Notes under the pieces: model-generated
Databases searched by the model: none
What the model was told of the DNA's origin: nothing
What the model saw: only the letters and a program-made list of their open reading frames with translations
Shown: positions 1-32,000 of the stretch, piece by piece
Layout: every line of letters begins with the position of its first letter
Position numbering within the stretch: position 1 is the stretch's first letter
Assembly (NCBI RefSeq): GCF_003324675.1
Contig: NZ_CP030918.1
Span: 1,860,001 to 1,892,000 of the forward strand
Length of the DNA: 32,000 bases
Direction: 5' to 3'
DNA from: Paracoccus suum
GTDB taxonomy: Bacteria > Pseudomonadota > Alphaproteobacteria > Rhodobacterales > Rhodobacteraceae
Made by a program: the position numbers and the translations under genes

Positions 1-3
1 GGT

Positions 4-342
4 TCAAAGGCGCTCGGCCGGGTCGGGCTTTCCGTCCAGGCTCGAGGTCTGACCCGGCCGCGGCTCTGCCGGTGTCGCAGAATCCGCCCTCACGGCCGGG
101 GCGCCCTGCGGGTCGAGCCGGTCCAACCGGGCGCGTAGCTCCGCCGCCTCGGTGCGGGCCTTAATCGCCATCTCGCGCACGGCCTCGAAGTCCTCGCGGG
201 TAACGAAGTCGCGTTCTGCCAGCCAGCGGTCGATCCAGCCGTTGAAGGCGGTCTCGGCCTCGGACCGGGCGCCCTGGGCGACGCCCATGGCATTGGTCAT
301 CAGCTTGGACAGATCGTCGAAAATCCGGTTCTGGGTGGTCAT
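4..342 (-). CDS. ubiK: UbiK/YqiC-family accessory factor (small coiled-coil protein)
   Basis: The ORF 4..435 was trimmed to the internal ATG at 342 ([15 protein letters not shown]...). The motif [19 protein letters not shown] resembles the YqiC/UbiK core. The stop codon is at 4-6. The upstream 31 codons are Pro/Arg/Gly-rich and look non-coding. Confidence 0.65.
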
Positions 343-488
343 GGGCGATCCTTCCTGGCGGCGGCTGCCGTGTAGCCCGGGTGGGCCTTCCGGCGATATG
401 GGCCGCGGCGGGCGGGGTTTCAATCCGGTTGACACGCCCGGCCGGCCCGCGCAGTCCTGCCCCGCCCCCGATCCGGCCGAGGACCGAC

Positions 489-1376
489 ATGATCCCGTTT
501 CCCGACATCAGCCCCGATATCGTGACCATTCCTTTGTTCGGGCGGGAGTTTCCCATCCGATGGTATGCCACGGCCTATCTCGCCGGGCTGGTTGGCGGCT
601 GGTTGCTGATCGCGCGGCTTATGCGCAGCCCCCGCCCCTGGGGCGACCGCGCCCCGTTCCGCCCCGCGCAGGCCGAGGAGCTGCTGACCTGGATTGTGCT
701 CGGCGTCGTCCTCGGCGGGCGTATCGGCTTTGTGCTGTTCTACCAGCCTGCATTCTTCCTCGCCCATCCGGCCGAGATCCTGAAGGTCTGGCACGGCGGG
801 ATGAGCTTTCACGGCGGCTTTCTGGGCGTCGTCATTGCCGCCATCATCTGGGCGCGCCGCAACGGCGTGGAAGCGCTGCGCTTGGCCGATGCGCTTGCCG
901 TCGTGGTGCCGGTCGGGCTGTTCTTTGGCCGGATCGCGAACTTCATCAATGCCGAGCTTTGGGGCCGCCCGACGGATGTTCCCTGGGGCGTGATCTTTCC
1001 CGGCGAGGCGGCACAGAACTGCCCCGGCATCGCCGCCGGCCTTTGCGCACGCCATCCCAGCCAGCTTTACGAGGCCGGGTTGGAGGGACTGGTCCTCGGG
1101 CTTGTGATGTGGGCGCTGATGGCGCGGGGCGGCTTGCGCCGGCCCGGGTTGGCACTGGGCGTGTTCTTGGCCGGCTATGGCGCGGCGCGCACCTTTGTCG
1201 AGGCATTCCGCCAGGCCGATGCGCAGTTCATCACCCCCGACAACCCGCTGGGCCATGTGATCGGCGGCCCGGTCTGGGGGCTGTCGATGGGCCAGCTACT
1301 GTCGCTACCGATGCTGCTGATCGGACTTGCGCTGATCTTGCGGGCGCGTGCCCGCCCGGCCCGCGGCCCGGCCTGA
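489..1376 (+). CDS. lgt: Prolipoprotein diacylglyceryl transferase
   Basis: The ORF 381..1376 was trimmed to the ATG at 489 ([15 protein letters not shown]...). It is a multi-TM protein carrying the Lgt signature [26 protein letters not shown] and the HGGMSFHGG motif. Confidence 0.9.
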
Positions 1377-2470
1377 TGCCGACGCCGCTGGGCCGGCTGA
1401 TCGCCGCGCGGATCGCCGTGGACGGGCCGATGCGGCTGGATGATTTCATGCAGACCTGCCTGCTACATCCGCAGCACGGCTATTACGCCACGCGCGACCC
1501 CTTTGGAGCGCGCGGCGATTTCACCACCGCGCCCGAAGTCAGCCAGATGTTCGGCGAGCTTGTAGGTCTCGCCATCGGTCAGGCGTGGCGCGATCAGGGC
1601 GCGCCCGCGGACGCCGTGCTGGCAGAGATCGGGCCGGGTCGTGGCACGCTGATGGCGGACGCGCGTCGGGTGCTTGCCGCGGCGCTGGGATGGCAGCCGC
1701 CGGTGATCCTGATCGAGGCCTCGCCTCATCTGCGCGGCGTCCAGCGGGACCGTCTGGGCGCGGTGACGCATCTGGACGATGTTGCGCAACTGCCTGAAAA
1801 ACCCTTGTTCCTGATCGCGAACGAGTTCTTCGACGCGCTGCCGATCCGGCAATTCCAGAGGGTCGAGACGGCTTGGGCAGAGCGGGTCGTCACCCTCTCG
1901 CCCTCCGGCGACCTGACCCTGGCCCTTGCGCCCCCGGTGACGCTGCCGCGTAGCGCCCCAGTTGGCGAGGTGTTCGAGGATCGCCCAGGCGCGCCCGCGA
2001 TCATGACCGTGGTTGCCGAACGCATTGCCCGCCATGGTGGGGCCGCCATCATCATCGATTACGGTACCTTCGACGGGCGCGGCGACAGCCTGCAGGCGCT
2101 GCGCAGACACCGAATGGAGGGAATCCTGGACCATCCGGGCGAGGCAGACCTGACATCGCATGTCGATTTTGCCCCGCTGGCGGTGGCGGCGCGTGCCGCC
2201 GGGGCGGCGGTGTCTTCGCCTGTGCCGCAGGGGGTTTGGTTGGAATCGCTCGGCATCACCGCGCGGGCCGAACGGCTCGCCGCGGCCGGACCGGCGGCGG
2301 CCCACGCGGTACTGACTGCGCATCGGCGCTTGACCCATCCCGCAGAGATGGGTGAATTGTTCGAGGCGATGGCGATCTGGCCCGAAGGCGTCCCGCCGGT
2401 GCCGGGCTTTCAGCCGCTGGTGGCTGGCAATCCGGGCGCGGGATCCGCGGCTTTGCGCCCGCCGCGATAA
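1376..2470 (+). CDS. Class I SAM-dependent methyltransferase, MidA/NDUFAF7 (DUF185) family
   Basis: This is the C-terminal 364 codons of ORF 152..2470, starting at [62 protein letters not shown], which is typical of the MidA family. The ATG at 1376 overlaps the lgt stop by 1 nt (TGATG). Confidence 0.8.
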   Translation: MPTPLGRLIAARIAVDGPMRLDDFMQTCLLHPQHGYYATRDPFGARGDFTTAPEVSQMFGELVGLAIGQAWRDQGAPADAVLAEIGPGRGTLMADARRVLAAALGWQPPVILIEASPHLRGVQRDRLGAVTHLDDVAQLPEKPLFLIANEFFDALPIRQFQRVETAWAERVVTLSPSGDLTLALAPPVTLPRSAPVGEVFEDRPGAPAIMTVVAERIARHGGAAIIIDYGTFDGRGDSLQALRRHRMEGILDHPGEADLTSHVDFAPLAVAARAAGAAVSSPVPQGVWLESLGITARAERLAAAGPAAAHAVLTAHRRLTHPAEMGELFEAMAIWPEGVPPVPGFQPLVAGNPGAGSAALRPPR

Positions 2471-2645
2471 CCCTCCGTGTCGGTCCGGCAGCCATGTCCG
2501 GACGGCGCGCCCCGAGATGAACCGTGACGGCGCGGCCAACGGTCGAATGACCGCCGCGCCGCCCCTCCCGAGACAGCCGCGGCCCCTCGCCGCGCGCTGC
2601 GCCCAAAAGCCGCCTCTGCTGCGCGGCCCAACGACAGGACCCTGG

Positions 2646-3410
2646 ATGCAGGTCATGCTTGAAATCCTGACCCACCCTCTGCTGGGGGGCGCGCGCCACG
2701 GGTTCTTTACCCGCAAGGGCGGCGCTTCGTCGGGGTTGTATGCTGGGCTTAATTGCGGTCGCGGGTCAGACGATCAGGCGCAGGCGGTGAACGTCAACCG
2801 GGGCCGTGTGGCGGATGCGATGGGGGTGGCGCCGGACCATCTGGTAACGCTGTCGCAGGTCCATTCGGCGGATGTCGTGATTGTGACCGCGCAGACCGAC
2901 CTCGACGCGCTGCGCACCACCCGCGCGGACGCGATGGTGACAACCCAGCCCGGGATCGCGCTCGGCGTTCTCGCCGCCGACTGCCAGCCGGTCCTGCTGG
3001 CTGACCCGGCGGCCGGCGTCATCGGTGCCGCCCATGCCGGCTGGCGCGGCACCCAGGCGGGCGTGCTCGAGGCGACGGTTGCCGCCATGCGCGATCTGGG
3101 CGCGCGCGATATCCGCGCAGTGGTCGGCCCTTGCATCAGCCAGGCGGCTTACGAGGTCGGCCCGGAAATGATGGAAGCCTTCACCGACGATGATCCGGCG
3201 CTGTCCCGGTTTTTCGCAGGCGGCCCGAATGGACGGCCGATGCTGGACCTGCCCGGCATGGGCGTCTCGCGCCTGCGCGCGGCGGGGGGCGAGGCGGAAT
3301 GGATCGGGCATTGCACCTACAGCGATCCCGAGCGGTTTTTCAGTTACCGCCGCGCCACCCATCTGGGCGAGCCGGACTACGGACGGCTTATCTCGGCCAT
3401 CACCTTGTAA
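2646..3410 (+). CDS. pgeF: Peptidoglycan editing factor PgeF / YfiH laccase-domain protein
   Basis: ORF 2352..3410 carries HGFFTRKGG, LSQVHSADVV, DCQPVLLAD and AHAGWRG motifs. The start was placed at ATG 2646 (MQVMLEIL); ATG 2655 is an equally plausible alternative. Confidence 0.85.
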   Translation: MQVMLEILTHPLLGGARHGFFTRKGGASSGLYAGLNCGRGSDDQAQAVNVNRGRVADAMGVAPDHLVTLSQVHSADVVIVTAQTDLDALRTTRADAMVTTQPGIALGVLAADCQPVLLADPAAGVIGAAHAGWRGTQAGVLEATVAAMRDLGARDIRAVVGPCISQAAYEVGPEMMEAFTDDDPALSRFFAGGPNGRPMLDLPGMGVSRLRAAGGEAEWIGHCTYSDPERFFSYRRATHLGEPDYGRLISAITL

Positions 3411-3431
3411 ACGCCGGGGATCGCGCGCGGG

Positions 3432-3938
3432 TCAGATCGCTACCGCATGCGAATGCAGCGGGCCAAATGGCTCGAACGGCACGCCCGGCTCGTCCTTGGC
3501 GCAGCGGATCACCAGGCTGGTCTTGACCGAGGCGACGTTCTCGGCCGAGGTCAACTGGTTCGTCAGGAAATGCTGAAAGCTGGACAGATCGGGCGCGACG
3601 CATTTCAAGATGAAGTCGATCTCGCCGTTCAGCATGTGACATTCGCGGACCAGGGGCCAGGCGCGGGCCCGGGCCTCGAAGGCGGACAGGTCGCGCTCGG
3701 ACTGGCTGACCAGCCGGACCATGGCAAAGACCGCGACCTCGAACCCCAGCGCGCGGGGGTCGATGTCAGCGTGATAGCCGCGGATCAGCCCGGCCTCTTC
3801 GAGCGTGCGCACTCGGCGCAGGCAGGGCGGGGCGGAAATGCCGACCCGGCGCGCCAGCTCGACATTGGTCATGCGACCGTCGGCCTGCAATTCGCTGAGG
3901 ATACGCCGGTCGATCTCGTCGAGCCTCGCACCAGTCAT
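3432..3938 (-). CDS. Lrp/AsnC family transcriptional regulator
   Basis: 168 aa with an N-terminal HTH (DEIDRRILSELQADGRMTNVELARRVGISAPPCLRRVRTLEEAGLI) and a C-terminal RAM/AsnC_trans_reg-like domain. A GGAGGA Shine-Dalgarno sequence lies upstream of the ATG at 3938. Confidence 0.9.
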   Translation of the reverse strand: MTGARLDEIDRRILSELQADGRMTNVELARRVGISAPPCLRRVRTLEEAGLIRGYHADIDPRALGFEVAVFAMVRLVSQSERDLSAFEARARAWPLVRECHMLNGEIDFILKCVAPDLSSFQHFLTNQLTSAENVASVKTSLVIRCAKDEPGVPFEPFGPLHSHAVAI

Positions 3939-4105
3939 ATTGCGTCCTCCGGCGGTGAAACGTGCTGGACGGTATCGCCCGGCGGCCCTCTGCGCAATAT
4001 TCTTTCGCCCGGGCCGCTGGGGTCGGGGGAGGCGTTGCAGCCTGCGGGGCCGCGGGCTAGCACGGCAGGAACGCGCCCGATGCGCCCCCTGTTCAGGAGC
4101 GATCC

Positions 4106-5110
4106 ATGTCTGACCAGACAGCCCGCCACGTCCGCCTGCTCATCATCGGCTCCGGTCCCGCCGGCTATACCGCCGGAGTCTACGCCGCGCGCGCCATGCT
4201 GCAGCCGCTGCTGATCCAAGGCATCCAGCCGGGCGGACAACTGACCATCACCACGGATGTCGAGAACTGGATCGGCGATCTGTCAGTCCAGGGCCCCGAC
4301 CTGATGGCCCGGATGGAAGCCCATGCCCGCGAGATGGGCACCGAAATCGTCTCCGACGTCGTGACCGAGCTGGACCTCTTCAAGCGCCCGTTCCGCGCGG
4401 TTTGCGACAGCGGCTTGGTGGTCACGGCGGATGCGGTGGTCCTGGCGACCGGCGCGCAGGCCCGGTGGCTGGGGCTGGAGAGCGAGCAGCGGCTGCAGGG
4501 GTTTGGCGTCAGCGCTTGTGCGACCTGCGACGGTTTTTTCTATCGCGGCAAGCAGGTCGTGGTCGTCGGCGGCGGCAACACCGCGGTCGAGGAGGCGCTG
4601 TTCCTGACCAATTTCGCGACCAAGGTGACCCTGGTCCACCGCCGCGACAGCCTGCGGGCCGAGCGCGTGATGCAGCAGCGCCTGTTCAACCATCCCAAGA
4701 TCGAGGTGATCTGGAACGCCGAGGTGGACGAGATCCTTGGCGGTGGCCAGCCGCAGGGGGTGACGGGGGTCCAGCTGCGCTCCACCGTCGATGGGACGAC
4801 CCAGGTGCTGCCGGCGGATGGCGTGTTTATCGCGATCGGCCACGCCCCTGCCTCCGAGCTCGTCAAGGATCAGTTGGAGTTGCACGACGGCGGTTATGTG
4901 GTGGTGGAGCCCGGCAGTACTCGCACCTCGGTCCCCGGAGTTTTCGCGGCGGGCGATCTGACCGACCATATCTATCGCCAGGCGGTCACAAGCGCCGGGA
5001 TGGGGTGCATGGCCGCGTTGGACGCGGAACGCTGGCTGTCCGAGCAGGAAGCGGAGGCAGGCGTGCCCGCCGACGTGGCGCCGGCCGCGAGCGAAGTGGC
5101 AATCGCCTGA
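4106..5110 (+). CDS. trxB: Thioredoxin-disulfide reductase
   Basis: FAD motif IIGSGPAGYTAG, redox centre ACATCDG, and NADPH motif VVGGGNTAVEEALFL. A CAGGAG Shine-Dalgarno sequence precedes the ATG at 4106. Confidence 0.95.
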   Translation: MSDQTARHVRLLIIGSGPAGYTAGVYAARAMLQPLLIQGIQPGGQLTITTDVENWIGDLSVQGPDLMARMEAHAREMGTEIVSDVVTELDLFKRPFRAVCDSGLVVTADAVVLATGAQARWLGLESEQRLQGFGVSACATCDGFFYRGKQVVVVGGGNTAVEEALFLTNFATKVTLVHRRDSLRAERVMQQRLFNHPKIEVIWNAEVDEILGGGQPQGVTGVQLRSTVDGTTQVLPADGVFIAIGHAPASELVKDQLELHDGGYVVVEPGSTRTSVPGVFAAGDLTDHIYRQAVTSAGMGCMAALDAERWLSEQEAEAGVPADVAPAASEVAIA

Positions 5111-5250
5111 GCGGCGCACCGCCTGCCGCCCATCCTGACCGATGCAGGGCGCAAGCTGGGCGGATCGTCACGTTGACGCTCGGCGCCCCCCGCGTTAAGG
5201 GGCCGGGCAACCCAACCTCCCCGCGTCACGCGCTTTTTTCCGGTGTTCCC

Positions 5251-6975
5251 ATGACCCAGCCGAACCTGTCGCCGATCCCCGAACTCTATGTCAGCCCCGA
5301 CTCGGCGCAGAAACTCAAGCTTGCGGCGGGCAGCATGCCCAGCTGGGACCTGACTCCGCGCCAGATCTGCGATCTGGAACTGCTGATGAACGGCGGCTTC
5401 TCGCCGCTGAAAGGCTTCATGAACGAGGCCGACTACAACGGCGTCGTCTCGGAAATGCGGATGGCCGACGGCACCCTGTGGCCGATGCCGATCACGCTGG
5501 ACGTCAGCGAAGGTTTTGCCGGCGAGATCGAGCCGGGCACTGATATCGCCTTGCGCGATCAGGAGGGCGTAATCCTGGCCATCATGTCGGTCACCGACAA
5601 ATGGGTGCCCAACAAGAGCGTCGAGGCCGAGGGTGTGTTTGGCGCCGACGATCTGGCGCACCCGACTGTCAACTATCTGCACAACACCGCCGGCCCGGTC
5701 TACCTGGGTGGCCCGGTCACTGGCCTGCAGCCGCCGACGCATTACGATTTCCGCGGCCGCCGTGACACGCCGAACGAATTGCGCAGCATGTTCCGCAAGC
5801 TGGGCTGGCGCAAGATCGTCGCCTTCCAGACGCGCAACCCGCTGCACCGCGCGCACCAGGAACTGACCTTCCGCGCGGCCCGTGAGGCGCAGGCCAACCT
5901 GTTGATCCATCCGGTCGTCGGGATGACCAAGCCGGGCGACGTCGACCACTTCACCCGCGTGCGCTGCTACGAGGCGGTGCTGGACAAGTATCCGCAGGCC
6001 ACCACGCACCTGTCGCTGCTGAACCTCGCCATGCGCATGGGCGGCCCGCGCGAGGCTGTCTGGCATGGCATCATCCGCCGCAACCACGGTCTGACCCACA
6101 TGATCGTCGGCCGCGACCACGCAGGCCCGGGCAAGAACAGCCAGGGCAACGACTTCTACGGCCCCTATGAGGCGCAGGAGCTGTTCCGCAAGCATCAGGA
6201 CGAAATCGGCGTCGAAATGGTCGATTTCAAACAGATGGTCTATGTGCAGGAGCGCGCCCAGTACGAGCCGGCGGACGAGATCGAGGAAGGCGCGACCGTC
6301 CTCAACATCTCGGGCACCGAACTGCGCCGCCGCCTGCGCGAGGGGCTGGAGATCCCCGAGTGGTTCAGCTTCCCCGAGGTGGTGCGCGAGCTGCGTCGCA
6401 ACGCGCCGCCCCGCGCCCAGCAGGGTTTCACCGTGTTCTTCACCGGCCTTTCGGGCAGCGGCAAATCCACCATCGCCAACGCGCTGATGGTCAAGCTGAT
6501 GGAGATGGGCGGCCGTCCGGTCACGCTTCTGGACGGCGATGTAGTCCGCAAGCACCTCAGCCAGGAGCTGGGCTTCTCGAAAGAGCACCGCGACATCAAC
6601 ATCAAGCGGATCGGCTATGTCGCGTCCGAAATCACCAAGAACGGTGGCATCGCCATCTGCGCGCCGATCGCGCCCTACACCGCCACCCGCCGTTCGGTGC
6701 GCGAAATGATCGAGGCGTTCGGCGCCTTCATCGAGGTGCACGTCGCGACCTCTCTGGAAGAGTGCGAGCGCCGCGACCGCAAGGGCCTCTACAAGATGGC
6801 GCGCGAAGGCAAGATCAAGGAGTTCACGGGGATCTCGGACCCCTACGAGACGCCCGAGTCCCCCGAGCTGCGCGTCGACACCGCTGGCGTCGATGTCGAT
6901 TACGCTGCCCAGCAGGTGCTGCTGAAGCTCGAGCAGATGGGCCTGATCGGTCCGGGCAACGCGTCGGTTTCCTGA
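5251..6975 (+). CDS. sat: Bifunctional sulfate adenylyltransferase / adenylylsulfate kinase
   Basis: This is the C-terminal 574 codons of ORF 4402..6975, starting at MTQPNLSPIPELYVS. ATP-sulfurylase motifs are QTRNPLHRAH and IVGRDHAGPG. The C-terminal APS-kinase has the P-loop FFTGLSGSGKSTIA. Confidence 0.92.
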   Translation: MTQPNLSPIPELYVSPDSAQKLKLAAGSMPSWDLTPRQICDLELLMNGGFSPLKGFMNEADYNGVVSEMRMADGTLWPMPITLDVSEGFAGEIEPGTDIALRDQEGVILAIMSVTDKWVPNKSVEAEGVFGADDLAHPTVNYLHNTAGPVYLGGPVTGLQPPTHYDFRGRRDTPNELRSMFRKLGWRKIVAFQTRNPLHRAHQELTFRAAREAQANLLIHPVVGMTKPGDVDHFTRVRCYEAVLDKYPQATTHLSLLNLAMRMGGPREAVWHGIIRRNHGLTHMIVGRDHAGPGKNSQGNDFYGPYEAQELFRKHQDEIGVEMVDFKQMVYVQERAQYEPADEIEEGATVLNISGTELRRRLREGLEIPEWFSFPEVVRELRRNAPPRAQQGFTVFFTGLSGSGKSTIANALMVKLMEMGGRPVTLLDGDVVRKHLSQELGFSKEHRDINIKRIGYVASEITKNGGIAICAPIAPYTATRRSVREMIEAFGAFIEVHVATSLEECERRDRKGLYKMAREGKIKEFTGISDPYETPESPELRVDTAGVDVDYAAQQVLLKLEQMGLIGPGNASVS

Positions 6976-6997
6976 CCCGTTTGCCATCGCCGAATCG

Positions 6998-7025
6998 AAA
7001 GGGGGCCCCCGGGGCCCCCTTTTTC
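6998..7025. terminator. Intrinsic terminator between convergent sat and the glycosyltransferase gene
   Basis: AAA-GGGGGCCCCCGGGGCCCCC-TTTTT: an all-G:C palindromic stem (7001-7019) flanked by an A-run and a T-run. It is strong for the + strand (5 U) and weaker for the - strand (3 U). Confidence 0.8.
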
Positions 7026-7927
7026 TATTCCGCCGGCGCCTCTGCCGGTTCCCGCCCTCGGATGCGCGGGATCGGAATTGACGCGCTCAAGGACTGGGGC
7101 GGTTTGCGGTCGGGCCACAGGCCGTAGTGGTGGCGGAAATATTCGATGGCCAGGCTGTCCGCCTCGCGACGGCCGTGGTCCTGATAGATCATCTGGCGCA
7201 GGCCCTCGGTGCGGGCGGCCGCGGTCTCGCGCCCGCCCGGACAGCCTGCGACCAGCCAGATCGGCACGCCATTGGCGAGCATCTGGCCCGATAGCCATGG
7301 ATCATCGACGGTCCACAGCACATCCGGAATGTCCCAGGCGGTCTCGGGCAGAAAATCGGGCCGGATCATGGCGCCGCGATAGCCTTGCAGAATGTCGACA
7401 TAGCCGCTGGCAGTATAATGCCGCGGCCGCCATCGGCCGAGGCTAAGGGCGCGGCGCACCCTGTAGCCCAGTCCCTTTTCGATCCGCCGGGCGCGGGGCA
7501 AGGGGCCGCCTTCCCGCGCGGGAAAATAGCGCAAGCCCCGCGGGCGGTGCTCCAGGTCATAACCAAGGCCGACCAGGCAGGCGCGCGGGTGATCGGCGCG
7601 GGCGGCGAGGAAATGGGCCGCCCAATCGGGGGCGTATCGCTGGTCGTCATCGCAAAAAATCAGTTCGACATCTTGGCCGCGCAACTCACGCGCGGCGGGT
7701 AGCACCTTGGTCGCCGGTCCCCAGTCCTCGTCTATCAGGCACAGGCGCACGCCCTTGGGCAGCTGCGGAATCTGCGCCTCGCACAGCGGAAAGCGGCGGT
7801 GCTTGCGCGGCAGGTAGAGGCGGATTTCGTCGATGCGCGCGGTCTGGGCCAGCAGGTCGTGCAAAGTCTCGGCGATAAGCGGCAGGCGGGGCGGGATGGT
7901 AGTCAGGCTGATGACGACTGCGGACAT
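7025..7927 (-). CDS. Putative GT-A fold glycosyltransferase (orphan)
   Basis: The ORF 7025..8086 was trimmed to the ATG at 7927 (MSAVVISLTTIPPRLPLIAETL...), with a GAGG Shine-Dalgarno sequence upstream. It has an SLTTIPPR N-terminus and the DxD-like motif IFCDDDQRYAPDW. The family assignment is approximate. Confidence 0.6.
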   Translation of the reverse strand: MSAVVISLTTIPPRLPLIAETLHDLLAQTARIDEIRLYLPRKHRRFPLCEAQIPQLPKGVRLCLIDEDWGPATKVLPAARELRGQDVELIFCDDDQRYAPDWAAHFLAARADHPRACLVGLGYDLEHRPRGLRYFPAREGGPLPRARRIEKGLGYRVRRALSLGRWRPRHYTASGYVDILQGYRGAMIRPDFLPETAWDIPDVLWTVDDPWLSGQMLANGVPIWLVAGCPGGRETAAARTEGLRQMIYQDHGRREADSLAIEYFRHHYGLWPDRKPPQSLSASIPIPRIRGREPAEAPAE

Positions 7928-8113
7928 GGAACCTCGCGCGGGTGCGACTCCATGCGTGCGGCGGCGGAGGAAAAGGCGCAAGGGCTGGCGCACGCCACAC
8001 CGCCTGGCTTGCGAGAATGTGAGGAAATTGTTGAGATTCGGCGGGTTAACGCCGATGGGACTTGAGGCTCGCGCCGCCTGGCCCACGCGAGGACGGGCGG
8101 GCGGCGCGGCGGG

Positions 8114-8356
8114 TCAGTGGACGCTGACCGGGGCCAGATCGTTCTGGCGGGCCAGAACAAAGGCCATGTCGCGCTCGCGCACCAAGGCCAAGCGCTCGCC
8201 GTCGGGGCCGTGGACCGCGTAAAGGGTGGCGATTCCGGGGGCCTGCTCTCGCACGTCCTTGGGCAGTGAATCCACCGCGACCGGGCGAATGTAGACGATG
8301 TTCCCGAGCGTCTCGGGCGTGAAATCATGTTTCATGTTCATGGCGATCCCCTTCAT
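8114..8356 (-). CDS. DUF1150 family protein (Hsp20-associated)
   Basis: 80 aa, with the ATG overlapping the hsp20 stop (ATGA). Small DUF1150 genes directly downstream of hsp20 are a recurrent alphaproteobacterial pairing. The central segment IVYIRPV...LYAVHGPDGERLAL fits that family. Confidence 0.7.
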   Translation of the reverse strand: MKGIAMNMKHDFTPETLGNIVYIRPVAVDSLPKDVREQAPGIATLYAVHGPDGERLALVRERDMAFVLARQNDLAPVSVH

Positions 8357-8769
8357 GGACGGCTGATCGGAATGGTCTGGACGATCTGTTCGGGCACCCG
8401 GCGCGTCAGATCGACGTGCAGCAGGCCGTTTTCAAGGCGGGCCGACCCGACCTCGACACCATCGGCGAGCACAAAGCTGCGTTGAAATGCCCGCGCAGCG
8501 ATGCCGCGGTGCAGGAAAGTCCGGCCCTCGGCCTCTGGTTCCGTGGCCTGCCGGCCGCGCACGATCAACTGCCGATCCTCAAGCGTGATCGACAGATCGT
8601 CCTCGGCAAAGCCGGCGACGGCCAGCGTGATGCGGAACCCGTCGGGCTGGATATGTTCGATATTGTAGGGCGGATAACCCTCGGCCCCCTTGGAGGCGCG
8701 TTCGGCCAGCCGTTCCAGCTGATCAAAGCCCAGCAACGTCGGGTGGGTTGCGATGGCAATACGGCTCAT
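8353..8769 (-). CDS. Hsp20/alpha-crystallin family small heat-shock protein (IbpA-like)
   Basis: Alpha-crystallin core motifs YPPYNIE, FRITLAVAGF, LIVRG, FQRSFVLADGVEV and GLLHVDL. The start was placed at ATG 8769 (MSRIAIATHPTLLGFDQLERL). The track start at 8790 is a TTG. Confidence 0.9.
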   Translation of the reverse strand: MSRIAIATHPTLLGFDQLERLAERASKGAEGYPPYNIEHIQPDGFRITLAVAGFAEDDLSITLEDRQLIVRGRQATEPEAEGRTFLHRGIAARAFQRSFVLADGVEVGSARLENGLLHVDLTRRVPEQIVQTIPISRP

Positions 8770-8836
8770 TTCTTTCGGCGTCCTTGTCAAAGCGACTGCG
8801 GCAATGCCCCGATAGCGGCGGCATCATCGGGTTAAG

Positions 8837-8865
8837 ATATGTGAACGCACTTGCCCTGCAACAAG
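8837..8865 (-). promoter_or_regulatory. Candidate sigma-32 (RpoH)-type heat-shock promoter for hsp20-DUF1150
   Basis: The minus strand reads CTTGTT-N15-TCACATAT, compared with the E. coli-type consensus CTTGAA-N13-15-CCCCATNT. It lies about 60-70 nt upstream of the hsp20 ATG, in the most AT-rich patch of this intergenic region. Confidence 0.4.
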
Positions 8866-8968
8866 GCACAGAATTGTTAACAAGCCACGGCTCTCCGTGT
8901 AGTGTACGGTGGCCACACGCCAGCCACGGACTGCCATGCCGCCGCCCTGTTCCCCAAACGATCACGTG

Positions 8969-9172
8969 ATGTCCGCGGCCGAGATGGCCGAAGCCGAATT
9001 ACGGGTTGCACGCGCCCAGCATCGCGAGCTAGACGCGCAGATCGCCGGTCTGGCGGGGCAGGGACCGTTGTCCTGCAGCCTCGAAATGCAGCGGCTGAAG
9101 CGGCGCAAGCTGCAACTGAAAGACCGAATCGCGCGGCTCGAGGACGTGGTTACCCCTGACATCATCGCCTGA
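8969..9172 (+). CDS. DUF465 (YdcH-like) family small coiled-coil protein
   Basis: The ORF 8909..9172 was trimmed to the ATG at 8969 (MSAAEMAEAELRVARAQHRELDAQIAGL...LEMQRLKRRKLQLKDRIARLE), the characteristic DUF465 pattern. Confidence 0.7.
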   Translation: MSAAEMAEAELRVARAQHRELDAQIAGLAGQGPLSCSLEMQRLKRRKLQLKDRIARLEDVVTPDIIA

Positions 9173-9285
9173 CGCCGACCTGTCGGGTGTCTCGGGGACT
9201 GGCCCGAAAAGGCTAGGTTGCACGCATGAAAGTGCGATATATAACAGGTGCTTCCTGCGAAGGGCTGCTCAGTGGAAGAGGCTAT

Positions 9286-9777
9286 ATGACCCCTCCCGTC
9301 GGCATTATCATGGGCAGCCAGTCCGACTGGCCGACCCTGCGTGAGGCGGCGAACATCCTCGATGAAATGGGGATCGCCTACGAGGCCAGGATCGTCAGCG
9401 CGCACCGCACCCCCGATCGCTTGTGGAGCTATGGGGTCGAGGCGGCAGACCGGGGCCTAAAGGTCATCATCGCCGGCGCCGGGGGCGCTGCGCACCTGCC
9501 GGGCATGATGGCGTCCAAGACGCGGCTGCCGGTGATCGGGGTGCCGATCCAGACCCGCGCCCTTGGCGGAATAGACAGTTTGTATTCGATCGTTCAGATG
9601 CCCAAGGGCTTTCCGGTCGCGACCATGGCTATCGGCGCTGCCGGGGCAGCCAATGCCGGGCTGATGGCGGCGGCGATCCTCGCCCTTGGCGATGATGCGC
9701 TGGGGCGGCGGCTCGATGATTGGCGCGCCGCCCTGTCCGCATCGATTCCACAGGAGCCTATCGATGAGCAGCCTTGA
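9286..9777 (+). CDS. purE: 5-(carboxyamino)imidazole ribonucleotide mutase
   Basis: The ORF 9226..9777 was trimmed to the ATG at 9286 (a GGAAGAGG Shine-Dalgarno sequence lies upstream). Motifs: [28 protein letters not shown]. Confidence 0.95.
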
Positions 9778-10864
9778 GTTTCCGACCGCTGCGCTGCGCC
9801 CGGGCGGCGTAATCGGCATTCTCGGCGGCGGACAGCTGGCGCGTATGTTGACAATTGCGGCCGGACGGCTGGGTTATCACACCCATGTGTTCGAGCCGGA
9901 GGAGGATTGTCCCGCTGCGCCCCTGACTTCGGCCCGCACCACCGCTGGCTGGGACGACATGGCGGCGCTGGATGCCTTTGCCGAGGCGATCGACGTTGCG
10001 ACCTACGAGTTCGAGAACGTCCCGACCGCGGCCCTCGATCGGATTGAACGGCGCTGCGCGGTCCTGCCCGGCCGCCACGCCCTGGCGGTCAGCCAGGACC
10101 GGGTGGACGAAAAGCAGTTCCTGAACGATCTGGGCCTGCCCACGGCCTCGTGGGCGGCGGTGGATGACGTGCCCGGCCTGACGACGGCGCTGGCCGCCAT
10201 TGGCGCGCCCGCGATCCTCAAGACCCGGCGGATGGGCTACGACGGCAAGGGTCAGGTGCGGCTCAAGGACGACGCGCCGGCTGCGGCCGAGGCGGCCCTG
10301 GCAGAGCTTGGCGGCGCACCCTGCATCCTTGAAGGCATGGTTGATTTCGACAGTGAAATCAGCGTGATCGTCGCACGTGCGGGCGATGGCTCGGTATCGG
10401 CCTATGACCCCGGAACGAACGAGCATCGCGGCGGCATCCTGCGCCTGACGACCGTGCCCTGCGGCCAGCCCGAACGGGTCGTGACTGACGCAGTGCTGAT
10501 GGCGGCCAAGATCGTCACCTCGCTCGAGTATGTTGGCGTCATGGGCGTCGAGATGTTCGTCACCAAGGGCGGTCTGATGGTCAACGAGATCGCCCCGCGG
10601 GTCCACAACAGTGGCCATTGGACACAGGCCGGCGCGGCGGTTTGCCAGTTCGAGCAGCATGTGCGCGCCATCGCCGGCCTGCCGCTGGGCGACGGTCAGC
10701 GCCATGCCGACGTGGTAATGGAGAACCTGATCGGCGACGACATCGAGCGGATCCCGACCCTGCTGGCCGAGCGTGACACCCAGATCCACCTCTACGGCAA
10801 ATCCGAGGTGCGTCCGGGCCGCAAGATGGGCCATGTCAACCGCGTCACCCGTCGCAGGGACTGA
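9764..10864 (+). CDS. purK: 5-(carboxyamino)imidazole ribonucleotide synthase
   Basis: The ORF 9686..10864 was trimmed to the ATG at 9764 (MSSLEF...), overlapping purE by 14 nt. It is an ATP-grasp protein with [18 protein letters not shown] and [14 protein letters not shown] motifs. Confidence 0.93.
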
Positions 10865-10867
10865 CGG

Positions 10868-11308
10868 ATGCGGCTGCGGCTGGCGGTGCGCGCGGCGATC
10901 CTCGACGCGTGGGGCCGGCTGCTGGTGGTTAACGCCTATCCCGGCGCGCAATCGGATCTGTGGTGCCTGCCCGGCGGCGGGGTCGAGGCCGACCAGTCGC
11001 TGAGCCAGAACCTCTCGCGGGAGGTGGCCGAGGAGACTGGGCTCTCCATCACCGTCGGCGCGCCGATCCTGGTGAACGAATTTCACAGCGATGCACATGG
11101 TTTTCGTCAGGTCGATTTGGTCTTTCGCGCGACGGTAATCGGCGATGCAATCGTCCGCATGGGCGATCCCGAGGGCGTGGTGGACCGTTTCCGATGGGTG
11201 ACCCAGACCGAGTTGGCTAGGCTGCGGCACAAGCCGTCCAGCCTTGCCGATGCCGTCTGGGGCGGGGGCGAAGCCCTGCACGACCCCGACGAGCTAATTG
11301 TCGCCTGA
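10868..11308 (+). CDS. NUDIX hydrolase
   Basis: The NUDIX box GGGVEADQSLSQNLSREVAEETGL is present. The gene starts 3 nt after the purK stop, so it is probably co-transcribed with purEK. Confidence 0.85.
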   Translation: MRLRLAVRAAILDAWGRLLVVNAYPGAQSDLWCLPGGGVEADQSLSQNLSREVAEETGLSITVGAPILVNEFHSDAHGFRQVDLVFRATVIGDAIVRMGDPEGVVDRFRWVTQTELARLRHKPSSLADAVWGGGEALHDPDELIVA

Positions 11309-11311
11309 CAG

Positions 11312-11794
11312 CTAGCGGTCCGCGCGCAGGTCCAGCCACAGGATATGCTGCGGACCTCGCGCGCCGCCCAGATACAACTCGCCCCGATCCTCGAACCCGG
11401 CGCTCAGATAGGCCCGGCGCGCGACGGTGTTTTCCAGGTTTACCGTCAGGACGACCCGGTCGAATTCGGGGTATTCCGCGCGCGCATGATCGCCCAGCGC
11501 CGCCAGCGTGGCGGCCCCGATCCCGCGCCCCTGGAGATGCGAGTCGATCAGGAAGCCGCGCAGGCCCAGATCGCGGGTGCCGGCAAAGTCGTGGCGCTGG
11601 TGATAAAGGGGATCCAGCTTGAACATGCCGATGGCATCGCCGTCAGCACCGCGAACCTCATGCAGGCTCAGGCCCTCGGTCTGGTCGGTGATCATCTCTC
11701 GGCCGGCGGATACGAAGGCATCCTGGCCGGGCGCGATGCGCAACCCGGCCAGACGTTCGGCCTCGTCCGGTGCCAGCCGATGCAGCGAGATCAC
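11312..11794 (-). CDS. GNAT family N-acetyltransferase
   Basis: 160 aa with the acetyl-CoA binding motif LQGRGIGAATL and ARRAYLSAGF. The GTG start overlaps the pepF stop (GTGA). Confidence 0.85.
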   Translation of the reverse strand: MISLHRLAPDEAERLAGLRIAPGQDAFVSAGREMITDQTEGLSLHEVRGADGDAIGMFKLDPLYHQRHDFAGTRDLGLRGFLIDSHLQGRGIGAATLAALGDHARAEYPEFDRVVLTVNLENTVARRAYLSAGFEDRGELYLGGARGPQHILWLDLRADR

Positions 11795-13587
11795 CCCTCC
11801 AGCGCCTCCAGCTCGTCGATGAAGCCCTCGATCATCGACAGGCCCTTGTCCCAGAAGGACGGGTCGGCGGCGTTCAGGCCAAAGGGCTGCAGCAGCGTCG
11901 AATGGTGCTGCGAGCCGCCGGCCTGGAGCATGTCGAAATACTTGGCCTGGAACCCCTGCGGCGCGGCCTCGTAGGCGGCGTAGAGCGCATTCACCAGCCC
12001 GTCGCCAAAGGCATAGGCATAGACGTAGAACGGCGAGTGGATGAAATGCGGGATATAGGCCCAGAATGTCTCATAGCCCGGCATGTATTCGAACGCATCG
12101 CCCAGCGACTCGTGCTGTATGTCCATCCAGATTCGGTTGATGTCATCGGGCGTCAACTCGCCTTCGGCCCGGGCGGCGTGCAGGCGCGATTCGAAATCGT
12201 AGAAAGCGATCTGGCGCACGACGGTATTGATCATGTCCTCGACCTTGCCGGCCAGCAGCGCCTTGCGTTGCGCCGGATCGGTGGTCTTGGCCAGCAGCGC
12301 CCGGAAGGTCAGCATCTCGCCGAAGACCGAGGCGGTCTCGGCCAGCGTCAGCGGGGTCGAGGCGAGGAGTTCGCCCTGCGCGGCCGCAAGGCGCTGGTGC
12401 ACGCCGTGGCCAAGCTCGTGAGCGAGGGTCATCACGTCACGCGGCTTGCCGAGGTAGTTCAGCAGCACATAGGGATGCACCGTGGTCACGGTCGGATGGG
12501 CAAAGGCGCCCGGCGCCTTGCCGGGTTTCACCCCCGCGTCGATCCAGCCACGCTCGAAGAACGGCTGCGCCAGCTCCGCCAGCTTGGGATCAAAGCCGGC
12601 ATAGGCGTCCATGACGGTGGCCCGCGCCTCGTCCCAGCCGATCAGCCGCGGCGGCTCGCCCGGCAGTGGCGCGTTGCGATCCCAGACCTGCAACTTGTCC
12701 AGGCCGAGCCACTTGGCCTTGAGGCGATAGTAGCGGTGCGAAAGGCGCGGATAGGCGGCGACGACCGCATTTTTCAGCGCTTCGACCACCTCCGGCTCGA
12801 CATGGTTGGACAGGTGCCGGGCGGTCTGCGGTGTCGGCATCTTGCGCCAACCGTCCTCGATCGCCTTTTCCTTGGCGAGCGTGTTGTGGATGCGGGCGAA
12901 CAGCTTGACGTCGCGGCCAAAGATCACCGCCAGCGCCTTGGCCGCAGCCTCGCGGCGGTCGCGGTCATGGTCGGTCAGGCGGTCCAGCGTCGCCTCGAGC
13001 CCCAGTGTCTCTCCGTCGACATCGAAGGTCAGGCCGGCCATTGTCTCGTCAAACAGGCGGTTCCAGGCAGCGGCGCCGACCACGCTGTTGTCGTGCAAGA
13101 ACCGCTCCAACTCGTCCGACAGCTGGTAGGGGCGCATGGCGCGCATGCGGTCGAACACGGGCTTATAGCGCGCCGGGCCGTCGGCTGCCGTAAAGACGGC
13201 ATCGTAGGTCGCATCGGGAACGCGGTTGAACTCGAGGCTGAAAAACACCAGCGGCGTCGTGGCATCGGTGATGGTCTGCTGCAGATCGCCCATCTGCTTG
13301 GCGCGCGCGGCGTCGGTCGTGTTCTGGTAATAGCGCAGCCCGGCGTAGGACATGATCCGGCCGGCGGTGATGTCGATCTGCTGATAGGCTTCGATGCAGG
13401 CCAGCATCTCGGCCGGGGTCAGGTCGGCCAGCTTGCCCTGGTAGCGGGCGGCAAAATCGGTGGCCTCGGCGGTGACGCGGGCGATGTCCTGCGCCAGTTC
13501 GGGCGCGTCGGGGGCGGGGTAGAGGTCGGTCAGGTCCCAGTCGGGCAGGGTGCCGAGCGCGGCGAGGTCACGGGGCTGTTGAGTCAT
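11791..13587 (-). CDS. pepF: M3 family oligoendopeptidase (PepF-like)
   Basis: The ORF 11791..13932 was trimmed to the ATG at 13587 (MTQQPRDLAALGTLPDWDLTDLYP...). The zinc motif is AHELGHGVH. The 115 upstream codons are Arg/Pro-rich and implausible as coding sequence. Confidence 0.88.
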   Translation of the reverse strand: MTQQPRDLAALGTLPDWDLTDLYPAPDAPELAQDIARVTAEATDFAARYQGKLADLTPAEMLACIEAYQQIDITAGRIMSYAGLRYYQNTTDAARAKQMGDLQQTITDATTPLVFFSLEFNRVPDATYDAVFTAADGPARYKPVFDRMRAMRPYQLSDELERFLHDNSVVGAAAWNRLFDETMAGLTFDVDGETLGLEATLDRLTDHDRDRREAAAKALAVIFGRDVKLFARIHNTLAKEKAIEDGWRKMPTPQTARHLSNHVEPEVVEALKNAVVAAYPRLSHRYYRLKAKWLGLDKLQVWDRNAPLPGEPPRLIGWDEARATVMDAYAGFDPKLAELAQPFFERGWIDAGVKPGKAPGAFAHPTVTTVHPYVLLNYLGKPRDVMTLAHELGHGVHQRLAAAQGELLASTPLTLAETASVFGEMLTFRALLAKTTDPAQRKALLAGKVEDMINTVVRQIAFYDFESRLHAARAEGELTPDDINRIWMDIQHESLGDAFEYMPGYETFWAYIPHFIHSPFYVYAYAFGDGLVNALYAAYEAAPQGFQAKYFDMLQAGGSQHHSTLLQPFGLNAADPSFWDKGLSMIEGFIDELEALEG

Positions 13588-13685
13588 CGGGCGGTCCCTG
13601 GCTGGTTCTGGGCATGTCTTTGCAACCGCGCGAAGATGCTCATCACCGGCGGCGGATGCAAGGACGGGGGGAGGGCGTCCGGACT

Positions 13686-14579
13686 CTAGCTGCCGCCGGG
13701 GATGACGCGGAAACGGGCGCGGCGTTCGGCCAGGGTCGCGTTCTTGGGCAGGGGCTCGGGCTTCGGCGCGGCGAGGGGGTCGCTTGCGGGAAGGGTCGGC
13801 CAGCCGGGCGTCTCGCCAGCGGTGAGGGCGGGACGGGCGGCAGTGGGCGGCTCGCCAGCTGTTGAGCCCGCGGGCACGCGGCCCGGACGACGGCCGAGGC
13901 CGGGGCTGCGGCCGGGGTCCGGCGTGCGCCATGGCGGCGGTGCCGGCTCGCCAAAGCCCAGCGCGCCCGGCGCCGGGGCCAGCGTGCGCGCGCCCTCGAT
14001 CACCGGGGTCAGCACCTCGGCCGTCAGGTCAAAGCGGCGCGGCGGCCGGCCGATCGCGCTTTCCGCCACGATCACGCCGAGGGCCCGGGTGATATCTCCT
14101 AGGTCTGATCGCAGCGGCAGCAATAGCATGCGTGCGGGAAGGACGGGCCGGGCGTAGGCGCCCTCGGACAGCAGGGTCAACTCGACGATCTGGGGACCTG
14201 CAAACACGGTCTCGAGCACATCCGACAGCCGCCCGCGCGAGGCGGGATTGAAGAACGAGCAGAGCGGCATGCCCCGCACCTCCATGCCCATCAAGTCGAT
14301 CAGGTGCCGTCCGGCGAGACGAAAGCGCGCCGCGCCCGGCGCAATCCGCTCCAGAATGAAGGCGTGGCCCAGCGCGCCGCGTAGCCCGCGAGGGTCGATA
14401 TCGGCCCGGGTGGGGATGGCGCGGCCGCGCCGCAGCCCGTCCCAATAGCCCCGCAATTCGCCGAGGATTCGCCCCGGGTGGCGCGGATCGAAATCGGACA
14501 GCCGCACCAAGTCGGCCAGACCGGCGCAGGGTCCATCAAAATCTTTATCGCCGCCGCTGAACTGGTCGTCGTCTTCCAT
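13686..14579 (-). CDS. PAS_5 (DUF1457)-type PAS domain protein with a proline-rich C-terminal tail
   Basis: LRGYWDGLRRGRAIPTRADIDPRGL...FILERI is the signature of small alphaproteobacterial PAS_5 proteins. The start was placed at ATG 14579 (MEDDDQ); the track start at 14609 is a TTG. The last ~100 aa are Pro/Gly/Ala-rich. Confidence 0.7.
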   Translation of the reverse strand: MEDDDQFSGGDKDFDGPCAGLADLVRLSDFDPRHPGRILGELRGYWDGLRRGRAIPTRADIDPRGLRGALGHAFILERIAPGAARFRLAGRHLIDLMGMEVRGMPLCSFFNPASRGRLSDVLETVFAGPQIVELTLLSEGAYARPVLPARMLLLPLRSDLGDITRALGVIVAESAIGRPPRRFDLTAEVLTPVIEGARTLAPAPGALGFGEPAPPPWRTPDPGRSPGLGRRPGRVPAGSTAGEPPTAARPALTAGETPGWPTLPASDPLAAPKPEPLPKNATLAERRARFRVIPGGS

Positions 14580-14815
14580 CGCCGCCGTGCCGCCATCCGC
14601 CAAACGCAAGGCGTGCCGTCCGTCAGCCCCGCCTGCCTACCCTGCTAGATGCCCCCCGAGATTGCGCCGCGCCAGCCAAGTTTGCACGGCTTTTTTACGA
14701 CTTCTTAACGACATTTAGCATCGGGCGCGCCGGTACCTGCCCTTGACCGTCCCGGCCCCCCTCGTCCATTCAGGCGGCGCCAGAGGCCGCCTCGGCCGGG
14801 TGACAAGGGGACGGA

Positions 14816-15454
14816 ATGCGGCGCACGGGACTTTTGATCATTCTGTCTTCGCCCTCGGGGGCGGGCAAATCGACCTTGGCGCGCCGGTTGATGGCCTGGG
14901 ACCCTAACCTGCGGTTCTCTGTCTCGGCCACCACACGCGCTCCGCGGCCTGGCGAGGCCGAGGGCCGCGAATACTTCTTTCGCTCGCGCGAGCAGTTCGG
15001 CGCCCTGGTCGAAGGCGGCCAGATGCTCGAGCATGCCGAGGTTTTCGGCAACCTCTACGGCAGCCCGCGCGGCCCGATCGAGGCCGCGATGGCCGAAGGC
15101 CGCGACACCCTCTTTGACGTTGACTGGCAGGGCGGCCAGCAGATTCGCAACTCGCCCCTCGGACAGTCGGCGGTATCAGTGTTCGTCCTGCCGCCCGACC
15201 TGGCAGAGCTGAGGCGCCGTCTGCAGGCGCGCGGGCAGGACGCCGCCGAGGTTATCGACGCGCGCATGGACAAGAGCCGGGGCGAGATCAGCCACTGGGC
15301 GGAATACGACTATGTGCTGGTCAACGACGATCTGGACGCGACCGAGGCGCAATTGCGGTCCATCATCGCGGCCGAACGCCTGCGCCGCGAGCGGCAGGTG
15401 GACTTGGGCGATTTCGTGCGCCGGATGATGGACAAGGACAGGGAAACGCCATGA
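14816..15454 (+). CDS. gmk: Guanylate kinase
   Basis: P-loop [12 protein letters not shown], plus [13 protein letters not shown] and YFF motifs. Confidence 0.95.
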
Positions 15455-15975
15455 TCTGGGAACTGGACGGGGTCGCACCGCAACTCGCGAAGGACGCATG
15501 GGCCGCGCCGGACGCGCAGCTGATCGGCCGGGTCGAACTTCTGGCCGGCGCCAGCGTCTGGTGGGGCGCGGTCCTGCGCGGCGACAACGAGGTGATCCGC
15601 ATCGGTGTCGGCAGCAACCTGCAGGACCTGTGCGTGTGCCATACCGACATCGGTTGCCCGTTGACCGTAGGCGAGGACTGCACCATCGGCCACCGGGCGA
15701 TCCTGCATGGCTGCACCATCGGCGATGGCGTGCTGGTCGGCATGGGGGCGATCATCCTGAACCGCGCGGTGATCGGCGAGGGCGCCCTGATCGGCGCCGG
15801 GGCGCTGATCCCCGAGGGCAAGGTGATCCCGCCGGGCGCGCTGGTCGTCGGCTCGCCCGGACGTGTGGTGCGCCAACTGGACGATGCTGCACAGGCCGAG
15901 TTGCGCGCAAGCGCCCGGCGCTATCGCGAGAACGCGGCACGCTTTGGCGCCGGCCTCAGCCGTCTGGACGGTTGA
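15451..15975 (+). CDS. Gamma-carbonic-anhydrase-like hexapeptide-repeat protein (YrdA/PaaY family)
   Basis: Left-handed beta-helix repeats ([46 protein letters not shown]). The ATG overlaps the gmk stop (ATGA). Confidence 0.88.
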
Positions 15976-17072
15976 TGGACCGGCGGCTGATCGGCGCGTT
16001 CCTGACCGCGGTGCCGGTGCCGCTGCTTGCGGTTGACGAGCGTGCGCTGCTGATCGGCGCCAGCCCCGCGGCCGAGGCGATGCTGGGCCCCGCCGTCTTT
16101 GGTCGCCCTTTCGTGACCCTGATTCGCCAGCCTTCGGTCATCCGCGCGCTGGAATCGGTGCTCGACCCGGCTCGCCCGCAGGCGCCGCCCGATCCGGGCC
16201 TCTCGCCCGCCCCCACCGGCGGGCAGCGGCTGCGCGTCACGCTGCCGTGGGCGGGGCGCGATCACGCCTGCGAGGTCACCGTCGCCCCGCTGGCCATCGG
16301 CACGGGGCGCGGGGCACTCGTCGCTATCGAGGATCTGACGGCGCTGGAACAGGCCGAGCAGATGCGCCGCGAGTTCGTCGCCAACGTCAGCCACGAATTG
16401 CGCACGCCCCTGACCGCGCTGATGGGCTTCATCGAGACGTTGCGCGGCCCGGCGCGGGACGACGCCCCCGCGCGCGAGCGGTTCCTGGCGATCATGGAGC
16501 GCGAGGCCGGGCGCATGAACCGGCTAGTCGCCGACCTTCTGTCGCTGAGCCGGGTCGAGGCGAACGAGCGCCAGCGTCCCGCCGCGAGCGTGGATCTGGC
16601 CGGCCTGATCCGTGCGACAGTTGCGACCCTCGCTCCGGCGGCGGAGGCTGCGGGTGTGCGGCTGCGCACGGTCGCAGTCAACTCCCCCGTGATGGTGCCG
16701 GGCGATGCCGACCAGCTTGTGCAGGTGCTGCACAATCTGATCGAGAATGCGATCAAATATGGCGGCGGCACGGTCAGCGTGGCGCTGGAGCGAATTGCGC
16801 ACGAGCCGGTGCTGCGCGGGCCCGCCTGGGCTATCACGGTCAGCGACACCGGCGACGGGATCGACCCGTTGCACCTGCCGCGGTTGACGGAGCGATTTTA
16901 CCGCGTCGACACACACCGCGCCCGCGAGCAGGGTGGAACCGGCCTCGGCCTTGCGATCGTCAAGCATATCATCGGCCGTCACCGCGGCCGGCTGCGCATC
17001 GAAAGTGAACCGGGGAAGGGCAGCCGGTTCACGGCGGTCCTGCCGGAAAGCCAGGACGTCCGCCGCGGCTAG
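15975..17072 (+). CDS. Cytoplasmic PAS-HisKA-HATPase sensor histidine kinase, PhoR-like
   Basis: This is the C-terminal 365 codons of ORF 15498..17072. It has the H-box FVANVSHELRTPLTALMGFIETLRGPARDD, N-box HNLIENAIKYG, G1 DTGDGI and G2 GGTGLGLAIVKHI. There is no TM segment. The ATG at 15975 overlaps the preceding stop by 1 nt. The PhoR assignment rests on my recollection of the alphaproteobacterial PhoR HisKA region. Confidence 0.75.
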   Translation: MDRRLIGAFLTAVPVPLLAVDERALLIGASPAAEAMLGPAVFGRPFVTLIRQPSVIRALESVLDPARPQAPPDPGLSPAPTGGQRLRVTLPWAGRDHACEVTVAPLAIGTGRGALVAIEDLTALEQAEQMRREFVANVSHELRTPLTALMGFIETLRGPARDDAPARERFLAIMEREAGRMNRLVADLLSLSRVEANERQRPAASVDLAGLIRATVATLAPAAEAAGVRLRTVAVNSPVMVPGDADQLVQVLHNLIENAIKYGGGTVSVALERIAHEPVLRGPAWAITVSDTGDGIDPLHLPRLTERFYRVDTHRAREQGGTGLGLAIVKHIIGRHRGRLRIESEPGKGSRFTAVLPESQDVRRG

Positions 17073-17178
17073 GCTGGGGCCGGAGGGCGCGCGCGGTGCA
17101 TCTCCGTCCGACAGGCGGAGTAGCTACGCGAAGGCGGGAATGCTGCACCCCGACCCGTTAAGGGCCGAGGGGCCCCGC

Positions 17179-19353
17179 TCAGACGGCTTCGGCGAGACCC
17201 AGCTTCGCGACGAAAGCGCTGCGGTAGAGTTGCGACAACTCCGCCAATGGCGCCGCGTCACCGCCAAATGCTACCTGAGCGCCGCCAAAGCTGCCAATCC
17301 GCCGGACCGGAACGCTGGCGGAATTTGCCGCGGCCAGCAGGCTGTCGGCGTCGCCGGTCGTGCAGGCCACGAGATAGCGGGCCTGATCCTCACCGAACAG
17401 ATCGGCGATCTCGCCGGCGTCCAGCGTGACGCCGGTCCGTCCCGCCTCGGCCATCTCGAAGGCCGCGAGGGCCAGACCGCCGTCCGACAGATCGGTGCAG
17501 GCCGACAGCAGCTTACGGTTCGCGAGGATGAACTCGCCATGTTTGCGCTCGGCAGACAGGTCCACCGGCGGGGCGTCGCCACTCTCGATCCCGAAGGCTT
17601 CGTAGGCGAGGGCGGACTGGCCCAGATGGCCGCGCGTCTCGCCGATCAGGATCGCGATATCGCCGTCCTCGGGCAGGCCCGCGATCAGGTCGTCCAGCCG
17701 GTCCAGCAGGCCGACGCCGCCGATGGTCGGGGTCGGCATGATGCCCGTGCCATCCGTCTCGTTATAGAGCGACACGTTGCCGGACACGATCGGGAAGTCG
17801 AGCGCGGTGCAGGCCTCGCCGATGCCCTGGATCGCACCGACCAACTGACCCATGATCGCCGGCTTTTCCGGGTTGCCGAAGTTCAGGTTGTCGGTCGCGG
17901 CGAGCGGCCGCGCGCCGACCGCAACCAGGTTGCGCCATGCCTCGGCAACGGCCTGACGGCCGCCCTGCACCGGGTTGGCGCGGACGTAGCGCGGGGTCAC
18001 GTCGCTGGTGAAGGCAAGCGCCTTGTCTGTGCCATGGACCCGCACCACCCCGGCGCCGAGGCCGGGGCGGCGCACCGTGTCGGCGCCGACCTGGGTATCA
18101 TACTGCTCCCACACCCAGGATTTGCAGGCGTGGTTCGGGCTGCCGATCAGCGCCTTCAGCGCCGCGATGGGCGTGATGGCGGGCAAGTCCGGCATGGCGC
18201 CCGCTGCGGGGGTAGGGGTCCACGGCCGGTCGTATTCCGGCGCCGACGAGGCCAGCTTCGACAGCGGCAGGTCGGCCATGACCGAATTGCCGAGCATTAT
18301 CAGGAACCGGTCCTCGGCAATCGTCTCGCCCACGACGGCGAAATCAAGGTCCCATTTCTCGAAGATGGCGCGCGCCTCGGCCTCTTTCTCGGGCTTGAGG
18401 ACCATGAGCATGCGCTCCTGGCTCTCGGACAGCATCATCTCGTAGGCGGTCATCGCCGGCTCGCGGACCGGCACGCGGTCCAGATCGAGCCGGATGCCGA
18501 GGCCGCCCTTGTCGCCCATCTCGACCGCCGAACAGGTCAGGCCCGCCGCGCCCATGTCCTGGATCGAGATGACGCTGTCCGAGGCCATCAGTTCGAGGCA
18601 GGCCTCGAGCAGGCATTTCTCGGTGAAGGGATCGCCCACCTGCACCGTGGGACGCTTTTCCTCGATGCTGTCGTCGAACTCGGCACTGGCCATGGTCGCA
18701 CCGCCGACGCCATCGCGGCCGGTCTTGGCGCCGAGATAGACGACTGGCATGCCGACGCCCGAAGCGGCGGAATAGAAGATGCGGTCCGCCGGGGCGATAC
18801 CGGCGGCAAAGGCGTTCACGAGGCAGTTTCCGTCATAGCTGGAATGAAAGCGCACCTCGCCGCCGACGTTGGGCACGCCAAAGGCGTTGCCATAGCCGCC
18901 GATCCCCTCGACCACGCCGCGCACCAGATGGGCGGTCTTGGGATGGTCGGGGCGGCCAAAGGACAGCGCGTCCATCGCCGCCACCGGCCGCGCGCCCATG
19001 GTGAACACATCACGCAGGATGCCGCCGACGCCCGTCGCGGCGCCCTGATACGGCTCGATATAGCTGGGATGGTTGTGGCTCTCCATCTTGAAGACCACGG
19101 CGAGGCCGTCGCCGATATCAACCACGCCGGCATTTTCTCCGGGGCCGCAGATCACCTGCGGGCCGGTGGTCGGCAGGGTGCGCAGCCAGCGTTTGCTCGA
19201 CTTGTAGCTGCAATGCTCGTTCCACATCGCGGAAAAGATGCCGAGTTCCGTGAACGTCGGCGCGCGGCCCAGCAACTCGAGGATGCGTGCATATTCATCG
19301 GGCTTGAGGCCATGGGCGGTGATCAGTTCCGGCGTGATCTGTGGCTCTGACAT
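17179..19353 (-). CDS. purL: Phosphoribosylformylglycinamidine synthase subunit PurL
   Basis: The ORF 17179..19395 was trimmed to the ATG at 19353 ([11 protein letters not shown]...). Motifs [24 protein letters not shown] and ESHNHPS are present. The 724-aa length is typical of the small-type PurL. Confidence 0.95.
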
Positions 19354-19494
19354 GACCCGTTGCCCCCTTTTGGCCGCAACACGCGGCGCCTCCAAGCGCC
19401 GCGGTTCTAGCCTGCCCGAGGGGGTGGGGGAAAGGGCCCGGAAGGGTTCAGACGGTCCGACTGGATTTGCGTGTCAAGCCGCTGGACGCAGGCC

Positions 19495-19521
19495 AAAAAA
19501 AAGCCGGGCACGAGGCCCGGC
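19495..19521 (-). terminator. Strong intrinsic terminator (minus strand)
   Basis: The minus strand reads GCCGGGC-CUCGU-GCCCGGC followed by U8 (A-run 19495-19502 on the + strand). Confidence 0.85.
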
Positions 19522-19578
19522 CTAAGTCCAACAGGGAGGTGAAGCCAAGGGGTCGGTCGCCCGACCCATCGCCTTCAC
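19495..19578 (-). ncRNA. Candidate ~84-nt trans-acting small RNA (or lysR 3'UTR-derived RNA) with a CCUCCC anti-SD motif
   Basis: Minus strand: GUGAAG-GCGAU-GGGUCGG-GCGA-CCGACCC-CUUGG-CUUCAC (a 6+7 bp hairpin with a GNRA loop). This is followed by the single-stranded CUCCCUGUUGGACUUAG and then the terminator hairpin plus U8. A sigma-70-like promoter lies immediately upstream. Confidence 0.35.
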
Positions 19579-19584
19579 GAAATG

Positions 19585-19612
19585 AGATATGGCGAGAGGG
19601 GCGCCGCATCAA
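19585..19612 (-). promoter_or_regulatory. Candidate sigma-70-type promoter for the small RNA
   Basis: The minus strand reads TTGATG-N16-ATATCT, with a G 7 nt downstream (19578) that is the first base of the hairpin. It lies 32-59 nt downstream of the lysR stop codon. Confidence 0.35.
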
Positions 19613-19643
19613 GGCGTGGGTGTGCGTGCCAGGGGCAAACCCG

Positions 19644-20576
19644 CTATGCGTGTCCGGTATGGCTCTCGCCCTCGGCCACCAGAGCGTGCTGGACGCGGCG
19701 CCAGGCCTGGATTTCCTCCAGCACGAAATCGCGGAACGCAGTGACCCGGCGCGAGGCGCGCAGTTCCTCCGGAAAGGCAAGGAAAACCGGGACTTCGCCG
19801 GATTCCACGTCCGCCAGAACGCGCACTAGGCGGTTGGGAAAATCATTGGTCAGGTAGTCCGGCAGGATGCCGATCCCGACCTGCGACAGCACGGCCTGCA
19901 GCACGCCGAAGTAATTGTTCACCGCCAAGGTCGAGCGCGGATTTTGCGCGAGCAGCGTCTGCACGAGGCTGGCCCCCGCAGACACCTGCGGCGTCGTCGG
20001 ATTCTGGCAAATGATACGGTGCGTCGCGAGGTCCGAGAGCTGTTCGGGGATGCCGTTCTCGGCCAAGTATTCGGGGGTGGCATAAAGCCGCATGCGGATG
20101 TTCAGCAGCCGGCGGCGGATCAGGTCGGACTGCGACGGCTCTTTCATGCGGATCGCGACATCGGCCTCGCGCATGGGCAGGTCCAGCACCCGTTCCTCGA
20201 GCATCAGATCGATCTTGAGGTCCGGGTAGCGCGCGTAAAGGCGCGGCAGGCGCGGCACCAGCCACAGCGTGCCGAAGCCGGTCGCGGTCGTGACCTTCAA
20301 TTCGCCGAAGACATGCTCCTCGCTGTCGCGGATGCGGGCCGAGGCGGTATCAAGCCGCTTGGTGATGCTGCGCGTCGCCTCGAACAGCAACTCGCCCTGC
20401 TCGGTCAGGATCAGCCCGCGCGCATGGCGGTGAAAGAGAGTCGTCGACAGTGATTCTTCCAGCGCCCGGATTTGCCGGCTGACCGCAGATTGCGACAGAT
20501 GCAGCGCGTCGCCGGCATGGGTCAGGCTGCCGGCGTCCGCAACCGCGTGAAAGATTCTCAGCTTGTCCCAGTCCAT
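19644..20576 (-). CDS. LysR family transcriptional regulator (LsrB/VtlR-like by N-terminal signature)
   Basis: The ORF 19644..20627 was trimmed to the ATG at 20576 (MDWDKLRIFHAVADAGSLTHAGDALHLSQSAVSRQIRALEESL...FHRHARGLILTEQGE). This is a wHTH plus a LysR substrate-binding domain. The gene is divergent from the ior-family gene. Confidence 0.88.
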   Translation of the reverse strand: MDWDKLRIFHAVADAGSLTHAGDALHLSQSAVSRQIRALEESLSTTLFHRHARGLILTEQGELLFEATRSITKRLDTASARIRDSEEHVFGELKVTTATGFGTLWLVPRLPRLYARYPDLKIDLMLEERVLDLPMREADVAIRMKEPSQSDLIRRRLLNIRMRLYATPEYLAENGIPEQLSDLATHRIICQNPTTPQVSAGASLVQTLLAQNPRSTLAVNNYFGVLQAVLSQVGIGILPDYLTNDFPNRLVRVLADVESGEVPVFLAFPEELRASRRVTAFRDFVLEEIQAWRRVQHALVAEGESHTGHA

Positions 20577-20613
20577 TGCTTTGCGATCCTTGCGGGGCAG
20601 GCTTGCGTTCGGT

Positions 20614-20646
20614 GCAATCCTTACCATTGCGATTGTCGCTAGCGAA
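20614..20646. promoter_or_regulatory. Candidate LysR-type operator dyads in the lysR/ior divergent region
   Basis: GCAAT-N7-ATTGC (20614-20630) is followed by the perfect 10-bp palindrome TCGCTAGCGA (20636-20645), which sits inside a T-N11-A frame (T20634...A20646). The palindrome is centred roughly 55-60 nt upstream of the predicted ior transcription start. Confidence 0.4.
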
Positions 20647-20662
20647 ACAGGAAGTTTGCGCT

Positions 20663-20690
20663 TTGTGGGTCACAGTTTCTGACCTATACT
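20663..20690 (+). promoter_or_regulatory. Candidate sigma-70 promoter for the ior-family gene
   Basis: TTGTGG-N16-TATACT, about 30 nt upstream of the GGGGAGGG Shine-Dalgarno sequence and the ATG at 20720. Confidence 0.3.
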
Positions 20691-20719
20691 TGAGCGATCA
20701 TAACGCTGGGGAGGGCGGA

Positions 20720-23700
20720 ATGAGCAAACACGCCGAGTTTTCACTCGCCGACCGTTTTGACCTCACCAAGCGCAGCGTCCTGCTGAACGGCACCCAGGCC
20801 CTTGTCCGGTTGATGCTGATGCAGGCCGCGCGCGATCGGGCCGCAGGTCTGGACACCGCGGGCTTCGTCACCGGCTACCGCGGCAGCCCGCTGGGCGGGG
20901 TCGATCTGCAGATGGCCCGCCAGAAGAAAGAGCTGGCGGCCGCCAATATCCTGTTCCAGCCGGGCCTGAACGAGGACCTGGCCGCGACAGCCATCTGGGG
21001 CAGCCAGCAGGCCGAGTTGCGCGGCGAGGGGCGCCATCAGGGCGTCTTCGCTCTGTGGTATGGCAAGGGGCCGGGCGTCGACCGCTCGGGCGACGTCATG
21101 CGCCATGGAAACATGGCCGGCAGCAGCCGCTATGGCGGCGTCATCATGGCCATGGGCGACGACCACACCGGCGAGAGCAGCACGGTGCTGCACCAGTCCG
21201 ACTGGGCCATGGTCGATGCCTATATGCCCGTGCTGTCCCCGGCCGGGGTGCAGGAAATCCTCGACTACGGCCTTTACGGCTATGCCTTGTCGCGCTTCTC
21301 CGGCCTGTGGGTTGGCCTGAAGACGATGAAGGACACGGTGGAGGCGACCAGCGTCGTCGATGGCGATCCGATGCGGCTTTCTTTCGTTACGCCAGCCGAT
21401 TTCCCGATGCCCGAAGGCGGCCTGAACATCCGTCTCGGCGATACGCCGGTCATCCAGGAAGCGCGGATGATCGACCACAAGCGCTTTGCGGCCGAGGCGT
21501 TCAGCCGCGCCAACCGCATGGACAAGCGGATGTGGGGCAAGCCTGGGGCCAAGCTGGGCTTTGTGGCGGCGGGCAAGAACTGGCTGGACCTGGTCCACGC
21601 CTTTGGCCTGCTCGGCATCGACGAGGCCGAGGCCGAGCGGCTCGGCATCACCCTCTACAAGGTCGGCCAGACCTGGCCGCTGGACATGGTCAGCTTTCAC
21701 GACTGGGCCGAGGGACTGGCTGTCATCACCGTGGTCGAGGAAAAGCGCAAGCTGATCGAGGTCCAGGTCAAGGAAGCGATCTTCGACGACCGGCGCGGCC
21801 GTGTTCTGGGCTGGAAGCACGACCGGACCCATGAAGAACTGTTCCCGACCCGCTATGCGCTGGACCCGGTCGGCATCGCCGAAAAGATCGGCGGCATCCT
21901 GATCGAGGAAGGCCGTGGTACCGACGCGCTGCGCGCCGGGCTGGACCGCATCCGCGAGGCGCGCCGCGCCGACAACGCGCCCGAGATCGCCGCCCGCACG
22001 CCGTGGTTCTGCTCGGGCTGCCCGCACAACACCAGCACCCGTCTGCCCGAGGGCAGCCGCGCCTATGCCGGCATCGGCTGTCACTACATGGTGCAGTGGA
22101 TGGGCCGCGAGACCAACGGCTTCACCCATATGGGCGGCGAGGGCGTGAACTGGGTCGGCGAGGCGCCCTTCAGCAAAAGAAAGCACGTCTTTCAGAATCT
22201 TGGCGACGGAACCTACAACCATTCAGGTAGCCTCGCGATCCGCGCGGCGCTCGCCGCCGGGACCAACATCACCTACAAGATTCTGTTCAACGACGCCGTC
22301 GCCATGACCGGCGGCCAGCCGAACGAGGGCGGGCTGACCGCCGCCCAGATCGCACGCGAGTTGACCGCCATGGGCGTCGATCCGGTGATCGTCGTGCATG
22401 ACGAGAAAGAGGATGTCCGCGCCGACGACTTCCCCGGCCTGATCCTGCGTCCGCGCAGCGAGTTGATGGCCACCCAGCGCGAGCTTGAGGAGGCGCCGGG
22501 CGTCAGCGCGATCCTCTATATCCAGACCTGCGCCGCGGAAAAACGCCGTCGCCGCAAGAAGGGTGCCTTTCCCGACCCCGACACCCGCATCTGGATCAAC
22601 CCCGAGGTCTGTGAGGGCTGCGGCGATTGCAGCGTCCAGTCAAACTGCGTCAGCGTGGTGCCGCTGGACACTGCGCTGGGCCGCAAGCGTGCCATCGACC
22701 AGTCGTCCTGCAACAAGGATTACAGCTGCGTCAAAGGCTTCTGCCCCTCCTTTGTCAGCGTCCATGGCGGCAAGCCGCGCAAGCCGGCGGCTGCTGCGTT
22801 CGATCTGCCCGACCTGCCGCATCCGGTGATGCCGGCGATCCATGGCACCCATAACATCGTCATTACCGGTGTTGGCGGCACTGGCGTCGTGACCATCGGC
22901 GCAGTGCTGGCGCAGGCTGCCCAACTGGACGGCAAGGGCGCGGGCATGATGGAGATGGCGGGCCTCGCCCAGAAGGGCGGCGCTGTGCATATCCACCTGC
23001 GTCTTGCCGAAAAACCTTCCGACATAAGCGCCATCCGCGTCGCGGTGGGCGAGGCGGATTGCGTCATCGGCGGCGATCTGGTGGTCACCGCCGGGGCCCG
23101 CACCCTTGGACTAATGACCACCGGCCGCACCGGGGCCGTGGTCAACGACCATGAGATCATCACTGGCGAGTTCACCCGCGACCGCGATTTCCGCCTGCCC
23201 TCGGGGCGCCTCAAGCTCAGCCTCGAGGCGCGGCTAAAGGATCGGCTGGCCTTCTTCGACGCCTCGCAACTGGCGCTGAAGCTGATGGGGGATTCGATCT
23301 ATTCCAACATGATCGTCACCGGTGCGGCCTGGCAGCGCGGGCTGATCCCGCTGTCCGAGGTGGCGATCCTGCGCGCAATCGAGATGAACGGCGCCCAGGT
23401 TGCGGCCAATCAGCGCGCCTTCCAGATCGGCCGCTGGGCGGTGATCCACCCGGCGGACGTGGCGGCCGTGATTGCCCCGCCGGCGGCCGACACGCCTGCC
23501 GATCCGGTCGCCGACCGTGCCGCCCGGCTGGTGGGTTACCAGAACGAGGCGCTCGCCCGACGATTCATGGCGCTGGTCGATGCGGCGCCCCCGGCGCTGC
23601 GCGGCGATGTCGCCGAGGGCTATTACAAGCTGCTGGCCTACAAGGACGAATACGAGGTCGCGCGCCTGCACCTACAGACTGCCGCCCGGGTCGCCGAAAG

Positions 23701-24115
23701 TTTCGAGGGTGATGTCCGCCTGTCGTTCCATCTGGCCCCGCCGGTCCTGCCGGGACGCGATGCAGACGGGCGGCCGAAAAAGCGGACTTTCGGGCCGTGG
23801 ATGCTGCCGGTGTTCCGCGCGCTCGCCAGCCTCAAGGGCCTGCGCGGCACGCCGCTCGACCCCTTTGGTTACCTCGGTGAGCGTCGGCGCGAGCGTCAGG
23901 CGATCAGCGATTACGAGGCGATGATGCGCGAGGTGTTGCCGGCCGTCACCCCGGCCACCGAGGGTATTGCGCGCGAACTGGCGCGCCTGCCGCTGGAGGT
24001 GAAGGGCTACGGCATGATCAAGGACGCCGCCGCCGAAAAGGCCTCCGACCGGGCCGCCGAACTGCTGGCCGCGTTCCGCACCGGCGGCACGCCCCTGCGT
24101 CACGCGGCTGAATAA
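20720..24115 (+). CDS. Indolepyruvate:ferredoxin oxidoreductase family protein (fused alpha/beta)
   Basis: The ORF 20576..24115 was trimmed to the ATG at 20720 (MSKHAEFSLADRFDL...). It has LNGTQALVRL, FVTGYRGSPLGG and a TPP-type GDGTYNHSG motif. There is also a ferredoxin-like Cys cluster (CEGCGDCSVQSNC) and a C-terminal IorB-like domain. The 1131-aa length is typical of the fused form. Confidence 0.9.
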   Translation: MSKHAEFSLADRFDLTKRSVLLNGTQALVRLMLMQAARDRAAGLDTAGFVTGYRGSPLGGVDLQMARQKKELAAANILFQPGLNEDLAATAIWGSQQAELRGEGRHQGVFALWYGKGPGVDRSGDVMRHGNMAGSSRYGGVIMAMGDDHTGESSTVLHQSDWAMVDAYMPVLSPAGVQEILDYGLYGYALSRFSGLWVGLKTMKDTVEATSVVDGDPMRLSFVTPADFPMPEGGLNIRLGDTPVIQEARMIDHKRFAAEAFSRANRMDKRMWGKPGAKLGFVAAGKNWLDLVHAFGLLGIDEAEAERLGITLYKVGQTWPLDMVSFHDWAEGLAVITVVEEKRKLIEVQVKEAIFDDRRGRVLGWKHDRTHEELFPTRYALDPVGIAEKIGGILIEEGRGTDALRAGLDRIREARRADNAPEIAARTPWFCSGCPHNTSTRLPEGSRAYAGIGCHYMVQWMGRETNGFTHMGGEGVNWVGEAPFSKRKHVFQNLGDGTYNHSGSLAIRAALAAGTNITYKILFNDAVAMTGGQPNEGGLTAAQIARELTAMGVDPVIVVHDEKEDVRADDFPGLILRPRSELMATQRELEEAPGVSAILYIQTCAAEKRRRRKKGAFPDPDTRIWINPEVCEGCGDCSVQSNCVSVVPLDTALGRKRAIDQSSCNKDYSCVKGFCPSFVSVHGGKPRKPAAAAFDLPDLPHPVMPAIHGTHNIVITGVGGTGVVTIGAVLAQAAQLDGKGAGMMEMAGLAQKGGAVHIHLRLAEKPSDISAIRVAVGEADCVIGGDLVVTAGARTLGLMTTGRTGAVVNDHEIITGEFTRDRDFRLPSGRLKLSLEARLKDRLAFFDASQLALKLMGDSIYSNMIVTGAAWQRGLIPLSEVAILRAIEMNGAQVAANQRAFQIGRWAVIHPADVAAVIAPPAADTPADPVADRAARLVGYQNEALARRFMALVDAAPPALRGDVAEGYYKLLAYKDEYEVARLHLQTAARVAESFEGDVRLSFHLAPPVLPGRDADGRPKKRTFGPWMLPVFRALASLKGLRGTPLDPFGYLGERRRERQAISDYEAMMREVLPAVTPATEGIARELARLPLEVKGYGMIKDAAAEKASDRAAELLAAFRTGGTPLRHAAE

Positions 24116-24244
24116 AGGGTCGCGGGGCGGTGGCGCTTGGAGCGGCGAAACTGTCACGCCAAGCCTTTCGCAAGCGCCCGCAAGGTCATTTCCTTTGCAC
24201 CGCCCGCGTCCTAGAGAGGGCGCGCATAGGCGGAGGGGTGTCTC

Positions 24245-25057
24245 ATGGCGGTCGGCGTTTTCGATTCGGGCCTTGGCGGGCTGACCGTGCTTTCGGCGAT
24301 CCGCGAGGCCATGCCGGAGCTGCCGCTGGTTTATCTGGGCGATAACGCCCACGCCCCCTATGGCTCCCGCCCGGCGCAGGAAATCTATGACCTGACCTGC
24401 GCCTCGGTCGAGCGGCTCTGGGCCGAAGGCTGCGATCTGGTCATTCTGGCCTGCAACACCGCCAGTGCCGTCGCCCTCAAGCGCATGCAGGAAACCTGGA
24501 TCCCGGACGACAAGCGCGTGCTTGGTGTGTTCGTCCCGCTGATCGAGGCGCTGACCGAGCGGCAATGGGGCGACAGCTCGCCCCCGCGGCAGGTCGCGGT
24601 GCAGCATGTGGCACTGTTCGCGACGCCTGCAACCGTCGCCAGCCGGGCCTTCCAGCGCGAACTCGCGTTCCGGGCGGTCGGCGTCGATGTCGAGGGCCAG
24701 CCCTGCGGCGGCGTTGTCGATGCCATCGAGGAAGGAGACGAGATCCTCGCCGAAGCCCTGGTCACCAGCCATGTCGAGGCGCTGAAGCGGCGCATGCCGC
24801 ATCCGCAGGCCGCGGTCCTCGGCTGCACCCATTTCCCGCTGATGGAGCGCGCCTTCCAGGCCGCGCTCGGGCCGGGGGTGCGGGTTCTGTCACAGCCAAG
24901 ACTGGTGGCGGCCAGCTTGAAGGACTATCTTGACCGCCGTCCCGAGTTCATCGGCGCCGGTAGCGAGACCCGCTTTCTGACGACCGGCGATCCGGCCCGG
25001 GTGTCGACCAAGGCGACCCAGTTCCTGCGCCAGCCCATCGCCTTCGAGGCGGCATAA
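24245..25057 (+). CDS. murI: Glutamate racemase
   Basis: [12 protein letters not shown], the catalytic-Cys motifs LACNTASA and LGCTHFPL, and a GGAGGGG Shine-Dalgarno sequence upstream. Confidence 0.93.
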
Positions 25058-25075
25058 GATATTTGAGGCCATGCC

Positions 25076-25528
25076 ATGAAATCGCTCAAGAAAAAGCGTC
25101 GTATCCAGGTTCTGATCGCGGCCGGCGCGGCGCTGCTGATCGCCGCCGTCCTGATCGGATACGGCTTTCGCGATGGCATCAACCTCTATCGCTCGCCCAG
25201 CCAGGTGGCCAGCGATCCGCCGCGCGAGGGCGAGGTGTTCCGCCTCGGCGGGTTGGTCGAAGAGGGCACCCTCAAGCGCGGACAGGGCCACGAGGTGAGC
25301 TTTACCGTCACCGACACCGCCAAGACCGTCCCGGTCCGCTTTGCCGGCATCCTGCCCGACCTCTTCGAGGAAGGTCAGGGCATGATCGGCACTGGCAGCA
25401 TGCAGGGCGGCGTGTTCGTCGCCAACGAGATCCTCGCCAAGCATGACGAGAGCTATGTCCCGCGTGAAGTGGTCGAATCGCTGAAGTCGCAGGGCGTCTA
25501 CGTCGACCCCAAAGCCCCCAACAGCTGA
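25076..25528 (+). CDS. ccmE: Cytochrome c maturation heme chaperone CcmE
   Basis: N-terminal anchor KKKRRIQVLIAAGAALLIAAVL, an OB-fold core, and the heme-binding LAKHDESYVP (HxxxY) motif. Confidence 0.95.
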   Translation: MKSLKKKRRIQVLIAAGAALLIAAVLIGYGFRDGINLYRSPSQVASDPPREGEVFRLGGLVEEGTLKRGQGHEVSFTVTDTAKTVPVRFAGILPDLFEEGQGMIGTGSMQGGVFVANEILAKHDESYVPREVVESLKSQGVYVDPKAPNS

Positions 25529-25554
25529 CCGCGCCCGGCGCAACGCACGTACCG

Positions 25555-25570
25555 CTAAGACCCCGTTAAC
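25555..25570 (+). promoter_or_regulatory. CtrA-box-like motif upstream of the endolysin gene
   Basis: CTAA-GACCCCG-TTAAC compared with the consensus TTAA-N7-TTAAC (one mismatch). It lies 47 nt upstream of the ATG at 25617. Confidence 0.4.
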
Positions 25571-25586
25571 CGTCACCCGGCACATT

Positions 25587-25608
25587 CCCTCGCCACGGGA
25601 TGCGAGGG
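25587..25608 (+). promoter_or_regulatory. Hairpin occluding the endolysin Shine-Dalgarno sequence
   Basis: CCCUCGC-CACGGGAU-GCGAGGG is a 7-bp stem. Its 3' arm contains the only Shine-Dalgarno-like element (GAGGG, 25604-25608), 8 nt upstream of the start codon. Confidence 0.4.
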
Positions 25609-25616
25609 CAGCAGGC

Positions 25617-26228
25617 ATGATGACGGTCGATCAGATCGCGGCAGAGATCGTCGCGCGTGAAGGGGGGTACGTGAACGACCCGGACGATCCGGGTGGGGCC
25701 ACGAAATACGGCGTGACACTCGCGACGCTGCAACGCCTCGGCTTCGACAAGACCGACGACCGCCGGATCGACGTTGCCGACGTCAAGGCGCTGACCCGCG
25801 AGGATGCCCGCCGCATTTTCGTAGAGCACTACTTTCGTCGCCCGCGGATCGCGGATCTGCCGGGGATCGTGCAGCCTTCGGTGTTCGACATGTATGTCAA
25901 CGCCGGCAGCAACGCGGTGAAGATCCTGCAGCGCTTGCTGGCCGGCATGGGCTTTGATGCGACGGATGATGGCCAGGTCGGCCCTCAGACCATCCGCGCC
26001 GCGCGCGAGGCGGCGCTGGCGGCGCCCCGGCACCTCGCTGACGCCTACGGCATCGCCCGGCGGAACTATTACTACAGCCTTGGCGATCTGCGCCCCGCCA
26101 GCCGCAAGTATTGCCGCCGGCACGATGGCGGCAAGGGCGGCTGGATCACTCGCGCCGAAAGCTTTGTGGCGCCGCGCTATCACCTGACATTGGCTCAGCA
26201 TAAGGCGAGGTGCGCGAAATGGGCATGA
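25617..26228 (+). CDS. GH108-family N-acetylmuramidase (holin-associated endolysin) with a PG_binding_3-like C-terminus
   Basis: The N-terminal catalytic signature VAREGGYVNDPDDPGGATKYGVT (EGGY motif) is present. There is no signal peptide or TM segment. The C-terminal half (GFDATDDGQVGPQTIRA) resembles peptidoglycan-binding repeats. The next gene overlaps its stop codon. Confidence 0.8.
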   Translation: MMTVDQIAAEIVAREGGYVNDPDDPGGATKYGVTLATLQRLGFDKTDDRRIDVADVKALTREDARRIFVEHYFRRPRIADLPGIVQPSVFDMYVNAGSNAVKILQRLLAGMGFDATDDGQVGPQTIRAAREAALAAPRHLADAYGIARRNYYYSLGDLRPASRKYCRRHDGGKGGWITRAESFVAPRYHLTLAQHKARCAKWA

Positions 26229-26872
26229 TGGACCGCCTGATTGGCGTCGGCGGCACGGTTACGGCGGTCGGCAACGCCGCCACCGGGATGGCCGAAGTGT
26301 TCCGCCAGAACACCACCCGCCGGATGGAGTTGGACGAGGAAGCCTATGCCCGCGCCATGGCCGAACATGGCACCGAGTTCGAGGCGGCCCCCCGCACTTG
26401 GTGGGACAGCCTTATGAACGGTCTGAACCGCCTGCCGCGCCCCATGCTGACGCTCGGCACCATTGGCCTTTTTGTCTACGCCATGGTCGAGCCGATCGGT
26501 TTTTCCACCCGGATGGAGGGGCTTGCGCTGGTGCCCGAGCCGCTGTGGTGGCTGATGGGTGCGATCGTCAGTTTCTATTTCGGCGCGCGCGAAGCGCATT
26601 ATTTCCGCGGCCGCGTCTGGCCGAGCGCCAAGGTGAAAAAGACCGTCGCCGCGTCCAGCCAAGGCGGCGCGGTGGTCGCAGCTGAGGTCGAGGCCGCATC
26701 GGGCGATCCCTTGGGCGAGGCGCTGGCGGCGGCCATGGCATCGGGCGACGCGGTAGTCGGCGGGCCCGGTGGTGCCGATGTAACGGGTGCCTCAGCCCCC
26801 GGCCGGGTGCGGGGGCCGGAGCCTTTCGCCGACAATCCCGCCTTGGCCGAATGGGCCGCGCAGCGGTCCTGA
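26219..26872 (+). CDS. 3TM-type (GTA-associated) holin family protein
   Basis: Its position overlaps the endolysin stop. The N-terminal segment is MDRLIGVGGTVTAVGNAATGMAEVFR, followed by NGLNRLPRP. Two clear hydrophobic helices follow (MLTLGTIGLFVYAMV and LWWLMGAIVSFYFGA). The start was chosen at ATG 26219 (GAGG 8 nt upstream); GTG 26210, ATG 26225 and ATG 26228 are alternatives. Confidence 0.7.
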   Translation: MGMMDRLIGVGGTVTAVGNAATGMAEVFRQNTTRRMELDEEAYARAMAEHGTEFEAAPRTWWDSLMNGLNRLPRPMLTLGTIGLFVYAMVEPIGFSTRMEGLALVPEPLWWLMGAIVSFYFGAREAHYFRGRVWPSAKVKKTVAASSQGGAVVAAEVEAASGDPLGEALAAAMASGDAVVGGPGGADVTGASAPGRVRGPEPFADNPALAEWAAQRS

Positions 26873-26895
26873 AACGACTTCGGGCGGGATAAAAA

Positions 26896-26920
26896 CGGGG
26901 GGCGCGCTGCCCCCTGTTTT
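26896..26920 (+). terminator. Intrinsic terminator after the holin gene
   Basis: CG-GGGGGC-GCGCU-GCCCCC-UG followed by UUUU. It is preceded by an A5 run and starts 24 nt after the holin stop. Confidence 0.65.
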
Positions 26921-27049
26921 GCCATGCATCCCGTCCCGCCGCCGAGCGCACGGCCAACTGCGCGGCACCCTGTCGCACGCCATCTTGCATAGCCCTGCCG
27001 CCCGCATGCCGCTAAAGTCCCGCCAAGTCAGTCGAGACCGGAGTGTGCC

Positions 27050-29020
27050 ATGATCGCCGAACTGGGCCATTTCGCCCTCATCCTCGCCTTTGCCGTATCG
27101 CTCTGGCAGATGAGCGTGCCGATGTGGGGCGCGGCGCGCGGCAACATGGCGGCGATGGAGAGCGCGCGGCCTGCCGCCGCGGCGCAGTTCGGGCTGATCG
27201 GCATCAGCTTCGCGGCGCTGACGGTCGCCTTCGTGACCTCCGACTTCTCGCTCAAGCTGGTCTACGAGAACAGCCATACCCTGAAGCCGATGCTCTACAA
27301 GGTCAGCGGCGTCTGGGGCAATCACGAGGGCAGCATGCTGCTGTGGGTGCTGATCCTGTCGCTGTTCGGCGCCGCGGCGGCAACCTTTGGCGATAACCTG
27401 CCGCCCGCGCTGCGCGCGCGGGTACTGGCGGTGCAGGGTTCGATCGGTGCGGCCTTCCTCGCGTTCATCCTGTTCACTTCGAACCCATTTTTGCGGATGG
27501 TGAACCCGCCCTTTGACGGGCGCGACCTGAACCCGCTGCTGCAGGACCCCGGCCTCGCGTTCCATCCGCCGTTCCTTTACCTCGGCTATGTCGGCCTCTC
27601 GATGTCCTTCAGCTTTGCCGTCGCCGCCCTGATCGAGGGCCGGGTCGACGCCGCTTGGGGGCGTTGGGTGCGTCCCTGGACGCTCGCCGCCTGGGTGTTC
27701 CTGACCATCGGCATCGCGCTGGGCTCGTGGTGGGCCTATTACGAGCTTGGCTGGGGCGGCTTCTGGTTCTGGGATCCGGTCGAGAATGCCAGCTTCATGC
27801 CGTGGTTGCTGGCCGGCGCGCTGGTCCATTCCGCGGTCGTGGTCGAAAAGCGCGAGGTGCTGAAAAGCTGGACCATCCTGCTTGCGATCCTCGCCTTCGC
27901 CTTCTCGCTGATCGGCACCTTTATCGTCCGCTCTGGCGTCATCACCTCGGTCCACAGCTTTGCCAGCGATCCGACCCGCGGCGTGGTGATCCTCGGCATC
28001 CTTGCGGTGTTTGTCGGCGGCGCACTGACGCTGTTCGCCGCCCGCGCCAGCACCCTCAGCGCGCGCGGCGTCTTTGCCCCCGTCTCGCGCGAGGGGGCGC
28101 TGCTGGTGAATAACGTGCTGCTCGCAGTGGCCGCGCTGGTGGTGTTCATCGGCACGGTCTGGCCACTGCTGGCCGAGATGTGGGGCCGCCGGCTGTCGGT
28201 CGGCGCGCCGTTTTTCGAGCAGGCCTTCACGCCGTTCATGGTGGCCATCGCCTTGATCCTGCCGATCGGCGCGATCCTGCCGTGGAAGCGCGGCAACCTC
28301 GCCCGCGCGCTACGGCCGCTACGTCCGGCACTGGCTCTGGCCTTTGCGGTGATGGCGCTGGTGTTTGCCGTGTCGAGCGGCCGCAGCGCGCTGGCGGTGA
28401 TTGGTGCCGGCCTCGGCTCGTGGCTGATCTTCGGCGCGCTGGCTGAGCTGGTCTACCGCACCAACAACGGCGGCTGGTCGCGCCTTACGCGCTTGCCGCG
28501 GGCCGACTGGGGCAAGGCACTGGCGCATGGCGGGCTGGGGGTGACCTTTATCGGCGTCAGCCTGATCATGGCCTGGCAGATCGAGGATATCCGCGTCGCC
28601 AAGGTGGGCGAGACGTTCGACGTCGGCACCTACCAGATAACGCTTGCCTCGGTCGAGGATCTGCCTGGCCCCAACTACACCGCGACGCGGGCCGAGATGC
28701 GGGTCAGCCGCAACGGTCGCGAGGTCGCGGTCATGCATCCCGAAAAGCGGTTCTATCCGGTGCAGGGGATGCCGACGACCGAGGCCGCGATCGACAACGG
28801 TATCTTCCGCGACCTGTACGTCGTGATCGGCGATCCGCAGGCACAGGGCGGCTGGGCGGTGCGCAGCTACGTAAAACCGTTCGCCAACTGGATCTGGGCG
28901 GGCGCGATCATCATGGCGCTCGGCGGCTGCCTCAGCCTGTCGGACCGGCGCAGCCGCGTCGCCGCCGGCGCGCGTCGGCAGCCCCATCCCGCCGCCCGTG
29001 GCGCGGTGCCCGCCGAATGA
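27050..29020 (+). CDS. ccmF: Cytochrome c heme lyase subunit CcmF
   Basis: A 656-aa polytopic membrane protein with the WWD motif WGGFWFWDPVENASFMPWL. A GGAG Shine-Dalgarno sequence lies upstream. Confidence 0.95.
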   Translation: MIAELGHFALILAFAVSLWQMSVPMWGAARGNMAAMESARPAAAAQFGLIGISFAALTVAFVTSDFSLKLVYENSHTLKPMLYKVSGVWGNHEGSMLLWVLILSLFGAAAATFGDNLPPALRARVLAVQGSIGAAFLAFILFTSNPFLRMVNPPFDGRDLNPLLQDPGLAFHPPFLYLGYVGLSMSFSFAVAALIEGRVDAAWGRWVRPWTLAAWVFLTIGIALGSWWAYYELGWGGFWFWDPVENASFMPWLLAGALVHSAVVVEKREVLKSWTILLAILAFAFSLIGTFIVRSGVITSVHSFASDPTRGVVILGILAVFVGGALTLFAARASTLSARGVFAPVSREGALLVNNVLLAVAALVVFIGTVWPLLAEMWGRRLSVGAPFFEQAFTPFMVAIALILPIGAILPWKRGNLARALRPLRPALALAFAVMALVFAVSSGRSALAVIGAGLGSWLIFGALAELVYRTNNGGWSRLTRLPRADWGKALAHGGLGVTFIGVSLIMAWQIEDIRVAKVGETFDVGTYQITLASVEDLPGPNYTATRAEMRVSRNGREVAVMHPEKRFYPVQGMPTTEAAIDNGIFRDLYVVIGDPQAQGGWAVRSYVKPFANWIWAGAIIMALGGCLSLSDRRSRVAAGARRQPHPAARGAVPAE

Positions 29021-29481
29021 GGCGTCTGGCTGCCGCAGCGCTGTTTGCGCTCACGCTCGCCTCGCCGGTGCTGGCGATCCAGCCCGACGAGGTGCTGGCC
29101 GATCCGGCGATGGAGGCCCGCGCCCGCGAGATCAGCCGGGTGCTGCGCTGCCCGGTCTGCCAGGGCGAGAACATCGACGACAGCAATGCCGAGATCAGCC
29201 GGGACCTGCGCCTCTATGTGCGCGAGCTGCTGGTCGCGGGCGACAGCGACAGCCAGGTGATTGACGCGGTGACCGACCGCTACGGCGAATATGTGCTGTT
29301 CGAGCCGCGGCGCACGGGCGGCAATCTGATCCTGTGGCTGGCCGGCCCCGTGATGGCGCTGCTGGGGCTCGGCCTGGCCTTTGCCTATGCGCGCCGGCGC
29401 AAGGCCGCCCCGGTCACGGCCCCCCTGAGCGCCGACGAGCAATCGCGGCTGGCGCGGATCATGGAAGACGAGGCTCCGTAG
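29017..29481 (+). CDS. ccmH: Cytochrome c-type biogenesis protein CcmH (CycL)
   Basis: A signal sequence plus the LRCPVCQGENIDDSNA thiol-redox motif, and a C-terminal TM segment. There is an ATGA overlap with ccmF. Confidence 0.92.
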   Translation: MRRLAAAALFALTLASPVLAIQPDEVLADPAMEARAREISRVLRCPVCQGENIDDSNAEISRDLRLYVRELLVAGDSDSQVIDAVTDRYGEYVLFEPRRTGGNLILWLAGPVMALLGLGLAFAYARRRKAAPVTAPLSADEQSRLARIMEDEAP

Positions 29482-29598
29482 GGCTGATCTAGGGTACTGG
29501 CGGCCGCACCTCGCTGTGGTGAGAATAGGCGCGCCTGCCGGAACCCCGGCTGCGACACGGCTGGTTGCTCCTACGCGAACTCCCTTAATTTGGGCGGC

Positions 29599-30795
29599 TC
29601 AGGTCCAATCCCGCAGGGACAGGTAGTCCATCACCTCACCGGCCCGGCGCGCGGGATCGTGGGCAGGCCGCACCAGCAGGGCACCCGCCGCCGCCATCAC
29701 CGAAAGGCTGGCGCTGTCCTGATTGTCGTCGGGCGTAATCACCGGCAGGCCGCGATCCCCGGCCGCGCCTTCGTTCAGCCGCGCGCGCAGGTAGTGCTGG
29801 CGCGGCCCTTCGGGGGGCAGGTCGCAGCCGAGCGTCGCATGGTGCAGGCGTTGGGTACCGGGCAGGCCCTGCATGCGCTCGATCAGCGGGCGCAGGAACA
29901 GCAGGGCGCTGACCATGGCCGAGATCGGGTTGCCCGGCAGGCCGAGCATCAACGCATTGCCGAGACGGCCGACGACCAGCGGCTTGCCAGGGCGCATCGC
30001 CAGTTTCCAGAAGGCGCGCTCCATGCCCATCGCCTCGGTCACGGGCGCGATCAGGTCGTGATCGCCGACCGAGGCGCCGCCGATGGTGACGATGATGTCG
30101 GCGTCCGCCGCCGCCTCAAGCCCCGCGCGCAAGCTCTCGGCAGTGTCGCGCGTGATCGGCAGGATGCGGGGCAGGGCGCCCGCCGCCGCCGCGATGGCGG
30201 CGATGGCAATGTCGTTGCTGTTGATGATCTGGCCGGCACCGGGGTTGGTGCCGGGGGGTACCAGCTCGTCCCCGCCGGGCAGGATCGCGACCACCGGGCG
30301 GCGGGCGACCGTGACGCGCGGCACGTTCATCGCCGCGATCAGCGCCAGTTCCGCCGGACCCAACCGGCGGCCGGCGTCGATCACGCTGCCTTCACTGAAA
30401 TCATTGCCGCGCGGGCGGATGTTGCTGCCGCCCGAGGCGTCGGTCACGGCGATCCGCTCGCCCTCGCGCGTGACGTTTTCCTGCATGACCACGCGGTCGC
30501 ATCCGTCGGGGACCGGCGCGCCTGTGAAGATCCGAACTGCCTGGCCGGGGGCGATCTCGCCATCCCATTCGCGCCCGGCGGCGGCCTCGCCGACCACTGT
30601 CAGCGGGCCGGGCAGGTCGGCGCTACGCAGGGCATAGCCGTCCATCGAGGCTGCGTCGAACGGCGGCTGAGTCAGGCGCGCCGCCACGGGGGCCAGCAGA
30701 ACGCGGCCGTTTGCCTCGGCTAGCAGAACCTCCTCTGGGATCGGGGCCGGGGCGAGGGCGAGGGTGCGAGCGAGCGCTTCGTCGACGGGGATCAT
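29599..30795 (-). CDS. moeA: Molybdopterin molybdotransferase MoeA
   Basis: The ORF 29599..31341 was trimmed to the ATG at 30795 ([12 protein letters not shown]...). Motifs [24 protein letters not shown] and GLPGNPISA are present. The ATG overlaps the moaC stop (ATGA). Confidence 0.92.
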
Positions 30796-31298
30796 GTGCC
30801 GGCCTCCTCGTTCAGACGGGTTCCGGACGCGTCCGCCTGCCATGTCCCGGACTTGCCGCCGGTCTTGGTCAGCAGGCGAATCCCCTCGATCCGCATGCCT
30901 TTTTCGGCCGCCTTCAGCATGTCGTAGACCGTGAGTGCGGCGATGCTGACGGCGGTCAGGGCCTCCATCTCGACGCCGGTCTGGCCGGCGGTGCGCACGG
31001 TCGCGCGGATGCGAATTCCGGGCAGCGCCGGCTCCGGGGTCAGTTCCAGCGCGACCTTGGTGATCGGCAGCGGGTGGCACAGCGGGATCAGATCGGCGGT
31101 CCGCTTGGCGCCCATGATCCCGGCGAGGCGGGCGACGCCCAGCACGTCGCCTTTCGCGGCCCCACCCTGGGCGAGGGCTAGCGTTTCGGCCTGCATGATC
31201 ACCAGCCCCTCGGCCACCGCTTCGCGCGCGGTCGCGGGTTTGGCCGAGACATCGACCATGTGCGCCTGTCCGGCCGCGTCGAAATGGGTCAGGCTCAT
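30792..31298 (-). CDS. moaC: Cyclic pyranopterin monophosphate synthase MoaC
   Basis: [17 protein letters not shown] and [12 protein letters not shown] motifs. The ATG overlaps the trpC stop (ATGA). Confidence 0.95.
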
Positions 31299-32000
31299 GG
31301 CACGGGATCGGCGAGGATGGCGCGGGTAGCGGCCTCGACATCGGGCTGGCGCATCAGGCTCTCGCCGATCAGGAAGCGGCGCACGCCGGCATGGGCGAGG
31401 GCGGCAAGCTCCGCCGGGCCGGACAGCCCGCTCTCGGCAACGATCCGGCGGCCTGCGGGCACCATCGGCGCCAGCCGCCGGGTTGTGTCGAGCGAGACTT
31501 CGAAACTGCGCAAATCGCGGTTGTTGACACCGATCAGGGGCGAGTTCAGGCGCAGCGCACGCTCCGTCTCCGCCTCGTCATGCACCTCGATCAATGCGTC
31601 CATGCCCCAGTCGCTGGCGGCGGATTCCAGTTCGGCGGCCAGCGTGTCGTCGACGGCGGCCATGATGATCAGGATGCAATCCGCGCCCCAGGCCCGCGCC
31701 TCGGCCACCTGATAAGTGTCATAGAGGAAATCCTTGCGCAGCACGGGCAGCGAGGTTGCCGCACGCGCCTGCGCCAGGAAAGTCGGCGAGCCTTGAAAGG
31801 ACGGTCCGTCGGTCAGCACCGAAAGGCAGGCGGCCCCCGCCGCCTCGTAGGCGAGTGCAAGGCGCGGCGGGTCGAAATCGGCGCGGATCAGTCCCTTGGA
31901 GGGGCTGGCCTTCTTGACCTCGGCAATGAGGCCATAGCCGCCTGATGCAGCGTGATCGAGCGCGCCCGAAAAGCTGCGCACCGCTGGGGCCGCAGCGGCG
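31295..32000 (-). CDS. trpC: Indole-3-glycerol phosphate synthase (5' end lies beyond the window)
   Basis: [17 protein letters not shown] and [11 protein letters not shown] motifs. The track start at 31981 is a GTG and the frame stays open to the window edge (...AAAAPA upstream). The gene is therefore truncated by the window, not by mutation. Confidence 0.9.

Follow-up and report, generated by a model that had tools for sequence, protein, structure and literature searches.

A probable SorY orthologue downstream of an LsrB-related LysR gene in a Paracoccus-type genome

Does the short unit that separates a LysR-type regulator gene from purL encode an RNA of its own and, if so, to which family does that RNA belong? 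A preliminary description of the locus, drawn from the sequence alone, had proposed a self-contained promoter-to-terminator gene for an sRNA of ~84 nt, in which a 5′ hairpin and a terminator flank an unpaired anti-Shine-Dalgarno (anti-SD) seed. We analyzed this unit (minus strand, 19495-19612) within the window, that is, the whole stretch of 32,000 nt, and in related genomes, and the results support that proposal. All the parts listed in that description, namely the two hexamers, G19578, both stems, the unpaired stretch, the terminator and the lysR stop codon, a TAG ending at 19644, were found at their positions. These parts (read from the sequence unless another source is given) and the flanking genes are the following.

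17179..19353, minus strand: purL, the downstream neighbour, start most likely ATG 19353 (NCBIfam PurL, 965 bits)
19644..20576, minus strand: gene for an LsrB/VtlR-related LysR-type regulator of 310 aa, start MDWDKL..., ATG 20576 (Pfam HTH_1 and LysR_substrate)
20720..24115, plus strand: indolepyruvate ferredoxin oxidoreductase (IOR)-family gene, divergent from lysR (NCBIfam NF009589, 1454 bits; Pfam POR and DUF6537)
19612-19607 and 19590-19585, minus strand: promoter-like hexamers TTGATG and ATATCT, 16-nt spacer
19578, minus strand: G seven nt 3′ of the second hexamer
19578-19573 with 19544-19539, minus strand: outer stem, GTGAAG with CTTCAC
19567-19561 with 19556-19550, minus strand: inner stem, GGGTCGG with CCGACCC, closing a GCGA loop
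19538-19522, minus strand: unpaired stretch CTCCCTGTTGGACTTAG (RNA: CUCCCUGUUGGACUUAG)
19521-19515, 19509-19503 and 19502-19495, minus strand: terminator, GCCGGGC, CTCGT, GCCCGGC and T8 (terminator scan)

Folding of the 84-nt RNA yielded exactly the structure that had been described, with a free energy of -46.3 kcal/mol (z = -4.8), and none of 200 dinucleotide shuffles folded equally well. The only pairing in which the seed takes part in the minimum free energy structure is a weak, invariant CC/GG contact of 2 bp. The terminator scan returned a single site (19495..19521), which is also the only terminator open to lysR transcripts, as none lies between the lysR stop codon and the sRNA. Because lysR lacks a terminator of its own, its read-through transcripts must stop at the sRNA terminator, and a processed isoform is therefore possible, though the element can be explained without it; some of the RNA may derive from lysR read-through and processing. 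A peptide of 15 aa (ATG 19569 to TAG 19522) was considered as an alternative product and excluded, since the hairpin region that it spans carries indels and no sequence conservation.

To follow the element in other genomes, a genome collection was scanned with the seed joined to the start of the terminator (ACCTCCCTGTTGGAC-N2-5-GCCG). Results showed matches in at least 120 genomes, where by our own calculation ~17 were expected by chance. Among the matches listed, all but one fell into two fixed syntenic contexts in Rhodobacterales, and the named sources were Rhodobacterales genera with the exception of one match in a Streptomyces coding region and one in a probably misbinned metagenome-assembled genome. 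In the first context (group A, 88 loci among the matches listed) the orthologue of the window's LysR (58-81% identity) is encoded directly upstream on the same strand, and its aligned end lies no more than 350 nt from the seed in 85 of the 88 genomes. In the second (group B, ~25 loci among the matches listed) the element is found 3′ of a gene for a protein with Response_reg and Trans_reg_C domains. As the scan itself forced the presence of the seed, an independent sample of 80 metagenome loci was taken through the LysR protein alone. A covariance model (R1) built from 24 group A sequences found the element after the LysR orthologue in 73 of these 80 loci, three of the seven misses being truncated contigs, and detected exactly one copy in the window (69.7 bits, 19494-19575). 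The 15-nt seed ACCUCCCUGUUGGAC was exact in 65 of the 74 evaluable independent loci and carried one mismatch in two more; this stretch is under selection. The single-stranded CCUCCC anti-SD motif highlighted in the preliminary description is thus part of a C/U-rich single-stranded seed, but the conserved seed is longer, 15-17 nt.

The 5′ hairpin changes in sequence and is kept as a structure: it folds with at least 6 bp in 89 of 90 relatives. A plain MAFFT alignment of 86 copies scrambled this variable hairpin, and covariation was scored on a covariance-model alignment. The resulting figures for the independent loci lean towards structure because that alignment was fitted to the model: 93.7% of the cells were paired, compared with 31-52% in controls slid by 1-3 columns, double-sided changes occurred at 17 of 21 pairs, including all 13 hairpin pairs, and compensatory changes were seen in 220 cells against at most 40 in the slid controls, while in the terminator 98.4% of the cells were paired and G-C to A-U swaps affected 4 pairs. 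In an independent run, RNAalifold on a MAFFT alignment arrived at this fold as well, 12 of the 23 pairs showing compensation. Conservation of both hairpin and seed in relatives, on which the initial proposal had been staked, therefore takes the form of a near-invariant seed next to a covarying hairpin. With respect to the hairpin itself, its two tiers are present, but the conserved base comprises only GAAG/CUUC, the additional A-C pairs involving bases of the invariant seed; the GNRA loop exists in the window and is not kept in relatives.

By its sequence, the promoter of the unit is of the RpoH type and not a σ70 promoter. The hexamers, which had been taken for a generic TTGATG/ATATCT promoter, are part of the motif CTTGATG-N15-CATATCT, which maps onto the published RpoHI/RpoHII determinants (C-37, TTG at -36 to -34, C-14, T-13, A-12 and T-9; PMC3441632) with C-14 as the sole one missing. 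In agreement with this assignment, a generic σ70 promoter scan detected no promoter in the unit. Among the seed-scan matches listed, CTTGA[A/T]N-N15-C[C/A]TA[A/T][A/T]T precedes the element at a fixed spacing in 91 of 121 loci, and this conserved motif has the same form as the RpoH1 consensus of S. meliloti, CTTGAA-N16-CCTATAT (PMC8844928). There is a G at 19578, as had been pointed out, but the RpoHI/II register probably places the +1 at G19576 instead. With these corrections, the unit can be summarized as follows.

19613-19607 and 19591-19585, minus strand: RpoH (σ32)-type promoter, CTTGATG (-35) and CATATCT (-10), by match to the RpoHI/II determinants
19495..19576, minus strand: predicted SorY-type sRNA of ~82 nt, +1 at G19576 ± 2 nt, 3′ end in U8
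19541..19576, minus strand: 5′ two-tier hairpin, GAAG...CUUC base and variable interior (folding and covariation)
19522..19540, minus strand: single-stranded seed ACCUCCCUGUUGGACUUAG, invariant 15-mer at 19540-19526 (conservation)
19495..19521, minus strand: rho-independent terminator GCCGGGC-CUCGU-GCCCGGC plus U8 (terminator scan and covariation)

We then asked to which family the RNA belongs. According to the preliminary description no equivalent was known in Rhodobacteraceae, and a likeness to AbcR/αr15 or to the CcsR RNAs was suggested. However, two sRNAs described in this family of bacteria, SorY and SorX, are represented in Rfam and match here, whereas neither of the suggested models matches the element: AbcR/αr15 gave no Rfam match to it even at E ≤ 10, and the sole CcsR1 match, with 14.9 bits, covers 19378-19444, beyond the element. 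The only match above threshold in an Rfam scan of the whole window was to SorX (RF02784; 19496-19553, 52.7 bits, gathering score 46.6). A more permissive search of this region also gave SorY (RF02651), which aligned over its full model length (positions 1-83) at 19494-19575 with 45.2 bits, far below its gathering score of 111. Two things help to read these scores. On the one hand, the SorY model is narrow. The element of Cereibacter azotoformans sits in the same LysR-sRNA-purL context, flanked by the same LysR orthologue (74% identity) and by PurL (79%), and it reaches 111.4 bits, barely above the gathering score. The window RNA is identical to the Cereibacter SorY at 62 of 85 aligned columns, and the differences, most of them in the interior of the hairpin and a few in the terminator stem, account for its 45 bits. 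On the other hand, the two models recognise each other's members, with 44 bits for true SorY under the SorX model and 35 bits for true SorX under the SorY model, so that the SorX label of the window is cross-talk from a common seed-plus-terminator module.

Taken together, these data argue that the unit is the SorY orthologue of a Paracoccus-type genome (probability about 0.82), on account of its LysR-sRNA-purL position and of its architecture, with its own RpoH-type promoter and its 5′ hairpin, all of which agree with the Cereibacter copy. SorY of Rhodobacter sphaeroides (RSs1543) is a stress-induced, unprocessed RNA of ~86 nt with its own RpoHI/RpoHII promoter and terminator (PMC4615379; PMC6238624; PMC8307010). 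It binds Hfq and represses takP, which encodes a TRAP-transporter binding protein, through nt 39-75 (seed nt 39-52; PMC4615379). This takP-acting region is identical in the window, whose seed equals the SorY consensus. The slot (as in C. azotoformans), the RpoHI/II-type promoter, the length of ~82-86 nt, the order hairpin-seed-terminator and the seed ACCUCCCUGUUGGACUU are thus common to both, while the sequences of the hairpin interior and of the terminator stem differ. The suggestion that the RNA is an Hfq-dependent sRNA is borne out for the orthologue, where Hfq dependence and action in trans are experimental (PMC4615379), and extends to this host by homology.

Four other readings of the unit have to be weighed. 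That it is instead SorX-type, with lysR read-through as the source of the RNA, would agree with the only match above a gathering score and with the fact that lysR read-through, for want of an intervening terminator, must include the element. Moreover, SorX (RSs2461) has the identical 15-nt seed and a closely similar GGCCGGGC terminator, and both sRNAs are RpoHI/II-dependent, Hfq-bound stress RNAs that repress transporter mRNAs. Yet the SorX alignment leaves out the 5′ part of the unit and replaces 20 model positions of the SorX inner hairpin by 4 nt, whereas bona fide SorX copies, those of group B, score 57-90 bits; Paracoccus-type copies of group A are only marginal SorX matches (48-52 bits), as in the window. 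In R. sphaeroides, SorX loci lie 3′ of an OmpR-type regulator gene and the RNA is matured by RNase E from a 116-nt precursor (PMC6238624). In contrast, the window element follows a LysR-type regulator gene, not one with Response_reg and Trans_reg_C domains, and it combines a conserved RpoH promoter of its own with a GAAG/CUUC hairpin of the SorY type. We consequently regard a SorX assignment as very unlikely. A somewhat less remote, though still improbable, view is that the element is a Rhodobacterales branch of the αr8 (MmgR/SuhB; RF00519) family rather than a separate family. The suhB/mmgR model was the third-best match (33 bits, E = 3.6e-5 in a local search), CCUCCCU, GACUU and the terminator align, and these RNAs likewise consist of a short 5′ hairpin, an unpaired CCUCCCU and a terminator, depend on Hfq and, in Sphingopyxis, are under a LysR-type activator. 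But 33.0 bits falls short of the gathering score (41), on this model true SorY and SorX reach only 24 and 21 bits, and the likeness amounts to an anti-SD core plus terminator, common to many sRNA models. In addition, MmgR/SuhB lacks the extended UGUUGGAC part of the window's seed, and its published regulators differ (NtrC and AniA in S. meliloti). The preprint on Sphingopyxis SuhB draws no link between its LysR activator and LsrB.

The remaining two readings deny the unit a function in trans. Since the element stands directly 3′ of lysR and supplies the only terminator of that gene, it might be a mere lysR terminator or 3′-UTR with a promoter-like motif arisen by chance. It is hard to reconcile this with a 15-nt unpaired stretch that is invariant in no fewer than 150 genomes and metagenome contigs, whose hairpins drift and covary, with the phased RpoH promoter that is kept, or with an orthologue, SorY, that is a proven trans-acting sRNA, and we give it scarcely any credence. 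A cis-acting leader or attenuator of purL appears just as implausible. The unit is on the same strand and 141 nt 5′ of the purL start in the window, but among the 50 evaluable relatives only 19 have purL within 500 nt, 22 have it at 0.5-5 kb and 9 lack it at the locus, which speaks against a leader role, whereas LysR is the near neighbour in almost all the group A matches listed; furthermore, there is no sign of a competing antiterminator fold, and none of the purine riboswitch or leader families of Rfam matched.

The best-supported reading is accordingly that of a SorY-type sRNA which would be RpoH-driven, Hfq-dependent and trans-acting; its expression, Hfq dependence and targets in this host are predicted from those of its orthologue. 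Judging from the promoter sequence, heat, oxidative or other stress would lead an RpoH-family sigma factor to initiate transcription near G19576. The ~82-nt transcript would end at the intrinsic terminator, and its U-tail and 5′ hairpin, by homology, should confer Hfq binding and stability. The invariant single-stranded ACCUCCCUGUUGGAC(UU) could then base-pair with transporter mRNAs at the Shine-Dalgarno and the region upstream of it, so that both their translation and their stability decrease. In R. sphaeroides the repression of takP restricts substrate import during stress. The trigger may differ from that of SorY, as the host is probably non-phototrophic: a role in the response to singlet oxygen does not transfer directly, and singlet oxygen is an unlikely signal in a Paracoccus-type host. 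Within the 32-kb window, a search for seed-complementary sequences revealed no target site: apart from the gene itself, just one 8-mer matched. The sRNA itself is thus ordinary, in that a known and characterised family, SorY, is extended to a Paracoccus-type genome. For annotation across Rhodobacterales it matters that the Rfam SorY model is too narrow and that the SorX model mislabels SorY orthologues. The invariant 15-nt seed common to SorY and SorX predicts overlapping regulons and offers a clean input for comparative target prediction; in the accessible literature we found no statement that the two sRNAs share a seed, nor that SorY is conserved across the order beside an LsrB relative.

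The regulator encoded upstream had been likened to LsrB/VtlR. Its best solved relative is indeed PDB 9HH1 (E = 1.8e-73, 250 bits over residues 1-293; the next LysR-type transcriptional regulator (LTTR) scored 108 bits), the cryo-EM structure of A. tumefaciens LsrB (PMC11975290). Identity to LsrB is 41% overall and 49/64 (77%) in the DNA-binding domain, and the 162 Rhodobacterales orthologues are 37-44% identical to it. Against this likeness, the two redox cysteines of LsrB, Cys144 and Cys273, are replaced by Val and Ala in the window protein; all 162 orthologues have Ala at position 273, whereas at position 144 160 of them have V, L or I and the other two have one Met and one Cys. Furthermore, lysR lies outside a trxB operon and has the divergent IOR-family gene as upstream neighbour, whereas trxB-lsrB-abcR1-abcR2 is the rhizobial arrangement and the trxB-lsrB linkage is described as constant in Rhizobiales (PMC7486931, PMC11975290). 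For lack of the redox cysteines and of the trxB linkage, we place the window LysR, as far as sequence comparison goes, in an LsrB-related clade and do not consider it an established orthologue of LsrB. Names were of little help: a search for LsrB/VtlR designations among homologues of this LysR returned only Paracoccus 'LysR family' proteins, which is uninformative, and NCBIfam gave no equivalog for it. LsrB-type regulators are stated to be unique to Rhizobiales (PMC11975290), and the accessible literature does not mention LsrB relatives elsewhere, PMC11975290 denying them. On the far side of lysR, an open reading frame ('up493', 20741-22222, minus strand) that had been considered as a conserved syntenic gene was discarded as a shadow ORF antisense to the IOR-family gene.

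The order of genes recalls the AbcR system of Rhizobiales, where an LsrB-related LTTR gene is likewise followed by a same-strand gene for an anti-SD sRNA. The promoter of abcR2 (CTTGAA-N16-CCTATAT) is of the RpoH type, like that of the unit, and the promoter of abcR1 has an upstream GCAT-type box, of which the window carries a one-base variant; AbcR2 is RpoH1-dependent and AbcR1 LsrB-dependent (PMC8844928). AbcR sRNAs repress mRNAs of nutrient-uptake transporters (PMC7486931, PMC8844928), as SorY represses a transporter mRNA. Nevertheless, AbcR RNAs carry two anti-SD motifs and are encoded by a tandem pair of genes, whereas the window has one seed and a single gene. The element therefore resembles the AbcR-LsrB module in layout and logic, yet it is not an AbcR.

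Motif enrichment revealed operator-like sequences upstream of the promoter. SorY-type promoters carry ATGC/GCAT half-sites at -47, -36, -25 and -11, counted from the C of CTTG, and these phased half-sites are enriched 4.6-fold over random windows. The corresponding features of the window and the frequencies of the motifs are given below.

19635..19660, minus strand: phased half-sites ATaC-N7-GCAT-N7-tTGC, overlapping the lysR stop codon (motif enrichment)
19649-19637, minus strand: GCATAGCGGGTTT, that is, GCAT-N3-GG-N3-T at -73, within the phased half-sites
ATGC-N7-GCAT: 68% of SorY-type promoters, 0.6% of random windows
GCAT-N3-GG-N3-T, fixed at -73/-72 from the predicted transcription start: 60% of SorY-type promoters, 1.3% of random windows
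GCAT-N3-TG-N3-T, the published VtlR/LsrB box: 6% of SorY-type promoters, 0.5% of random windows

A single base separates the common box of SorY promoters from the VtlR/LsrB box, whose position in the abcR1 promoter is -61 to -49 (PMC8844928, PMC7486931). Since the position of the lysR stop codon varies between loci while the motif stays fixed, the constraint acts on the DNA. These observations raise the possibility, which we put forward tentatively and hold to be rather doubtful, that the LsrB-related regulator and SorY form a conserved Rhodobacterales module, homologous in design and possibly by descent to VtlR/LsrB-AbcR. In such a module, the LTTR or another LsrB-like protein would bind the putative ATGC/GCAT half-sites at about -84 to -45 and thereby modulate RpoH-dependent transcription of sorY, while SorY and SorX would act as sibling sRNAs with one common seed and overlapping transporter targets. 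The LsrB/VtlR-related neighbour together with the fixed GCAT-type box provides a testable hypothesis: Rhodobacterales may also use the circuit from LTTR to anti-SD sRNA that has been described in Brucella, Agrobacterium and Sinorhizobium. If so, this would contradict the recent claim that LsrB-type regulators are confined to Rhizobiales.

The two promoter regions of the locus carry different motifs. GCAT dyads were looked for in the lysR promoter region and ruled out there (1 of 155), and the palindrome of the lysR promoter itself (GGTCA-N7-TGACC) was ruled out as a feature 5′ of the sRNA, being found in 0 of 123 sRNA promoter regions. Outside the sRNA unit, the intergenic region between the divergent lysR and IOR genes carries a palindrome of the general form TAGGTCA-N7-TGACCTA, which reads TGGGTCA-N7-TGACCTA in the window (20666..20686, no strand assigned); the pattern [AG]GTCA-N7-TGAC[CT] occurs in 87 of 123 such divergent regions.

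Overexpression of SorY in R. sphaeroides down-regulated RSP_2400 more than any other gene (PMC4615379, Table 1). This gene codes for the ATPase of a putrescine ABC transporter, and its predicted site, from -13 to +2, pairs with nucleotides 35-51 of SorY (PMC4615379). A polyamine-transporter ATPase gene, potA, is a validated target of SorX, the sRNA with the same 15-nt seed; this common seed would explain overlapping effects of SorY and SorX.

SorX-type elements occur in some Rhodobacterales as tandem pairs spaced ~115-170 nt; both members of a pair have the same seed, and each has a separate terminator. The LysR (SorY) locus showed no such tandem arrangement. The tandem elements were located as follows (positions within each compared locus).

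L003: 3775 and 3890
L038: 6933 and 7105
L020: 6779-6800 and 6911-6985

At four metagenome loci (L144, L148, L164 and L166), LysR orthologues with 76-78% identity are present and the sRNA is missing downstream, which looks like the outcome of lineage-specific losses. Two of them, L164 and L166, keep the GAAGG... start, with a different hairpin and no seed. Another contig (L026), from a metagenome-assembled genome labelled Limisphaerales, carries the Rhodobacterales arrangement of LysR (70%), SorY and purL (82%); it is probably misbinned rather than an occurrence in Verrucomicrobiota.

We also considered coding potential inside the sRNA, in a frame that spans the hairpin and the seed.

19569-19522, minus strand: 15-codon ORF, MGRATDPLASPPCWT

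Because the hairpin has indels, this ORF is not conserved, and it was therefore ruled out as a coding feature. In the 5′ region of purL, a weak CcsR1-like Rfam match (19378-19444, minus strand) scored 14.9 bits, where the family's gathering score is 65.3. The match falls in the C-rich stretch CCCCCACCCCC upstream of purL and is at chance level.

Beyond lysR, the following features were recorded.

20666-20686, lysR/IOR divergent intergenic region: LTTR-style palindrome TAGGTCA-N7-TGACCTA (TGGGTCACAGTTTCTGACCTA in the window)
20720-24115, plus strand: IOR-family (indolepyruvate ferredoxin oxidoreductase) gene, 1131 aa
26210-26872, plus strand: GTA_holin_3TM gene (gene-transfer-agent release holin), adjoining ccmF
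27050-29020: ccmF

The window further encodes a PAS_5 protein, a guanylate kinase, a histidine kinase and an M3 peptidase; these genes, like those for the holin and CcmF, have no relation to the sRNA. The palindrome is strongly conserved (87 of 123 related loci) and was absent upstream of the sRNA in the related loci (n=123). It is probably an operator for the IOR-family gene and/or lysR. A minus-strand ORF of 493 aa (20741-22222), which looked like a conserved syntenic gene by tblastn, proved to be a shadow of the IOR-family gene, the true gene on the opposite strand. In high-GC DNA, antisense ORFs can mimic conservation.

Follow-up and report, generated by a model that had tools for sequence, protein, structure and literature searches.

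The occurrence of genes for cell lysis in the middle of a locus for cytochrome c maturation raises the question of how the cell tolerates the expression of their neighbours. In the window (the whole stretch of 32,000 nucleotides of DNA that was analysed), a muramidase and a holin gene lie among housekeeping genes on the chromosome of Paracoccus suum. A previous sequence-only reading had described this pair as a GTA-type lysis cassette with no recognisable terminator after ccmE, and our terminator scan agrees, with no such site found behind that gene. How read-through from murI-ccmE is kept harmless, as that reading asked, is a fair question, which we did not find addressed in the literature searched, and the spacer between ccmE and the muramidase gene, with its CtrA box and a predicted hairpin sequestering the ribosome-binding site, suggests an answer. 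The features of the locus are as follows:

24245–25057, plus strand: murI-like glutamate racemase gene (Pfam Asp_Glu_race, 1.3e-12), co-oriented upstream context
25076–25528, plus strand: ccmE (cycJ), heme chaperone gene (Pfam CcmE, 2.1e-30), conserved upstream flank
25539–25549, plus strand: motif CGCAACGCACG, immediately 5′ of the CtrA box; conserved in right-aligned Paracoccus spacers (consensus CGCAACGCGCG)
25555–25570, plus strand: CtrA-box-like site CTAAGACCCCGTTAAC, TTAA-N7-TTAAC with one mismatch
25587–25608, plus strand: predicted hairpin with arms CCCTCGC (25587–25593) and GCGAGGG (25602–25608)
25617–26228, plus strand: endolysin gene, cytoplasmic GH108 N-acetylmuramidase with PG_binding_3, 203 aa (Pfam, NCBIfam, PHROG)
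26219–26872, plus strand: holin gene, GTA_holin_3TM family, 217 aa from the conserved ATG at 26219 (Pfam PF11351, 5.1e-29)
26897–26914, both strands: terminator-like G+C hairpin, with an A-run before (26891–26895) and a T-run after (26917–26920)
27050–29020, plus strand: ccmF, heme lyase gene (Pfam CcmF_C, 7.4e-119; Cytochrom_C_asm, 3.4e-52), downstream flank
29017–29481, plus strand: ccmH, heme lyase gene (Pfam CcmH, 2.3e-47), downstream flank

All the reading frames of the module and its flanks are on the plus strand, and the coordinates of ccmE, the muramidase, the membrane protein, ccmF and ccmH in the ORF list are those previously reported, which together with the Pfam matches gives the order ccmE, muramidase, holin, ccmF, ccmH. 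The murI-like gene is separated from ccmE by 18 nt, and ccmE from the muramidase gene by 88 nt. The proposal that the module has its own terminator was confirmed by the hairpin at 26897–26914, which starts 25 nt past the holin stop, with ccmF as the next gene, folds at -31.1 kcal/mol (z = -2.7) and could be bidirectional; a comparably strong hairpin 3′ of the holin gene occurs in only a minority of the related loci. Among the likely-gene ORFs of the window scanned with Pfam (small ORFs were left out, and five had no family) there were no phage genes, and a repeat search of the window revealed no bounding repeats around the pair, so that the earlier statement on both points is upheld. A tRNA search of the 32 kb was also negative, and neither an RcGTA-like head-tail cluster, which has pabC and cysE as its flanks in relatives, nor gafA (rcc01865-1866) lies within them. 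The end of a prophage was rejected as an explanation because no phage gene was among the scanned ORFs, each of which is either a housekeeping gene or without a match in Pfam.

The first gene of the pair encodes, as proposed, a cytoplasmic muramidase of the GH108 type. The product matches Glyco_hydro_108 (PF05838; 2.2e-26, 92.7 bits) and PG_binding_3 (PF09374; 2.1e-18, 66.7 bits), and these two families and GTA_holin_3TM, the three named beforehand for this pair, were all matched above their curated cut-offs. Moreover, the muramidase scores 339.4 bits, over a cut-off of 240, with the NCBIfam model NF040573 for a 'holin-associated N-acetylmuramidase' (model positions 1–200 of 200), and it matches the endolysin family PHROG 315 (6.2e-33). 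Its relatives of solved structure include 7dnp, 2nr7, 2ikb and 6v40. The protein contains the motif EGGYVNDPDDPGGATKYG, and the stretch around the EGGY motif, AREGGYVNDPDDPGGATKYG (residues 13–32), aligns with EGGYVDHPKDPGGAT of 7dnp; this N-terminal motif of GH108 muramidases presumably holds the catalytic Glu. No hydrophobic segment was found in the enzyme (the top 19-residue Kyte-Doolittle mean is 0.74), and its N-terminus, MMTVDQIAAEIVAREGG, is polar as judged by the hydropathy profile rather than by a dedicated signal-peptide predictor. Since the muramidase has neither signal peptide nor membrane anchor, its export would depend on a holin.

The second gene overlaps the muramidase stop and belongs to the GTA holin family, as had been claimed. 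Its product is matched over model positions 2–123 of 123 of PF11351 (101.7 bits, gathering score 24.8), a domain shared with 4837 relatives, and is identical (100%) to P. suum DRW48_09185. The public annotation places its start at 26228 (214 aa), whereas the ATG at 26219 is conserved in all relatives and is favoured over both the annotated codon and a GTG at 26210. With this start the two genes overlap by 10 nt, the Shine-Dalgarno of the holin gene is the GAGG at 26207–26210, and the same arrangement, an ATGGG start 10 nt ahead of the end of the muramidase stop, is found in essentially all listed loci. As for the proposed architecture of three transmembrane segments, the full-length family match and two clear segments stand, at residues 76–95 and 101–123 (Kyte-Doolittle 1.53 and 1.38), but the third, at residues 7–25 (1.18), is only weak and rich in Gly, Thr and Ala, all these being moderate values from hydropathy only. 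No model of PHROGs or NCBIfam matched the holin, no solved structure is similar to it by sequence, and tblastn against 50,697 GenBank phage records gave nothing; IMG/VR does hold relatives, so the protein cannot be called absent from phages. A conserved dual-start holin was also considered and ruled out, as the extra Met codons are specific to Paracoccus and the second and third Met are not conserved.

The position of the pair is conserved. The comparison of ccmE-ccmF intervals across genomes that had been suggested for this locus showed the order ccmE-muramidase-holin in about 70 of 80 ccmE-sampled genomes of many genera, with ccmF-ccmH behind the holin in about 45 of the 80. The reading frames are intact, and muramidase identities across the ccmE-anchored loci run from 51 to 82%. 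In this regard, Hynes et al. (2016) had already described, for 21 Rhodobacterales genomes, that cycJ (that is, ccmE) adjoins the RcGTA lysis locus rcc00555-rcc00556 in 19 and a heme lyase gene does so in 12. [quoted passage not shown] The sequence-only reading had correctly named these two genes as unlinked release genes of RcGTA (PMC5026251, PMC3423380). Judged by gene order, the pair occupies, between ccmE and ccmF, the conserved orthologous site of the RcGTA lysis locus in Rhodobacterales, and very probably represents the P. suum orthologue of rcc00555-rcc00556 at the ancestral position of the locus in this order. The label 'GTA-type' draws on synteny rather than on the protein families, which are not exclusive to GTAs. 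R. capsulatus, Cereibacter sphaeroides and P. denitrificans are genetically tractable and have relatives in the locus sample (L048 and L062 included); a further large protein search aimed at the R. capsulatus orthologue gave only Tabrizicola- and Gemmobacter-like relatives.

The 88-nt spacer contains signals that would fit a dedicated promoter. Only two places in the 32 kb match the box with at most one mismatch, and the CtrA-box-like site is one of them (three matches are listed, since this site is matched on the minus strand too, versus 0.15 expected). Of 69 homologous spacers, 55 contain its TTAAC half, over a background of 0.2 per kb, mostly 47–50 nt from the ATG; 18 spacers have an exact full box, and eight have one with a single mismatch. 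From the end of the box to the 5′ arm of the hairpin there are 2–16 nt. The motif CGCAACGCACG that precedes the box may be an activator site. In R. capsulatus, putative CtrA half-sites have been noted in the lysis promoter, which the same study depicts with an estimated start site (PMC9638019), GafA binds the promoter of the lysis cassette, and induction of the endolysin needs CtrA (PMC6363796). The CtrA site of the gafA promoter in that species coincides with the start site (PMC6363796); if the same were true here, the hairpin would be part of every transcript. A scan for sigma-70 promoters between 24000 and 29800 gave no site, an Rfam search of the spacer at a permissive threshold gave no match, and we found no earlier description in the literature of the combination of CtrA box and ribosome-binding-site hairpin in this spacer.

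The 3′ arm of the hairpin includes the Shine-Dalgarno of the muramidase gene (GAGG, 25604–25607), 9 nt ahead of the ATG. The P. suum hairpin is in itself weak: it has 7 bp and a z of -1.1, 30 of 200 shuffles fold as well, and opening it would cost 12.6 kcal/mol, near the bottom of the range for the family. It is across 69–70 loci that the equivalent hairpin is predicted to leave the ribosome-binding region of the muramidase distinctly closed. From -45 to +3 the median folding energy is -19.2 kcal/mol for the muramidase and between -11.8 and -13.3 for murI, ccmE, the holin and ccmF, of similar G+C, while ccmH reaches -17.7 with a start region much richer in G+C (0.74 vs 0.60). At least seven of the ten bases of the Shine-Dalgarno window are paired in 80% of the loci for the muramidase and in 17–49% for its neighbours, and no unusual closure is predicted for the ribosome-binding region of the holin gene itself. 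In comparison with shuffled sequences the muramidase start region has a median z of -2.0, 54 of 69 loci have a sense RNA stabler than its antisense counterpart (p = 1.7e-6, a value that ignores the kinship of the genomes), and G-U accounts for 104 of the 938 predicted pairs. In read-through RNA, opening the region from -15 to +3 would cost a median of 15.3 kcal/mol, versus 6.9–11.2 for the neighbours (p from 1e-21 to 5e-7, again ignoring kinship); in an RNA with a 16-nt leader the cost for the muramidase is 5.1 kcal/mol. The hairpin sequences form 29 clusters at 70% identity, and across genera the sequence varies while the pairing is kept, in a register that shifts between lineages. Four MAFFT alignments of the stretch 5′ of the muramidase start, one with all 68 sequences and three with subsets of them, gave zero consensus pairs in RNAalifold, so that formal covariation does not back this conservation.

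Similar proteins in other contexts make it necessary to weigh alternative roles for the pair. Overlapping GH108 and GTA_holin_3TM genes were found in 97 IMG/VR contigs, Mu-like and siphovirus-like among them. In the Mu-like contig L097, with transposase genes, a late activator lies directly upstream of the pair and terminase and portal follow, and in the siphovirus-like contig L081 the pair comes after the tail module with the same 10-nt overlap. Family membership alone is therefore no proof of a GTA role, and the cassette might have become fixed as the remains of a Mu-like or siphovirus prophage, or could serve another programmed lysis that releases DNA, vesicles or public goods. We regard this origin without a GTA role as improbable: the pair is found at a single site next to ccmE in most of the sampled genomes, with intact frames and the identities given above, the window has no phage gene among the scanned ORFs, no tRNA and no repeat boundary, the orthologous R. 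capsulatus locus is needed for RcGTA release in a group where 21 of 21 genomes have the GTA cluster (PMC5026251), and a CtrA box, as late GTA genes would be expected to have, is present in the spacer. Less probable still is a non-lytic device for wall remodelling or protein secretion, in which the muramidase, together with a small membrane partner, would make local openings in the peptidoglycan in the manner of TtsA. The muramidase does match GH108/PG_binding_3 structures that include Sen1395 and related chains (6v3z and 6v40, named by their depositors 'Sen1395' and 'PG_binding_3 domain-containing protein'), which we take to be secretion muramidases of the TtsA (typhoid toxin) class, and the pair is set among genes for envelope and periplasm biogenesis (murI, ccm), but the enzyme passes an equivalog model for holin-associated muramidases (NF040573), its partner is a full-length GTA_holin_3TM protein, the window has no cargo-like gene, and the orthologous pair lyses R. 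capsulatus cells.

The spacer hairpin, for its part, might have nothing to do with translation, and act as a 3′ stabiliser of the murI-ccmE RNA or as a weak terminator, or be a by-product of a G+C-rich promoter in which a G-run Shine-Dalgarno faces a C-run. That the window hairpin folds no better than shuffled sequences and that RNAalifold gave no consensus structure would fit this explanation; a hairpin 3′ of ccmE could plausibly protect its mRNA, and the missing terminator leaves room for an atypical one. It seems nonetheless unlikely, given that the hairpin is found past the CtrA box, at the end of the spacer remote from ccmE, that it ends 1–6 nt before the ATG and not behind the ccmE stop, with no T-run, that in most lineages the Shine-Dalgarno forms its 3′ arm, and that it is strand-specific, includes G-U pairs and is far stronger than at neighbours of similar G+C. 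Moreover, Mu-like phages without ccmE show a similar hairpin before the same gene, absent where that gene abuts its upstream neighbour: in viral contigs of the latter kind the median opening cost is 7.0 kcal/mol (n = 13), compared with 14.1 in those with a spacer before the muramidase (n = 40; p = 2e-5).

Taken as a whole, an orthologue of the GTA release locus that lyses the cell as in R. capsulatus, and that may tolerate read-through by means of the hairpin, is the best explanation, and one that we consider probable. By analogy with R. capsulatus, in the few cells producing GTAs phosphorylated CtrA and GafA would switch on a promoter within the ccmE-muramidase spacer, and the GH108 muramidase, because it has no export signal, would build up in the cytoplasm. 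The holin, probably coupled translationally to the muramidase through the 10-nt overlap, would gather in the inner membrane and in time open it, the muramidase would get to the wall, and the cell would lyse and release the particles. In transcripts reading through from murI-ccmE, on the other hand, the hairpin would cover the Shine-Dalgarno and the start region of the muramidase, from which we infer that they would be poorly translated. Whether the hairpin does lower translation of read-through RNA is in our opinion an evenly balanced matter. If the CtrA box were centred at about -35, its closeness to the 5′ arm would place the transcription start inside or after this arm and yield an unlocked mRNA with a short leader; such a complete arrangement as in gene e of phage T4, with the promoter inside the hairpin, appears somewhat doubtful. 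Similarly tentative is the more general idea that a lock in the style of T4 gene e keeps the Rhodobacterales cassette safe in its housekeeping operon and is an old, context-dependent companion of the module. Under it, read-through transcripts would remain untranslated, the CtrA/GafA promoter would fire within the hairpin and provide an open mRNA with a short leader to the subpopulation that produces GTAs and to no other cells, and the same lock would operate in Mu-like phages with the cassette behind a late-activator gene and be missing when the cassette is fused to a tail operon.

Since both the pair and its location were already published (PMC5026251), the cassette is not a discovery, but a further copy of a known locus for GTA release that is inherited vertically. 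Should the lock prove real, GTAs would also be controlled at a post-transcriptional level, which could help to explain why only a small fraction of the cells lyse and how lysis is kept apart from the constant expression of the ccm genes.

Among known systems, the closest is the RcGTA cassette of R. capsulatus, whose two genes, of the same families and likewise ordered, are preceded by cycJ/ccmE and followed by a heme lyase gene, are unlinked to the head-tail cluster, and have, as here, a CtrA half-site or box in their promoter region. It belongs to another genus, and the P. suum pair is known from sequence alone. The latter differs in its near-complete CtrA box, where RcGTA has only a half-site, in the strong terminator after the holin gene and in a holin tail longer by about 40 residues. 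The cassettes of the Mu-like and siphovirus-like contigs of alphaproteobacterial (pro)phages, L097 and L081 among them, are 52–65% (muramidase) and 32–54% (holin) identical to the P. suum pair, but lie inside phage genomes beside late activator, terminase, portal or tail genes and, unlike the P. suum cassette, have neither ccmE/ccmF around them nor TTAAC in the spacer; the Mu-like group does share the predicted hairpin sequestering the ribosome-binding site. Cassettes of the lambda type also have a holin-dependent cytoplasmic endolysin and adjacent, co-oriented genes, whereas in P. suum the endolysin precedes the holin, there is no conserved dual-start motif, and no spanin gene comes after the holin, as the terminator directly follows.

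For the control of translation, the precedent is gene e of T4, whose lysozyme synthesis is governed by a hairpin (PMC3014915). In both cases an endolysin gene lies downstream of a transcription unit with a different timing. The T4 hairpin buries the Shine-Dalgarno in long read-through transcripts, as predicted here, with the window's own hairpin a weak one, and a close dedicated promoter provides T4 with transcripts of the gene that lack the 5′ arm, which in P. suum would be expected from the geometry alone. The two systems have no sequence relationship, T4 lysozyme standing against a GH108 enzyme, and the T4 late promoter would have its counterpart in a promoter dependent on CtrA and GafA, with a housekeeping operon of the host upstream.

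The lysis pair that the sequence-only reading had described between ccmE and ccmF is confirmed, with the gene positions of the ccm locus borne out by the ORF listing. The genes, all on the plus strand, are listed below with their supporting evidence.

24245..25057, plus: murI-like gene (ORF listing)
25076..25528, plus: ccmE (Pfam CcmE)
25617..26228, plus: muramidase gene, 203 aa (Pfam Glyco_hydro_108, 2.2e-26; PG_binding_3, 2.1e-18)
ending at 26872, plus: holin gene, overlapping the muramidase gene (Pfam GTA_holin_3TM, 5.1e-29, whole model)
27050..29020, plus: ccmF (Pfam CcmF_C with Cytochrom_C_asm)
29017..29481, plus: ccmH (Pfam CcmH)

All three Pfam families anticipated for the inserted proteins were therefore matched. 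The muramidase also scores 339 bits with the NCBIfam equivalog model for a 'holin-associated N-acetylmuramidase' (cut-off 240), matches PHROG endolysin family 315 and the solved GH108-type structures 7dnp, 2nr7, 2ikb and 6v40, and lacks any hydrophobic stretch by hydropathy, in agreement with a cytoplasmic GH108-type enzyme without a transmembrane segment. For the holin, which matches Paracoccus suum DRW48_09185 at 100% identity from end to end, the proposed GTA holin family held, and of its three segments two are clearly hydrophobic and one weakly so. In one source its protein cluster bears the name 'Methionine synthase I', apparently in error. The claim that this is no prophage end also stood, as no phage gene was found among the ORFs scanned with Pfam across the 32-kb window (G+C 68%), nor any tRNA or bounding repeats in it. 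Apart from these, the scanned ORFs either are housekeeping genes or gave no Pfam family; they include lgt, an Lrp-type regulator, a thioredoxin-reductase-like gene, ATP sulfurylase/APS kinase, Hsp20, purE, purK, NUDIX, peptidase M3, a PAS_5 protein, gmk, a histidine kinase, purL, a LysR regulator, an indolepyruvate-oxidoreductase-like protein, moeA, moaC and trpC.

Essentially all listed loci have a holin-frame ATG in an ATGGG context, placed 10 nt ahead of the final base of the muramidase stop codon, and in 38 loci it is the sole ATG near the junction. The equivalent start in the window is ATG 26219 (MGMMDRL..., 217 aa), preceded by GAGG 8 nt upstream; public annotation puts the start at ATG 26228 (214 aa). 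The overlap previously noticed between both genes amounts to 10 nt from the conserved ATG, which suggests that the holin is translationally coupled to the muramidase. A conserved dual-start motif was discarded, since the extra Met codons of the window are not kept in relatives. At the other end of the protein, the motif DN(A/P)AL..W (26834-26854, residues 206-212, with N206 and L209 invariant and W212 nearly so) closes all 14 holins of our alignment, one of them viral, beyond a linker whose length varies widely, and it may be a partner-binding tag. In the P. suum tail, some 40 residues rich in Ala and Gly (within residues ~148-195, window ~26660-26800) have no counterpart in most relatives; holins elsewhere measure 133-219 aa, mostly 155-190 aa, against 217 aa here.

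Neither the type of cassette nor its genomic arrangement is new. The locus names rcc00555 and rcc00556 were correct, these genes being among the RcGTA genes needed for release (Hynes et al. 2016, PMC5026251). The same work found the pair missing from two Ketogulonicigenium genomes, whose flanks adjoin, and concluded that the locus dates back, within the order, to the last common ancestor of that order (PMC5026251). Moreover, the lysis-cassette promoter is bound by GafA and CtrA is needed for endolysin induction (Fogg 2019, PMC6363796), putative CtrA half-sites have been described in this promoter (Sherlock and Fogg 2022, PMC9638019), and lysis of GTA-producing cells by the orthologous pair, controlled by CtrA and GafA, has been shown elsewhere. 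The GTA lysis interpretation is thus supported. In this line, the proposed ccmE-ccmF comparison was run by mapping six window proteins onto 80 genomes sampled by ccmE and not by the insert. Muramidase and holin directly follow ccmE in about 70 of the 80 loci, and ccmF-ccmH continue after the pair in about 45 (Paracoccus, Roseovarius, Phaeovulum and others), with ccmF lying elsewhere in Rhodobacter, Cereibacter, Thioclava and Gemmobacter-type loci. The pair is missing from loci L036 and L050, only a holin fragment remains in L072, and a low-G+C Paracoccaceae genome (L080, G+C 0.48) has no insert, with ccmF about 200 nt past ccmE (6441-6649). In another locus, L017 (6459-7621), the muramidase gene is set some 1.1 kb further from ccmE.

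Relatives of the pair are also found in viruses. The holin matched none of the GenBank phages, and a profile scan of IMG/VR revealed 97 viral contigs with relatives, nearly all with a GH108 muramidase directly upstream of the holin and none with ccmE or ccmF. In contig L081 (1-8609), the pair, with the same 10-nt overlap, closes a siphovirus tail module coding for tape measure, distal tail, DUF6950 and two tail-fibre proteins, of which one has a GDSL lipase domain. Contig L097 (pair at 5354-6528) and many relatives (including L098-L110, L114 and L120-L157) are Mu-like: besides transposase A and B they have a gene for a late transcriptional activator right in front of the muramidase gene, then small and large terminase and portal. 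The muramidase and holin families are not exclusive to GTAs, and since the same pair occurs in Mu-like and siphovirus-like contigs, the 'GTA-type' label rests on orthologous position, not on domains. Several 73-82-kb viral contigs carry two copies about 40 kb apart (L108 and L130, both IMGVR_UViG_3300002490_000110), which could reflect either a tandem of two Mu-like prophages or a concatemer made in assembly.

The scan of the 88-nt spacer between ccmE and the muramidase gene revealed no terminator-like site, as had been claimed, and no sigma-70-like promoter. A comparison of 69 homologous spacers gave two shared features, a CtrA box and a hairpin. The sites in the window are these.

25539-25549: motif CGCAACGCGCG, shared by Paracoccus spacers, just before the CtrA box
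25555-25570, plus (minus also matches): CtrA-box-like site CTAAGACCCCGTTAAC (TTAA-N7-TTAAC with at most one mismatch)
25587-25593 / 25602-25608, plus: predicted hairpin, CCCTCGC / GCGAGGG
26897-26914, both strands: strong bidirectional terminator-like hairpin (terminator scan and folding)
14694-14709: CtrA-box-like site TTTACGACTTCTTAAC, one mismatch, the only other one in the 32 kb

Paracoccus spacers show GTTAAC-N5-GTTAACC, that is, TTAA-N7-TTAAC, and other genera retain the CtrA half-site. TTAAC is present in 55 of the 69 spacers, the background over the whole loci being 0.2 per kb, and it usually lies 47-50 nt before the muramidase ATG. With at most one mismatch the box occurs at two places in the window, giving 3 listed hits (25555-25570 matching on both strands) versus 0.15 expected. 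The second place separates gmk (14816..15454) from a divergently oriented PAS_5-domain gene (13686..14609, minus). The upstream motif, seen in Paracoccus-type spacers such as those of L001, L016, L030, L039, L043, L047, L048 and L069, could be a site for GafA or another factor.

Directly downstream of the CtrA box lies the hairpin, whose 3′ arm is the G-rich Shine-Dalgarno of the muramidase and ends 1-6 nt before the ATG. Its arms vary between genera yet remain complementary (CATTTCCCC/GGGGAAATG, GATTTCCCCG/CGGGGAAATC, CCAGCC.../...GGCTGG and GCCTGTCGCC/GGGGATAGGC), and among the 29 clusters formed at 70% identity by the 36 nt before the ATG, most have it, L023 and L058 being exceptions.

Median folding energy (-45..+3) and median opening cost (-15..+3 within read-through RNA -100..+40) at gene starts, in kcal/mol
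muramidase: -19.2; 15.3
murI: -13.3; 8.5
ccmE: -11.8; 6.9
holin: -12.1; 9.2
ccmF: -13.1; 9.3
ccmH: -17.7; 11.2

The low folding energy of ccmH is explained by its far more G+C-rich start region (0.74, against 0.57-0.62 for the other five genes). Pairing takes in 7 or more of the 10 bases at -14..-5 in 80% of muramidase starts versus 17-49% of controls, and relative to dinucleotide shuffles the fold has a median z of -2.0. In 54 of 69 loci the sense strand gives a more stable RNA fold than the antisense strand (Wilcoxon p = 1.7e-6), and this asymmetry, together with G-U pairs (104 of 938 predicted), argues for an RNA structure and not a DNA palindrome. Opening costs differ from those of the five other genes with Mann-Whitney p from 1e-21 to 5e-7, although p-values for the hairpin overstate independence because the genomes compared are related; the cost drops to 5.1 in RNA starting 16 nt before the ATG. 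The hairpin of the window itself is modest (7 bp, z = -1.1, opening cost 12.6). RNAalifold gave no consensus pairs in any sequence-based alignment of muramidase upstream regions, since the pairing register shifts. The conserved hairpin is supported by comparative energetics, not by covariation statistics or transcript mapping. In the literature searched, we did not find a conserved hairpin sequestering this ribosome-binding site described.

Distinct viral versions of the cassette offer a further comparison. In L081 the muramidase start overlaps the upstream stop, the hairpin is absent and the opening cost is 8.2, and the versions overlapping or abutting the upstream gene (n = 13) have an ordinary ribosome-binding region with a median of 7.0 kcal/mol, against 14.1 for those with a spacer (n = 40, p = 2e-5), these being mostly Mu-like. 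In the Mu-like phages, the late-activator gene is followed by a 41-47-nt spacer with a conserved hairpin, CCCTTTATCCTGACGGGAAAGGGGG, over the ribosome-binding site. A lock that goes with cassettes opening a new unit behind one of different timing is suggestive only, because the Mu-like group is essentially one lineage.

At the downstream end, the terminator attributed to the module was recovered as the strong terminator-like hairpin at 26897-26914, and one of similar quality follows the holin in a minority of related loci only. Unlike the window, many relatives (L005, L006, L010, L015, L029, L055, L057, L058, L060 and L078), many Paracoccus loci included, leave no more than 59-100 nt from holin to ccmF and have no convincing terminator, so that ccmF-ccmH may there depend on transcription through the lysis genes, in which case translational silencing would be more important.

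How the lock would operate depends on where transcription starts. Read-through transcripts from murI-ccmE would be poorly translated because their Shine-Dalgarno is paired, and the untranslated message might even be ended early by Rho before the holin. Between the end of the CtrA box and the 5′ arm there are only 2-16 nt, so a promoter using the box near -35 would start inside or beyond this arm and yield an open mRNA. Transcription may instead start at the CtrA site, as it does at gafA (PMC6363796), and the hairpin would then be present in every transcript as a constitutive damper or an activator target. With a start inside or beyond the arm, the arrangement would be that documented for the lysozyme gene e of phage T4, where early read-through transcripts are locked and those from the late promoters lack the 5′ strand of the hairpin (PMC3014915).
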